A stretch of 64,000 nt of DNA from an uncultured Actinomycetes bacterium (GCA_963821535.1 CAWGEC010000009.1:62010-126009), one strand, 5' to 3'; shown: positions 1-64,000, numbered from the stretch's first letter. Notes: generated by a model from the letters alone, not told the origin. Program-made: numbers and translations.

Positions 1-9013: not shown

Positions 9014-10266
9014 GCGCACCCCATCGCCAGGGCCGCGCGCAGGCCCGAGATGCACCCGTCCTCGTGGAACCCCCAGCCGTGGTAGGCGCCGCAGTAGTAC
9101 GTGCCGCGGTCGCCCTGGATCAGGGGCAGCTCGGCCTGCGCCGCGAGGCTCGCGTGCGTGTAGACCGGGTGCTCGTAGACCATGCGGCGCAGCTCCCGCC
9201 CGGGCTCGATCCGCGACGTCTGGTTCAGCGTCACGCAGTAGTCGAGCGGCTCGACCAGGGCCTGGAGCCGATTCAGGTGGTAGGTCACGTGCACGCTCGG
9301 CTGGCTCGTCGAGCAGGTGTCGAGCAGGTAGTTCCACGAGGCGCGGGCGCCGTGCGCGTGGGGGAGGAGAGAGCCGTCGGTGTGAAGGACGGTGTGGTTT
9401 CGCGAGTATGTCCACGCGCCCAGCACACGCCGCTCGGCCTCGCTCGCGTCGGCGAGCATCGCCAGGGCCTGGTCGGGATGGGCCGCGATCACGACCCGGT
9501 CGTGGCGGCGCTCGCCGTTCACCACGATGCCGTCGCGGGTGCGCTCGACCCGCTCGACCGGCGTCGATACGAGCACCCGGTCGAGCCGGCCCGCCACGGC
9601 CTCGACGTAGACGCGGCTCCCGCCGACGACGGTCTTCCACTGCGGGGAGTTGGTCACCGTCAGCATTCCGTGGTTGGCGAAGAACCGGATCAGGTAGCGG
9701 GCCGGGTACGCCCTGACCGTCGTCGGCGAGCTCGACCAGACGGCGCCCGTGAGCGGCAGCATGAAGTGGTTTGTGAAGTAGTCGGAGTAGCCGCCGTCGG
9801 CCAGGAACTGCTCGAGCGTCAGCCGGTCGGCGGCCGGATCGCGCAGGACGGCGCGCGCGTGGCGGTGGAAGCGCCTGACCTCGGCCAGCATCCGCAGGTA
9901 CCGCGGCCGGCCGAGCACGGAGACCCGCGGCATCACGCCCTGCATGCCGCGGGCGCCGGCGTACTCGAGGCCGCAGCCCTCGCATCGCACCGAGAAGCTC
10001 ATGTCGGACTCCTGGGTGCGCACGCCGAGATCTGCGAAGAGCCGCAGGAGCGTGGGGTAGGTGCGCTCGTTGTGGACGATGAAGCCGGTGTCGAGCGCGA
10101 CCTCCCGCCCGCCCTCGCCGCGGACGCCGATCGTGTTGGCATGGCCGCCCAGGCGCTCGTCGCGCTCGTACAGCGTCACCCGGTGGCGACGGCCGAGGAC
10201 GTGCGCGGCCGTGAGACCCGAGACGCCGCTTCCGATCACCGCGATGTCGAGCCCGTCGCCCATCAT
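9007..10266 (-). CDS. FAD-dependent oxidoreductase (amine oxidase-like, Rv0449c/UfaD type)
   Basis: IAVIGSGVSG, RLGGHANT, DTGFIVHNERTYP, ASWNY, GAYHGWGFHEDG. Confidence 0.92.
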   Translation of the reverse strand: MMGDGLDIAVIGSGVSGLTAAHVLGRRHRVTLYERDERLGGHANTIGVRGEGGREVALDTGFIVHNERTYPTLLRLFADLGVRTQESDMSFSVRCEGCGLEYAGARGMQGVMPRVSVLGRPRYLRMLAEVRRFHRHARAVLRDPAADRLTLEQFLADGGYSDYFTNHFMLPLTGAVWSSSPTTVRAYPARYLIRFFANHGMLTVTNSPQWKTVVGGSRVYVEAVAGRLDRVLVSTPVERVERTRDGIVVNGERRHDRVVIAAHPDQALAMLADASEAERRVLGAWTYSRNHTVLHTDGSLLPHAHGARASWNYLLDTCSTSQPSVHVTYHLNRLQALVEPLDYCVTLNQTSRIEPGRELRRMVYEHPVYTHASLAAQAELPLIQGDRGTYYCGAYHGWGFHEDGCISGLRAALAMGCAW

Positions 10267-10622
10267 GTCGCAAAGACCGCGGAGAAGGCGGCGAGCGTGC
10301 CCCAGCCGCCGGCGACGAGCGCCACCTTGCGGCGCGCCGCCGGCTCGGGCAGGAGCGTCCCGAACGCGGCGCAGTCGGTCAGGTCGAACGCGACCCGGGC
10401 GGCGAGCGCCGCGAGCAGGACGCCGCCGCTCGGGGCGAGGACGATGGCGATCCCCGACACGATGTCGCGGACGCCGACGACGGCCGACAGTAGCCTCACC
10501 GCCGACTCGCGCGACTCCCATCCCCGGTAGCCGCCGTGGCGGCCGATGACGCCGGGCATGGCGACGGCGCTGACGCCGTAGGCGGCGGTCAGGACTCCGA
10601 CGGCGCGCGGGATCCAGATCAT
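10263..10622 (-). CDS. Small integral membrane protein
   Basis: MIWIPRAVG..., about four hydrophobic helices, GVRD motif; coupled to both neighbours by 4-nt overlaps. Confidence 0.65.
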   Translation of the reverse strand: MIWIPRAVGVLTAAYGVSAVAMPGVIGRHGGYRGWESRESAVRLLSAVVGVRDIVSGIAIVLAPSGGVLLAALAARVAFDLTDCAAFGTLLPEPAARRKVALVAGGWGTLAAFSAVFAT

Positions 10623-11362
10623 CGCGAGATCCTGACCGCCTGGTCGGCCGGAAGGGCAAACGCGGCCGCGAGCTGGCCCTCGAGCGGGTGCAGGCCGAGC
10701 GTGCCGAGGGTGAGCCGGCGGGCGAGCGACTGCCATGTGGCCAGGCGCTGAAGCATCGTGTGGCCGGTGCCGCGGAGCTCGAACCGCGCGAGCCGCTCCG
10801 CGACCGGCTGGGCGTGCCGCGCGAACTCGAGCGACCGGGCCGGGTCGGTAATCCGGTCGCGGACGCCGTGGGCGATCACGATCGTGCGCCCGTGGAGCTG
10901 CTCCACGGGCTCGGCCGGCGGGCACCACGGGGCCAGCGCAACCACCGAGACGACCGACGGGTGGCCTGCAGCTCGGAGCGCCGCCCGGGCGCCCATCGAG
11001 TGTCCGAGGAGGCAGACCGGCACGTCGTAGCGCTCGGCGACGCGGTCGAGCGCCCACTCGACGTCGGCGACCGGGTCGCCCTCGTTGTAGCCGACCAGCC
11101 GGTACCGCAGCTGCGTCGACGCCAGGCCGAGGCGCCGCCCGCTGCGGGCGAGGTCGAGCAGGAACGGCAGCATTCGCAGCGCCGGCGATCGCAGGTTGGA
11201 GTCGGGCGCGGTGCTCTGCGACTTGCCCCCGTGGGCGATGACGACGGCGGCGCGCGGCGCACCGCGCGGCCCGACGGTGAGGAGGGACGGTGTGTGGGCG
11301 GCGCCCGGCACGGTGCGGGCGATGCTACTGGCCGGCCGGGCCGCGCGGGTGGTCGGAGACAT
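10619..11362 (-). CDS. Alpha/beta hydrolase
   Basis: AHGG, GHSMG nucleophile elbow, AHGVRDRIT, GH. Confidence 0.85.
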   Translation of the reverse strand: MSPTTRAARPASSIARTVPGAAHTPSLLTVGPRGAPRAAVVIAHGGKSQSTAPDSNLRSPALRMLPFLLDLARSGRRLGLASTQLRYRLVGYNEGDPVADVEWALDRVAERYDVPVCLLGHSMGARAALRAAGHPSVVSVVALAPWCPPAEPVEQLHGRTIVIAHGVRDRITDPARSLEFARHAQPVAERLARFELRGTGHTMLQRLATWQSLARRLTLGTLGLHPLEGQLAAAFALPADQAVRISR

Positions 11363-11488
11363 CTCCCGGCATTCGCCGCGCGCGCCGCCCCGGTTCGGCG
11401 CAGATCCTGTGACACATCGCGCGACGAGGAGCGAGTGAGCTACAGTCGGCGCGTGGTTATGGGCGGCGTTGTGGCGGGAGCTGCGGCG

Positions 11489-12214
11489 ATGCAGGCTGTT
11501 GCGGCGGAGCACGACGTGCTCGAGCAGCACCTGCGCGGCGTGCCCGGCTGGCTGTCCGATGAGGAAGCGACGGCGCTCTACGAGCTCGCCAAGGGGTGCA
11601 CGGGCCGGGGGGTCATCGTCGAGATCGGGTCGTTCAAGGGCCGTTCGACGATCTGCCTCGGGCTCGGGTCGCAGGCCGGGCACGGCGTCCCGATCTACGC
11701 GATCGATCCCGGCCACGGCTGGAAGCGGTTCGCCGAGTTCCAGGCGAACATCCGGCGCGCCGGCATCGAGGAGCTCGTGAGGCCGATCGCCGCCATGTCG
11801 GCCGATGCCTACCCGGACTTCCCCGAGCCGGCGATCGAGCTCCTGTTCATCGACGGCTCGCATCGATACGACCTGGTCGACCTCGACTTCCACCTGTGGA
11901 CCCGCAAGCTCGTCGACGGCGGCATGCTGGCCATGCACGACACGAGCGCGTACTTCCCCGGCTCCTGCCGCGTCGCCGAGGAGCAGATGTACAAGGGGTC
12001 GCACTACCGGCGCGTGCGCTTCATCTACAGCTCGATGACCGTCGGCCAGAAGGTGCGGCGCGTCACGGTCGCCGAGCGCGCGGCGAACCGGGCGTCGCTC
12101 CTCATCAAGCGCTCGTTCGACGTTGCCGTCCGCGTGCGCGAGCGGATCCCCGACCCGGTCAAGCGGACGGGCCGGCGCGGCCTGCGCGCGATCCAGCGCC
12201 GGCCGGGCGGGTAG
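11489..12214 (+). CDS. Class I SAM-dependent methyltransferase (Methyltransf_24-like)
   Basis: VPGWLS, VEIGSFKGRST, LLFIDGSHRY, AMHD. Confidence 0.85.
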   Translation: MQAVAAEHDVLEQHLRGVPGWLSDEEATALYELAKGCTGRGVIVEIGSFKGRSTICLGLGSQAGHGVPIYAIDPGHGWKRFAEFQANIRRAGIEELVRPIAAMSADAYPDFPEPAIELLFIDGSHRYDLVDLDFHLWTRKLVDGGMLAMHDTSAYFPGSCRVAEEQMYKGSHYRRVRFIYSSMTVGQKVRRVTVAERAANRASLLIKRSFDVAVRVRERIPDPVKRTGRRGLRAIQRRPGG

Positions 12215-12229
12215 CCGCCCGACACCGCG

Positions 12230-13651
12230 TCACGCAGGGGCGAAGCGCAGCGACCGCCCCACCGGGTCGGCGCCCACGAGCCGCACGGCGAGCGTCGTCC
12301 CGGGATCGATGCGCCCGTCGCTGCGCAGGCGGGCCCGGATCGGCGGCTCGGCGATCTGGAGCCGGGCGCCGCGGGCGTCGTGCTCGACGACGACGGCATC
12401 GAACCGCTCGCCGACCCGGTGCTCGAGGAGCCGGGCCTCGAGGTCGTCGATGATCGCCCGCTCGACCTGTCCGGCGCGGGACTCGGCCTCCTCCATCCGG
12501 TCCGGAAGCCGCATGAGCGCGGCGACCGCATCGGCATCCGGCGAGGCTCCCGACTCGAGCTGCACGAGCAGGTCGAGGACATAGCGGTCGGCCAGCCGCC
12601 GCAGCGGCGCCGTCGTGTGCGCGTAGGACGTCGCGAGGCCGGCGTGCACGTGCGCCTCCGGCACCTCGCCGGAGAAGGCGACGTACCCCGCCCGGCCCAT
12701 GACGCCGCGCGCCTGCTCGAGCAGGGCGGCATGCGGCGGATCGGCGGGGCGAAGGCCGCGCGCGAACTCCTCGTAGCCGGTCTCGGCCGGCCAGCTCACG
12801 CCGAGCGCCGCGGCCGCGTGCCTGAGGACACCGACGCGGTACGGGTCGGCGCCTCCCATGGTCCGCAGCAGGCCGACCCGGTGGCGCAGCATGACGGCCG
12901 CCGCCACAGCACCTGCCAGGAGCGAGATCTCGGCGTTCCAGTCCTCCGAGGGCAGGCGTGACTCCCACTCCAGCCGGTAGCCGCACGGCGAGCCGGAATC
13001 GGGGACGACTCGCTGCTCGGGTGCGTCCAGGACCACGGCGCCGCGGGCGCTCGCCAGGGCGATGCGGCGCTCGGCGATCTCGCGGAGGATCGTCTCGCGC
13101 TCCCCGCCGAGATGCGCGTAGTCGAGGCGCTCGCGGCTCCGGACGAGCGCGCGCCCGACCGACGCGGAGGTCTCCCGCCCGGCATCGTCCAGCTCGACCG
13201 TGAAGACGATCGCCGGCCGGTCCTCGTCGGGGAGCAGGCTTGCGGCGCCCTCTCCAAGGGCGCGCGGGTAGAGCGGGCAGCGGACGTCCGGCGTGTAGAC
13301 GGTGACGCCCCGGAGCCACGCCTCCGCCTCGATCGGCCCTCCCCGGTCGACGAACTGGGCGACGTCGGCGATCGCATAACGGACGCAGTACCCGCCGCCC
13401 GCCGTCCGCTCGAGCAGCATCGCCTGGTCGAGGTCCATGCTGCCCGGTGGATCGACCGTGAAGAAGGCCAGCTCGCGCAGGTCGGCGCGGCCGTCGCCGG
13501 CGACCCGACGCTCGGCCGCCGCCTGGGCGGCCTCCTCGACGGCCTCCGGGAATTCGGGGTGGACATCGAACTGCTCGCGGATGCGAGCGAAGTCCTCGGC
13601 GAGCGGGCTCGGCGGCGCCTCCGCCAGCCGGACGCGGCGGTGCGGCGTCAA
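12230..13651 (-). CDS. RNB-domain ribonuclease (RNase II/R family)
   Basis: TVDPPGSMDLDQA catalytic motif; YAHTTAPLRRLADRY. Confidence 0.9.
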   Translation of the reverse strand: MTPHRRVRLAEAPPSPLAEDFARIREQFDVHPEFPEAVEEAAQAAAERRVAGDGRADLRELAFFTVDPPGSMDLDQAMLLERTAGGGYCVRYAIADVAQFVDRGGPIEAEAWLRGVTVYTPDVRCPLYPRALGEGAASLLPDEDRPAIVFTVELDDAGRETSASVGRALVRSRERLDYAHLGGERETILREIAERRIALASARGAVVLDAPEQRVVPDSGSPCGYRLEWESRLPSEDWNAEISLLAGAVAAAVMLRHRVGLLRTMGGADPYRVGVLRHAAAALGVSWPAETGYEEFARGLRPADPPHAALLEQARGVMGRAGYVAFSGEVPEAHVHAGLATSYAHTTAPLRRLADRYVLDLLVQLESGASPDADAVAALMRLPDRMEEAESRAGQVERAIIDDLEARLLEHRVGERFDAVVVEHDARGARLQIAEPPIRARLRSDGRIDPGTTLAVRLVGADPVGRSLRFAPA

Positions 13652-13656
13652 GCGGA

Positions 13657-13694
13657 AACCCCATGGGGCCAGGCCCCGTTCGGGGCCAGGCCCC
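13657..13694. repeat. REP family A element (reverse orientation)
   Basis: AACCCCATGGGGCCAGGCCCC-GTTC-GGGGCCAGGCCCC, matching copies at 21820, 28607, 38207, 50941 and 51079. Confidence 0.8.
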
Positions 13695-13819
13695 GACGGT
13701 CTTGCATGAGGGCCGACACTGGTGCCGGGGCAGTTTGCCTTAGATCGCCCGCCAACGGTCGTGGCTCCGGCGAAGACCGCGCTCTTCGCCGGAGCGCGGC
13801 AAACGACGCGCCAGCCCTT

Positions 13820-13859
13820 AAGGAGGGGGCTCGCGGGGGAACCCTGGGTTCCCCCGCGC
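13820..13859. repeat. GC-rich hairpin (REP-like or terminator) after ilvC
   Basis: CGCGGGGGAACC-CTG-GGTTCCCCCGCG inverted repeat. Confidence 0.55.
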
Positions 13860-14882
<1,023 letters not shown>

Positions 14883-15395
14883 TTAGGCCACCACCCTCAT
14901 TCGCTTTCGTTTGTTGACCTCGCCGTCGCGGTCGAGCCCGATCCGGCCGGTGCGCACCAGCTCGCGGATGCCGTACGGCGAGAGGAGCTCCTCGAGCGCC
15001 TCCAGCCGGTCCGGCGGGCCGACGCAGGCGAACGTCACCGCCGCCGGCCCCACGTCGACGACCCGGGCCTCGAACACCTCCGCCAGGCTGATGATCTCGG
15101 GCCTCCGCTCGGGCGTCGACGACACCTTCACCATCAGGAGCTCGAGCTCCACCGCGCTCTCGCCGAGCTCGGACACCTTGAGCACGTCGACGAGCTTGTA
15201 GAGCTGCTTCGTCACCTGGTCGATCGATTGCTGCGCGCAGTCCACGCGGATCGTGATCCGGCTGCGCGCGGCGTCGTCGGTCGGCCCGACGGCGAGCGAG
15301 TCGATGTTGAAGCCGCGCCGGGCGAAGAGGCCCGCGCAGCGCGTGAGGACGCCGGGGCGGTTCTCGACAAGAACCGAGAGAGTATGGACGCTCAT
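14883..15395 (-). CDS. ilvN: Acetolactate synthase small subunit
   Basis: LSVLVENRPGVL, ARRGFNIDSLAVG, ELVRTG. Confidence 0.96.
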   Translation of the reverse strand: MSVHTLSVLVENRPGVLTRCAGLFARRGFNIDSLAVGPTDDAARSRITIRVDCAQQSIDQVTKQLYKLVDVLKVSELGESAVELELLMVKVSSTPERRPEIISLAEVFEARVVDVGPAAVTFACVGPPDRLEALEELLSPYGIRELVRTGRIGLDRDGEVNKRKRMRVVA

Positions 15396-15522
15396 CGGGT
15401 TCGCTCCAGTGTGGTTCGCAAGGGTTCTCGCCCTCGATCCGAAGGGGCGGACGAAACGGGACGGCTGGGGGGTGCCAGGATAAATCCTGGCACCTGTGTG
15501 ACCACCGCCATCGAGGCGCCGG

Positions 15523-17271
15523 TCACACGCCCTCCTCGACCCACTGGTTGTCGTCCTCGGCCCACTCCACGTCGAGCATCTCGGCCGACGGAGCCCCCGC
15601 GGGGACCATCGGGTACACCTTCTCCTCGCGGTCGACCCGGGCGTCGATCACGGCCGGCCCGCCGCACTCCAGCGCACCGATGATGGCCTCGTCGACCTCG
15701 TCGATCGTCTCGCACCGGAAGGCGGCGATGCCGAACGCCTCGGCGAGCTTCACGTAGTCGGGCATGTCGACCGACAGGTCGGTCTCGGAGAAGCGCTCGT
15801 CGTGGAAGAGCTCCTGCCACTGGCGCACCATGCCCAGCCAGCCGTTGTTCACCACCACGTGGATCGCGCCGATCCCGTACATGCGCGCCGTTGCGAGCTC
15901 CTGCATCGTCATCTGGAAGCAGCCGTCGCCGTCGATGTTGATGACGGTCGCCTCGGGGCGGCCGACCTTGGCGCCGATCGCCGCGGGCACGCCGTAGCCC
16001 ATCGTGCCCAGGCCGCCCGACGTCAACCACCGCCGCGGCTTGTCGATCTGGAGGTACTGCGCGGCCCACATCTGGTGCTGGCCGACGCCGGTCGCCCAGA
16101 TCACGTCGCGGTCGGCGGTCAGGTCGCGCAGCCGCTCGATCACGAACTCCGGCTTGAGCGGCTCGGTGTTTCGGTAGCGGAACGGGTTCTCGGACTTCCA
16201 TCCGCGGACGGTGTCGAGCCACTCGGCCGCCTTCGGCCGGCCGCCGTTCATGCGCGAGCTGAGCGCCTCGGCGAGCTTGGGAATGATCAGCTCCAGCGAC
16301 CCGACGATCGGGATCTCGGCGTGCCGGTTCTTGTCGATCTCGGCCGGGTCGACGTCCATGTGGATCACCTTGGCGCCGGGCGCGAACACGTCGAGCCTCC
16401 CGGTGACGCGGTCGTCGAACCGCGACCCGCAGGCGATCAGGAGGTCGGCCCGGTTCATCGCCCAGTTGGCGGCCTTCGACCCGTGCATGCCCGGGAGGCC
16501 GATGCAGAGCGGGTGCGAGTCGGGGAAGACGCCCTTCGCCATGAGGGTCGTGATGACGGGCATCTGGACGGCCTCGGCCACGCGGATCAGGTCGGCCGGG
16601 TCGACGTTCGCCGACACGGCGCCGCCGCCGACGTAGAACACCGGCCGCTCGGCGGCGAGGATCGCCTCGGCGGCCGAGATCACCTGGCGCGGATGCCCGT
16701 GCTTCGACGGCTTGTAGCCGGGGATGTCGACCTGCTTCGGATACTCGAAGTCGAACGACGCGAGCTGGATGTCCTTCGGGATGTCGACGAGCACCGGCCC
16801 GGGCCGGCCGCTTCGCGCGATGTGGAACGCCTCCTTCATCACGCGCGGGATGTCGCGGACGTCCTTCACGAGCCAGGAGTGCTTCACGATCGGCATGGTG
16901 ATGCCCTGGATGTCGGCCTCCTGGAAGGCGTCCGTCCCGATGAGGTGCGTCGGCACCTGGCCGGTGATGCACACGATCGGCGTCGAGTCGAGGTAGGCGT
17001 CGGCGATCGGGGTCACGAGGTTGGTGGCGCCCGGGCCGGACGTCGCGATCGCGACGCCGACCTTGCCCGTCGCGCGTGCGTAGCCCTGGGCCATGTGGCC
17101 GGCGCCCTGCTCGTGCCGCGAAAGGTAATGGCGGATCCCGTGCTCGAAGTGCGCCCACGCGTCGTAGAGCGGGAGGATCGCCCCGCCGGGGAGGCCGAAC
17201 ACGTCGGTCACGCCCTCGGCTTCGAGGCAGCGGATGATCGCTTCGGCGCCGGTGATCCTCTGCCTATCCAC
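15523..17271 (-). CDS. ilvB: Acetolactate synthase large subunit
   Basis: FGLPGGAILP, RHEQGA, TSGPGATN, SGGLGTMG, DGDG...NN ThDP motif. Confidence 0.97.
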   Translation of the reverse strand: MDRQRITGAEAIIRCLEAEGVTDVFGLPGGAILPLYDAWAHFEHGIRHYLSRHEQGAGHMAQGYARATGKVGVAIATSGPGATNLVTPIADAYLDSTPIVCITGQVPTHLIGTDAFQEADIQGITMPIVKHSWLVKDVRDIPRVMKEAFHIARSGRPGPVLVDIPKDIQLASFDFEYPKQVDIPGYKPSKHGHPRQVISAAEAILAAERPVFYVGGGAVSANVDPADLIRVAEAVQMPVITTLMAKGVFPDSHPLCIGLPGMHGSKAANWAMNRADLLIACGSRFDDRVTGRLDVFAPGAKVIHMDVDPAEIDKNRHAEIPIVGSLELIIPKLAEALSSRMNGGRPKAAEWLDTVRGWKSENPFRYRNTEPLKPEFVIERLRDLTADRDVIWATGVGQHQMWAAQYLQIDKPRRWLTSGGLGTMGYGVPAAIGAKVGRPEATVINIDGDGCFQMTMQELATARMYGIGAIHVVVNNGWLGMVRQWQELFHDERFSETDLSVDMPDYVKLAEAFGIAAFRCETIDEVDEAIIGALECGGPAVIDARVDREEKVYPMVPAGAPSAEMLDVEWAEDDNQWVEEGV

Positions 17272-18349
17272 TGGCCACCACCCTATCGAAAGGGTGGTCG
17301 GCGAACTCCGCTGACCCGCTGGCGTGGTGGGCGAGCGCGTCGCAGACCGCCTGCCCCACCTCCCAGGTGGCATAGGCCCGGCCGCCGTGCACCTGGTCGG
17401 CGGTCGCGAGGCCCTCGGCCAGCACCTCGTCCACGGCCGCGCCGATCGCCCGGCCGACGTCACGGCGGCCGAGACCGTACGTGAACATCATCGCCACCGA
17501 GAGGATCATGGCGATCGGGTTGGCCTCGCCCTGGCCGGCGATGTCGGGCGCCGAGCCGTGCACGGGCTCGAAGATCCCCGGCCCGTCGGCGCCGATCGAC
17601 GCCGAGGGGGCGAGGCCCAGGCCGCCGCCCACCGCCGCGGCCAGGTCGCTCAGGATGTCGCCGAACAGGTTCTCGGTCAGGATCACGTCGTAGCGGCCCG
17701 GCCGGGTCGCCAGGTTCATCGCGAACGAGTCGACCAGCTCGTGCGTCAGCTCCAGCTCCGGGGCCTCGGCGGCGTGGAGCTCGGTCACGACCTGGCGCCA
17801 GAGCTGGGACGTGGCCAGCACGTTAGCCTTGTCCACCGAGACAACGCGGCCGCCGCGGCGCTTGGCGAGCCGGAACGCCCACCGCGCGACGCGCTCGATC
17901 TGCCCGCGCGAGTAGCTGCACGTGTCGAAGGCGCTGTCGTCGGTCAGCACCTTCTCGCCGAAGTAGAGGCCGCCGGTCAGCTCGCGCACGACGATCAGGT
18001 CGATGCCGTCGTGGCGCACCGGGCGCAGGTTGGCGTACGTGTCGAGCTCCTTGCGCAGCTCCAGCAGGCCGGTCTCGGGCCGGCGCGGCGAGGACTCCCA
18101 TCGCGGCCCGCCGACGGCTCCCAGGAGCACGGCGTCCGAGGCCTTGACGGCCGCCCGCACATGGGCGGGGAAGGGGTGCTGGTGCTTGTCGATCGCGTCT
18201 CCGCCGAACGGCAGGTGCACCTGGCGCACCCGTGCGCCCATGAGCGACGACACCGCCTCGATCACGCGGCCGGCCTCGGCCATCACCTCGGGCCCGATGC
18301 CGTCGCCGGCGAGACAGGCGACGATGGGGATGGGACGGGGTTCGGTCAT
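17264..18349 (-). CDS. leuB: 3-isopropylmalate dehydrogenase
   Basis: GDGIGPEV, VRELTGGLYFG, DKANV, NLFGDILSD, FEPVHGSAPDIAG. Confidence 0.95.
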   Translation of the reverse strand: MTEPRPIPIVACLAGDGIGPEVMAEAGRVIEAVSSLMGARVRQVHLPFGGDAIDKHQHPFPAHVRAAVKASDAVLLGAVGGPRWESSPRRPETGLLELRKELDTYANLRPVRHDGIDLIVVRELTGGLYFGEKVLTDDSAFDTCSYSRGQIERVARWAFRLAKRRGGRVVSVDKANVLATSQLWRQVVTELHAAEAPELELTHELVDSFAMNLATRPGRYDVILTENLFGDILSDLAAAVGGGLGLAPSASIGADGPGIFEPVHGSAPDIAGQGEANPIAMILSVAMMFTYGLGRRDVGRAIGAAVDEVLAEGLATADQVHGGRAYATWEVGQAVCDALAHHASGSAEFADHPFDRVVASG

Positions 18350-19898
18350 CAGACTCCGATCAGCTCCTTGTCCTGGTCGGCCTCGATCGCGAGCTTGGCA
18401 TGCGCGCATGCTCGCAGGTATGCCTCGGCCGATGCCTCGGTGATGTCGGTCGACACGGCCTGGCCGGAGAACGTCCGTCCGTCGGCCTCGACGACGACCC
18501 GCACCTCTCCCAGCGCATCCGCACCGCCCGTCACCGCGCCGATGCTGTACTCGGCGAGCACGACCGGCACCTCGAGCAGGCGCGTGATGGCGGTGAAGGC
18601 CGCGTCCACCGGCCCGTCGCCCACGGCCGACTCGGTCCGCTCACCGAAGCCGTTCCGCACAGTCACCTCGGCCTGCGCGGGCTCGCCCGTGCGGGTGGTG
18701 ATCGCCAGCGTGACGAGTTGGTAGGGGTCCTCCCGCTCGCGGAGCGAGTCCGACGCGATCGCCTCGAGGTCGAGCGAGGTGATCTTGCCCTTGCCGGTCG
18801 GCGAGCTCCTTGAACCGGTCGAAGGCCCGGCGCAGGTCATCGCCCTCGATCGTGAAGCCCAGGTCGGCGAACGCCTGGCGGAGCGCGTGGCGGCCGGAGT
18901 GCTTCCCGAGGACGATGTCGGAGCCGGTCAGCCCGACCGACTCGGCATCCATGATCTCGTAGGTGCGCCGATGCGCCAGCACGCCGTGCTGATGGATCCC
19001 GGCCTCGTGCGCGAAGGCATTGCGCCCGACGATCGCCTTGTTCGGCTGGACGACATATCCGGTGAGGCGTGACACAAGCCGCGACGTCCGGACGATCTCG
19101 TTCGGTGACGATGCTCGTGTCGATGCCGAAGCGCGGCTTGCGGGTGCGCAGAAGCATCACGATCTCCTCGAGCGAGGCGTTGCCCGCTCGTTCACCGATA
19201 CCGTTTATCGTGCATTCGATCTGACGCGCGCCGGCCGCGACGCCGGCCATGGAGTTTGCGACCGCCAGCCCCAGATCGTTGTGACAGTGCACCGAGAGCG
19301 TCACGCCGTCGATCTCGGGAACCCGTTCGCGCAATCCCGTCAGGATCTCGACGTACTCCTCCGGGACCGTGTAGCCAACGGTGTCGGGAATGTTAATCGT
19401 CGTTGCCCCGGCGGCAATCGCGGTGCGCACTACCTGCGCCATGAATTCGATGTCAGTTCTAGTTGCGTCTTCGCACGAGAACTCGACGTCCGAGCAGAAG
19501 CCCTTCGCCTTTCGAACAGCGGAGTCGGTCGCCGCGATGACCTCGTCCCGGTTCATCCGCAGCTTGTGCTCCATGTGGATATCGGATGTGGCGATGAACG
19601 TATGGATGCGGGGGTTGCGCGCGTCGGACAGCGACTCGATCGCCGCGTCGATGTCCTCCTCGTTGGTGCGGGCGAGCGATGCCACGACGCACTCGACGGC
19701 CCGGCTCACGGCCCGGATGCCGTCCCGCTCGCCGGGCGACGAGATCGCGAAGCCGGCCTCGATGATGTCGACGCCCAGCCGGTCGAGCTGGCGGGCGATC
19801 TCGATCTTCTCCTGCGCGTTCAGCGCGATGCCGGGCGACTGCTCGCCGTCCCTGAGCGTCGTGTCGAAGATACGGACGGTGTCCGTTTCTGAAGCCAT
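18349..19898 (-). CDS. leuA: 2-isopropylmalate synthase (frameshifts near 19100 and 18800)
   Basis: [44 protein letters not shown], regulatory domain GDGPVDA. Confidence 0.93.
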
Positions 19899-19995
19899 GT
19901 CGTGGAACCTCCTTGGCCGGGGGAGAGCGCACCTCTCCCGTCGTGTGCGGGGTGCGTGTGCGCCGGAGTGCGGCGCGTAGGCCAAGAAGCTCGCC
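19899..19995 (-). promoter_or_regulatory. LEU-element-like translational attenuator sequestering the leuA RBS
   Basis: CTTCTTGGCC (19989-19980) pairs with GGCCAAGGAG (19918-19909), which covers the SD; internal GGGAGAG/CTCTCCC hairpin. Confidence 0.7.
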
Positions 19996-20112
19996 CTACC
20001 GGGCGAGAAGGAGGAGGCCGAGAAGGTCGAGGGAGATCGGCGGCAGCCCGACAGGACGCCCGCTCAACGTGGAGCGGGCGAAGATCCTCTCTGGGCGGGC
20101 GGTGCTCGACAT
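19996..20112 (-). CDS. Leu-rich leader peptide of the leu/ilv operon (38 aa)
   Basis: [38 protein letters not shown]; 7 Leu in the last 11 codons. Confidence 0.75.
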
Positions 20113-20121
20113 GCGGGTCAC

Positions 20122-20150
20122 AGCATAGGGGGTCGGGAAGGCCGCGTCAA
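20122..20150 (-). promoter_or_regulatory. SigA-type promoter TTGACG-N17-TATGCT for the leader and leu operon
   Basis: Near-consensus boxes; -10 ends 9 nt upstream of the leader ATG. Confidence 0.75.
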
Positions 20151-20224
20151 ACCCCTTCCGCAGGCGGCCGGGGTGTCGTGTATAACTTTGCGCGTATCGC
20201 CCAACTACAAGAGGTGACGTCACA

Positions 20225-20618
20225 ATGCCGCGTACGGGTGTCATAGGCGAGCAGATCTTCGCGCAAGTCGAGAAGCTCGAGAAGGGCGGCATGAGCCGCA
20301 CCGATGCGTTCAAGAAGATCTCCGCAGACAGCGGGCGCCGCGAGGGCACGGTCGCCGCCGAATTACTATCGAGTTGCGCGGAAGCGCGCGGGCGGATCGC
20401 TCAGGCCTCGCCGGGGTCCGCGCACACGTCGCGCCGCAGTCGCTCCCGCGACTCGTACACGCCGGCCCGCGGCCGCGGGCGGGAACGGCGATGTCGATGC
20501 GCTCACCCGCTCGCTTGTAGAGAACGTGCAGGCCCTCGCCGCGGCGATGAACGCCCAGGCTGCCGAGGTAAAGGATTTGCGCTCGCGCCTCGAGGGTGTG
20601 CGCAAGCTGCTCGCCTGA
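20225..20618 (+). CDS. Small basic putative DNA-binding protein (HTH-like N-terminus, Arg-rich linker, coiled coil; one frameshift)
   Basis: MPRTGVIGEQIFAQVEKL...SRTDAFKKISADSGRREGTVAA+NYYRVARKR...LRSRLEGVRKLLA*; GAGGTG RBS; TATAAC upstream. Confidence 0.55.
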
Positions 20619-20619
20619 G

Positions 20620-21756
20620 CTAGCGGACCTTCCCGCGCGCCTCGACGCTCCAGACGTGCTCTACGACGCCCGCCCGGGCGGCGCAGACGACGTCCTGGAG
20701 GTTGATGCACGTACACACGTGGTTCGGGACGATCTCGATTCGGTCGCCGACATGCCATGACGCGGATGAGGCACTCACGTCACAGATTCCGTGCTCCTCG
20801 TTGGTGACGGGAATCGTCACGTCAGGGTGATCGATAACGGCGCCCCGGCCCTCGCCGCCGGGGCCGCCGAATGCGGCGTCCGAAAGCATCTTCGATCCGG
20901 CGTCGACGATCGCGTTCCCGGGCACCGCCGTCGAGACGACGGTGGCGTGGACCCGGAGCGCGCAGTCATCGAGCGTGAGCGGCCCGTCGAACGCCACCTC
21001 GGTGCGGTCGAGGAAGACGTAGGTGCCGGCGCGCAGCTCGTTCACCGAGGGCGTGAGGTGTGTCATCTGCATCGCCGGCGTGCAGCCGCCAGACACCCGG
21101 TCGCAGCGCAGTCCGGCCTCGCCGAAGCGCGAGACGGCTTCGGCCAGCATCGCCTCGACGTCCGCGAGCTTGCGCTCGATGTCGGCGGCCGGCCCACGCA
21201 CGTGGCCGGGGAAGCAGCTGATCCCGGCGAGCTCCAGCCCGTCGAGGCCGGCGAGCCGCTGGGCGAGCGTGCACGCCGCGGCCGGGCTCTCGACCCCGGT
21301 GCGGTGCAGCCCGACGTCGATCTCGACCAGCACCTCCGCCCGGGCGCCGGCACGGGCGAGCGCCGCCGCCATCGGCTCGGCCGCCTCGTAGGAATCGACG
21401 GCCACCGTGAGGCTCGTGGCCGCGGCCACCTCGGCCAGCCGCCGCCATGCATCTGCCCCGTAGACGGGATAGTGAAGGAGGAGCGGGCCGAGGTCATGGC
21501 TTGTCATCACCTCGGCCTCGCCGACCTTTGCCACGGTGAGGCCGGCCGCTCCCGCTGCCAGCTGCATGCGCGCGACCGGCGGCATCTTGTGCGTCTTCGA
21601 GTGTGGCCAGAGCGCGAGCTCGTGCTCCCGCGCATAGCCCGCGAGCCGCGCGATGTTCGCCTCGAGCTTGTCGAGGTCGACCACCGCGATGGGCGTCGGC
21701 AGCTCCTCGACGGGCAGGCCGACCCAGGTCTCCGCCGTAGCCGCGGGCTCGAGCAT
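20620..21756 (-). CDS. DSD1/D-threonine aldolase-like fold-type III PLP enzyme
   Basis: LPTP..VVD, PHSKTHK, EIDVGLHRTGV, ELRAGTYVF, EEHG, PNHVC. Confidence 0.9.
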   Translation of the reverse strand: MLEPAATAETWVGLPVEELPTPIAVVDLDKLEANIARLAGYAREHELALWPHSKTHKMPPVARMQLAAGAAGLTVAKVGEAEVMTSHDLGPLLLHYPVYGADAWRRLAEVAAATSLTVAVDSYEAAEPMAAALARAGARAEVLVEIDVGLHRTGVESPAAACTLAQRLAGLDGLELAGISCFPGHVRGPAADIERKLADVEAMLAEAVSRFGEAGLRCDRVSGGCTPAMQMTHLTPSVNELRAGTYVFLDRTEVAFDGPLTLDDCALRVHATVVSTAVPGNAIVDAGSKMLSDAAFGGPGGEGRGAVIDHPDVTIPVTNEEHGICDVSASSASWHVGDRIEIVPNHVCTCINLQDVVCAARAGVVEHVWSVEARGKVR

Positions 21757-21773
21757 GTCCCGATGCTACCGGC

Positions 21774-21857
21774 GAAACACCCATGCCTGATGCCAATGTT
21801 TCATGCACGGCGAACAACCGGGGCCAGACGCCGGATGGGGTCTGGCCCCATGGGGTT
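21774..21857. repeat. Composite REP (family B GAAACA...CCAATGTTTC hairpin plus family A)
   Basis: Same two-part arrangement recurs at 38082-38246. Confidence 0.65.
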
Positions 21858-21870
21858 ACGCTGCAAGCCC

Positions 21871-22388
21871 ATGACATCGGGTCCGACCTGCGTGGCCAGC
21901 TCGTGCTGCTCCGCCCGCTCGAGGAGCGCGACTTCGCCCGCCTCGTCGAGATCGGCTCCGAGCCGGAGGTGGCGCGCTGGTGGCCGGATATCGCGGCCGC
22001 GGAGCTGGCGGAGAAGGCGGCCGGTGAGGAGGATGACACCGTCGCGCTGGCCGTCGAGCGGGAGGGGCGCGTCGTCGGGATGATCCAGTTCCACGAGGAG
22101 ACGACGCCCGACTTCCGGCATGCGGGCATCGACATCTTCCTCGCGACCGAATGCCACGGACAGGGGCTCGGCGCCGACGCGGTGCGGACGCTCGCGCGGC
22201 ACCTGTTCGAGGAGCGAGGCCACCACCGGGTGACGATCGACCCCGCCGCCGCCAACGGGCGCGCGATCCGTTCCTACGAGCGGGTGGGCTTCCGGCGTGT
22301 CGGGATCATGCGCCGCTACTGGCGCGACCCGGCCGGCGAATGGCAGGACGGCCTGCTGCTCGACCTGCTCGCCGGCGAGTTGAGCTAA
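21871..22388 (+). CDS. GNAT acetyltransferase (RimJ/AAC(6')-like); likely leaderless ATG with an early frameshift
   Basis: PEVARWW, HAGIDIFL, HGQGLG, IDPAAANGRAIRSYERVGF; TACGCT 8 nt upstream of the ATG. Confidence 0.8.
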
Positions 22389-23542
22389 ACCTGGAGCCGG
22401 ACTTCCTCTCGGACGCGTACGCCGTAGCGCTCGAGCCGTTCGAACAGCGGCGCGTACGGCACGCACCGCTCGGAGGGGAGGACGCCGGTGTGCGCAGCGA
22501 GCTCGCCGCGGCACAGCATGTCGGCGACGACGGCCGGCGGGCACGCGGTGGAGAGGACTCCGCCGCCGAAGTCGAGCCGGTCGACGGCCGAGGTGACGCA
22601 CTCCACGATCGCAAGGCCGCCCTCGGCGCCGTGCGCCTCGATGCGGTGGATACCGAACGCGTGATGCGACGGCGAGGCCTTCGGGAGCTGCGCAAGGAGC
22701 GCGAGCAGCACGTGCCGCGGCGTGACGCGCATGCCGCGCACCTCGACCGGTTCGGTGTGCGCGAGCCCGATCTCGGTGAGAAACCGGATCCGGTCGAGGA
22801 AGACCGGGTTGAGTGAGAGCTGAAAGCTGACGTTGCGGGCGCCGAAGCTCTGCGGGAACGTCGCCTGCTCTGAGTGGATCGTGTAGATCGTCTCCGCGGG
22901 GCCGGCGGGCGGACCGAACTCGACCGTGCCGGCCTCGCTCATCGGCGGCACGTACATGACCTCGCCGTCGCGGACGACCGGCGTCGGCATCGAGAGCTCG
23001 TCGAGGATCGTCTCGAGGGCGTACGGCGCGACGAGCGGCCCCGCCGGCGGGTCGGGGTCGCGCCCGGCAGCCGCGACGACGATCCGTTCGACGTCGTCGC
23101 CGAGCAGCTCGACCGCCCGGGCCGCCATGACGTTCGTCTTCCCCGGCGTCGAGCCCATCCCGAGCACCGCCAGCCGGCCGGCCTCCCGGAAGCGGACGTC
23201 GAGCTCGAGCTGCTCGAGCGTCACGTGGAAGAGGCCGCCCAGGTCGACGTAGCCGGCGCCGGCGGCGAGCGCCGCCCGCATCGCGGCGAGGTTCACCCGG
23301 TAGGAAGCCGTGTTCAGGAGGACGTCGGCGCCCTCCAGCGCGGCGGCCGCCCCGGCGTGGTCGGTGATGTCGAGACCCGCCCCGGTCGCGCGCCCGCCGC
23401 CGTGCCGCTCGGCCACCTCCCGCGCGCCTGCCTCGTTCATGTCGAGGACCAGGATGCGCTCGACCGCCTCCTGCTCGGCCAGCGTCGCGACGATGGCGGG
23501 CCCGATGATGCCGGCCGCGCCGACGACCGCGACAGTGCTCAT
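22385..23542 (-). CDS. Saccharopine dehydrogenase-family oxidoreductase
   Basis: VVGAAGIIG, YVDLGG, GMGSTPGKTN, HSE. Confidence 0.85.
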   Translation of the reverse strand: MSTVAVVGAAGIIGPAIVATLAEQEAVERILVLDMNEAGAREVAERHGGGRATGAGLDITDHAGAAAALEGADVLLNTASYRVNLAAMRAALAAGAGYVDLGGLFHVTLEQLELDVRFREAGRLAVLGMGSTPGKTNVMAARAVELLGDDVERIVVAAAGRDPDPPAGPLVAPYALETILDELSMPTPVVRDGEVMYVPPMSEAGTVEFGPPAGPAETIYTIHSEQATFPQSFGARNVSFQLSLNPVFLDRIRFLTEIGLAHTEPVEVRGMRVTPRHVLLALLAQLPKASPSHHAFGIHRIEAHGAEGGLAIVECVTSAVDRLDFGGGVLSTACPPAVVADMLCRGELAAHTGVLPSERCVPYAPLFERLERYGVRVREEVRLQV

Positions 23543-23546
23543 GAAA

Positions 23547-24947
23547 CTAGGAGGAGACGGTTTGGCGGGAGCCCGACTTCGTCATCTCGACCCACGCCTC
23601 GTCGAGAACCGTGTCGAGGACGTCGTGGATGAAGTCGAGGTCGTCGCGGGTCGCAACGAGCGGGGGCGACAGCTGGATGACCGGGTCGCCGCGGTCGTCG
23701 GCGCGGCAGATGAGGCCCGAGTCGTACATACGTCGCGACAGGAACTCGCGCAGCAGATGCTCCGACTCCGCATGGGTGAAGGTCTCCTTGGTCTCCTTGT
23801 CCTTGACGAGCTCGAGCGACATGAAGTAGCCCGCGCCGCGCACGTCGCCGACGATCGGCTTCTCGCCGAGCTTCTTCAGGATTCCGCGGAAGTAGTCCTC
23901 GTTCTGGCGGACGTTTTCGAGCAGGCCCTCCCGCTCCATCACCTCGACGTTCTTGAGCGCCACCGCGCACGAGACGGGGTGGCCGCCGTAGGTGATGCCG
24001 TGGGTGAACATGTTCGTGCCTTCGATGAACGGCGCCGCGACGGCGTCGGTCATGAGCACGCCCCCGAGCGGGACATGGGCCGATCCGATGCCCTTGGCGA
24101 ACGTGATGACGTCGGGGCGGATGTCGTAGCGCTCGGAACCGAACCAGTATCCGAGCCGTCCGAACCCGCAGATCACCTCGTCGGCGACCAACAGGATCCC
24201 GTACTCGTCGCAGATTTCGCGGACACCGCGGCAGTAGCCCTCGGGTGGGGTGAACGTGCCGCCCGAGTTCTGCACGGGCTCGATGAAGACGGCCGCCACC
24301 GACTCGGGGTCCTCCTGCTCGATCAGCTCGCGTAGCTCAGTGAGCAGGAACTGCGTGAACTCGGCTTCCGTCTCGCCGTGTATGCGGCGGTAGTTGTTCG
24401 TGTTCGACACGTGCCGGACGCCGGGCATGAGCGGTTCGAACGGTGTGCGCAGCGGAGCGACGCCCGTCAGCGAGAGCGCCCCGAACGTGGTGCCGTGGTA
24501 GGCGATCCGGCGCGCGATCATCTTGTAGCGATTCCGGAAGCCTTTGAGCTGGTGGTACTGCTTGACGAGTTTGATGATCGACTCGTTCGCCTCGGAGCCG
24601 CCGGAGACGAAGAACGTGCGGTTCAGGTCGCCCGGCGCGATCTCGGCGACCTTGCCCGCGAGCTCGATCGAACGCGGGTGGGCGTAGTTCCAGTTCGTGT
24701 AGAACGGCAGCTCCGCCATCTGCTCGGCGGCCGCCTCGCCCAGCTCCGCCCCGAAGCTGTAGCCGATCTGCGTGCAGAAGAGCCCGGAGAGCGCGTCGAA
24801 GTACTTCTTGCCGTTCGTGTCGTAGACCGAGCAGTGCTCCCCGCGGGTGATCACCGGCACCTCGTCCGTCTCGTACGCCGAGTGGCGCGTGAAGTGCATG
24901 AGGAGGTGGCGCTTCGCGAGCGTCTGGAGCTGAGCGTGGTCAGTCAT
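23547..24947 (-). CDS. Class III omega-aminotransferase (putrescine/beta-alanine:pyruvate type)
   Basis: FFVSGGSEANE, AYHG, DEVICGFGR, TFAKG, HGITYGGHP. Confidence 0.92.
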   Translation of the reverse strand: MTDHAQLQTLAKRHLLMHFTRHSAYETDEVPVITRGEHCSVYDTNGKKYFDALSGLFCTQIGYSFGAELGEAAAEQMAELPFYTNWNYAHPRSIELAGKVAEIAPGDLNRTFFVSGGSEANESIIKLVKQYHQLKGFRNRYKMIARRIAYHGTTFGALSLTGVAPLRTPFEPLMPGVRHVSNTNNYRRIHGETEAEFTQFLLTELRELIEQEDPESVAAVFIEPVQNSGGTFTPPEGYCRGVREICDEYGILLVADEVICGFGRLGYWFGSERYDIRPDVITFAKGIGSAHVPLGGVLMTDAVAAPFIEGTNMFTHGITYGGHPVSCAVALKNVEVMEREGLLENVRQNEDYFRGILKKLGEKPIVGDVRGAGYFMSLELVKDKETKETFTHAESEHLLREFLSRRMYDSGLICRADDRGDPVIQLSPPLVATRDDLDFIHDVLDTVLDEAWVEMTKSGSRQTVSS

Positions 24948-25071
24948 TCCGGCCGATCCTTTCGGGGCGTGGCAGCCCTGGGATGGTACAGGGAACGGCC
25001 TTTCCCGGCCTCCGATCGAGGGCGGCCTCTATACTCGCCGGGCACGGCTTCGACCGCGGGGGTATAGACCA

Positions 25072-26361
25072 ATGGCCGTCCACACCGGAACCTCTTCAGA
25101 GGCGCTTCGCGCCAAGCGAGACCGCTACGTCGCGCGCGGCGTCTCGATCGCGCCGATCTTCGCCGCACGCGCCCACGGGGCGCGGCTGACCGACGCCGAC
25201 GGCCGTGAGTACATCGACTTCGCCGGCGGGATCGGCGTGCTCAACCTGGGCCACACGCCGGATGCCGTGGTCGAGGCGATCGCGCAGCAGGCCGGGGAGC
25301 TGATCCATGCCTGCTTCCCGGTGGCGGCCTACGAGCCGTACCTCGAGGTGTGCCGGATGCTGTCCGACCTGGCCCCGGGGACGGGCGAGAAGAAGGCGGT
25401 GCTGATCAACTCCGGCGCCGAGGCCGTCGAGAACGCCGTCAAGATCGCCCGCTACCACACGGGCCGCCCGGCCGTGATCACGTTCGACCGCGGCTTCCAC
25501 GGGCGGACGCTGCTTGCCATGAGCCTCACGTCGAAGCTCGTCTACAAGCGCGGGATGGGCCCGTTCGCGCCCGAGATCTACCGGGCGCCGGCGCCGTATC
25601 CGTATCGCGGGATCGACACCGCCGACGCGCTCGAGGCGCTCGACTGGATGTTCAAGGCGACGGTCGACCCGGCGTCGGTGGCGTGCGTGATCCTCGAGCC
25701 GATCCAGGGCGAGGGCGGCTTCACCGTCATGCCCGCGGACTTCATCCAGGGCCTGAAGGCGCGCTGCGAGCAGCACGGCATCCTCTACATCGACGACGAG
25801 GTGCAGGCCGGCATGGGCCGCACCGGCACGCTGTGGGGCATCGAGCACTCCGGCGTCGTCCCCGACCTGATCACCGTCGGCAAGTCGCTCGCGTCGGGCA
25901 TGCCGCTGGCCGGTGTGATCGGCTCGACCGAGGTGATGGACTCGGTCCATCCGGGCGGCCTCGGCTCGACCTACGGTGGCAACCCGGTGGCGTGCGCCGC
26001 TGCGGTGGAGAGCCTGAAGGCCATCTCCGACCCCGACTTCCTGGCCCGCGCGGTCGAGGTGGGCGAGCGCATCCATGCGCGGCTGAACGAGATGGCCTCG
26101 CGCCACCCGGCGATCGGGGAGGTGCGCGGGATCGGCCCGATGGCGGCCATCGAGCTCGTGAAGGACTCCGAGACGCGCGAGCCGGGAGCCGAGCTCGCGG
26201 CCGCGACGGTGGCGGCGGCGCTCGACCGGGGGCTCATCATCCTGAAGACCGGCATCTACGACAACGTCATCCGCATCCTGGTGCCGATCGCCGCGCCCGA
26301 CGAGGACCTCGAGGCAGGCCTCGACCGGCTCGAGGAGTCGCTTGGAGCAGCAGCAGCCTGA
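25072..26361 (+). CDS. gabT: 4-aminobutyrate aminotransferase
   Basis: [43 protein letters not shown]. Confidence 0.92.
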
Positions 26362-27430
26362 GCCATCCGGAGCCGCGGCGGTCAGTCTCCGCGGCGTCCG
26401 CAAGACCTACGGCGACGTCGTCGCCGTCGACAGGGTGAGCCTCGACGTGGCCGACGGCGAGTTCTTCTCGATGCTCGGCCCGTCGGGGTCGGGGAAGACA
26501 ACGACGCTGCGGATGATCGCCGGGTTCGAGCTCCCGACCGAGGGCGAGGTGCTCCTGAACGGCGCCGACGTCTCGCGGCTGCCGCCCTACCAGCGCGACG
26601 TCAACACCGTCTTCCAGGACTATGCGCTCTTCCCGCACATGTCGGTCGGCGAGAACGTCGGGTACGGCCTGATGGTGCGGCGGGTGGGGAAGGGTGAGCG
26701 GAAGACCCGGGTCGGCGAGGCGCTCGAGATGGTGCGCCTGCCCGGGTTCGAGTCGCGCAAGCCCTCGCAGCTCTCGGGCGGCCAGCGCCAGCGGGTCGCC
26801 CTGGCCCGCGCGCTCGTGAACCGGCCCAAGCTGCTCCTGCTCGACGAGCCGCTCGGCGCGCTCGACCTGAAGCTCCGCGAGGAGATGCAGATCGAGCTGA
26901 AGGCGATCCAGAAGGACGTCGGCATCACGTTCATCTTCGTCACGCACGACCAGGACGAGGCGCTCACGCTCTCGGATCGCCTGGCGGTCTTCAACGGCGG
27001 CCGGATCGACCAGGTCGGCTCGCCCGCCGAGGTGTACGAGAACCCGGCGACGGCGTTCGTGGCCGGCTTCGTCGGGACGTCGAACCTGATCACGGGCGAT
27101 GTGGCCAGGGCCGTCGCCGGGGCCGAGGGGACGTTCACCGTCCGGCCTGAGAAGATCCATCTCGCCGACCCGGGCGAGCAGCCGACGCCCGCGCAGTGCT
27201 CCGTCAACGGCACGGTGCGCGAGGTCGTCTACCTGGGCGTGAACACCCGCTACATCGTCTCCCTGGACGGAGGGGGCGAGCTGGTCGTCGTACAGCAGAA
27301 CCAGGCCACGTCGTCGATGCAGGCACTTGCGGCGCGCGGCCGGCAGGTGCGTCTCATCTGGGACCGGGAGCACAACCGCGCCGTCGAGGCATCCGGTTCG
27401 AACATCGAGTGGGAGGAGATCTCGGCATGA
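26342..27430 (+). CDS. Polyamine ABC transporter ATPase (PotA-like)
   Basis: [27 protein letters not shown] tail. Confidence 0.93.
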
Positions 27431-28600
27431 AGAGGAGCTGGATGGCACTGGCCGCCGCCACGGCGAGCCTGGCCGTCGCCGCGGGCTGCGGCGGGGGCGG
27501 CGGAAGCGACAATGCGGGCGGCGGGGGGAGCAGCGTGAAGCCGGTCGCGACGATCGGCCCCACCGAGGGCGCGCTCAACCTGATCGCGTGGCAGGGCTAC
27601 ACCGAGGACAACGTCGTGAAGCCGTTCGAGGCCCAGACGGGCTGCCAGGTGCACGTCACCTACGGGCAGACGTCCGACGACATGGTGCGGCTCATGCGCA
27701 CCGGCAACTACGACGGCGTGTCGGCGTCGGGCGACGCGACCAACCGCCTGATCGCCGCCGGCGACGTGAAGCCGGTCGACGTGCAGAAGCTCATCCCCGA
27801 CTTCAAGGACATCTCGCCGGCGCTCCAGTCGCCGCCGCACAACACCGTCGACGGCGTGCACTACGGCGTCTCCTACGAGTGGGGCGCGGACGTCCTCATG
27901 TACAACAAGGACGTCGTCACGACGCCGCCCGACAGCTGGGGCGTGATCTTCGACGGCACGAGCTACTCCGGCAAGGTCGACGCCTACGACAGCCCGATCT
28001 ACATCGCCGACGCCGCCGTCTACCTGAAGTCGGCGCAGCCGGACCTCAAGATCACGGACCCGTACGAGCTGACCCAGGACCAGTTCGACGCCGCGGTCAA
28101 CCTGCTGAAGAAGCAGCGCCAGGCGATCGGGAACTACTGGGGCAGCTACACGTCCCAGATCTCCGACTTCAAGAACGGCTCGATCGTGATCGGCCCGACG
28201 TGGCCGTATCAGTACAACGCCCTCGTCGCCGACAAGCAGAACATGGGCGTCGTGCTCCCGAAGGAGGGGGCGACAGGCTGGGCCGACACGTGGATGCTCT
28301 CGTCCCAGGCCGCGAACCCCAACTGCATGCTGAAGTGGATGGCCTACGCGACGACGCCGCCCGTGCAGGCCAAGACGGCCTACACGTTCGGCTCGGCGCC
28401 GGCCAACCCGCAGGCCTGCTCGATCCTCGACAAGGAAGTCGCGAACTACTGCACCGACTACCACGTCACCGACCCGGCGTATTTCAAGAGCATCGCCTAC
28501 TGGAAGACGCCGCTCACCGACTGCGGCGACGACCGGGGCGAGCACCTGCGTCCCGTACTCGGAGTGGACGTCCGCCTGGACGGAGATCAAGAACAGCTAG
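27427..28600 (+). CDS. Polyamine ABC substrate-binding lipoprotein (YdcS/PotD-like; frameshift near 28540)
   Basis: Lipobox AAGC; [12 protein letters not shown]; C-terminus [17 protein letters not shown] in the shifted frame. Confidence 0.88.
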
Positions 28601-28606
28601 ACCACC

Positions 28607-28657
28607 GGGGCCAGACCCCATAGCGATCGCGCTATGGGGTCTGGCCCGCGGGGTTCG
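28607..28657. repeat. REP family A variant between SBP and permease genes
   Basis: GGGGCCAGACCCCATAGCG...CGCTATGGGGTCTGGCCC long hairpin. Confidence 0.75.
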
Positions 28658-29574
28658 ATGAGCACCACCGCACCCGACATCGCCAAGCCGTCAGGGGGGC
28701 TTCGCACCCGGGTCTCGGCGTTCCTCTACCGCCGCCGGCCGCTGAAGCTGGTCCTGCTCCTGGCGCCGCCGCTCAGCTGGATCGTCCTCGTCTATCTGGC
28801 CGCGCTCGCGGTGCTGCTCTTCACGTCGCTCTGGATCGAGGACGAGCTCTCCGGCCGGATCATCCACACCCTCACGCTGGACAACTTCCGCGAGCTCTGG
28901 AACCAGCCGGTCTACCGGACCATCACCAAGAACACGCTCGTGATGGCCATCGTGGTGACGATCACCGACGCCCTGCTGGCGTTCCCGCTCGCGTACTACA
29001 TGGTGCGCATGGCGTCGCGGCGGATGCGGGCGCTGCTCTTCATCGGCGTCCTCATGCCGCTCTGGTCGAGCTACCTGATCAAGGCCTACACGTGGCGCCT
29101 CATCACCTCGCAGGACGGCCCGATCAACTGGACGCTCGGCAAGGTCGGGATCGGCCCGGTCGACATCGCGTTCAGCTACCTGGCGATGTGGCTCACGTTC
29201 AGCTACCTGTGGCTGCCGTACATGGTGCTGCCGGTGTACGCGGCCCTGGAGCGGGTGCCCGACGTCGTATCCTGGAGGCCTCGGCCGACCTCGGCGGCCG
29301 GGCCTGGATCACGTTCCGGAAGGTGATCTGGCCGCTCGCGCTCCCCGGCATCGCCGCCGGCTCCATCTTCACGTTCTCGCTCACGCTCGGCGACTACGTC
29401 GTGCCCGACCTCGTGGGCGGCAACAACCACGACTTCATCGGCAACGTCATCTTCCGGTTCCAGGGCGTCGCCCAGAACGTGCCGTTCGCCGCCGCGTTCG
29501 CGTGCGTCCCGGTGGTCATCGTCAGCCTCTACCTGGTCCTGATGAAGCGGCTGGGCGCGTTCGAGGCGCTCTGA
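28658..29574 (+). CDS. Polyamine ABC permease (PotB-like; frameshift near 29265)
   Basis: TM helices; LEASADLG (EAA loop); FTFSLTLGDY. Confidence 0.87.
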
Positions 29575-29575
29575 A

Positions 29576-30374
29576 ATGGAACCCCGCCCCGTCAGGATCG
29601 CGATCCGGGCCGGCGCGCTCGTGCGTGATGCTCTTCCTGTACCTGCCGCTGGCCGTCATCGCGCTGAACGCGTTCGGCTCGTCCAAGATCCCGAGCTGGC
29701 CCGTGACGAGCTTCACGACCCACTGGTTCAGGCTGGCGTGGAACGACCAGTTCGCCCGCGACGCGCTCGTGAACTCCTTCTCGGTCGGGCTCCGCGCCGC
29801 GGCGCTGGCGCTCGTCCTCGGGACGTGCATCGCGTTCGCGCTCTCGCGGTTCCGGTTCTTCGGCCAGAACGCGATCTCGCTCCTCTTCGTGCTCCCGATC
29901 GCGCTGCCGGGCATCGTCACCGGCATGGCCCTGCTCTCGGCGATCGAGTACCTCTCGATCAAGCCCTCGCTGTGGACGGTCGTCGTCGGCCATGCCACCT
30001 TCTGCATCGTCGTCGTCTACAACAACGCCGTCGCGCGGCTGCGGCGGTCGTCCGCGTCGTTCGAGGAGGCCTCGATGGACCTCGGCGCGGACGGGTGGCA
30101 GACGTTCCGGCACGTGACGCTCCCCAACCTCTCGACCGCGCTCGTCGCGGGCGGCCTCCTGGCGTTCGCGCTCTCGTTCGACGAGATCGTCGTCACGCTC
30201 TTCACGGCCGGCTCCCAGCAGACGCTGCCGCTGTGGATGTACGAGCAGTTCAAGCTGCCGAACACGGCGCCCGAGGCCAACGCCGTCGCCGTCTTCGTGA
30301 TCGCCCTGACGGCCGTCCCGATCTACTTCGCCCAGCGCCTCATGCGCGACGCGGGCGGCATCGCCGGCCGGTAG
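29576..30374 (+). CDS. Polyamine ABC permease (PotC-like; frameshifted 5' end)
   Basis: FLYLP, FEEASMDLGA, LSFDEIVVT. Confidence 0.87.
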
Positions 30375-30426
30375 CGGACAGTCCAGTCGCTGCAACCCGC
30401 CGCAGGCTTTGGTAGCCTGCGTCCCC

Positions 30427-31507
30427 ATGTCGTCCGCCCGTGGCCAGGCGCGCCGTCGCGCGCCCTCGACCCGAGCGCTTGTGGGATTGCCGGTGCTGTG
30501 CATCGCCGTGGTCGCCGCGATGTCCGCTCCCACCGCTTCCGCGGACACGCTGTCGTCGAAGCGCGCCCAGGCCAGGGCCGCCGAGGCGCACCTCACCGCC
30601 CTCGAGAGCGCCGCCGAGAGGCGGGTCGAGATCTACGACGGCATCCACCAGAAGTTCGTCAACACGCGGAACGCCATCCGCCTCAACGAGCAGTCGCTCA
30701 AGGTCGCGCAGGCGAACCTGAAGGCGGCGGAGACGCGGCTCGAGGCCAGCCTCACCGAGACGTACAAGACCGGCGGCGAGGACGCCTTCTCCTACCTCCT
30801 CGCGGCCCGGTCGATCGGCGAGCTCGTCGACCAGATGCAGGTCATGCAGCGCGTGAACGGCATCAACAAGACGCTGCTGAACCAGGTCACCCGCTACAAG
30901 ACCGAGGTCGCCACCCGCCAGTCGCGCCTCGCCAAGCTGCTGAAGGCCGTCCGCGCCCAGCAGGCGGCATCCGCCGCGGCCAAGGCGCGTGCCCAGGCGG
31001 CCGTCAACCGGCAGAAGTCCTACATCAACAGCCTCAAGGCCTCGATCCAGAAGATCCTGGACGAGCAGGCGGCCGCCCGCCAGCGCGCCGCCGAGGCGGC
31101 CGCGGGCCAGGGGATCATCCACCACCACCACCAACCTCCCGGTGCCGCCGTCGAGCACGCTGGGCGGCCAGGCGGTCGCGATCGCCGAGCAGTATCTGGG
31201 CGTGCCCTACGTCTGGGGCGGCGCGAGCCCGTCGGGCTTCGACTGCTCCGGGCTCGTCATGTACGTCTACGCCCAGCTCGGCGTGTCGCTCCCGCACAAC
31301 GCGGCGGCCCAGATGTCGTCGCTGCCGGCGGTGCCGCTGAATGCCCTCGAGCCCGGCGACCTGGTCTTCTTCAACGGCGCCTCCCACGTGGGGATCTACG
31401 TGGGCAACGGCACGATGATCCACGCGCCCCACACGGGCACGGTCGTGCAGTTCGGCAGCATCAACGACGAGGGCTCGATCACCGGCGCGGCCCGCGTCCC
31501 CGGCTGA
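30427..31507 (+). CDS. Secreted coiled-coil NlpC/P60 peptidoglycan endopeptidase (CwlO-like; frameshift near 31115)
   Basis: Signal peptide, long coiled coil, GVPYVWGG, FDCSGL, HVGIY. Confidence 0.9.
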
Positions 31508-31519
31508 CCGGGTCCGACG

Positions 31520-32227
31520 CTAGGAGCCCTGGCGGTCGAGCCAGCGCGCTGCGGTCTCGCCGGTGTCGAGCACGTGCGCGTGAAGCTGGCGCCGGGCGCG
31601 GCGAGCGTCGCCGGCCACCAGCGCCTCGGTGATCCGGTCGTGGTCGTCGGCCGAGCGGGGGATGATCTCCGGGTCGTCGGCGAACGTGCGCCAGGCGATC
31701 GAGCGCGGCACCATGTTCTGGAGGGACTGGACGGTGTCGCGAAGCGGCGGGCACGCCGCTGCCGCGAGGATGACGTTGTGGTAGAGCTCGTTGGCCTGTG
31801 ACCACTGCTCGCAGAGGATCGCCCGGCCGCGGTCGTCGCCGGCGTCGAGCGACCCGTAGCGGGTGTATCCGGTGCGCAGGAGGGCCTGCGCCGCCTCGAT
31901 GTCGCTTCGGTCATACCCGGTGAGCCGGCCGGCCGCCCGCTCCGCGGCGAGGCCCTCGAGCTCGGCGCGCACCAGGTAGACGTTTCGGCACTCCTCCGCC
32001 GAGAACTGGCGCACGAGGGCGCCGCGGTGGCCGAGCTGCTCGACGAGCCCGAGCGCCTGGAGCTGGCGCAGCGCCTCGCGCACCGGCGTTCGGCTCACGC
32101 CGAAGCGGGCGGCGAGGTCCTCCTGGCGCAAACGCGTCCCGAGCGGGATGCGGCCGGTGACGATCTCGGCCTGGAGCTCATGGGCCAGGTCGTCGGCGCG
32201 CGAGAGGCCTCGGGTTGATTGCTCCAT
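31520..32227 (-). CDS. GntR/FCD transcriptional regulator
   Basis: LRQEDLAARFGVSRTPVREAL wHTH plus FCD domain. Confidence 0.92.
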   Translation of the reverse strand: MEQSTRGLSRADDLAHELQAEIVTGRIPLGTRLRQEDLAARFGVSRTPVREALRQLQALGLVEQLGHRGALVRQFSAEECRNVYLVRAELEGLAAERAAGRLTGYDRSDIEAAQALLRTGYTRYGSLDAGDDRGRAILCEQWSQANELYHNVILAAAACPPLRDTVQSLQNMVPRSIAWRTFADDPEIIPRSADDHDRITEALVAGDARRARRQLHAHVLDTGETAARWLDRQGS

Positions 32228-32263
32228 GGTGAAAGTATTTCACCTCCGGCCCGAATCCCATTC

Positions 32264-32306
32264 TTGAATCCAGTGAGTTGCAGTTTGGATCCAAAGTGAC
32301 TAAGGT
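32264..32306 (+). promoter_or_regulatory. Promoter TTGCAG-N17-TAAGGT with the palindrome TTTGGATCCAAA in its spacer (candidate GntR operator)
   Basis: Perfect 12-bp palindrome at 32284-32295, related TTGAATCCA at 32264; lies between the divergent GntR and reductase genes. Confidence 0.6.
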
Positions 32307-32314
32307 TGCCGGCC

Positions 32315-33970
32315 ATGTCCACCACCGAAGACGTCAAGCTCCCTGCGATCGAGCACATCAAGGCCCGCAAGGACGGGCTCGACGTGCTCGCCGACATCTA
32401 CCGCTACGCCGAGCTCGGGTTCGACGCCATCGAGCCCGACGACCTGGCCCTGTTTCGCTGGTACGGCATCTACACCCAGCGCTCCGAGGCGTCGGCCGCT
32501 TCGGGCGATCCGGGACCCTCCGAGGAGACCGACGGGTACTTCATGCTGCGGATCAAGTTCCCGAACGGCATCGTCACCGCCGACCAGCTGCGGGCCGTCG
32601 GGCGCCTCTCGGAGCGCTACGGGCGCGGCATGGGCGACATCACGACGCGCCAGAACATCCAGCTCCACTGGCTGCGGATCGAGGACATGCCGGTGATCCT
32701 CGACGAGCTGAACGCCGTCGGGCTCTCGTTCACGCAGGCCTGCGGCGATGTGTGGCGAAACGTCGTCGGCTGCCCGCTCGCCGGCGTCGACGGCCACGAG
32801 CTCCACGACTCCCGCCCTCTGATCGAGGAGCTCGAGCGCACGTTCGTGGGCGACCGCCGCTTCTCGAACCTCCCGCGCAAGTTCAAGGTCTCGGTGTCGG
32901 GGTGCCTGCACCGCTGCGCGCAGCACGAGATCAACGACATCGGGCTCGTCGCGGTCGAGAAGGACGGGGTCGTGGGCTACGACGTCTGGGTCGGCGGCGG
33001 CCTCGGCGCGTCGGCCCGGATGGGCCGGCGGCTCGACGTGTTCGCCCTGCCCGAGGAGGCGGCCGACGTGTGCCGGGCGATCACCGAGATCTTCCGCGAC
33101 GAGGGCAACCGCTCCAAGCGGACGCGCGCGCGGATCAAGTTCCTGGTCGACGAGTGGGGCGTCGAGCGGCTGCGCGCCGAGGTCGAGGAGCGGCTGGGCC
33201 GCTCGCTGCCGACGTCGGTCGTCCCGGCCGATCCCGTCGATCCGCACCGCGACCACCTCGGCGTCCATCCGCAGGTGCAGCCGGGCCTCTACTACCTGGG
33301 CGCGACCACCCTGCGGGGCCGCTTCACCGGCGACCAGATGATCGCCGTGGCCGACATCGCCGACCGGTTCGGCTCCGGCGCGCTGCGCTGCACGAACCGC
33401 CAGAACATCATCGTGCTCGACGTCCCGGACAGCCAGGTCGACGAGGCGGCGGCGTCCCTGCGCGACGTCGGCCTGCCCACCGAGGCTTCCACGTTCCGGC
33501 GCGGCGTCATCTCCTGCACCGGGATGGAGTTCTGCAAGCTCGCGATCGTCGAGACGAAGGAGCGCGCCGCCGAGCTGATCGAGCACCTCGAGCGGCGCGT
33601 CGGCGACGTCGCCGGGTCGCTTCGGATCAACCTGAACGGCTGCCCGAACGCGTGCGCCCAGTACCAGGTCGCCGACATCGGCCTCCAGGGCGGGATCGCG
33701 CGTCTCCCCGACGGCCGCCGCGTCCAGGGGTTCATCCTCCACATCGGCGGGCGGCTGGGCGCCGACGCGGGGTTCGGGCGGCGGGTCGCCTCGAAGGCGA
33801 TGCCCGCCGACGACGCGCGGTATGCGGTCGAGCGGATCGTCCGCGCTTACGCGGGCGAGCGGCCGGCCGACGGCACGTTCGCGGAGTGGGCGGCGGCGCA
33901 GTCGGACGGGCGCCTCGCCGCCCTGGCCGGGGTCGCGGTTGCCCGCGAGCCGGCCGAGGCGGCGGCGTAG
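32315..33970 (+). CDS. Ferredoxin-dependent sulfite/nitrite reductase (SirA/NirA)
   Basis: RWYGIYTQR, TTRQNIQLH, NLPRKFK, siroheme/4Fe-4S motifs SCTGMEFC and GCPNAC. Confidence 0.93.
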   Translation: MSTTEDVKLPAIEHIKARKDGLDVLADIYRYAELGFDAIEPDDLALFRWYGIYTQRSEASAASGDPGPSEETDGYFMLRIKFPNGIVTADQLRAVGRLSERYGRGMGDITTRQNIQLHWLRIEDMPVILDELNAVGLSFTQACGDVWRNVVGCPLAGVDGHELHDSRPLIEELERTFVGDRRFSNLPRKFKVSVSGCLHRCAQHEINDIGLVAVEKDGVVGYDVWVGGGLGASARMGRRLDVFALPEEAADVCRAITEIFRDEGNRSKRTRARIKFLVDEWGVERLRAEVEERLGRSLPTSVVPADPVDPHRDHLGVHPQVQPGLYYLGATTLRGRFTGDQMIAVADIADRFGSGALRCTNRQNIIVLDVPDSQVDEAAASLRDVGLPTEASTFRRGVISCTGMEFCKLAIVETKERAAELIEHLERRVGDVAGSLRINLNGCPNACAQYQVADIGLQGGIARLPDGRRVQGFILHIGGRLGADAGFGRRVASKAMPADDARYAVERIVRAYAGERPADGTFAEWAAAQSDGRLAALAGVAVAREPAEAAA

Positions 33971-33980
33971 GCGTCCGCAG

Positions 33981-34169
33981 CTAGACGGCGGGGCGCGCCT
34001 TGCGGCCGAGCGCGATGCCGGTGAAGAGTCCCCGGCGGCGGAGGCGGCTCTCGCGCACCTGCGCCTTGAGGCGACCCGCGCGCGCCTCGCGGATCAGATC
34101 GGTGTGCCGGATCGCCGCCAGGCGCTCGTCCTGGGTGATGCGCACGAAGTCGGGTGTGTGTGGATGCAT
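33981..34169 (-). CDS. Small basic hypothetical protein (62 aa)
   Basis: MHPHTPDFVRITQDERLAAIRHTDLIREARAGRL...; fills the gap and converges on the reductase stop. Confidence 0.5.
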   Translation of the reverse strand: MHPHTPDFVRITQDERLAAIRHTDLIREARAGRLKAQVRESRLRRRGLFTGIALGRKARPAV

Positions 34170-34212
34170 GCCCACATGACGCGCGGGCACGCCACCATCT
34201 TCCCAAGATGGG

Positions 34213-34460
34213 TGATCCCCAGCTCCCGCGCGTCCGGACGTACCGCTGTTTGTGCAGACCAGGGGTGGTGGGGCTGCGGCTGCGAACCGTCGCATCCACG
34301 GGAGACCTGCTTGGATAGCAGGTCTTCCCGTGACCGCTGCAAGGCGTTCGCCTTGCACCTTGTCCTCGGTCGCGTCGATATTTCAACCAATATCGACGCT
34401 CCCTGCGTCCTTGCGCTACTCGGTTCTCGCCGCCCAGGACGTCACGGGAGCTGGGGATCA
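34213..34460 (-). ncRNA. Unassigned ~250-nt highly structured element (candidate ncRNA)
   Basis: Perfect 16-bp closing stem extended by bulged helices, plus four internal hairpins; no credible ORF. Confidence 0.55.
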
Positions 34461-34465
34461 ACTAT

Positions 34466-34864
34466 CTACACCGGCGCGGGGCTCATCGAGTAGATGAAGA
34501 AGGCCGGCTCGTCGCCCACGTTCTCGAGCCGGTACTCCCAGCCGGGCGCCAGGTAGACGCCGTCGTCGGGGCCGATCTCGAGCTCGCCCTCGTCCCATGT
34601 GAGCCGCAGCCGGCCGCGGACGACGAAGTACGTCTCGTCGACCGGCCCGTACCAGTGGTCGCCCTCGCCGGTGGAGTCGGCGTCGGTGAACGACCAGGTG
34701 TTCGTCCGCTCGCCGGGATCCATCCAGGCCGCGCCGAGGAGCAGGTTCGACCCGTGCTCGGTCTTCGTCACGATCCGGCCGATCCGCACCCGGGTCGGCG
34801 CCTCCGCGGCCGGGATGACCGGGACGGACTCGAGCGGGATCACGGCGGGGCGGGGGCGGTCCAC
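34466..34864 (-). CDS. Cupin-domain protein
   Basis: DETYFVVRGRL...WDEG...GVYLAPGWEYRLEN cupin motif 2. Confidence 0.8.
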   Translation of the reverse strand: MDRPRPAVIPLESVPVIPAAEAPTRVRIGRIVTKTEHGSNLLLGAAWMDPGERTNTWSFTDADSTGEGDHWYGPVDETYFVVRGRLRLTWDEGELEIGPDDGVYLAPGWEYRLENVGDEPAFFIYSMSPAPV

Positions 34865-34930
34865 GGGGCGAGCCTACACGGATCCGGCTACGATGGGGAT
34901 GAAGCGTTGCCGGGGGCGATCCCCGGTGAA

Positions 34931-35036
34931 TCGCATCCAGAGAGGCGGAGGGACCGGCCCTGTGAAGCCTCGGCAACCGCTCCGATCGGCGGAGAACGGT
35001 GCCAAATCCGGCGGGGCCCCGCCCCGGTAGATGTGA
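34931..35036 (+). promoter_or_regulatory. SAM-I (S-box) riboswitch
   Basis: ATCCAGAG-AGGCGGAGGGA-CCGG-CCC-TGTGAAG-CCTC-GGCAACC...GGTGCCAAATCC...AGATG; P1 TCGCATC/GATGTGA. Confidence 0.92.
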
Positions 35037-35058
35037 CCACCGACCTGGGGGATCGACC

Positions 35059-36285
35059 ATGAAGGCCGCTCGACTCGTCTGCAAAGGCTGCTCAGCCGTC
35101 TACCCGCTCGAGGCGCTCTTCGCCTGCGACCGCTGCTTCGGCCCGCTCGAGGTCGGCTACGACGACGTCGGCGCGCCCATCGCCCGCGAGGCGGTGGAGG
35201 CCGGGCCGCCCACGCTGTGGCGGTACGCCGACTTCCTGCCCGTCGCGCCGCCGGCGGGCGGGCTGCCGGTGGGGCGCTCCCCGCTCATCCGGGCCGACCG
35301 GCTCGCGGCGGAGCTCGGCCTCGAGTGCACCCTCTTCATCAAGACCGAGACGTCGAACCCGACCCACTCGTTCAAGGACCGGGTCGTCGCCGTGGCCGCC
35401 GCCAAGGCCGTCGAGCTCGGCTACGAGGCGCTCGCCTGCGCGTCCACGGGCAACCTGGCGGGGGCCACCGCGGCCGCGGCCGCCGCGCTCGGGCTTCCGG
35501 CCTACATCTTCGTGCCCGCCGACCTGGAGCGCGAGAAGATCGTGGCCGCGGCCGCCTACGGGGCGACCGTCTTCGCCGTGGACGGCTCCTACGACGACGT
35601 GAACCGGCTGTGCTCGGAGCTGGCCTACGAGCGGCCGTGGGCGTTCGTGAACGTGAACATGCGCGCCTACTACTCGGAGGGATCGAAGACGATCGCGCTC
35701 GAAACGGCGGAGGACCTCGGCTGGCGCGCGCCCGACCGCGTTGTCGCGCCGATCGCGTCGGGCTCGCTCTACACGAAGATCCTCCAGGGCTTCCGGGAGG
35801 GCCGGGCGGCGGGGCTCGTGGAGCCCGGCCCCGATCCGATCATGCACGGCGCCCAGGGCGAGGGCTGCGCGCCGGTCGCCACGGCGTTCGCGGCGGAGGC
35901 CGACCATGTGGTGCCCGTCCGGCCGCGCGGGCTCGCCAAGTCGCTTGCCATCGGCAATCCGGCGGACGGCGTCTTCGCGCTGGGCGTGGCGCGCTCCACG
36001 GGCGGCACGATCGAGTCGGCAGACGACGACGAGCTCGTCGACGGCATCCGGCTCATCGCGCGGACGACCGGGATCTTCACCGAGACGGCGGGCGGCGTCA
36101 CGGCGGCCGTCCTGCGGCGGCTGGCGGAGCGGGGCGAGATCGCCCCCGGCGAGACGGTCGTCGCCTACATCACGGGCGACGGGCTGAAGACGATCGACGC
36201 CGTGGTGCCGGCGGTCGCGACGATCGACGTCCCCGCGGACGTCGACGCCGTCGACGCCGCGCTCGCGCCCGCCGCGCTGACGTGA
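35059..36285 (+). CDS. thrC: Threonine synthase-like PLP enzyme (SAM-riboswitch-controlled paralogue)
   Basis: CxxC/CxxC Zn ribbon, NPTHSFKDR, ASTGN, EGSKT, SLAIGNP, ITGDGLK. Confidence 0.85.
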   Translation: MKAARLVCKGCSAVYPLEALFACDRCFGPLEVGYDDVGAPIAREAVEAGPPTLWRYADFLPVAPPAGGLPVGRSPLIRADRLAAELGLECTLFIKTETSNPTHSFKDRVVAVAAAKAVELGYEALACASTGNLAGATAAAAAALGLPAYIFVPADLEREKIVAAAAYGATVFAVDGSYDDVNRLCSELAYERPWAFVNVNMRAYYSEGSKTIALETAEDLGWRAPDRVVAPIASGSLYTKILQGFREGRAAGLVEPGPDPIMHGAQGEGCAPVATAFAAEADHVVPVRPRGLAKSLAIGNPADGVFALGVARSTGGTIESADDDELVDGIRLIARTTGIFTETAGGVTAAVLRRLAERGEIAPGETVVAYITGDGLKTIDAVVPAVATIDVPADVDAVDAALAPAALT

Positions 36286-37212
36286 CGCCGGCGGTCCGCC
36301 CGCCGCGGCGCGAGGACTTCGCCGCCATCGTCGCCGTCGGCGAGGCGTTCGACCGCGCGCTCACCGGCACGGGCGACTGGTCGGAGGACGACGTGGCGCA
36401 CGACTGGCGGGAGCTTTCCGACCCGGAGCGCGACGCGTGGGTCGTCGAGGACGGGGGCAGGATCGTCGGCTATGCGACAGTCCAGGACGACGGCGAGGGC
36501 ACCTTCTACGCCGATGGATACGTGCACCCCGACCGGTTCGGGCGGGGGATCGGGGCGCTGCTCGTGGAGCTCGCCGAGCGGCGCACGGCCGAGCAGCTGG
36601 AGGCCGTGGCGCAGCCGCGCGTCGTCATCCAGAACACCGTGCTGCACGTCGACCGGGCCGCCCACGGCCTGCTCGAGGGCCGCGGCTACCGCCCCGTGCG
36701 GCACTTCCTGCGGATGCAGATCGACATGTCGGAGCCGCCGCCGGCGCCCGTGTGGCCTGCGGGCGTGCTCGTGGCCCCGTTTCGGCCGGACGAGGACCTG
36801 GCGGCCGTCCATGCGTGCGTCCACGAGGCGTTCGCCGCACGAGTGGAGCTTCCGCCCCGAAGCGATCGACGACTGGCGGAAGCGGAAGCTCGAGGATCCG
36901 CGCTTCGACGCGTCGCTCTGGGCGGTCGCGCGTGAGGGCGGGGAGGTGTGCGGCGTCGCCCTCTCGACCGCGGGGCAGTTCGAGATGGGGTTCGTGAACT
37001 CGCTCGCCGTGCGGCCCGCCTGGCGACGCCGCGGGCTCGGGCTGGCGCTCCTGCACCAGGCCTTCACGTGGTTCTGGGAGCGCGGCGAGCGGCGCGTGGG
37101 GCTGGGCGTCGACACCGAGAACCCGACCGACGCCAGCCGGCTCTACGAGCGAGCGGGGATGCGCGCTGTCTGGCAGGCCGACGTCTACGAGAAGGTGCTG
37201 CGCGGGGCGTAG
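36282..37212 (+). CDS. Tandem-GNAT acetyltransferase (MshD-like fold; frameshift near 36840)
   Basis: VHPDRFGRGIG and AVRPAWRRRGLG...LGVDTENPTDASRLYERAGM. Confidence 0.82.
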
Positions 37213-37330
37213 GAGCGGGCCGCCACCGGCGGCTGGTGAACGGCCCGCGTCATCAGGTGTCGGCGCCGGGCGCCGTCCCCGCCCATCACCGCGGCGGGGA
37301 AACATGCCTCCCCGTTTCGGAGGGTCGGGC

Positions 37331-37672
37331 CTACGCGGCGGCGGGCGCGAACTCGTCGAGGCGCAGGGCCTGGGCGAGCTGTGCCTTCGGCCGCGCACCG
37401 ATCGCGTGCGCGACGACCTGGCCGTCCTTGATCAGGACGATGGTCGGAATCGACGCTACGCCGAACGAGGCGGCGATGCCGGGCTCCGCGTCGACGTCGA
37501 GCTTCCCGACCTTGATGCGGCCGGCGTACTCGCCCGCCAGCTCGTCGACGATGGGGCTGACCATGCGGCACGGGCCGCACCAGGCTGCCCACATGTCGAG
37601 CAGGACCGGGATGTCGGACTCGGCGACCTCGGTCTGGAAGTTCGAGGATGTGATCTCGATGGACTGGGACAT
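37331..37672 (-). CDS. trxA: Thioredoxin
   Basis: WAAWCGPC, cis-Pro SIPT. Confidence 0.95.
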   Translation of the reverse strand: MSQSIEITSSNFQTEVAESDIPVLLDMWAAWCGPCRMVSPIVDELAGEYAGRIKVGKLDVDAEPGIAASFGVASIPTIVLIKDGQVVAHAIGARPKAQLAQALRLDEFAPAAA

Positions 37673-37696
37673 TCGTGCTTCTCCTCCACAACGGAA

Positions 37697-37738
37697 CTAG
37701 ATAGCCAGATAGCTAAATAGTTGCACATGTGGTACGCT
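37697..37738. promoter_or_regulatory. AT-rich candidate ArsR operator and extended -10 promoter (TGnTACGCT)
   Basis: Repeated ATAG units (TAGATAGCCAGATAGCTAAATAGTT) between divergent trxA and ArsR; -10 is 7 nt from ATG 37746. Confidence 0.5.
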
Positions 37739-37745
37739 CGTGCAA

Positions 37746-38084
37746 ATGCCGCTTCCAAGCCCTCTTACCCAGGAGCTTGCCGAGGCAATCGCGGATCGGT
37801 TCCGCGTCCTCGGCGAGCCCACCCGCCTTCGCCTGCTCGACCTCCTCGCCGGCGGTGAGCGCACGGTCGGCGACCTGGCCGGGGCGATCGGCTGCACGAC
37901 GGCCAACGTCTCGAAGCACCTGGCGCTCATGGCCGACGCCGGCATCGTCACCCGCCGCCGCGCGGGGCTGCACTCGTACTACGCGGTGTCCGACACCGCC
38001 GTGTACGAGCTGTGCGGCCAGGTGTGCGGCTCGCTGCGCGCGATCGCCGACGCCCGCGCGGCCAGCCTGCGCGAGACCGCCTGA
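37746..38084 (+). CDS. ArsR/SmtB family regulator with C-terminal CxxxC
   Basis: FRVLGEPTRLRLL, NVSKHL, ELCGQVC. Confidence 0.9.
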   Translation: MPLPSPLTQELAEAIADRFRVLGEPTRLRLLDLLAGGERTVGDLAGAIGCTTANVSKHLALMADAGIVTRRRAGLHSYYAVSDTAVYELCGQVCGSLRAIADARAASLRETA

Positions 38085-38246
38085 AACACCTGTACCTGGT
38101 ACCAATGTTTCACCCAGACCACCGGCTGAAACACCGGTCGCCTGATCTGACCGAATGTTTCTCATTCAGTGAAACGAGTGCCATGTCCCAGTTTCAGCCT
38201 GACACCGGGGCCAGGCCCCGGACGGGGCCTGGCCCCATGGGGTTCG
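38082..38246. repeat. BIME-like composite REP cluster between convergent genes
   Basis: Two TGAAACAC...ATGTTTC hairpins followed by a family A copy GGGGCCAGGCCCC-GGAC-GGGGCCTGGCCCCATGGGGTTCG. Confidence 0.7.
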
Positions 38247-38251
38247 GGCTC

Positions 38252-39284
38252 CTAGAGGCGCGTGCGGAGCGCCAGCACGTTGGCGACGTACGGCTTGCTG
38301 ATCGGCAGGACGCCGAACATCCGGGTCGCACTCTCGCCCTGGTAGTAGGCGGCGACCGCCAGGCGCTCGTTCCCGCCGAATCCGACCAGCAGATGGCGCA
38401 GGAACGCCACTCCGACGCGGACGCCGCCGTCGGGCGTGTGGGCGATCGGCACCCCGATCACGCCGTCCTCGACGAACGACCACGTCGCGGGCATCACCTG
38501 CATGACGCCCCATGCGCCGGCGGCCGAGACGGCGTGGGGGTTCCAGCCCGACTCCTGCCAGGCGATGGCCCGGACGAGGTGCGCGTCGACGCCGTAGTGG
38601 GCGCTCCAGTGGTCGATCGACCAGCCGACCGACCAGGGCGCCGGCGTGGGGGCGGGGGAGGCGGTGGAGACGGCGCGCGCGGCGTGCGCCGGGACGCGCA
38701 GCCGCGTCCCCGTGATGAGCAGGGCGTGGATGCGAAGGCCGTTTGCGCGCGCGAGGCGGTGCAGGCCGACGCCGAACCGGCTGACCGATGGCCGTCAGCG
38801 TGTCGCCGCGGTGGACGCGGTAGCGGCCCCGCCAGCCCGCGCCCGTGCGCCTGCGGACGTGCGTTCGGCTGTGGTGGCGCGGGGGACGGGCGTGAGCCCG
38901 GGCATGACCCGGGATGCGAAGCGTCGTGCCCGAGATCAGAAGGCCGCGCGGCCGCAGGTCGTTCGCCCGCGCCAGGCTGCCAAGGCCGATGTGGTACCGG
39001 GCCGCGATCGCCGACAGCGTGTCGCCCCACTGCACCGTGTAGGTGGCGCGCGCGGCGCCGGAGTGGGTGCGGCCGGGGACGTGCAGCACCGTTCCGGCGA
39101 CCAGAACGGCGTACGGGTCGCGGTGGTTCATCCGCGCGAGCCGGTTCAGGCCGACGTGATGGGACTGCGCGATCCACGTCAGCGTGTCGCCCCAGCGCAC
39201 GACGTAGCGCCCCGCCTGAGCGGGTGATGCGGAGAGGAGCGCGATCACGATCGCGGTCGCCGCCGCCACGGCGCGGATACGCAC
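38252..39284 (-). CDS. Secreted 3x LysM + SLT lytic transglycosylase (frameshift near 38785)
   Basis: Three Y.V..GDTL..IA repeats; AIAWQESG, GAWGVMQVMP, AAYYQG. Confidence 0.88.
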
Positions 39285-39398
39285 CTGGAGTTGCCCCTGG
39301 TTCGATTCCAGAACCAGCCATTTTCGACGGCCGGCCGCGCGCCTCCTTCTTCGCGCCGTCCGGTCGTCGTCGATGAGTGTTGGCGCATGCTCTCGGCG

Positions 39399-40129
39399 AT
39401 GGGCACGGCGCAGCGCGATCTTCTGACCAAGGTTGTCGCGGAGGCCGTCGGCATGTTCGCGCTGATCTTCATCGGCGCGGGCTCGATCGTCGTCGGTGCC
39501 GACCTGACCGGCGTTGCCCTCGCCCACGGGCTCGGTCATCGGCGTCATGGTGTGCGCCGGTCGGGCACATCTCCGGCGGCCACTTCAACCCGGCCGTGAC
39601 ATTCGGCTTCTGGCTGACGAAGCGGATGACCGACGACTGGAGCCGTCGCGTACTGGGTCGGGCCAGTTCGTCGCCGCGATCCTCGCCGCGCTGCTCCTCA
39701 AGGCGCGCGCTCCCGGTCGAGGGCACGCTCGGCCGCACGTCGCCCGGCCCGGGCGTCGGAGACGGCCAGGCGCTCCTGATCGAGTTCATCCTCACGTTCT
39801 TCCTCGGGTGGGTCATCTACGCCGTCGCGGTCGACGAGCGCGGGCACCATGGGCGTCGTCGCCGGGCTTCCGATCGGCTTCGTCATCACCTTCGACATCC
39901 TGATGGGCGGCCCGCTACCGGCGCCAGCATGAACCCCGCCCGGACGCTCGGGCCCGATGTCGTCACCGGCCACTTCGACTCGATCTGGATCTACTTCCTC
40001 GCCTGCCCGGCGGGCGCCGCGGCGGCGATGGGCCTCTATGACTGGCTCGTCCTGCGGCCGCGGGCGGCCGAGGCCGCTGCCGCCGAGACGCAGGAGCGCC
40101 CGCGGCGACGGTCTCCCGGCACGTCGTAG
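39399..40129 (+). CDS. MIP/aquaporin channel (several frameshifts)
   Basis: ISGGHFNPAVT and GASMNPAR NPA boxes. Confidence 0.85.
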
Positions 40130-40374
40130 TTCGCGGGCTCGTCCAGGGCGTCGGGTTCCGCTATGCCGTCGCCGAGCGGGCACGGTCGCGCAGCGTGGCG
40201 GGCTCCGTCCGGAACCTGGCGAGCGGTGAGGTGGAGGCGGTCTTCGAGGGCGACCCGGCCGCCGTCGAGACGCTGGTCGAGTTCTGCCGGCGCGGCCCGC
40301 GCGGCGCCGAGGTGACCGCCGTCGAGGTCGAGGACGCGCCGCCCACCGGCCGGCAGGGCTTCGAGGTGCGCTGA
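40102..40374 (+). CDS. acyP: Acylphosphatase (no canonical start; GCG at the expected start position)
   Basis: VRGLVQGVGFR, VRNL..GEVEAVFEG, GPRGAEV; AGGAG RBS upstream; absent from the ORF track. Confidence 0.85.
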   Translation, partial: AATVSRHVVVRGLVQGVGFRYAVAERARSRSVAGSVRNLASGEVEAVFEGDPAAVETLVEFCRRGPRGAEVTAVEVEDAPPTGRQGFEVR

Positions 40375-40375
40375 G

Positions 40376-40603
40376 TCAGCCCGGGGGAGCGCCGCCGTCC
40401 GGCGCGCGCCCCAGCCGCTCGAGCAGCTCGGCGACCCGGCCCTCGGCTGCATCGAGCTTCGCCCGGCAGAGCGCGTGCAGCGCCTCGCCGCGCTCCCACA
40501 GCGTGATCGCCTCGTCGAGCGACGTGCGGCCGTCCTCGAGCTTGCGAACGATCTCCTCGAGCTCGTCGCGGGCCTCTTCGAAGGTCGGCTCGCGCGACGT
40601 CAC
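40376..40603 (-). CDS. xseB: Exonuclease VII small subunit
   Basis: TFEEARDELEEIVRKLEDG..SLDEAITLWERG. Confidence 0.93.
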   Translation of the reverse strand: MTSREPTFEEARDELEEIVRKLEDGRTSLDEAITLWERGEALHALCRAKLDAAEGRVAELLERLGRAPDGGAPPG

Positions 40604-41826
40604 TCCGCCGTCTCCTCGACGCGGGCGACGAGCCGGCCGCGGGCGAGCCGCACGCCGACCCGGTCGTCCACCGAAACCGCCCCCGACTCGCGAACGACTG
40701 CGCCCGCCTCGTCCTGCACGATCGCGTAGCCGCGCTCGAGCGTGGCCGCCGGGCCGAGCACGCGCAGCCGGCCGTGAGCCGCCGCGACCCGGGCCGACTC
40801 CCGTTCGAGCCGCAGCGCCGGCACGCGGGCAAGCCGGTCGCCGCTGGCCGCCAGGGCCGCCCGGCGGACGTCGATCCAGGCCTGCGGCCGCGCGAAGGCC
40901 GGCCGTGACACGAGCAGCTCGAGCGTGCGGCGGGCCTGTGCGGCACCGCCTTCGAGCGCCCGCGCCCCGCGCGTCAGGAGGGCGTCGAGCGACGCCAGGA
41001 GTGCGGCGTGGTCGGGCACCACCATTCGGGCCGCCAGGCTGGGCGTCCCGGCGCGGGCGTCCGCCACCAGGTCGACGAGCGGGTTGTCCTGCTCGTGGCC
41101 GATCGCCGCGACCACCGGCGTCGAGCACCCGGCGACCGCCCGGCAGACGACCTCGTCGGAGAACGGGAGCAGATCCTCGGGGCTGCCGCCGCCGCGGGCC
41201 AGCACGATCACATCCACGTCCATGTCGGCATCGAGCGTCGTGAGGGCGGCGGCGATCGACGCCGGCGCGGCCCGCCCCTGCACCGTGGCTTCGACGATCC
41301 GGAACCGAACCGGCGGGTAGCGCCGCTCGGCGGTCTCGATCACGTCTCGCTTGGCCGCGGCGTCGGTCCCGCACACGAGGCCCACGACCCGCGGGAGGAG
41401 CGGAAGCGGCTGCTTGCGCTCCTCGGCGAAGAGCCCCTCGGCTCCGAGCTTCGTCCTGAGCTCCTCGATCCGCTTCAGGAGCTGGCCGAGGCCGAACTGC
41501 TCGAGGGTGAACGCCCGGAACCGGAACTCGCCGCGCTTGCGCCAGAGCTCGCCGCGGCCGTACGCGTGCAGCCGGTCGCCGGTGGCCGGCGCGGGCTCGA
41601 TGCGCTCGAACCGGTCGCGGTCCATCCAGCCCTGAAGCACCGATCCGTCGCGCTCGTCCTTCAGGCAGAAGAAGACCATCCGGGCCCGCGGGGTCAGCTC
41701 CGAGAGCTCGCCCTCGACCCAGACGTTCCCGAGGCGGGCCAGCCAGCCGGCCACGCCCTGGTTGAAGTCCGACACCGTGAACACGGCGCGGTCGCCGTAG
41801 GTCACGGGCTCGGGCCTCGCGCTCAT
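40600..41826 (-). CDS. xseA: Exonuclease VII large subunit
   Basis: VWVEGELS, ATVQG, ARGGGS.EDL, IGHEQD, DARAGTPS. Confidence 0.95.
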   Translation of the reverse strand: MSARPEPVTYGDRAVFTVSDFNQGVAGWLARLGNVWVEGELSELTPRARMVFFCLKDERDGSVLQGWMDRDRFERIEPAPATGDRLHAYGRGELWRKRGEFRFRAFTLEQFGLGQLLKRIEELRTKLGAEGLFAEERKQPLPLLPRVVGLVCGTDAAAKRDVIETAERRYPPVRFRIVEATVQGRAAPASIAAALTTLDADMDVDVIVLARGGGSPEDLLPFSDEVVCRAVAGCSTPVVAAIGHEQDNPLVDLVADARAGTPSLAARMVVPDHAALLASLDALLTRGARALEGGAAQARRTLELLVSRPAFARPQAWIDVRRAALAASGDRLARVPALRLERESARVAAAHGRLRVLGPAATLERGYAIVQDEAGAVVRESGAVSVDDRVGVRLARGRLVARVEETAE

Positions 41827-41846
41827 CTCCGAAGTCTAGAGACGCG

Positions 41847-42047
41847 CTAGGTCAGGATCCGCGCAGCGACGTGAGGGGTGCAGCCGCGTTCGAGCATCGC
41901 GACCGCCTGGTGCAGGTCGGCTCCGCTCTTGGCGATGCGCTCCGCCACGCGCAAGGGATAGCCCGCCTTCAGCAGCACGTGAAGCCTCCACGCCTCCACC
42001 TGCGCGACCAGGTCGGGCCTCTCATCGAGGACGTTGGCCGGGCTCAT
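41847..42047 (-). CDS. Small hypothetical protein (66 aa)
   Basis: VEAWRLHVLLKAGY...DLHQAVAMLERGC...AARIL; helical, co-oriented with xseA. Confidence 0.6.
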   Translation of the reverse strand: MSPANVLDERPDLVAQVEAWRLHVLLKAGYPLRVAERIAKSGADLHQAVAMLERGCTPHVAARILT

Positions 42048-42109
42048 GCGCGGTCATGGTAGGAACGCCCTCGGACGGACTCCCGGGCCGCTGGTATCGT
42101 CATCGCGGC

Positions 42110-43093
42110 ATGGTGGCGACGCTGCGCGGCCTGTGGCTCGAGGTGCGGGTGATCCCGGTGCTGCTCTGGAGCTTCTCCGCTCTCACGGTAGGCACGGCCC
42201 TCGCCGCGCACGGGCGCTCGCTCGAGGTCTGGTACTACGTCGGCGCCGTCGTCCTCGGCACGCTCATTCAGGGGCTGCTCGCACATTGCGCGAACGAGGT
42301 CGCCGACTGGCGCTCGGGCACGGATCAGCATCCGTCGCCGCGCGTCATCTCCGGCGGGAGCAAGGTCATCGCGGCCGGGCTCCTGGGCGAGCGGGCGCTC
42401 CTCGCGACGTTCGCCGTGGCGCTCCTCGCGACGACGGTGCTCGGGCTGGCGCTCGTCGCCGCCCGCGGCCTCGTCATCCTGCCGTTCGGCCTCGTGGGAG
42501 TCGCGGGTGCCGTCTTCTACACGGTCCCGCCCGTGCGCGCCGCCTACCGCCCGTTTGCCGGCGAGGCGGTCGCGTTCATCTGCCTCGCCGACTGCGTGAT
42601 CGGCGCCTACGTCCTCCAGGGCGGCCGGGCCGTCGACACGACGGTGCTCGCCACGGCGGTTGCGGTCGCTGCGTACGCTGTCGGGATGCTGATGGTGCAC
42701 CACTACCTCGATCGCGAAGCCGACCGGGCCGCGACCCCGCCGAAGGTGACCTCGATCGTGCGGCTGGGCCTTCGGAACGGCCGCCGGTACGCGATCGCTT
42801 GGTGCCTCGTCGCGATGGCGGCCGCGATGGCGGGCTCCGCTGCCGAGCCGCGGCTCCTGCCGCTCGTCGCCGGCTACGCGATCGGGCTCCTCGCGCACCT
42901 GCGGTGCCGGCCCGACGACGTCGAGTCCGTCTCGAAGAACGAGCTCGCGATCATCTTCGCCGGCATCGCCGCGGCCCTCAGCTCGGCGGCACTGCTCGTG
43001 CCCGCGCTGTCCCTGGCGATGGTCGTGGCGGTCGTGCTGGTCGCGGTCGAGATGCGCCTCGCGGTGTCCCCTGCCGGAACTCCGGCCGCATGA
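42110..43093 (+). CDS. UbiA/MenA-family prenyltransferase
   Basis: NEVADWRSGTD, YTVPPVR..Y, HHYLDREAD...PKVT; multiple TM helices. Confidence 0.82.
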   Translation: MVATLRGLWLEVRVIPVLLWSFSALTVGTALAAHGRSLEVWYYVGAVVLGTLIQGLLAHCANEVADWRSGTDQHPSPRVISGGSKVIAAGLLGERALLATFAVALLATTVLGLALVAARGLVILPFGLVGVAGAVFYTVPPVRAAYRPFAGEAVAFICLADCVIGAYVLQGGRAVDTTVLATAVAVAAYAVGMLMVHHYLDREADRAATPPKVTSIVRLGLRNGRRYAIAWCLVAMAAAMAGSAAEPRLLPLVAGYAIGLLAHLRCRPDDVESVSKNELAIIFAGIAAALSSAALLVPALSLAMVVAVVLVAVEMRLAVSPAGTPAA

Positions 43094-43747
43094 GCCTCGA
43101 GGTCGATCTCGAGCGGGCCCTCGACGCCGCGGCCCGCCTCCATCCGGCGCGAGGCCCGGCCCGACGCGGTGCTGCCCGCCGAGCCGCACGCCGGCGCGCG
43201 CGTCTACCTGGCCGCGTTCGGCGCCGGCGAGGACGTTCGCTACCTGGCGGTCGACGCGAAGGGAGATGCCGTCACCGATCGCGTGCTCGTCCGCGACACC
43301 GTGACGATGCTGGCCCTGGCGGAGCGTGCCGACGAGGTCTCGGGCGCGGTCGCGGCGGAGGAGCTGGAGGGCGCGTTCACGACGGCCGTGGCGGAGCTCG
43401 AAGCGGCCGGCCTGGCCGGCGAGCGGGATGCCGCCGACGCCGTGCGGCGCGCGGTCGCGGCGCTCGCGGCCGCGGCTGCCGGCCCGCGGGTGGCGACGCC
43501 GGCCTACCTCGACCGGATCGCGGCCTGCGCGGGCGAGCTCTCGGCGGCCCTGGACATCTTCGCCGCGCTGACCCAGCGGCTCCCGCCCGACAAGGCGGAG
43601 CCGGCCGCCGCGGCCTGGCGGGCGATGGCGGCCGTCGCCCGCACCGGCGACCCCGCGAACCTGGCCAGCGCGCTGACCGCGGCGGGCGGTGCGGTCGACG
43701 CGCTCGTGGGCGACGTCCTCGCGGGCTACGCGGCGGAGCTCGAGTGA
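43090..43747 (+). CDS. Hypothetical Ala-rich protein (frameshift near 43150)
   Basis: MSLEVDLERAL... joined to AVLPAEP..RVYLAAF...PRVATPAYLD; overlaps both neighbours by 4 nt. Confidence 0.6.
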
Positions 43748-44664
43748 TCGGCCCGTTCGACCGGGTGCTCGCGGCCACGCTCCCGCTCGTGCCGCGGCCG
43801 GTCGTGCGGCACTTCGCCGACCGGTACATGGCGGGCGAGACGCTGGAGGAGGCCGTGGCCACCGTCCGGCGCCTGAACGACCGCGGCGTGATGGCGACCA
43901 TCGACGTCCTGGGCGAGTTCATCCGGGCGCCTGAGGAGGCCGAGGCGACGGCGACCGAGTACGAGCGGGTGCTGGATGCGATCGCGGCCGAGCGGCTCGA
44001 CGCCAACGTGTCGGTCAAGCTGTCGGCGCTCGGCGCCGAGATCGACCCGGCGCTGGCGGACCGCACGCTCGCGCGGGTCCTGGAGTGCGCCGAGCGCCAC
44101 GGGATCTTCATCCGGATCGACATGGAGCACTCGGGCCTCACCGACCGCACGCTGCGCGTCTACCGCGGGCTGCGGGAGGCGGGCCACGACCGGATCGGCA
44201 TCGTGCTCCAGGCGTACCTGCGGCGCACGATGGACGACGTCCACGCGCTCGCCGACCTCGCGCCGAGCGTCCGCGTCGTGAAGGGCATCTACGTCGAGCC
44301 GGCGGAGATCGCCTACAAGGACCCGGCCGCGATCAACGGGAACTTCGTGCGCATCCTCGACCGCCTGCTGTCCGCCGGGTGCTACGTCGCGATCGCGACG
44401 CACGACCGCGTCCTGATCGAGGAGGTGCTCGCGCTGCTCGACCGCCGCCTCGTGACGCGGGAGGCGTACGAGTTCCAGATGCTGCTCGGCGTCACCGAGG
44501 ACGTCCGTCACCGGCTCGTGGGCGCCGGGCACCGCGTGCGCGTCTACGTCCCGTTCGGCAACGCGTGGTACGCCTACTCCGTGCGGAGGCTCAGGGAGAA
44601 CCCGTCGATCGCCGGCTACGTCGCCCGCGACGTGGTGCGCTCGTTCGTCCCCGGCCTGCGGTGA
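43744..44664 (+). CDS. Monofunctional proline dehydrogenase
   Basis: RYMAGET, SVKLS, RIDME, LQAYL, VKG.Y, IATHD, FQML.G, VYVPFG, RRLRENP. Confidence 0.92.
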   Translation: MIGPFDRVLAATLPLVPRPVVRHFADRYMAGETLEEAVATVRRLNDRGVMATIDVLGEFIRAPEEAEATATEYERVLDAIAAERLDANVSVKLSALGAEIDPALADRTLARVLECAERHGIFIRIDMEHSGLTDRTLRVYRGLREAGHDRIGIVLQAYLRRTMDDVHALADLAPSVRVVKGIYVEPAEIAYKDPAAINGNFVRILDRLLSAGCYVAIATHDRVLIEEVLALLDRRLVTREAYEFQMLLGVTEDVRHRLVGAGHRVRVYVPFGNAWYAYSVRRLRENPSIAGYVARDVVRSFVPGLR

Positions 44665-44684
44665 GTTCGGCGGACGCCCGCCAT

Positions 44685-44888
44685 CTAGTGCCCGGTCTCG
44701 TTCCCCTTGCTCGTGTCGTGGCCGAGCTGGTCGAGCTCGGCGAGGCGGAGCTCGCCGTGGCGGCGAACGGGGTCGCCGGGCGGGAGGTCGGCGATCAGCG
44801 CCTCGAGGCGCTCGGCGATCTGGTAGGCGAACTGCGGCGTCGCGGGCCCCCACAGCGCGTCGATGTCGGTCGTCGTCACCCGTCCCAT
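44685..44888 (-). CDS. Small hypothetical protein (67 aa)
   Basis: [19 protein letters not shown]...; TAATG overlap with the pfkA stop. Confidence 0.55.
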
Positions 44889-45920
44889 TATCCGAAGAAC
44901 GCGCTGGCCTGCTCGTAGAGCTCGTCGGGCACGGTCTTCAGCTCGGCCACCGCGTCGGCGAGCGGGACGGCCACGATCGCGTCTCCGCGCAGCGCCGCCA
45001 TCTGGCCCCACGATCCGGCGTAGACCATGTCGGCGGCCTTGAGGCCGTAGCGCGTCGCGAGCACGCGGTCGTGGGCAGTCGGCGACCCGCCCCGCTGGGT
45101 GTGGCCGAGCGTCGTGACGCGCGTCTCGAACCCGGTTCGCGCCTCGATCTCGCGGCCCAGGGATTCTCCGACACCGCCCAGGTGGACGTGCCCGAACTGG
45201 TCGGTTGTGCCGCTGTCGACGAGCTGCCCCTCGCCGTCCTCGGTGCGGAGCTCCCAGCCCTCGCTGACGACGACGATCGAGAAGTCCTTCCCCTTCGCGT
45301 GCCGCTTTCGGATGAGCTCGCAGCAGCGCTCGACCGTCACCGGCCGCTCCGGCGTCAGGATGACGTCGGCGCCGCCCGCCATGCCCGACATGATGGCGAT
45401 CCAGCCGGCGTGGCGGCCCATGACCTCGCAGACCATCACGCGGTCGTGGGACTCGGCGGTCGAGTGCAGGCGGTCGATGGCCTCGGTCGCGATCGAGAGC
45501 GCCGTATCGAACCCGAACGTGTAGTCGGTGCCGGAGAGGTCGTTGTCGATCGTCTTCGGGACGCCGACGACGTGCACCTGATGCTCTGCGTGAAGCCGCG
45601 CCGCGACGCCCAGCGTGTCCTCGCCGCCGATCGCGACCAGGGCGTCCAGCCCGCGCAGGTGCTCGAGCACGCGCTCGACGCCGCCCTCGACCTTGTACGG
45701 GTTCGTGCGCGACGTCTTCAGGATCGTCCCGCCGCGCGGCAGGAGCCCCGTGACGTCGATCGGCCCGAGGGTCCCGGAACTGGCCCTCGACCAGGCCACG
45801 CCAGCCGTGCAGGACGCCGACGACCTCGTCACCTCGGTCGAAGGCGCGCCGGGCCACCGCCCGGATGACCGCGTTCAGCCCGGGGCAGTCGCCCCCGCCC
45901 GTGAGGATCCCGATCCGCAT
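44888..45920 (-). CDS. pfkA: 6-phosphofructokinase (frameshift near 45775)
   Basis: [46 protein letters not shown]. Confidence 0.93.
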
Positions 45921-45931
45921 CGCGGCGGAGT

Positions 45932-46365
45932 CTAGATCGTTATCCGTTCCCAGCCGTCGTTCTCGAGTCGCAGGCGCTCGATCGCGATCGCCCGCTCGCC
46001 CGGCTCGAGGAGCGACGCCTGGTACTCGGTCACCCAGCAGCGGTGAAGGCGATACGACAGCACCGTTTTGCCGTCCCGATCCAGGATCTCGACGCCGACG
46101 TCCTTGTGGGTGCCGATCGATGACGCCGAGGCCGCCCAGTCCTCGAAGGCGCTGTCGCCGCCCACCGGCCGCTCGAGCGTGACGGGTGCGGACGTCACCC
46201 GCCCGGGGGCCGTGTGCTCGTCGTCGCCGGCGACGGCCCGGTGCGGATAGGTGATCACCTCGACCAGGCGCGTGAGGGGGCTCACGCGGTCGACGCCTGC
46301 GATCGTCTTGCCGTCCCAGGTCACCCGGAAGGAGTGGTGCTTGTGGTGATGGTGGTGCTTCGACA

Positions 46366-46366
<1 letters not shown>
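45932..46366 (-). CDS. Orphan phage tail tube-like protein (T4 gp19/eCIS tube family) with a His-rich N-terminus
   Basis: FRVTWDG..IAG...VS.L....EV..Y, PGR.....[40 protein letters not shown]. Confidence 0.75.
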
Positions 46367-47571
<1,205 letters not shown>

Positions 47572-47587
47572 GGCCCCTCTCCCGAGC

Positions 47588-48603
47588 TTAGAGTCGCATC
47601 CGCGCCGCGGTCAACTGTTCGCGCACCCGTGCTGCCGCGCCGTCGCGCGCGCCGGCATGGTCGAGGCCGAGCAACGCGGCGCCGACAACGGGCGGCCCGT
47701 CCAGGACCGCGACGCGGGCCTGCGGCGCCATGGCTCCGACTCCGGCTCGGATGCGCTCGACGAACGCCGGGTCCTCGGCCCGGAACACGCCGCCGCCGAG
47801 CGTCACGTCGACCTCGGCGCGCAGCAGCCGCAGCCGGCGGAGCGAGGCGACCACCATCGTCACGACCTCGTCCGCGAGCGCATCGACGATCCCGCGGGCC
47901 ACCCGGTCGCCGCGGGCGGCGGCGTCGAACACGCAGCGGCGGCAGCTCGAGCACGACCCGCTCGCGGGCGATGACGCCCTCCCGGATCCCTTCGAGCACC
48001 GACCACGGTCGGCGCACGCCGAAGTGGGCGGGCACGGTGCGCTCGAGCAGGGTGTGCTCGCCACGGCCGTCGCGGCCGCGCACCGCCGCTCCCAGCCCCA
48101 TCTCGCCGATCCAGCCGCCGCCGTCGGCGGCGCCGGGGAACTCACCGACCGCCGGGAACCGGACCGTGCGGCCGCCCGGGCCGACGCCGGTGCAGTTGAT
48201 GCCGGAGCCGCACACCAGACCGACGCCCCAGCCGCGGTCGGTTCCGGCCCGGAGGACGGCGAAGGTGTCGTTTGCGACCAGCTCCGACTGCGGTCCAGCC
48301 GGCTCCCGACAGCACGCGCGCCAGCCGGCGGTCGTCGGAGGGCATGTCGGCGCCGGAGAGCGCGAAGGCGCCCACGTCGGCGACCGGGCCGTTGTCGGAC
48401 GGGATGCCGGCCCGGCGCAGGGCGGCCTCGACCGTCGGCCGGAGCGCGCCCACGACGCCCCCGAGGCCGACGAGCTCGTGCGAGCAGGTCGGGCCCCGGG
48501 CGGTGCCGAGCACCTCGCCCTTCGCGGTGATGAGCGCGACGTCGGTCTTCGAGCCGCCGCCGTCGACCGCCAGCACCGCTGCGCGCGGGCCTCGCCTACT
48601 CAC
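47588..48603 (-). CDS. BadF/BadG-type amino-sugar kinase (CsnK/NAGK-like; frameshifted)
   Basis: AVDGGGSKT, ND.FA, VCGSGINC, TLGGGV, PVVGAALLG. Confidence 0.82.
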
Positions 48604-49636
48604 GCTCGGTCACCTTGGAGGCGAGCGAGTACCCGCCGGGATCGAGCCCGCGGCGGCGGGCGAGGCTCCATGCGAGGAGCTGGGTCGGGATCACGGCCAC
48701 GGCCGGCGCCAGGCACTCGCTGAGCGAGCCGAGCACGATCGCCGGGGCGTCCGCGAGCCTCGCGTCGTTCGGCCCGACCATCAGCACCTGGGCGCCCGCG
48801 CGGCGGAGGTCGTCGGCCATGCCGAGGTCGAGCAGGCGGGTGGCGGCCGCGGTCGAGAACACCATCGCCGCCATCTCCGGCCCGGCCAGCTCGAGCGGCC
48901 CGTGCCGGAACTGCGCCGCCTGGAGCGACTCGGCCGGGAAGCGTGCGGCCTCCTTCAGCGTGAGCGCGCCCATCTCGGCCGCCGCCCGCGCGCCCCCGCG
49001 CGCCAGGAGCGTCAGCACGGGGCGGTCGTCCAGCCAGTCGGCCAGCGTCTCGGCGGTCGCGTCGGCGTCCTGGAGCAGCCGCTCGGCGTCGTCGGCCGCG
49101 GCGGCGGCGCCGTCGTGCGACTCGGCGCCGAGGGCGCCCGCGACCGCGTCCATCAGGACGAGCGTCGCGACGAACGTCATCGTGGACGGGCCGTGCTCCT
49201 CGCCGGCCCGCGTGTCGAGATGGATGTGCGCGAGGGCGGCGAGCGGGTTGTCCGTGCCGTTCGTGACCGCGACGACGGTGGGGCGCGGCGTGCGCTCGGC
49301 GAGCGCCTCGGCGACGCGCACGGTCTCGGCGCTTCGGCCGGACTGGCTCACGCACACGACCAGCGTGTCGGCGGTGACCGCCGGGAGCCGGAAGTGCAGG
49401 AGCTCGGCGGCATCGAGCATCGTCGCGGCGACGCCCGCCGACCCGAGGGCGGTCACGGCCGGGTAGCAGGCGTCGTACGAGCTCCCCATGCCGGTGAAGA
49501 CGATGTGGCCGCGGGCACGCACGGAGGCCAGGGCGTCGGCCTGGTCGAGCGCCGCCTGCCGCGCTCGCCGGATCGCGTCGGGCTGGCCCGCGATCTCGGC
49601 GATGAATCTATCAGGAAACTTTCCTAACGATTCCAT
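48596..49636 (-). CDS. SIS-domain sugar-phosphate isomerase/deaminase (GlmS C-terminal/GlmD-like)
   Basis: EIAGQP, GMGSS, SQSG.S.ET, LTLKE, FRHGP.E, SKVT. Confidence 0.88.
   Translation of the reverse strand: MESLGKFPDRFIAEIAGQPDAIRRARQAALDQADALASVRARGHIVFTGMGSSYDACYPAVTALGSAGVAATMLDAAELLHFRLPAVTADTLVVCVSQSGRSAETVRVAEALAERTPRPTVVAVTNGTDNPLAALAHIHLDTRAGEEHGPSTMTFVATLVLMDAVAGALGAESHDGAAAAADDAERLLQDADATAETLADWLDDRPVLTLLARGGARAAAEMGALTLKEAARFPAESLQAAQFRHGPLELAGPEMAAMVFSTAAATRLLDLGMADDLRRAGAQVLMVGPNDARLADAPAIVLGSLSECLAPAVAVIPTQLLAWSLARRRGLDPGGYSLASKVTERE
49613..49625. promoter_or_regulatory. CsnR-type ROK operator AGGAAACTTTCCT
   Basis: Palindrome matching the Streptomyces CsnR box; TACAAT -10 at 49649-49654, 8 nt before the GH4 GTG. 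Confidence 0.8.
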
Positions 49637-49662
49637 CGCTGGGGAGATTACAATGCCCGGCG

Positions 49663-50934
49663 GTGGAATTGAAGGTCGCCGTCATCGGAGCGGGCAGCAC
49701 CTACACCCCGGAGCTGATCGAGGGGTTCGCCGCGCGCGCCGAGCGGCTCGGCCTCACGGAGCTCTGGCTGCACGACATCGACGCCGAGCGGCTCGACATC
49801 GTGGGCGGCCTCGCCCGCCGGATCATGGACGCCAGGGGCTTCCCCGGCCGGCTCGAGCTGACCGGCGATCGCGAGGCGGCGATCGAGGGAGCGGGCTTCG
49901 TGCTGGTGCAGCTGCGGATCGGCGGGCTCGCCGCCCGGCTGCTCGACGAGACGATCCCGCCCCGGTTCGGCTGCCTCGGCCAGGAGACGACCGGTGCGGG
50001 CGGGTTCGCCAAGGCGCTGCGGACGGTGCCGGTCGTGCTCGACATCGCCGCCGACACGGCTCGCCTCGGCGCCGACGGGGCGTGGCTCCTCGACTTCACG
50101 AACCCGGCGGGGCTCGTGACGCAGGCGCTCGTCGATCACGGGCACCGCGCCATCGGCCTCTGCAACATCCCGATCGGATTCCAGCGCACCTTCGCCGACC
50201 GGCTCGGCGTCGAGCCGGAGCGGGTCGAGCTCGAGCATGTCGGCCTGAATCACCTGTCGTGGGAGCGGGCCGTGACGGTCGACGGCGAGGACCGCCTGCC
50301 CGGCCTGATCGACGTCTTCGCCGACCAGCTCGGCGAGGAGGTCGGCATGCCCGGCGACGTCGTGCGCCTGCTGCGGGCGATCCCGTCGTACTACCTGCGC
50401 TACTTCTACTTCCCCCGCGAGACGGTGGCCGAGCACGAGGCCGAGGGCACCCGGGCCGAGCGGGTGATCGAGATCGAGCGCGAGCTCCTCGAGATGTACC
50501 GCGACCCCGAGCTCAGGGAGAAGCCGAAGCTCCTGGAGGAGCGGGGCGGGGCCTGGTACTCCGAGGCGGCGGCGATGCTCGTGGAGTCGCTGCGTCTGAA
50601 CCGCGGCGACGTCCAGATCGTGAACGTGCGAAACGCGGGCGCCATCCCCAACCTCGACGCGGGCGCCGTGGTCGAGGTGCCGTGCCGGATCTCGCACTCA
50701 GGCGCCGAGCCGCTGCCGCAGCGTCCGCTTCCCCCGGAGATGCTCGGCCTGGTCGAGCAGGTGAAGGCGTACGAGCGCCTGACGGTGACCGCCGCGCTGA
50801 GCGGCGACCGCGGCGACGCCCTGCGCGCGCTCATGGCGAATCCGCTGACGGGCGGGTACGAGACGGCCGCCCCGATGCTGGACGCGCTCCTCGAAGCGCA
50901 CGCCGCGCATCTGCCGCGCTTCCAGGCCAACTGA
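49663..50934 (+). CDS. GH4 NAD-dependent glycoside hydrolase (6-phospho-beta-glucosidase/CsnH-like)
   Basis: IGAGSTYTPEL, GQETTGAGG, FTNP, IGLCN, GLNH, RGGAWYSEAA. Confidence 0.92.
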   Translation: MELKVAVIGAGSTYTPELIEGFAARAERLGLTELWLHDIDAERLDIVGGLARRIMDARGFPGRLELTGDREAAIEGAGFVLVQLRIGGLAARLLDETIPPRFGCLGQETTGAGGFAKALRTVPVVLDIAADTARLGADGAWLLDFTNPAGLVTQALVDHGHRAIGLCNIPIGFQRTFADRLGVEPERVELEHVGLNHLSWERAVTVDGEDRLPGLIDVFADQLGEEVGMPGDVVRLLRAIPSYYLRYFYFPRETVAEHEAEGTRAERVIEIERELLEMYRDPELREKPKLLEERGGAWYSEAAAMLVESLRLNRGDVQIVNVRNAGAIPNLDAGAVVEVPCRISHSGAEPLPQRPLPPEMLGLVEQVKAYERLTVTAALSGDRGDALRALMANPLTGGYETAAPMLDALLEAHAAHLPRFQAN

Positions 50935-50940
50935 ACCACC

Positions 50941-51118
50941 GGGGCCAGGCCCCGTCCGGGGCCTGGCCCCATGGGGTTCGCCCACAGCGGCGCCGATCTC
51001 GCCACACCCGTCACTCGCCCGCAACGATTCACGCCTCGAAGTACTACGGGGTCTGACCCCGGCGTACCGCCATAACCAGGGGCCAGGCCCCGAACGGGGC
51101 CTGGCCCCATGGGGTTCG
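50941..51118. repeat. REP cluster: two family A copies with a GGGGTCTGACCCC half element between them
   Basis: 50941-50980 and 51079-51118 are near-identical 40-mers differing only in the loop (GTCC vs GAAC). Confidence 0.85.
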
Positions 51119-51148
51119 CCTTTCGTCCTACCGCCTAGAATCGGCTCC

Positions 51149-53095
51149 ATGCCGACCTCGGGCACCGCGCCGCTTTCACCCGACCTGCCGCTCGAGGATC
51201 CCGCCGACGACCGGCTCGGATACGTCCGCTTCTCCCGGCTGATCGCAAACGCGATCGCGTCGATGGTGCCGGTCGACGGCCTCGTGCTCGGCCTCCACGG
51301 GCCGCGCGGCGCGGGGCGGACGTCGGTCGCGAACTTCGTCCGGCGGCACCTGGAGGACGTCCCGCACACGGTCGTGTCGCAGTTCAACCCGTGGCGGTAC
51401 GCGCCGGGCGACGACATCGCCCGCCGGTACCTCTCGGCGCTCGTGCCCGTGCTCGCACCCGGCGTTGATGCGGGCGGCGACCCGGCGGCGACGCGCGTCG
51501 CCGCGGCCGAAGTGCTGCGCCGCGAGCGCACGCGGCATGTGGTCGTGATCGACGACCTCGACCGGGTCGCCCCGGAGCGGGTGGCCGAGATCGGGCGGCT
51601 GGTGTCGGCCGTGACCGATCTCCCGAACGTCGTCCACCTGATCGTGCTCGAGCGCACGGCCCTCGGCGAGTCCGACCTCGAGCGGGTCGTGCAGGTGCCG
51701 TTCGACCTCCCGCTGCCGGAGGGGCTCTCGCAGATGCTGTTCGACGACCTCCGCGCGCTGATGGCCGCGAACCCGCACTCGTCGGCGGTCACCGACGAGC
51801 ACTGGGACCAGATCTTCTCGCCGGGCATCGAGACCCTGATCGAGACGCCCCGCGACATCGTGCGGCTGATGAACGTGCTCCGCCTCACATACCCGCCGGT
51901 GTGCCGGGAGCTGAACCCGGTTGACTTCATCGCGATCGAGGCGATCCGGGTGTTCCTGCCCGAGCTCTACGACACCATCCGCCGCCACCCGAACATGTTC
52001 GCGGGCGAGCCGCGGGCGGTCGCCGTGGCCGGGACGGCCGCAGCCGGCCGCGAGTTCCATGACGCCTGGTCGGCCGAGCTCCCGGAGCGCCTGCGCGAGG
52101 CCGCCCAGACGCTGATCCTGCGGCTCTTCCCGGCCGTCCCCGACTTCCCGGGATCGGTGGTGAGCCGCGACATGAGCGGGAACACGCGCCAGGAGCTGCA
52201 CGTCGCGAGCCCCGAGCTGTTCGACGCCTACTTCCAGTTCGTCGTCCCCGAGACGACGGTCTCGAACGCCGAGATGGACGCGCACATGTCCCACCTCGAC
52301 GACCGGGCGGCGTTCGCGGCGCTGCTCCTGCGGCTGGCGTCCGAGCGCGACTCGTCGGGCGCGCCGCGCGTGACGGGCTTCCTGGAGCGCCTGCGCGACG
52401 CCGTCCCGACGCTCGACGCGGAGCGAGCCGCGAACGGGGTCGGCGGCCTGCTCGCGGCGGGCGACGATCTGCCCGACCGCCAGAGCGCCGTCGCCCTCAC
52501 CGTCGCGCTGCTGCGCCAGATCCCGCCGGCGGCAAGGCGCGAGCTGATCTACCGCGGCGGCGTCTCGGGCGGCATCGCGACGGCGGCCGCCGTCACCGTC
52601 GCGCTGGGCCAGGAGCACGGCCGCCACGGCGCCGATCCCCTGGAGCCGGAGGACCGGCGGCTCATCTCGGCGGTGGAGCTCGAGCAGCTCGAGCAGGCCG
52701 TCCTCGGCCGCCTGCGCCAGTACGCCGAGTCGGGCCGGCTGGCCATGTCGCCCGACCTGCCCGCTCTGCTCGCGGCGTGGCGGGCGTGGGACGCCGACGG
52801 CTGCCCGCGCTGGGTCGCGTCGGCGATCCAGCGCGACGACACGCTGGCCCGGATCGTCTCCGCCTTCGTCGTTCGCGTTCGCAGCGACGGCGGCCCGGCG
52901 CGCGGCCCGCACGGAAGCCTGCGCCTCGACCCCGAAGCCCTGCGGCCGTACATCGCGCCCGAGGCCGTCGTCGACCGGATCCGGCGGCTGGCGCGCGACA
53001 ACACGCTTGGCGGCGAGGTCACCGTCGCGCTCGATCAGTTCGTGCTTGAGTATGAGCTGCGGCAGGAGGGGGCCGCCGAGCTCGACGAGGTATAG
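51149..53095 (+). CDS. KAP-family P-loop NTPase with variant Walker A
   Basis: DRLGY..F, LHGPRGAGRTS, FNPW, VVIDDLDR, LERVVQVPF.LP, TPRDIVR; leaderless TAGAAT promoter. Confidence 0.85.
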   Translation: MPTSGTAPLSPDLPLEDPADDRLGYVRFSRLIANAIASMVPVDGLVLGLHGPRGAGRTSVANFVRRHLEDVPHTVVSQFNPWRYAPGDDIARRYLSALVPVLAPGVDAGGDPAATRVAAAEVLRRERTRHVVVIDDLDRVAPERVAEIGRLVSAVTDLPNVVHLIVLERTALGESDLERVVQVPFDLPLPEGLSQMLFDDLRALMAANPHSSAVTDEHWDQIFSPGIETLIETPRDIVRLMNVLRLTYPPVCRELNPVDFIAIEAIRVFLPELYDTIRRHPNMFAGEPRAVAVAGTAAAGREFHDAWSAELPERLREAAQTLILRLFPAVPDFPGSVVSRDMSGNTRQELHVASPELFDAYFQFVVPETTVSNAEMDAHMSHLDDRAAFAALLLRLASERDSSGAPRVTGFLERLRDAVPTLDAERAANGVGGLLAAGDDLPDRQSAVALTVALLRQIPPAARRELIYRGGVSGGIATAAAVTVALGQEHGRHGADPLEPEDRRLISAVELEQLEQAVLGRLRQYAESGRLAMSPDLPALLAAWRAWDADGCPRWVASAIQRDDTLARIVSAFVVRVRSDGGPARGPHGSLRLDPEALRPYIAPEAVVDRIRRLARDNTLGGEVTVALDQFVLEYELRQEGAAELDEV

Positions 53096-53107
53096 GAGGG
53101 AATCGGC

Positions 53108-54059
53108 ATGGCGGGACAGACGCTTCACGACGTTCGCGCGGACGCGTTCAACTACGTGTGGGACAACTCGATCGCCCCGGAGGTCGAGGTCGAGTCGGGC
53201 GATGACGTGGAGCTCCACGTCCGCGACGCTGGCGGACGAGCAGATCACGCCGGACTCCGGCACCGACGCCGTCGCGGCGCTCGACTTCTCGCACGTGAAC
53301 CCCGTGTCGGGGCCGGTCTTCGTGAAGGGCGCCCGGCCCGGCGACACACTGGCGGTCGAGATCCTCGAGCTGCGCCCGCGCGACTGGGGCTGGACGGCGA
53401 TCATCCCCGGGTTCGGCCTTCTGGCCGACGAGTTCCCCGACCCGTGGCTTCGGATCTCGAAGGTCGAGGAGGACGCGCGCCGGGTCGCGTTCGCCGAGAG
53501 CGTCACGCTGCCGTTCGAGCCGTTTCCCGGCACGATCGGCGTCGCGCTTCCCGAGCCCGGCGAGCACTCGGTCGTCCCACCGTCGGTCTGGGGCGGGAAC
53601 ATGGACGTGAAGCACCTGCGCGTCGGGACGACCCTGTTCCTGCCCGTCGGCGTCGACGGCGCGCTCTTCTCGGTCGGCGACACCCATGCGGCCATGGGCG
53701 ACGGCGAGGTGTGCGGCACGGCCGTCGAGGCGCCGATGGACATCGTCGTTCGGCTGAGCGTGCGGCGGGACATGACGATCGCCGCGCCGCAGTACCACTT
53801 CGCGGCCGGCGACCTGGCCCGCACCGAGGCCGGCTCGTACCACGTCACGACCGGCGTCGGCCCCGACCTGATGGAGGCCGCCCGCGATGCCACCCGGGCG
53901 ATGATCGGCCATCTGGGATCGCGATACGGGCTCGACCGGGAGGAGGCCTACGCGCTGTGCTCGGTCGCCTGCGACCTGCGGATCCACGAGGTGGTCGACG
54001 TCCCGAACTGGGTCGTCGGGATGTTCCTGCCCGAGACGGTCGTGGCGGGCCGGACGTGA
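53108..54059 (+). CDS. Acetamidase/formamidase (frameshift near 53230)
   Basis: NPVSGPV.V.GA.PGD.L, GGNMD, SVGDTHAAMGDGEVCGTA. Confidence 0.9.
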
Positions 54060-55480
54060 GCGCGCCGCGGGACACGCGGGCTGCGCCGGGAGCTCCGCTT
54101 CTGGGAGACGATCGCGCTCTCGATCGGGATCATGGCGCCGACCGCCGCGATGGCGCTGAACGGCGTCGGCGTCGCGGCGAACGTCGGCACGGGCGGTGCC
54201 GCTGCTCTTCATCGTGGCGACGATCGGCGTCTTCCTCGTCTCGTACGGGTTCGTGCGCCTCTCGGCCCACTACGCGCACGCCGGGTCGGTGTACGCCTTC
54301 AGCGGCGCGACGCTCGGCCCGCAGGCCGGGTTCTTCGCCGGCTGGGCGCTGCTCGGCACCTACCTGGCGTTCACGGTCGGCGTCGGCGGCGGAGATCGGC
54401 CTCTTCTTCGGCGCGTTCCTGAACGGCACCGGGCATCTGGGCCGGCACCGGAGTGGGTCGTGATCGCGCTCGGCGCCGCCGTCCTGATCGGCCTGCTCGC
54501 CTACGGCGACATCAAGGTCACGACGCGCGCGCTGCTCTCGATGGAGGCGATCTCGGTCACGCTGATCATCATGCTGATGGTCGTCATCTTCGCCAAGCTG
54601 ATCGGCGGCACGGCGCCGGGCCATGGCGACATCTCGCGCGATGTCTTCTCGCTCCCGGAGGGGGTGGGGCGGGGCGCATTCGGGCTCGGCGCCGTGCTCG
54701 CGTTCCTGTCGTTCGCCGGGTTCGAGGGCGCGGCCGCCCTGGGCGAGGAGACGTCCAATCCGAAGCGCGAGATCCCGCGTGCGATCCGAAACGCGGTGCT
54801 CGCGGCGGGCATCTTCTACATCGTCTGCATGCTCGCCCAGACGCTGGGGGTTCGGCACCGACGCCGCGGGCGTGGCGGCCTTCGCCGGGTCGGCCTCGCC
54901 GCTCGGTGACCTGGGTCGAGCTACATCGGCTCGTGGATGGGCGACGCTGATCAACCTCGGCGCCGCCGTGAGCGCCTTTGCGAGCTCGCTCGGCACGGCC
55001 ACGGGCGCCTCGCGCATCCTCTACGCGATGGGGCGCGACGGCTTCGGGACGAGCCGCCTGGGGACGTCGTCGCAGCGCACGGGCGCGCCGGCGGCCGCGC
55101 TGGTCGTCGTGATGACCATCGCGATCGTCGCCATCATCGGGATGCGGCTGAACGGCACGAACGTCGTGAACGCCTTCTTCTACCCCGGCACGATCGGCGT
55201 CCTCAGCCTGCTCGTCGCGTACGTCGTGACGAACGTCGGGGCGATCAAGCTGTTCGCCTTCGACCGCCAGGAGAAGCGGTGGGAGATGGGGATCTCGGTG
55301 CTCGGCATCGCGTTCCTGCTCTATGTGCTGTGGCGCGAACGTGAGCGGCCAGATCTACCCGTACGACCACTTCTGGCAGGTCGTCGCGATCTGGCTCCTC
55401 GTCGGCCTGGGGATCGTGCTGCTGGTGCCGGGCCTCGCGAAACGCATCGGCCGGGCCTCGCGCAGCTGTCCGGGGCCTAG
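54056..55480 (+). CDS. APC-family amino acid/amine permease (multiple frameshifts)
   Basis: LRRELRFW, HAGSVYAF, FLSFAGFEGAAALGEE..NP.R.IPRAI, SRILYAMGRDG. Confidence 0.82.
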
Positions 55481-56715
55481 AACAGCTGCGGCGATCTCCG
55501 CGGCCAGCCGCTGCACCTTGGCGATCGCCTCGACGGCGTCCTCGACACCCGCCTCGTCGGAGCGGAAGATGCTCTCGTTCAGGTAGACGGCGGTGCGCTC
55601 GCCGGCGGCCTCGGCCACCGGGAAGCTCATCCGCGCCGGGTCGAGCCGGTCGGCGTACTCGACCGCCACGGGCAGTCGTGAGAGCGACGGCTGGAAGAGG
55701 TCGTAGCGGCTCATCGGCGGGTACTGCACCTCGGCCGGGACGCCCTCGGCCTCGAGCGCCTCGGCGACCTGCTCGTTGGTGGCGCCGGCGAAGGCTTCGG
55801 GGTCGATCTCGAAGATGTAGCGATAGAAGCTCCAGCGCGTGATCCGCGGGTCGCGGTGCTTGACGGTGACGCCCGGAAGCTCGGCGCCGAGCCGCTCGAA
55901 GTGGGCGCCGAGCGCCGCCCGCCGCTCCTGCTGGGCCGGGAACCGGCGCAGGCCGTTCACGAGCAGGGCGCAGCCCAGCTCGCCCAGGCGGTAGTTGGCG
56001 CCGAACGTGTACTCCTGCTCGGCGGCGTCCTTCGGCCGGCCGCAGTCGATCAGCGAGTGCGCCCGGCGGGCCAGCCGCTCGTCCTGGGTGGTGAGCGTGC
56101 CGCCCTCGCCGGCGGTCAGGATCTTCGTGGACTGGTGGCTGAACGAGCCGAAGTCGCCGATGCAGCCGGCACCCTGGTCGCGCCAGCGCTGACCGTGGGC
56201 GTGGGCGCAGTCCTCGACGACGAAGAGGTCGTGGCGCCGCGCGATCTCCATGATCCGGTCCATGTCGGCCATCTGCTGGCCCAGGTGGACGGGCATGATC
56301 GCGCGCGTCCGCGGCGTGACCGCAGCCTCGACGAGGTCGGGGTCGATCGTCCAGTGAGCGGGCTCGACGTCGACGAAGACCGGGAGCGCGCCGGCCGCCA
56401 TCGCCGCGTACGGCGTGGCGGCGAACGTGAGGGCGGGGATGATCACCTCGTCGCCCCAGCCGACGCCGAGCGCCTTCAGCGCCACCTCCATCGAGACGGT
56501 GCCGTTGGCCAGGACGATGCCGTGCTTCGCGCCCTGATAGGCGGCGAAGCCGGCGGCGAATTCGGCAGCCCGCGGCCCCGGCTCGGGGTACCCCCGACCT
56601 GCCCGCCGCGCACCACCGCGGTCACCGCCTCGACGTCGGACTCGTCGAGCGACGGCCAGTCAGGGTAGGGCGTCGAGCGCACCGGCGTGCCGCCTGAGAT
56701 CGCGAGCTTGCTCAC
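55477..56715 (-). CDS. DegT/DnrJ/StrS sugar aminotransferase (RifK/NtdA-like; frameshifted, 3' end uncertain)
   Basis: MSKLAISGG.PVR, NGT, TFAAT, PVHL, EDCAHAHG, SFSHQSTK.LTAGEGG, G.NYR. Confidence 0.88.
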
Positions 56716-56725
56716 ATCGCGGCCC

Positions 56726-56786
56726 TTGACTTCCGTCCGTCCACGGGCATATCGTCTCCTACTGTCAGGAAAGTTTCCTTACTATA
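56726..56786. promoter_or_regulatory. Divergent promoters with a CsnR-type operator AGGAAAGTTTCCT (56767-56779)
   Basis: + strand TTGACT-N18-TATCGT; - strand TATAGT at 56786-56781; second copy of the palindrome. Confidence 0.8.
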
Positions 56787-56807
56787 CGGCAGCGGGAGGC
56801 CGTCGGT

Positions 56808-58011
56808 ATCGAGCCCGCATTCTCACCGGGAACGCCGAGCCTGCTTCGCGCGATCAACGAGCGCGCCGTGCTCGAGCTGATCCGCACCACGGGGTCGGTG
56901 TCGCGCGCGGAGGTCGCCCGCCGAAGCGGCCTCTCCAAGCCCACGGTGTCGCAGGCGCTCACCGGCCTGCTCGACTCGCGGCTCGTGCGCGAGGTGGGCC
57001 GCGAGAGCGGCCGCAAGGGGCCGGGCGCCGTCCTCTATGAGCTCAATCCCGAGTCGGGGTGGGTCGTCGGCCTCGACGTCGGCCGGCAGTGGGTGCGGGT
57101 CGCGCTGGCCGACATCACCGGCCGGATCATCGCCCGGCGCGACGAGCGCACCCGCGCCCGGAGCGCCGCGACGCTCGTGGCCCAGATCGGCCGGATCGGC
57201 CACGACGTCGCCGCCGACGCGGGCCTGCGCTGGTCGCAGGTGACCCACGCGACCGTCGGCAACCCCGGCGTGCTCGACCCGTCGCGCGGCCAGCTCTCGC
57301 TCGCGCCGAACCTGCCCGGGTGGGGGAAGCCGGGGCTCGTCGAGGCGATCCGGGCCGAGCTGGGGACGCGCACGAGCTTCGAGAACGACGTCAACCTGGC
57401 CGCGCTCGGGGAGCGGGCGCTCGGCGCCGGCCGCGGCGTGGCCGACTTCTGCTTCCTCTGGATCGGCACCGGCGTCGGGCTCGGGATCGTCATCGGCGGC
57501 GAGCTCCACCGCGGCGCGGCGGGCGCCGCCGGCGAGATCGGCTACCTGCCGCTCGGATCCGGCGACCCGCACGACCGCGCCGTGCGCCGCCGCGGCCTGC
57601 TCGAGGAGTCGGCGTCGGGCGCCGCCGTGATGCGCGCCGCCCGCGAGGCGGGGATGCGGGCGCGGACGCCCAAGGCCGTCTTCGCCGCTGCCCGCCGCGG
57701 CGAGCAGGCGGCCCTGCGGGCGGTCGATGTCGAGTCCGCGCGGATCGCGCTCGCGATCGCCGCGGTCGCGCCCGTGCTCGATCCGGAGCTCGTGATCCTG
57801 GGCGGCGGGATCGCCCGCGGCGGCGGCGACCTCCTGCTCGCGCCCGTCGCCCGCGAGCTCGCGGCGCTCTCGCCGTTTCGGCCGCGGCTCGCGATCACGG
57901 AGCTCGGCGACGAGGCGGTGCTGCACGGGGCGGTGTCGGTCGCGCTCGACGCCGCCCGCAGGGAGATGTTCGACCGCGCCAGCGACCTGGAGGAAGGAGA
58001 GGGTGGTATGA
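56808..58011 (+). CDS. ROK-family repressor (CsnR-like); start and stop uncertain
   Basis: PGTPSLLRAINERAVL, SKPTVS HTH, ENDVNLAA, GTGVGLG, AGEIG. Confidence 0.88.
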
Positions 58012-59383
58012 AGAACCAGTCCGGAGGATCAGACGGTGGGCCTCGCGGCTCGGGGCCGTCGCCCTGGCGCTCGCGGTCGCGGCGTGCGGAGGGGGCGGGG
58101 GAGGCGCGGCCAGCTCCGGCGGCGGCTCGACCTCGCACACGCCGGTGACGATCACGCTCTGGCACCTCTTCGGCGGCGAGGAGGCGCCGGTCTTCAAGAA
58201 GGCGCTCGCCGGGTTCCACGAGCAGTACCCGTGGATCACCGTGAAGCCGGTCGTCCAGCCGAACACGGTGAACGACACCTTCGATCCGAACCTCATCAAC
58301 GCGATCAAGGGCGGGAACGCGCCCGACGTCGCGCTGCCCTTCGGGCCCGACTACGTCGCCCAGTACTGCACGAGCGGCCTGTGGCAGGACCTGACGCCGT
58401 ACATGCAGCGCGACAACGTCGACGATCTCGAGCTTCGCGAAGGCCGCGGTCAGCTACACGAACTTCGGCGGCAAGCAGTGCGCGCTGCCGTCGCTGACCG
58501 ACGCGTACGGCCTGTACTACAACAAGGACCTGCTCGCGAAGGCGGGCATCACGTCGCCGCCCAAGACGATGACCGAGCTCATGGACGACGCGAAGAAGCT
58601 CACCGTCCGCAACCCCGACGGCTCGATCAAGGTGGCCGGCTTCGTCCCGCTGAACGAGTGGGAGGAGCTCGGGCCGTCCGACCTCGGACGCGCGTGGGGG
58701 GCGCAGTGGTTCGACTCGAACGGCGATCCGCAGCTCTCCACCGATCCCGGCTGGACGTCGGCGCTCGAGTGGCAGAAGCAGCTGATCGACTGGTACGGCT
58801 ACGACAACATCGAGAAGTTCTTCGCCACCTACACGAACGCCGAGTTCAACGCCAACAACGCCTTCCAGACCGGCAAGGTCGCGATGACGTTCGACGGCGA
58901 GTGGCGGACGGCGTTCATCGCGCGCGGCAACCCGAAGCTCAACTACGACACGCGCGCCGTTCCCGGTCGCCGACGACCATCCCGACCTGTACGGCTCGGG
59001 CCGCGTCGGCGGCACGGTGGTCGGCATCCCCAAGGGCGCCGCGCCATCCGGACGAGGCGTGGCTCCTCGTGAAGTACCTCGCGACCGACACGAACTACCT
59101 CGTGACGATCGCGAACGACGCCGGGAACGTGCCGACGACGACCGCGTCGGCGGCCTCGCCGAACCTCGCGCTTCCGCCCCAGTTCCACACGTTCATCGAC
59201 GTCTGGAACAACCCGACCTCGAGCTTCCAGCCGCCGCTTCTGCCGCAGGGGGCGGGCTACGCCGACCTGGCCGACAAGTTCATGAGCCAGTGGCAGGCGG
59301 GCAAGATCTCTGATCTCCACGCCGCGCTCGCGAAGCTCGACAGCGACATCACAAACCAGCTCCAGCAGGGAGAGGTGCCGTAG
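58008..59383 (+). CDS. Sugar ABC substrate-binding lipoprotein (CsnE-like; frameshifted)
   Basis: Lipobox VAAC, GLYYNKDL, PPKT..EL, FQTGKVAM..DGEW, AW.LVKYL. Confidence 0.85.
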
Positions 59384-60387
59384 CGGTCACCGAGCAGGCG
59401 CCTCGCGTAGGCATCCGGACGCGCACGCCGGCCGAGCGCCGGCGTGCGCGCCGCCGGGTCGCCGTCTCCAAGTACGGCACCGTCGCGCTCCTGCTCTCGC
59501 CGTGGATCGTCGGGTTCGCGCTCTTCACGGCAGGGCCGATGGTCCTGAGTCTCTACTACTCGTTCACCCACTACGACCTCCTGAACCCGCCCCACTGGGT
59601 GGGGCTCGACAACTACCGCTTCATGTTCGGGCTCGGCACGATCGACGGCCGCAAGCAGGCCGACCCGTACTACTGGCAGTCGGTCAAGAACACGCTCTGG
59701 ATCATCGCCGTGGCGGTGCCCCTGCGGATCGCCTTCGCGTTGGGGACGGCGATGCTCCTCACCCGGCCGAAGCGGGGCGTGAACGTCTACCGGACGGTCT
59801 TCTTCATGCCGTCGCTCGCGCCGACGGTCGGGAGCGCGCTGGTGTTCGTCTACCTTCTGAACCCCACCACCGGGCCGGTGAACCAGGTGCTCGAGCAGAT
59901 CCCGGGGATCTCGGCTCCGCTCTGGTTCTACGACCCGACCTGGGCGAAGCCGGCGCTCATCGTGCTCGGCCTGTGGGGGATCGGCGACGCGATCGTGATC
60001 TACCTCGCCGGGCTGCTCGATGTGCCCCGCGACCTCTACGAGGCGATCGCGATCGAGGGCGCGAACGCCTGGCAGCGGTTCCGCTACGTGACGCTGCCGA
60101 TGATGACGCCGGTCATCTTCTTCACCCTCGTGATCGGGGTCATCGACGGCTTCCAGTACTTCGACCAGGCCTACGTGTCGGCGAGCACCGCCGGCAGCGG
60201 CCCGGGTGATCCCCAGGGCTCGCTGCTCTTCTACGGCGTCTGGCTCTACCAGCAGGCGTTCTCGTACTTCCACATGGGGTATGCCTCCGCGATGGCGTGG
60301 GTGCTCTTCCTCGCCACGATGGCGTTCACCGCGGGCCTGCTCGTGACGTCGAAGCGGTGGGTGCACTACCGGGGAGGTCTGTCGTAG
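59380..60387 (+). CDS. Sugar ABC permease (CsnF-like)
   Basis: SPWIVGF, YEA..IEGA..WQRF..VTLP EAA loop; first in-frame ATG 59539. Confidence 0.88.
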   Translation, partial: VAVTEQAPRVGIRTRTPAERRRARRRVAVSKYGTVALLLSPWIVGFALFTAGPMVLSLYYSFTHYDLLNPPHWVGLDNYRFMFGLGTIDGRKQADPYYWQSVKNTLWIIAVAVPLRIAFALGTAMLLTRPKRGVNVYRTVFFMPSLAPTVGSALVFVYLLNPTTGPVNQVLEQIPGISAPLWFYDPTWAKPALIVLGLWGIGDAIVIYLAGLLDVPRDLYEAIAIEGANAWQRFRYVTLPMMTPVIFFTLVIGVIDGFQYFDQAYVSASTAGSGPGDPQGSLLFYGVWLYQQAFSYFHMGYASAMAWVLFLATMAFTAGLLVTSKRWVHYRGGLS

Positions 60388-61271
60388 CCTCGGTCGTCGC
60401 CACCCGCCGCCTGCCGCCGCACGTCCGCCGCCGCCGGCTCCTGATGTCGATCGCGAACCACGCCGTGCTGATCGCGGTCGCCCTGGCCTTCGCGCTGCCG
60501 GTGATCTTCATGCTCCTGACGGCGGTGATGACCGACCAGCAGGCGCTCACGGCGCGCCTTGTCCCCGATCCGGTGCAGCTCTCGAACTTCCGGGACGTGT
60601 TCAGCAGCATCAACTTCGCCCGGTACACGTGGAACACGTTCCTGTACGCCGGCCTCTCGACGGTCGGCGTCGTGGTCTCGTGCATCCCGGTCGCCTACGC
60701 CTTCTCGCGCATCGATTGGCGCGGGCGGAACGTCGTCTTCCTGCTCGTCCTCTCGACGCTCATGCTGCCGACCCAGGTCACCTCGGTGACGCTCTACATC
60801 CTGTGGGCGAAGGAGTTCCACGACTGGACCGGGATCCAGTACATCGGGACGCTGAAGCCGCTCATCATCCCGAGCTTCTTCGGCGACGCCTTCTCGATCT
60901 TCCTGCTGCGCCAGTTCTTCCTGACGATCCCGAAGGAGCTGACGGACGCCGTGCGGGTCGACGGCGGCGGGCACCTCCAGATCCTGCGCCGGGTGATCAT
61001 CCCGCTCTCGAAGCCGGCGATCGCCGCCGTCGCGCTCTTCAACTTCATCTACACCTGGAACGACTTCTACGGGCCGCTCGTGTTCCTGGCGGGGAGCACG
61101 GACTCCCAGACGCTCTCCGTCGCCCTCTCGTCGTTCCGCGGCGTGCACCACGTGAACTGGAACCTCACCATGGCGGCCGCGCTGATCTTCATGATGCCGG
61201 TGATCATGATCTTCTTCCTCGCTCAGCGCGTCTTCATCGAGGGCATCACGCTCACCGGCGTCAAGGGTTGA
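60384..61271 (+). CDS. Sugar ABC permease (CsnG-like)
   Basis: IFLLRQFF..IP.EL.DA..VDG, WNDF.GPL, FIEGI..TG.KG. Confidence 0.9.
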   Translation, partial: VASVVATRRLPPHVRRRRLLMSIANHAVLIAVALAFALPVIFMLLTAVMTDQQALTARLVPDPVQLSNFRDVFSSINFARYTWNTFLYAGLSTVGVVVSCIPVAYAFSRIDWRGRNVVFLLVLSTLMLPTQVTSVTLYILWAKEFHDWTGIQYIGTLKPLIIPSFFGDAFSIFLLRQFFLTIPKELTDAVRVDGGGHLQILRRVIIPLSKPAIAAVALFNFIYTWNDFYGPLVFLAGSTDSQTLSVALSSFRGVHHVNWNLTMAAALIFMMPVIMIFFLAQRVFIEGITLTGVKG

Positions 61272-62240
61272 CGCCGGTGCCAGGATCGGTCCGGGTCGCC
61301 ATCCTCGGCTCGGGGTTCATCGCGGCGTATCACGCCCGCGCCGTCTCCGAGCTGCCGGACGCCGACGTCGTCGCGGCCGCCAACTGGCGGCCCGAGTCGC
61401 TTGCGAAGCTGGCCGAGACGTTCGCCGTCCCGCGCACCACGACCGACTGGCGCGAGCTGGTCGGAGATCCGGGGATCGATGCGGTCGTCGTCGACGACGC
61501 CCAACAGCCTGCACGCCGAGCAGTCGATCGCGTTCCTCGACGCGGGCCAGCACGTGATGGTCGAGAAGCCGATGGCGATGGACGTCGCCGAGGCCGACGC
61601 GATGGTGGCGGCGGCCGAGCGCTCGAGCGCGTCGCTGATGGTGGCGCACTGCTGGCGGTTTCACCCCGCCGTCCTCGCCCTGCGCGAGCGGATCGCCGCG
61701 GGCGAGCTCGGCGAGGTGGTGAAGACGCGCGGCTACGGCGTGCATGCCAAGTGGGGCCCGGCAGGGTGGTTCGTCGACCCCGCGCTGGCCGGCGGCGGCG
61801 CGCTCGCCGACATGGGCGTCCATGCGATCGACACCGCCCGGTTCCTCCTGGGCGGGCCCGAGCCGGTCCGGGTGTGTGCGACGGTCGGCACCCGCTACAG
61901 CGACCTTGCGGTCGATGACGACGCCGTCCTTCTCATCTCGTGGGCGAACGGGACGAACTCGGTCGTCGAGTCGGGCTGGTGGCAGCCGCACCTGGGCGGC
62001 CTCGAGGCCGAGACCGAGGTCTACGGCACCGGCGGCTACGCGCGGATCTTCGGCTACACCGAGCCGCCGGCGCCCGACTACGAGCACTGCCCGCAGTCGA
62101 TGTACACCGCCCAGATGGCCGAGTTCTGCGATGCCCTTCGCGAGGGCCGGGAGCCGACGCCGACCGGCGCAGACGGGCGGGTCGTGATGCAGGTCGTCGA
62201 GGACGCCTACCGGTCGGCGGCCGTGCTGGAGGCGCGATGA
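61268..62240 (+). CDS. Gfo/Idh/MocA NAD(P)-dependent sugar oxidoreductase (frameshift near 61495)
   Basis: AILGSGFIA..H, TPN..H, HV.VEKPMA, GGGAL.D.G.H. Confidence 0.88.
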
Positions 62241-63242
62241 CGCTCGTCCTGGGCATCGACGGCGGCGGGACGAAGACGCACGCCGTCATCGCGGACGCGG
62301 ACGGGACGGTGCGGGGCTTCGCCACGAGCGGCCCGGCCAACTGGGAGGTGGTCGGGCTGCGCGGCGCCGGGGAGTCGCTGCGCGAGGCGACCCGCCGCGC
62401 GCTCGAGGCGGCCGGCGCGGAGGTGGGCGACCTGGCGGCGTCGGCGTTCGGCCTCGCCGGCATCGACTGGGACTCCGACCTGCCCCGGATGACCGCCGAG
62501 GTGGACCAGCTCGTGCTGACCGGGCCGGCCGAGGTGACGAACGACTCGTTCATCGCCCTGCGCGCGGGCACCGCCGACGGCGTCGGGGTCGTGGTCATCG
62601 CCGGCACCGGCGCGATCTCGGCCGGGCGGTCACGCGACGGGCGCACGTTCCGGACGCTGGGCCAGGGCGCGGAGTTCGGCGACACGGGGAGCGCCAGCGA
62701 CGTCTCGGACGCGGCGCTCCGAGCAGTGGCCTACGCCTACACGGGGCGCGGCCCGCAGACCGAGCTGACCGAGCTCCTGTGCAGCCTCTACGGCTGCCGC
62801 TCCTCGGCCGAGCTGCTCGAGCGGGCAAGCCGCGGCGGCGAGCGGTCGCGGAGCGCGGCGCCGACCGTGCTGCGGTCGGCCGAGGGCGGCGACGAGGTGG
62901 CCCGCGGCATCGTGCGATGGGCGGGCCGGCGAGCTGGGCGAGTCGGCCCTCCTCTCGGCCCGGCAGCTCGGGATGACGGGAGAGGAGTTCGACCTCGTCC
63001 TGGCCGGCGGCCTCTTCCGCGGCGACAGCACGCTCCTCCTGGAGACGCTCGCGGCCTGCGTCCACGCCGAGGCGCCCGGCGCGCGCCTCGTTCAGCTCGA
63101 CACCGCGCCGGTCGCAGGGGCGGCGCTGATGGCGCTCGACACGACCGACGGCGGCGTCTCGCAGGCCGCCGCCGACCGCCTGCGGACGGGCGTCCTGGAC
63201 GCCGTCCGGGCGCGGGCCGGGGCGGCGCCGCCCGCAGGATAG
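62237..63242 (+). CDS. Second BadF/BadG-type amino-sugar kinase (frameshifted)
   Basis: LGIDGGGTKT, GLAG.D, NDSFIA, IAGTG, VLAGGLF, PVAGAAL. Confidence 0.85.
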
Positions 63243-63298
63243 GCTTCACCCGTTTGCGGGTTGTGTTGGGACGAGATGAAGCCCGATACCTTCCGGGT

Positions 63299-64000
63299 AT
63301 GCGGGGTCGCATCCTCATAACCGCGGCGCTCGCGGCGGCCGGGCTCGGCGCGGGTGGGTGGGCGCTCTTTGCGGCCGGCGCGGGCGCGTCGCCGCTCACG
63401 AACGCGCCGAACTGCCCGGTCTTCCCGAGGACGAACGTGTGGAACAAGCGGGTCGACGGGCTGCCGGTGGCGGCGAACTCGGCGTCGATCATCGGCACGA
63501 TTCCCAACGCCGGTGTGCATCCCGACTTCGGCTCGTTCCAGGGCTACGGCATCCCGATCAACGTCGTCGCGGGCACGCAGAAGCGAAAGCACGTCACGTT
63601 CGACTGGTACGGGCCCGAGTCCGACCACGTCGGCTATCCGATTCCGAAGCACCCCAAGATCGAGCGCGGCTCCGACGCCCACATGCTGATCGTCGACCGC
63701 GGCCACTGCCGCCTCTTCGAGCTCTACCACGTGCACAAGGCGCGGTCAGGCTGGCACGCGGGATCCGGCGCGACGTGGAGCCTGCTCTCGAACCACCTGC
63801 GGCCCAAGAAGGTGGACGAGCGCCGACGCGGCCGGCCTCCCGATCCTGCCCGGCCTCGTGCGCTGGAACGAGGTGAAGAAGGGCGTCATCAACCATGCCC
63901 TCCGCTTCACCGTGCCCACGACGTGCACGCACTTCGTCTACCCGGCCCGCCATCAGGCGGGGTCGACCAGCGACTGCACCGACTATCCCGAGGATGGGCG
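63299..64000 (+). CDS. Secreted conserved hypothetical protein (partial)
   Basis: Signal peptide MRGRILITAALAAAG; CPVFP..NVWN..VD.LPV, YGIP, D.HML, ADAAGLPILPGL, INHALRFT. Confidence 0.7.
   Translation, partial: MRGRILITAALAAAGLGAGGWALFAAGAGASPLTNAPNCPVFPRTNVWNKRVDGLPVAANSASIIGTIPNAGVHPDFGSFQGYGIPINVVAGTQKRKHVTFDWYGPESDHVGYPIPKHPKIERGSDAHMLIVDRGHCRLFELYHVHKARSGWHAGSGATWSLLSNHLRPKKVDERRRGRPPDPARPRALERGEEGRHQPCPPLHRAHDVHALRLPGPPSGGVDQRLHRLSRGWA

Follow-up and report, generated by a model that had tools for sequence, protein, structure and literature searches.

The window, by which we mean the whole 64,000-nucleotide stretch of DNA that was analysed, contains on its minus strand a run of sugar-catabolic genes that includes a standalone gene of the phage tail-tube family (Table 1). 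The product of this gene, here designated P0001, had been picked out in an earlier reading made from the DNA alone (hereafter the sequence-only reading) as a 144-aa open reading frame carrying tube-protein motifs. The frame is genuine and is read from the minus strand, and the motifs FRVTWDG, PGR, VTLER, FEDWA, YRLHRCW and LENDGWER are present in its translation. The span first given to the gene, 45932..46368, is right at its start but not at its end, since 46368 takes in two bases of the upstream TGA and the coding sequence ends at 46366. On the minus strand, positions 46369-46364 read CTGATG, with the ATPase stop codon at 46368-46366 and the tube ATG at 46366-46364, so that stop and start have one base in common. 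The ATG of the 6-phosphofructokinase gene (pfk), at 45920, lies 11 nt downstream of the TAG of the tube gene; this spacing and the TGATG overlap can both be read in the sequence just as they had been reported. Gene calls were made with an ad hoc GC3 filter and not with a gene finder.

Table 1. Features of the tube-gene locus, in window coordinates
Feature	Position	Strand	Basis
6-phosphofructokinase gene (pfk), broken in the assembly by one extra G near 45775	44888..45920	-	PF00365
Tube stop codon TAG with 11-nt spacer; TAGACT 8 nt before the pfk ATG	45921..45934	-	sequence comparison
Standalone tail-tube-family gene (P0001), 144 aa	45932..46366	-	translation, PF06841, TIGR02241, AF2, Foldseek
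Codons 1-11, clade-specific His/Lys-rich N-terminal tail	46334..46366	-	alignment, His counts
TGATG, ATPase stop overlapping tube start codon; putative translational coupling	46364..46368	-	sequence
MsiK/UgpC/MalK-type sugar ABC transporter ATPase (msiK), 401 aa	46366..47571	-	ABC_tran + OB_MalK
BadF/BadG-type (NagK-like) sugar kinase, broken by two 1-nt insertions	47588..48603	-	intact ortholog of relatives
Double-SIS sugar-phosphate isomerase/deaminase-like gene; first of the co-oriented run	48596..49636	-	PF01380
Divergent GH4 glycoside hydrolase gene	49663..50934	+	PF02056 + PF11975

The ortholog of msiK scores 458.5 bits on NF008653 (cut-off 432), and an intact 343-aa ortholog of pfk scores 442.5 bits on TIGR02483 (cut-off 430.55). 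pfk is single-copy in genomes that carry the tube gene, the four other carriers searched each giving a single match, and the two pfk matches in the source genome (G000) are pieces of one broken copy. The intact 337-aa ortholog of the kinase matches PF01869, with a match to NagK_SO3507 that is below the cut-off, and the matches of the double-SIS gene to the models for the GlmS C-terminal half, NagB-II and GlmD are all below their cut-offs as well. The extra G in pfk falls within a G run, and the two insertions in the kinase gene are near 48293 and 47933. Since both genes are intact in relatives, and since G000 comprises 14 contigs yet reaches only 60% marker completeness, these frameshifts are probably assembly errors; alternatively, they may stem from real decay of the locus in G000 alone.

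Beyond the GH4 gene lie a ROK regulator and a sugar ABC transporter without an ATPase of its own, and elsewhere the window carries common housekeeping genes, among them ilv/leu genes and those for aminotransferases, sulfite reductase and exonuclease VII. A Pfam scan of 59 window ORFs detected no sheath, baseplate, spike, capsid or other phage or CIS family, which bears out the absence of sheath, baseplate, spike and capsid genes from the 64 kb that had been noted at first. A promoter and terminator scan of 44400-50200 returned none of either, where shuffled sequences lead one to expect 0.1 and 0.8, respectively, and is uninformative at 72% G+C.

Family, predicted fold and N-terminal tail of P0001

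P0001 matches PF06841 (Phage_T4_gp19) with an E-value of 1.1e-25 and 90.5 bits (cut-off 28.2), the match spanning positions 3-134 of a 134-position profile, and TIGR02241 with 78.2 bits against a cut-off of 62.4, so that both of the profiles with which the sequence-only reading had proposed to check its assignment are matched above cut-off. In PHROGs, the protein matches a tail tube family at 2e-08. It does not reach the NCBIfam equivalog cut-offs for CIS5_fam, the inner tube adaptor (46.2 against 260 bits), or CIS1_fam, the inner tube (31.5 against 220 bits), and no match to a T6SS Hcp profile was obtained in Pfam at E-values up to 1, PF06841 being the sole family. An AlphaFold2 model, built with 35 relatives in the alignment, has a mean pLDDT of 83.3 and a pTM of 0.74 and is disordered only over the first ~10 residues, where the pLDDT of the tail is ~51. 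When this model was compared with the PDB using Foldseek, 54 chains were retrieved at E-values up to 0.001, the top ones all being CIS or phage tube chains. The best matches (7adz_1a, 7b5h_AN, 6j0n_n, 9gtp_a, 6rao_F and 6j0b_a) have TMq values of 0.68-0.72, the first three of them 0.68-0.70, and phage tubes and Hcp rank below the CIS tubes (5w5f_A, TMq 0.59; Hcp 6bdc, a weak match, TMq 0.57). A profile search of PDB sequences with P0001 recovered 9r9h_B at 8.5e-18 and 7adz_1a at 2.5e-16. P0001 is a member of the T4-gp19/CIS tube family, a membership far beyond chance, and the gp19/eCIS-type identity originally proposed is confirmed by PF06841, by TIGR02241 and by the predicted fold.

The closest structural relatives are inner tubes of eCIS and cytoplasmic CIS, namely Alg1 of AlgoCIS (7adz), All3324 of the Anabaena CIS (7b5h), Pvc1/Pvc5 (6j0b, 6j0n), Afp1 (6rao) and the Streptomyces coelicolor CIS tube (8bl4, 9gtp). 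P0001 shares with these proteins its Pfam family and its predicted fold; a lateral strand-to-strand contact is a further prediction for it. 7adz_1a, with 142 aa, is similar to P0001 in size, and the two align from residue 9 to 136 without large gaps. A description of P0001 as a truncated tube that has lost its N-arm and loops was also considered and was ruled out, this solved tube being just as compact. Unlike the CIS tubes, P0001 is encoded within a sugar-catabolic run, at a locus without adjoining sheath, baseplate, spike, tape measure or ATPase machine genes, and its N-terminal DP(Y/F)xxF segment is swapped for a His/Lys-rich tail. Phage T4 gp19, the founder of PF06841, is related through a match to the whole family profile and its fold is recovered (5w5f_A), but it is far remoter than the eCIS tubes; furthermore, the gene for P0001, unlike that for T4 gp19, does not lie in a prophage, as there are no phage families in the window.

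The first 11 residues of P0001 hold seven histidines, which the sequence-only reading had described as a natural His-tag. Every member of the clade to which P0001 belongs starts with MSK; next comes a stretch of His, Lys and Arg with a few Asp or Gly, and this stretch ends in HKH(H/G)S. The 11-12 residues that precede the first strand contain a median of four His in 39 clade sequences (fragments included), compared with a median of zero in 124 other family members, just one of which has at least three. Close relatives of P0001 have five to seven His, and distant members have two or three His together with four Lys/Arg. The tag description thus holds for the clade as far as a His/Lys/Arg-rich tail is concerned, and a pure His run is found in the nearest relatives only. 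The trait kept across the clade is a flexible, cationic, His-rich tail that replaces the DP(Y/F)xxF segment, which is usual both in CIS-located tubes and in other standalone ones. Histidine-rich tails that bind metal are familiar from proteins of the HypB, Hpn and SlyD types; that the His run gives way to Lys/Arg in distant members weakens a pure metal-binding reading of the tail of P0001. Contamination with a vector His-tag was ruled out separately, given that the tail, which shows natural variation across ~40 environmental sequences, is unlike a tag of the vector type.

A model with four copies of P0001 scored 0.59, compared with 0.00 for the best of three controls; contacts agree between runs to at least 81%, and the partner pLDDT is at least 78. 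Of 30 proteins solved as one-chain pairs, 20 reached the score mark, as did one of 23 solved as single chains; these benchmark counts are only rough here because P0001 was modelled from a custom alignment and in four copies. In this model one copy contacts two neighbours through different faces, residues 27-37 and residues 111-122, in a head-to-tail fashion, and such contacts are what a ring or an open arc of tube subunits would show. The predicted side-by-side self-association is consistent with the ring-forming protein envisaged in the sequence-only reading; since tube hexamers are already solved in the PDB, the score may instead reflect likeness to them and not binding by P0001. Conservation at the predicted interface does not significantly exceed that elsewhere in the protein (mean entropy 0.72 versus 0.85, permutation p = 0.15) and is not counted as support.

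Distribution of the tube gene and of injection machinery

An ortholog of P0001, with 58-87% identity, is present in 10 of the 31 genomes of this Gaiellales genus of soil actinobacteria, a count that includes G000 itself and the unpublished G016, on which alone no claim rests. The order SIS-kinase-msiK-tube-pfk is maintained in all of these carriers, the msiK-tube-pfk part having been read in G000 and seven relatives and then in G045 and G046. The TGATG overlap was likewise found in eight of eight loci and then in the same two genomes, and is therefore present in 10 of 10 carriers. The genomes compared are all MAGs from closely related members of a single genus, and the ten carriers hence do not count as ten independent observations. 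With this proviso, the synteny with neighbouring genes that the sequence-only reading had suggested examining does recur, both in gene order and in the overlap. Decay of the gene, which that reading had named as evidence against its own proposal, is not what we see: the gene is intact in every carrier, even where neighbouring genes carry indels, and has an omega of ~0.37 (see below). In a large protein collection, the clade amounts to ~40 clusters of 138-144 aa; 41 proteins were retrieved at E-values up to 1e-5, all but one of them 58-92% identical to P0001, and an exhaustive protein search revealed that outside the clade identity falls to at most 49%. In genus genomes without the tube gene, pfk (76-79% identical) is located amid unrelated genes, and at three loci inspected in such genomes neither a tube gene nor pfk adjoins the best msiK homologue (68-70%).

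The short region between the tube gene and pfk contains a conserved motif. TAGACT occurs 8-9 nt upstream of the pfk start in eight of eight carrier loci, at which the tube-pfk spacer measures 10-22 nt, and in the window the TAG of this motif is the stop codon of the tube gene. TAGAAC is present at the same distance from pfk in five of five tube-less genomes, in which the neighbours of pfk are different, giving TAGA(A/C)(C/T) as the conserved form. Because the placement upstream of pfk is the same with and without the tube gene, the motif belongs to pfk and has moved with it. The -10 form in actinobacteria is TANNNT, and TAGACT may be the -10 element of a leaderless pfk transcript, or some other signal. 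As pfk has this motif of its own even where no tube gene is present, the tie of the tube gene to glycolysis is possibly positional only; from the sequence comparison, coupling of the tube gene to msiK seems well grounded and coupling of pfk to the tube gene does not. The co-expression originally proposed for the ATPase, tube and pfk genes is accordingly upheld in part, by the ATPase-tube overlap in all ten carriers, and not for co-transcription of pfk.

The gene for P0001 is the only PF06841 match in G000. The family search divided the 31 genus genomes into three sets: 10 have exactly one tube match each, the msiK-linked one; 14 have at least two tube matches beside a ~520-aa sheath, as in a canonical CIS, and no msiK-linked tube gene; and seven have no tube match. 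Components of an injection machine were sought in five carriers, G000 and four that are 91-100% complete. Neither gp25 nor Baseplate_J was detected in any of the five, while gp25 was recovered, as a positive control, in five of five sister genomes with a CIS; Pvc16_N, for which the search had no positive control, was also absent from all five carriers. When 16 ORFs of the CIS region of the sister genome G004 were compared with G000 by tblastn, only the sheath and one generic ORF were matched. A tube gene of a CIS would be expected to adjoin a sheath gene; in 10 of 10 carriers this one is flanked by msiK and pfk. P0001 is encoded by an orphan tube gene in a genome from which the injection machine is absent, and the orphan status claimed for it at the outset stands.

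Orphan hcp genes work for a type VI secretion system (T6SS) whose own genes lie at another place in the genome, and they are usually found next to vgrG or effector genes. They resemble the gene for P0001 in that a tube-fold ring protein is encoded away from the main machine. Unlike the orphan hcp genes of type VI secretion (see PMC13098142), the gene for P0001 has metabolic neighbours and its genome is without a machine.

The genome-wide search for sheath genes that the sequence-only reading had recommended detected none adjoining the tube gene, but the genome is not sheath-free. G000 has one PF04984 match, on contig C13, which corresponds to a 344-aa sheath-like orphan protein with both sheath domains (L053:9732-10766). 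The sheath of sister genomes is longer, at 515 aa. In sequence the orphan protein is a little closer to the G038 sheath (45% over 255 aa) than to the G004 one (41% over 228 aa). According to PF04984, the short sheath-like gene is present in seven of the ten carriers, and a sheath outside a CIS cluster is present in none of the 21 other genus genomes, whose 14 sheath matches all lie beside CIS tubes. It was not found by PF04984 or by protein search in G046 (93% complete), G017 or G016. In G012 and G023 the protein is 70% identical and intact, in G013 the tube and sheath-like genes are 817 kb apart on one contig, and the sheath-like gene has other neighbours in G012 than in G000. PF04984 misses some true sheaths, as it left unmatched the 739-aa sheath of G038 that lies beside a tube, and a search of G008 with the sheath-like protein missed a locus that PF04984 had found, which indicates that protein searches are less sensitive than family searches here.

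To place these observations in the class Thermoleophilia, we used an even sample of 301 genomes, comprising G000 and 300 of at least 80% completeness, in which 56 PF06841 matches occur in 35 genomes. A match was counted as clustered if PF04984 was present within ~10 kb on the same contig, or if a CIS family (sheath, gp25, Baseplate_J, Phage_base_V or CIS_tube) was present among the flanking ORFs. By this rule 30 of the 56 matches are clustered and 26 are standalone, so that orphan status by itself is common in Thermoleophilia; 17 of the 35 matching genomes have only standalone copies. Since PF04984 misses sheaths, their absence near standalone tubes was checked in three ways, by tblastn with four sheath proteins, by Pfam on flanking ORFs and by searching five genomes with the G038 sheath protein. 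In five standalone-only genomes (93-100% complete) no sheath was detected by PF04984 or with the G038 sheath protein, the latter search being without a positive control. Standalone tubes have housekeeping genes as neighbours; in three genomes of a single genus, for instance, the tube gene lies between MeaB and a PLP enzyme on one flank and DUF72 on the opposite flank. In nine of the first 18 standalone loci, the tube gene adjoins a conserved ~120-aa ORF with no Pfam family, for which there is no match in G000. The tree needs at least two and, by parsimony, at most five changes between the clustered and standalone states.

Standalone loci L064-L077, L079-L082 and L090-L092 are like that of P0001 in lying among housekeeping genes with no CIS gene within ~4.5 kb. 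Nine of them carry the ~120-aa partner and encode a tube with a normal N-terminus, whereas the P0001 clade has neither. Alone among standalone tubes, this clade is joined to msiK and pfk, and it forms a separate lineage in the tree. It stands apart by its His/Lys tail, by having no partner ORF and by being inserted between msiK and pfk.

Descent and constraint

The P0001 clade is monophyletic (SH-aLRT 99 in one tree and 100 in the other), has a long stem of 1.1 changes per site and lies next to the G038-type tubes, a group that includes tubes encoded directly after a sheath in full clusters (G038 and the Acidobacteriaceae locus L027). This position beside sheath-linked tubes indicates that the msiK-linked tube gene descends from the CIS tube of another lineage and changed fast after leaving its cluster. 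Descent from the CIS tube of the genus itself was ruled out, as the two are 23% identical and far apart in the tree.

Pairwise omega values were obtained by the simple counting method of Nei-Gojobori, in a genome with ~95% GC3. The median is 0.37 for the msiK-linked tube gene (range 0.22-0.52, dS 0.17-0.99, 28 pairs), 0.15 for msiK (15 pairs, with frameshifted L004 and L010 left out), 0.14 for pfk (21 pairs, with frameshifted L003 left out) and 0.06 for the canonical CIS tube of sister genomes (27 pairs). These values point to purifying but relaxed selection on the tube gene, which is about six times less constrained than a working CIS tube. At non-synonymous sites the P0001 clade changes ~six times as fast as CIS tubes in the sister genomes do; looser constraint of this kind would also fit a slowly decaying or a fast-adapting gene. 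An alignment of 35 sequences has 21 invariant and 39 nearly invariant columns out of 144, and the most variable stretches of P0001 are loops at residues 39-52 and 80-87.

Possible cellular roles

We consider it highly probable that P0001 is an exapted standalone tube protein under selection. The fuller reading, that it is an exapted CIS inner-tube protein which forms rings, binds metal or an anionic partner with its tails and is tied to sugar uptake and glycolysis, seems to us about evenly balanced, and the specific role of a ring with binding tails, taken by itself, is doubtful. In outline, the ancestral machine would have gone from this sub-clade and the tube gene would have been retained, as a putative fourth cistron that follows the SIS isomerase, the NagK-like kinase and the MsiK-like ATPase and is itself followed by the single pfk. 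Ribosomes ending msiK would restart at the overlapping ATG, so that the tube protein would be made whenever the sugar-uptake ATPase is made. P0001 would fold as a tube subunit, its subunits pairing side by side as in tube hexamers, with strand 27-37 of one set against 111-122 of the next, and from every subunit there would extend a flexible N-terminal tail rich in His/Lys/Arg. Lacking a baseplate and any sheath partner in its vicinity, P0001 presumably cannot inject; it would form a cytoplasmic ring or short tubule and, through its cationic, His-rich tails, bind a metal or an anionic partner, in a role linked somehow to sugar uptake and glycolysis. We infer ring formation, the cytoplasmic location, translational coupling and with them the whole cellular role of P0001. 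A broader version, according to which tube proteins have made machine-free cellular rings or tubules several times in Thermoleophilia and the six-tailed ring of the msiK clade organises or regulates sugar import and entry into glycolysis, is unlikely; if true, it would make P0001 the first tail-tube homologue with a housekeeping role.

The looser constraint on the tube gene, with an omega of 0.37 where its neighbours have 0.15 and working CIS tubes 0.06, would also suit a hitch-hiking relic, left over from a lost CIS and wedged by overlapping codons between msiK and an essential, single-copy pfk, with a near-idle protein product. The long stem branch of the clade, a predicted interface that is not specially conserved and the lack of a conserved partner gene alongside, unlike other standalone tubes of the class, can be read in the same way. 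However, a neutral insert of 435 nt would be expected to have been lost or shortened in some of the ten species, and the gene is intact in all ten carriers despite indels in some neighbours. Its omega is well under 1 at dS values up to 0.99, its invariant and nearly invariant columns number 21 and 39, and its N-terminal tail, specific to the clade, was newly gained and then kept, all of which argues against a relic and leads us to regard it as rather unlikely. Faster evolution than in structural tubes, with most variation in loops 39-52 and 80-87, is equally what might be seen in an anti-phage decoy, a host tube subunit that co-assembles with the growing tail tubes of infecting myophages and poisons them. 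Constant expression from a housekeeping operon would suit such a standing defence, and the tube-type lateral interface is retained in the four-copy model. On the other hand, there are no defence genes around the tube gene, its neighbours being metabolic, and the gene order is stable and not island-like; we know of no phage of the carrier hosts, and a decoy appears improbable to us.

The sheath-like orphan raises a further alternative, a reduced two-part system in which P0001 and the 344-aa protein together form a sheath-tube filament without a baseplate. The presence of the sheath-like gene in seven of ten carriers, when an orphan sheath occurs in none of the 21 other genomes of the genus, is compatible with this arrangement, as are the possession of both sheath domains, the intact and 70% identical proteins in G012 and G023, and the fact that tube and sheath-like protein are both nearest to the G038-type lineage (45% against 41% in the case of the sheath). 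Co-occurrence may nevertheless simply reflect shared descent. The two genes are never linked, being 817 kb apart in G013, the neighbours of the sheath-like gene are not the same in G000 and G012, and the gene was not found in G046, in spite of its 93% completeness, or in G017 and G016. We therefore judge a two-part system to be quite improbable.

To our knowledge, tail-tube proteins have been described solely as components of phage tails, tailocins, CIS and T6SS. Full-text literature searches returned no published account of standalone tube genes like that of P0001, and a term search within PMC12210884 gave no mention of orphan or incomplete systems. In P0001 we have the case of a tube protein apparently kept under selection for its own sake in a machine-free genome, its gene tied by an overlap, in at least ten species, into a run of genes for core carbon metabolism. 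Should standalone tubes have cellular roles, they would represent a new case of domesticated phage structural parts and a natural self-assembling ring scaffold. For annotation, the label 'phage tail protein' in these genomes signals neither a prophage nor a CIS.

Standalone tube genes and their partner reading frame

Across a sample of 301 Thermoleophilia genomes (loci L064-L092), 26 of the 56 PF06841 matches are, by our own classification, standalone genes placed among housekeeping genes with no contractile injection system (CIS) gene nearby, and in 17 of the 35 genomes with a PF06841 match only standalone copies are present. In other Thermoleophilia, a conserved ORF of ~120 aa, directly adjoining the tube gene on either its 5' or its 3' side, pairs with the standalone copies at L064, L065, L067, L070, L072, L074, L075, L076 and L077. 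Copies of this partner share 40-88% identity with one another; it matches no Pfam family, and a search of the ESM Atlas returned only 'hypothetical protein' clusters. Together, the standalone tube gene and the ~120-aa ORF look like a two-gene module.

Three tube-family ORFs of genome G319 carry an N-terminal hydrophobic segment resembling a signal peptide or a transmembrane segment, a sequence feature which suggests that these tube-like proteins are exported. At L091 and L092 the tube domain occupies the first ~150 residues of frames of 333-350 aa, the remainder of which matches nothing else in Pfam; each could represent a fusion, or no more than a long stretch from one stop codon to the next.

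CIS cluster and sheath-like gene in the genus

The canonical CIS cluster of the sister genome G004 is also present in 13 other genomes of the genus and comprises a 515-aa sheath, a 146-aa tube, a 132-aa ORF, a LysM-like protein, gp25, a baseplate J-like protein and a long Lys/Glu/Ala-rich frame that ends in a second tube domain. Between species, the tube of this cluster shows 96-100% identity, with an omega of 0.06. On contig C13 of G000, outside the window, lies a 344-aa sheath-like gene that no tube or baseplate gene adjoins. It is intact, at 70% identity, in G012 and G023, same-genus carriers of the msiK-linked tube gene, and its neighbours in G012 differ from those in G000. The gene that follows it in G000 encodes a protein of 544 aa, rich in Gly, Thr, Ala and Val, that matches no Pfam family.

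Coordinates of the features described
Feature	Location	Strand	Basis or remark
TAGA(A/C)(C/T) hexamer	window 45929-45934; also L028-L032, just upstream of pfk	- (window)	conservation
Canonical CIS cluster	L051 = G004:C5:763600-783590
Sheath-like gene, 344 aa	G000 C13:21731-22765 = L053:9732-10766	+	PF04984 plus PF17482
249-aa protein	window 4078-4827	-	weak B_lectin match; Peptidase_C70 match
KAP-family P-loop NTPase, 648 aa	window 51149-53095	+	just past GH4 gene
~120-aa partner ORF (example)	L067:6496-6867	-	conserved beside standalone tube gene
Tube-family ORF, hydrophobic N-terminus	L081:5899-6606	-	G319
Tube-family ORF, hydrophobic N-terminus	L081:6616-7023	-	G319
Tube-family ORF, hydrophobic N-terminus	L082:5938-6501	+	G319
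Open frame, N-terminal tube domain	L091:4431-5429	-	PF06841
Open frame, N-terminal tube domain	L092:4903-5952	+	PF06841

Frameshifts, the pfk upstream motif and other window genes

In this assembly only, the pfk frame is broken by a single-base insertion at window position ~45775 and the BadF-type kinase frame by single-base insertions at ~48293 and ~47933. Because marker completeness is 60% despite an assembly of 14 contigs, these breaks point to residual indel errors and not to pseudogenes. The TAGA(A/C)(C/T) hexamer lies 8-9 nt 5' of the pfk start codon and is kept whether or not a tube gene precedes pfk (L028-L032 are pfk loci of genus genomes that have none); from its sequence, it may serve as a -10 box from which pfk is transcribed as a leaderless mRNA.

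Peptidase_C70, matched by the 249-aa protein, is the AvrRpt2-like papain-fold protease family. The KAP-family NTPase gene is conserved at the same position in G012 (L024:1315-3408).
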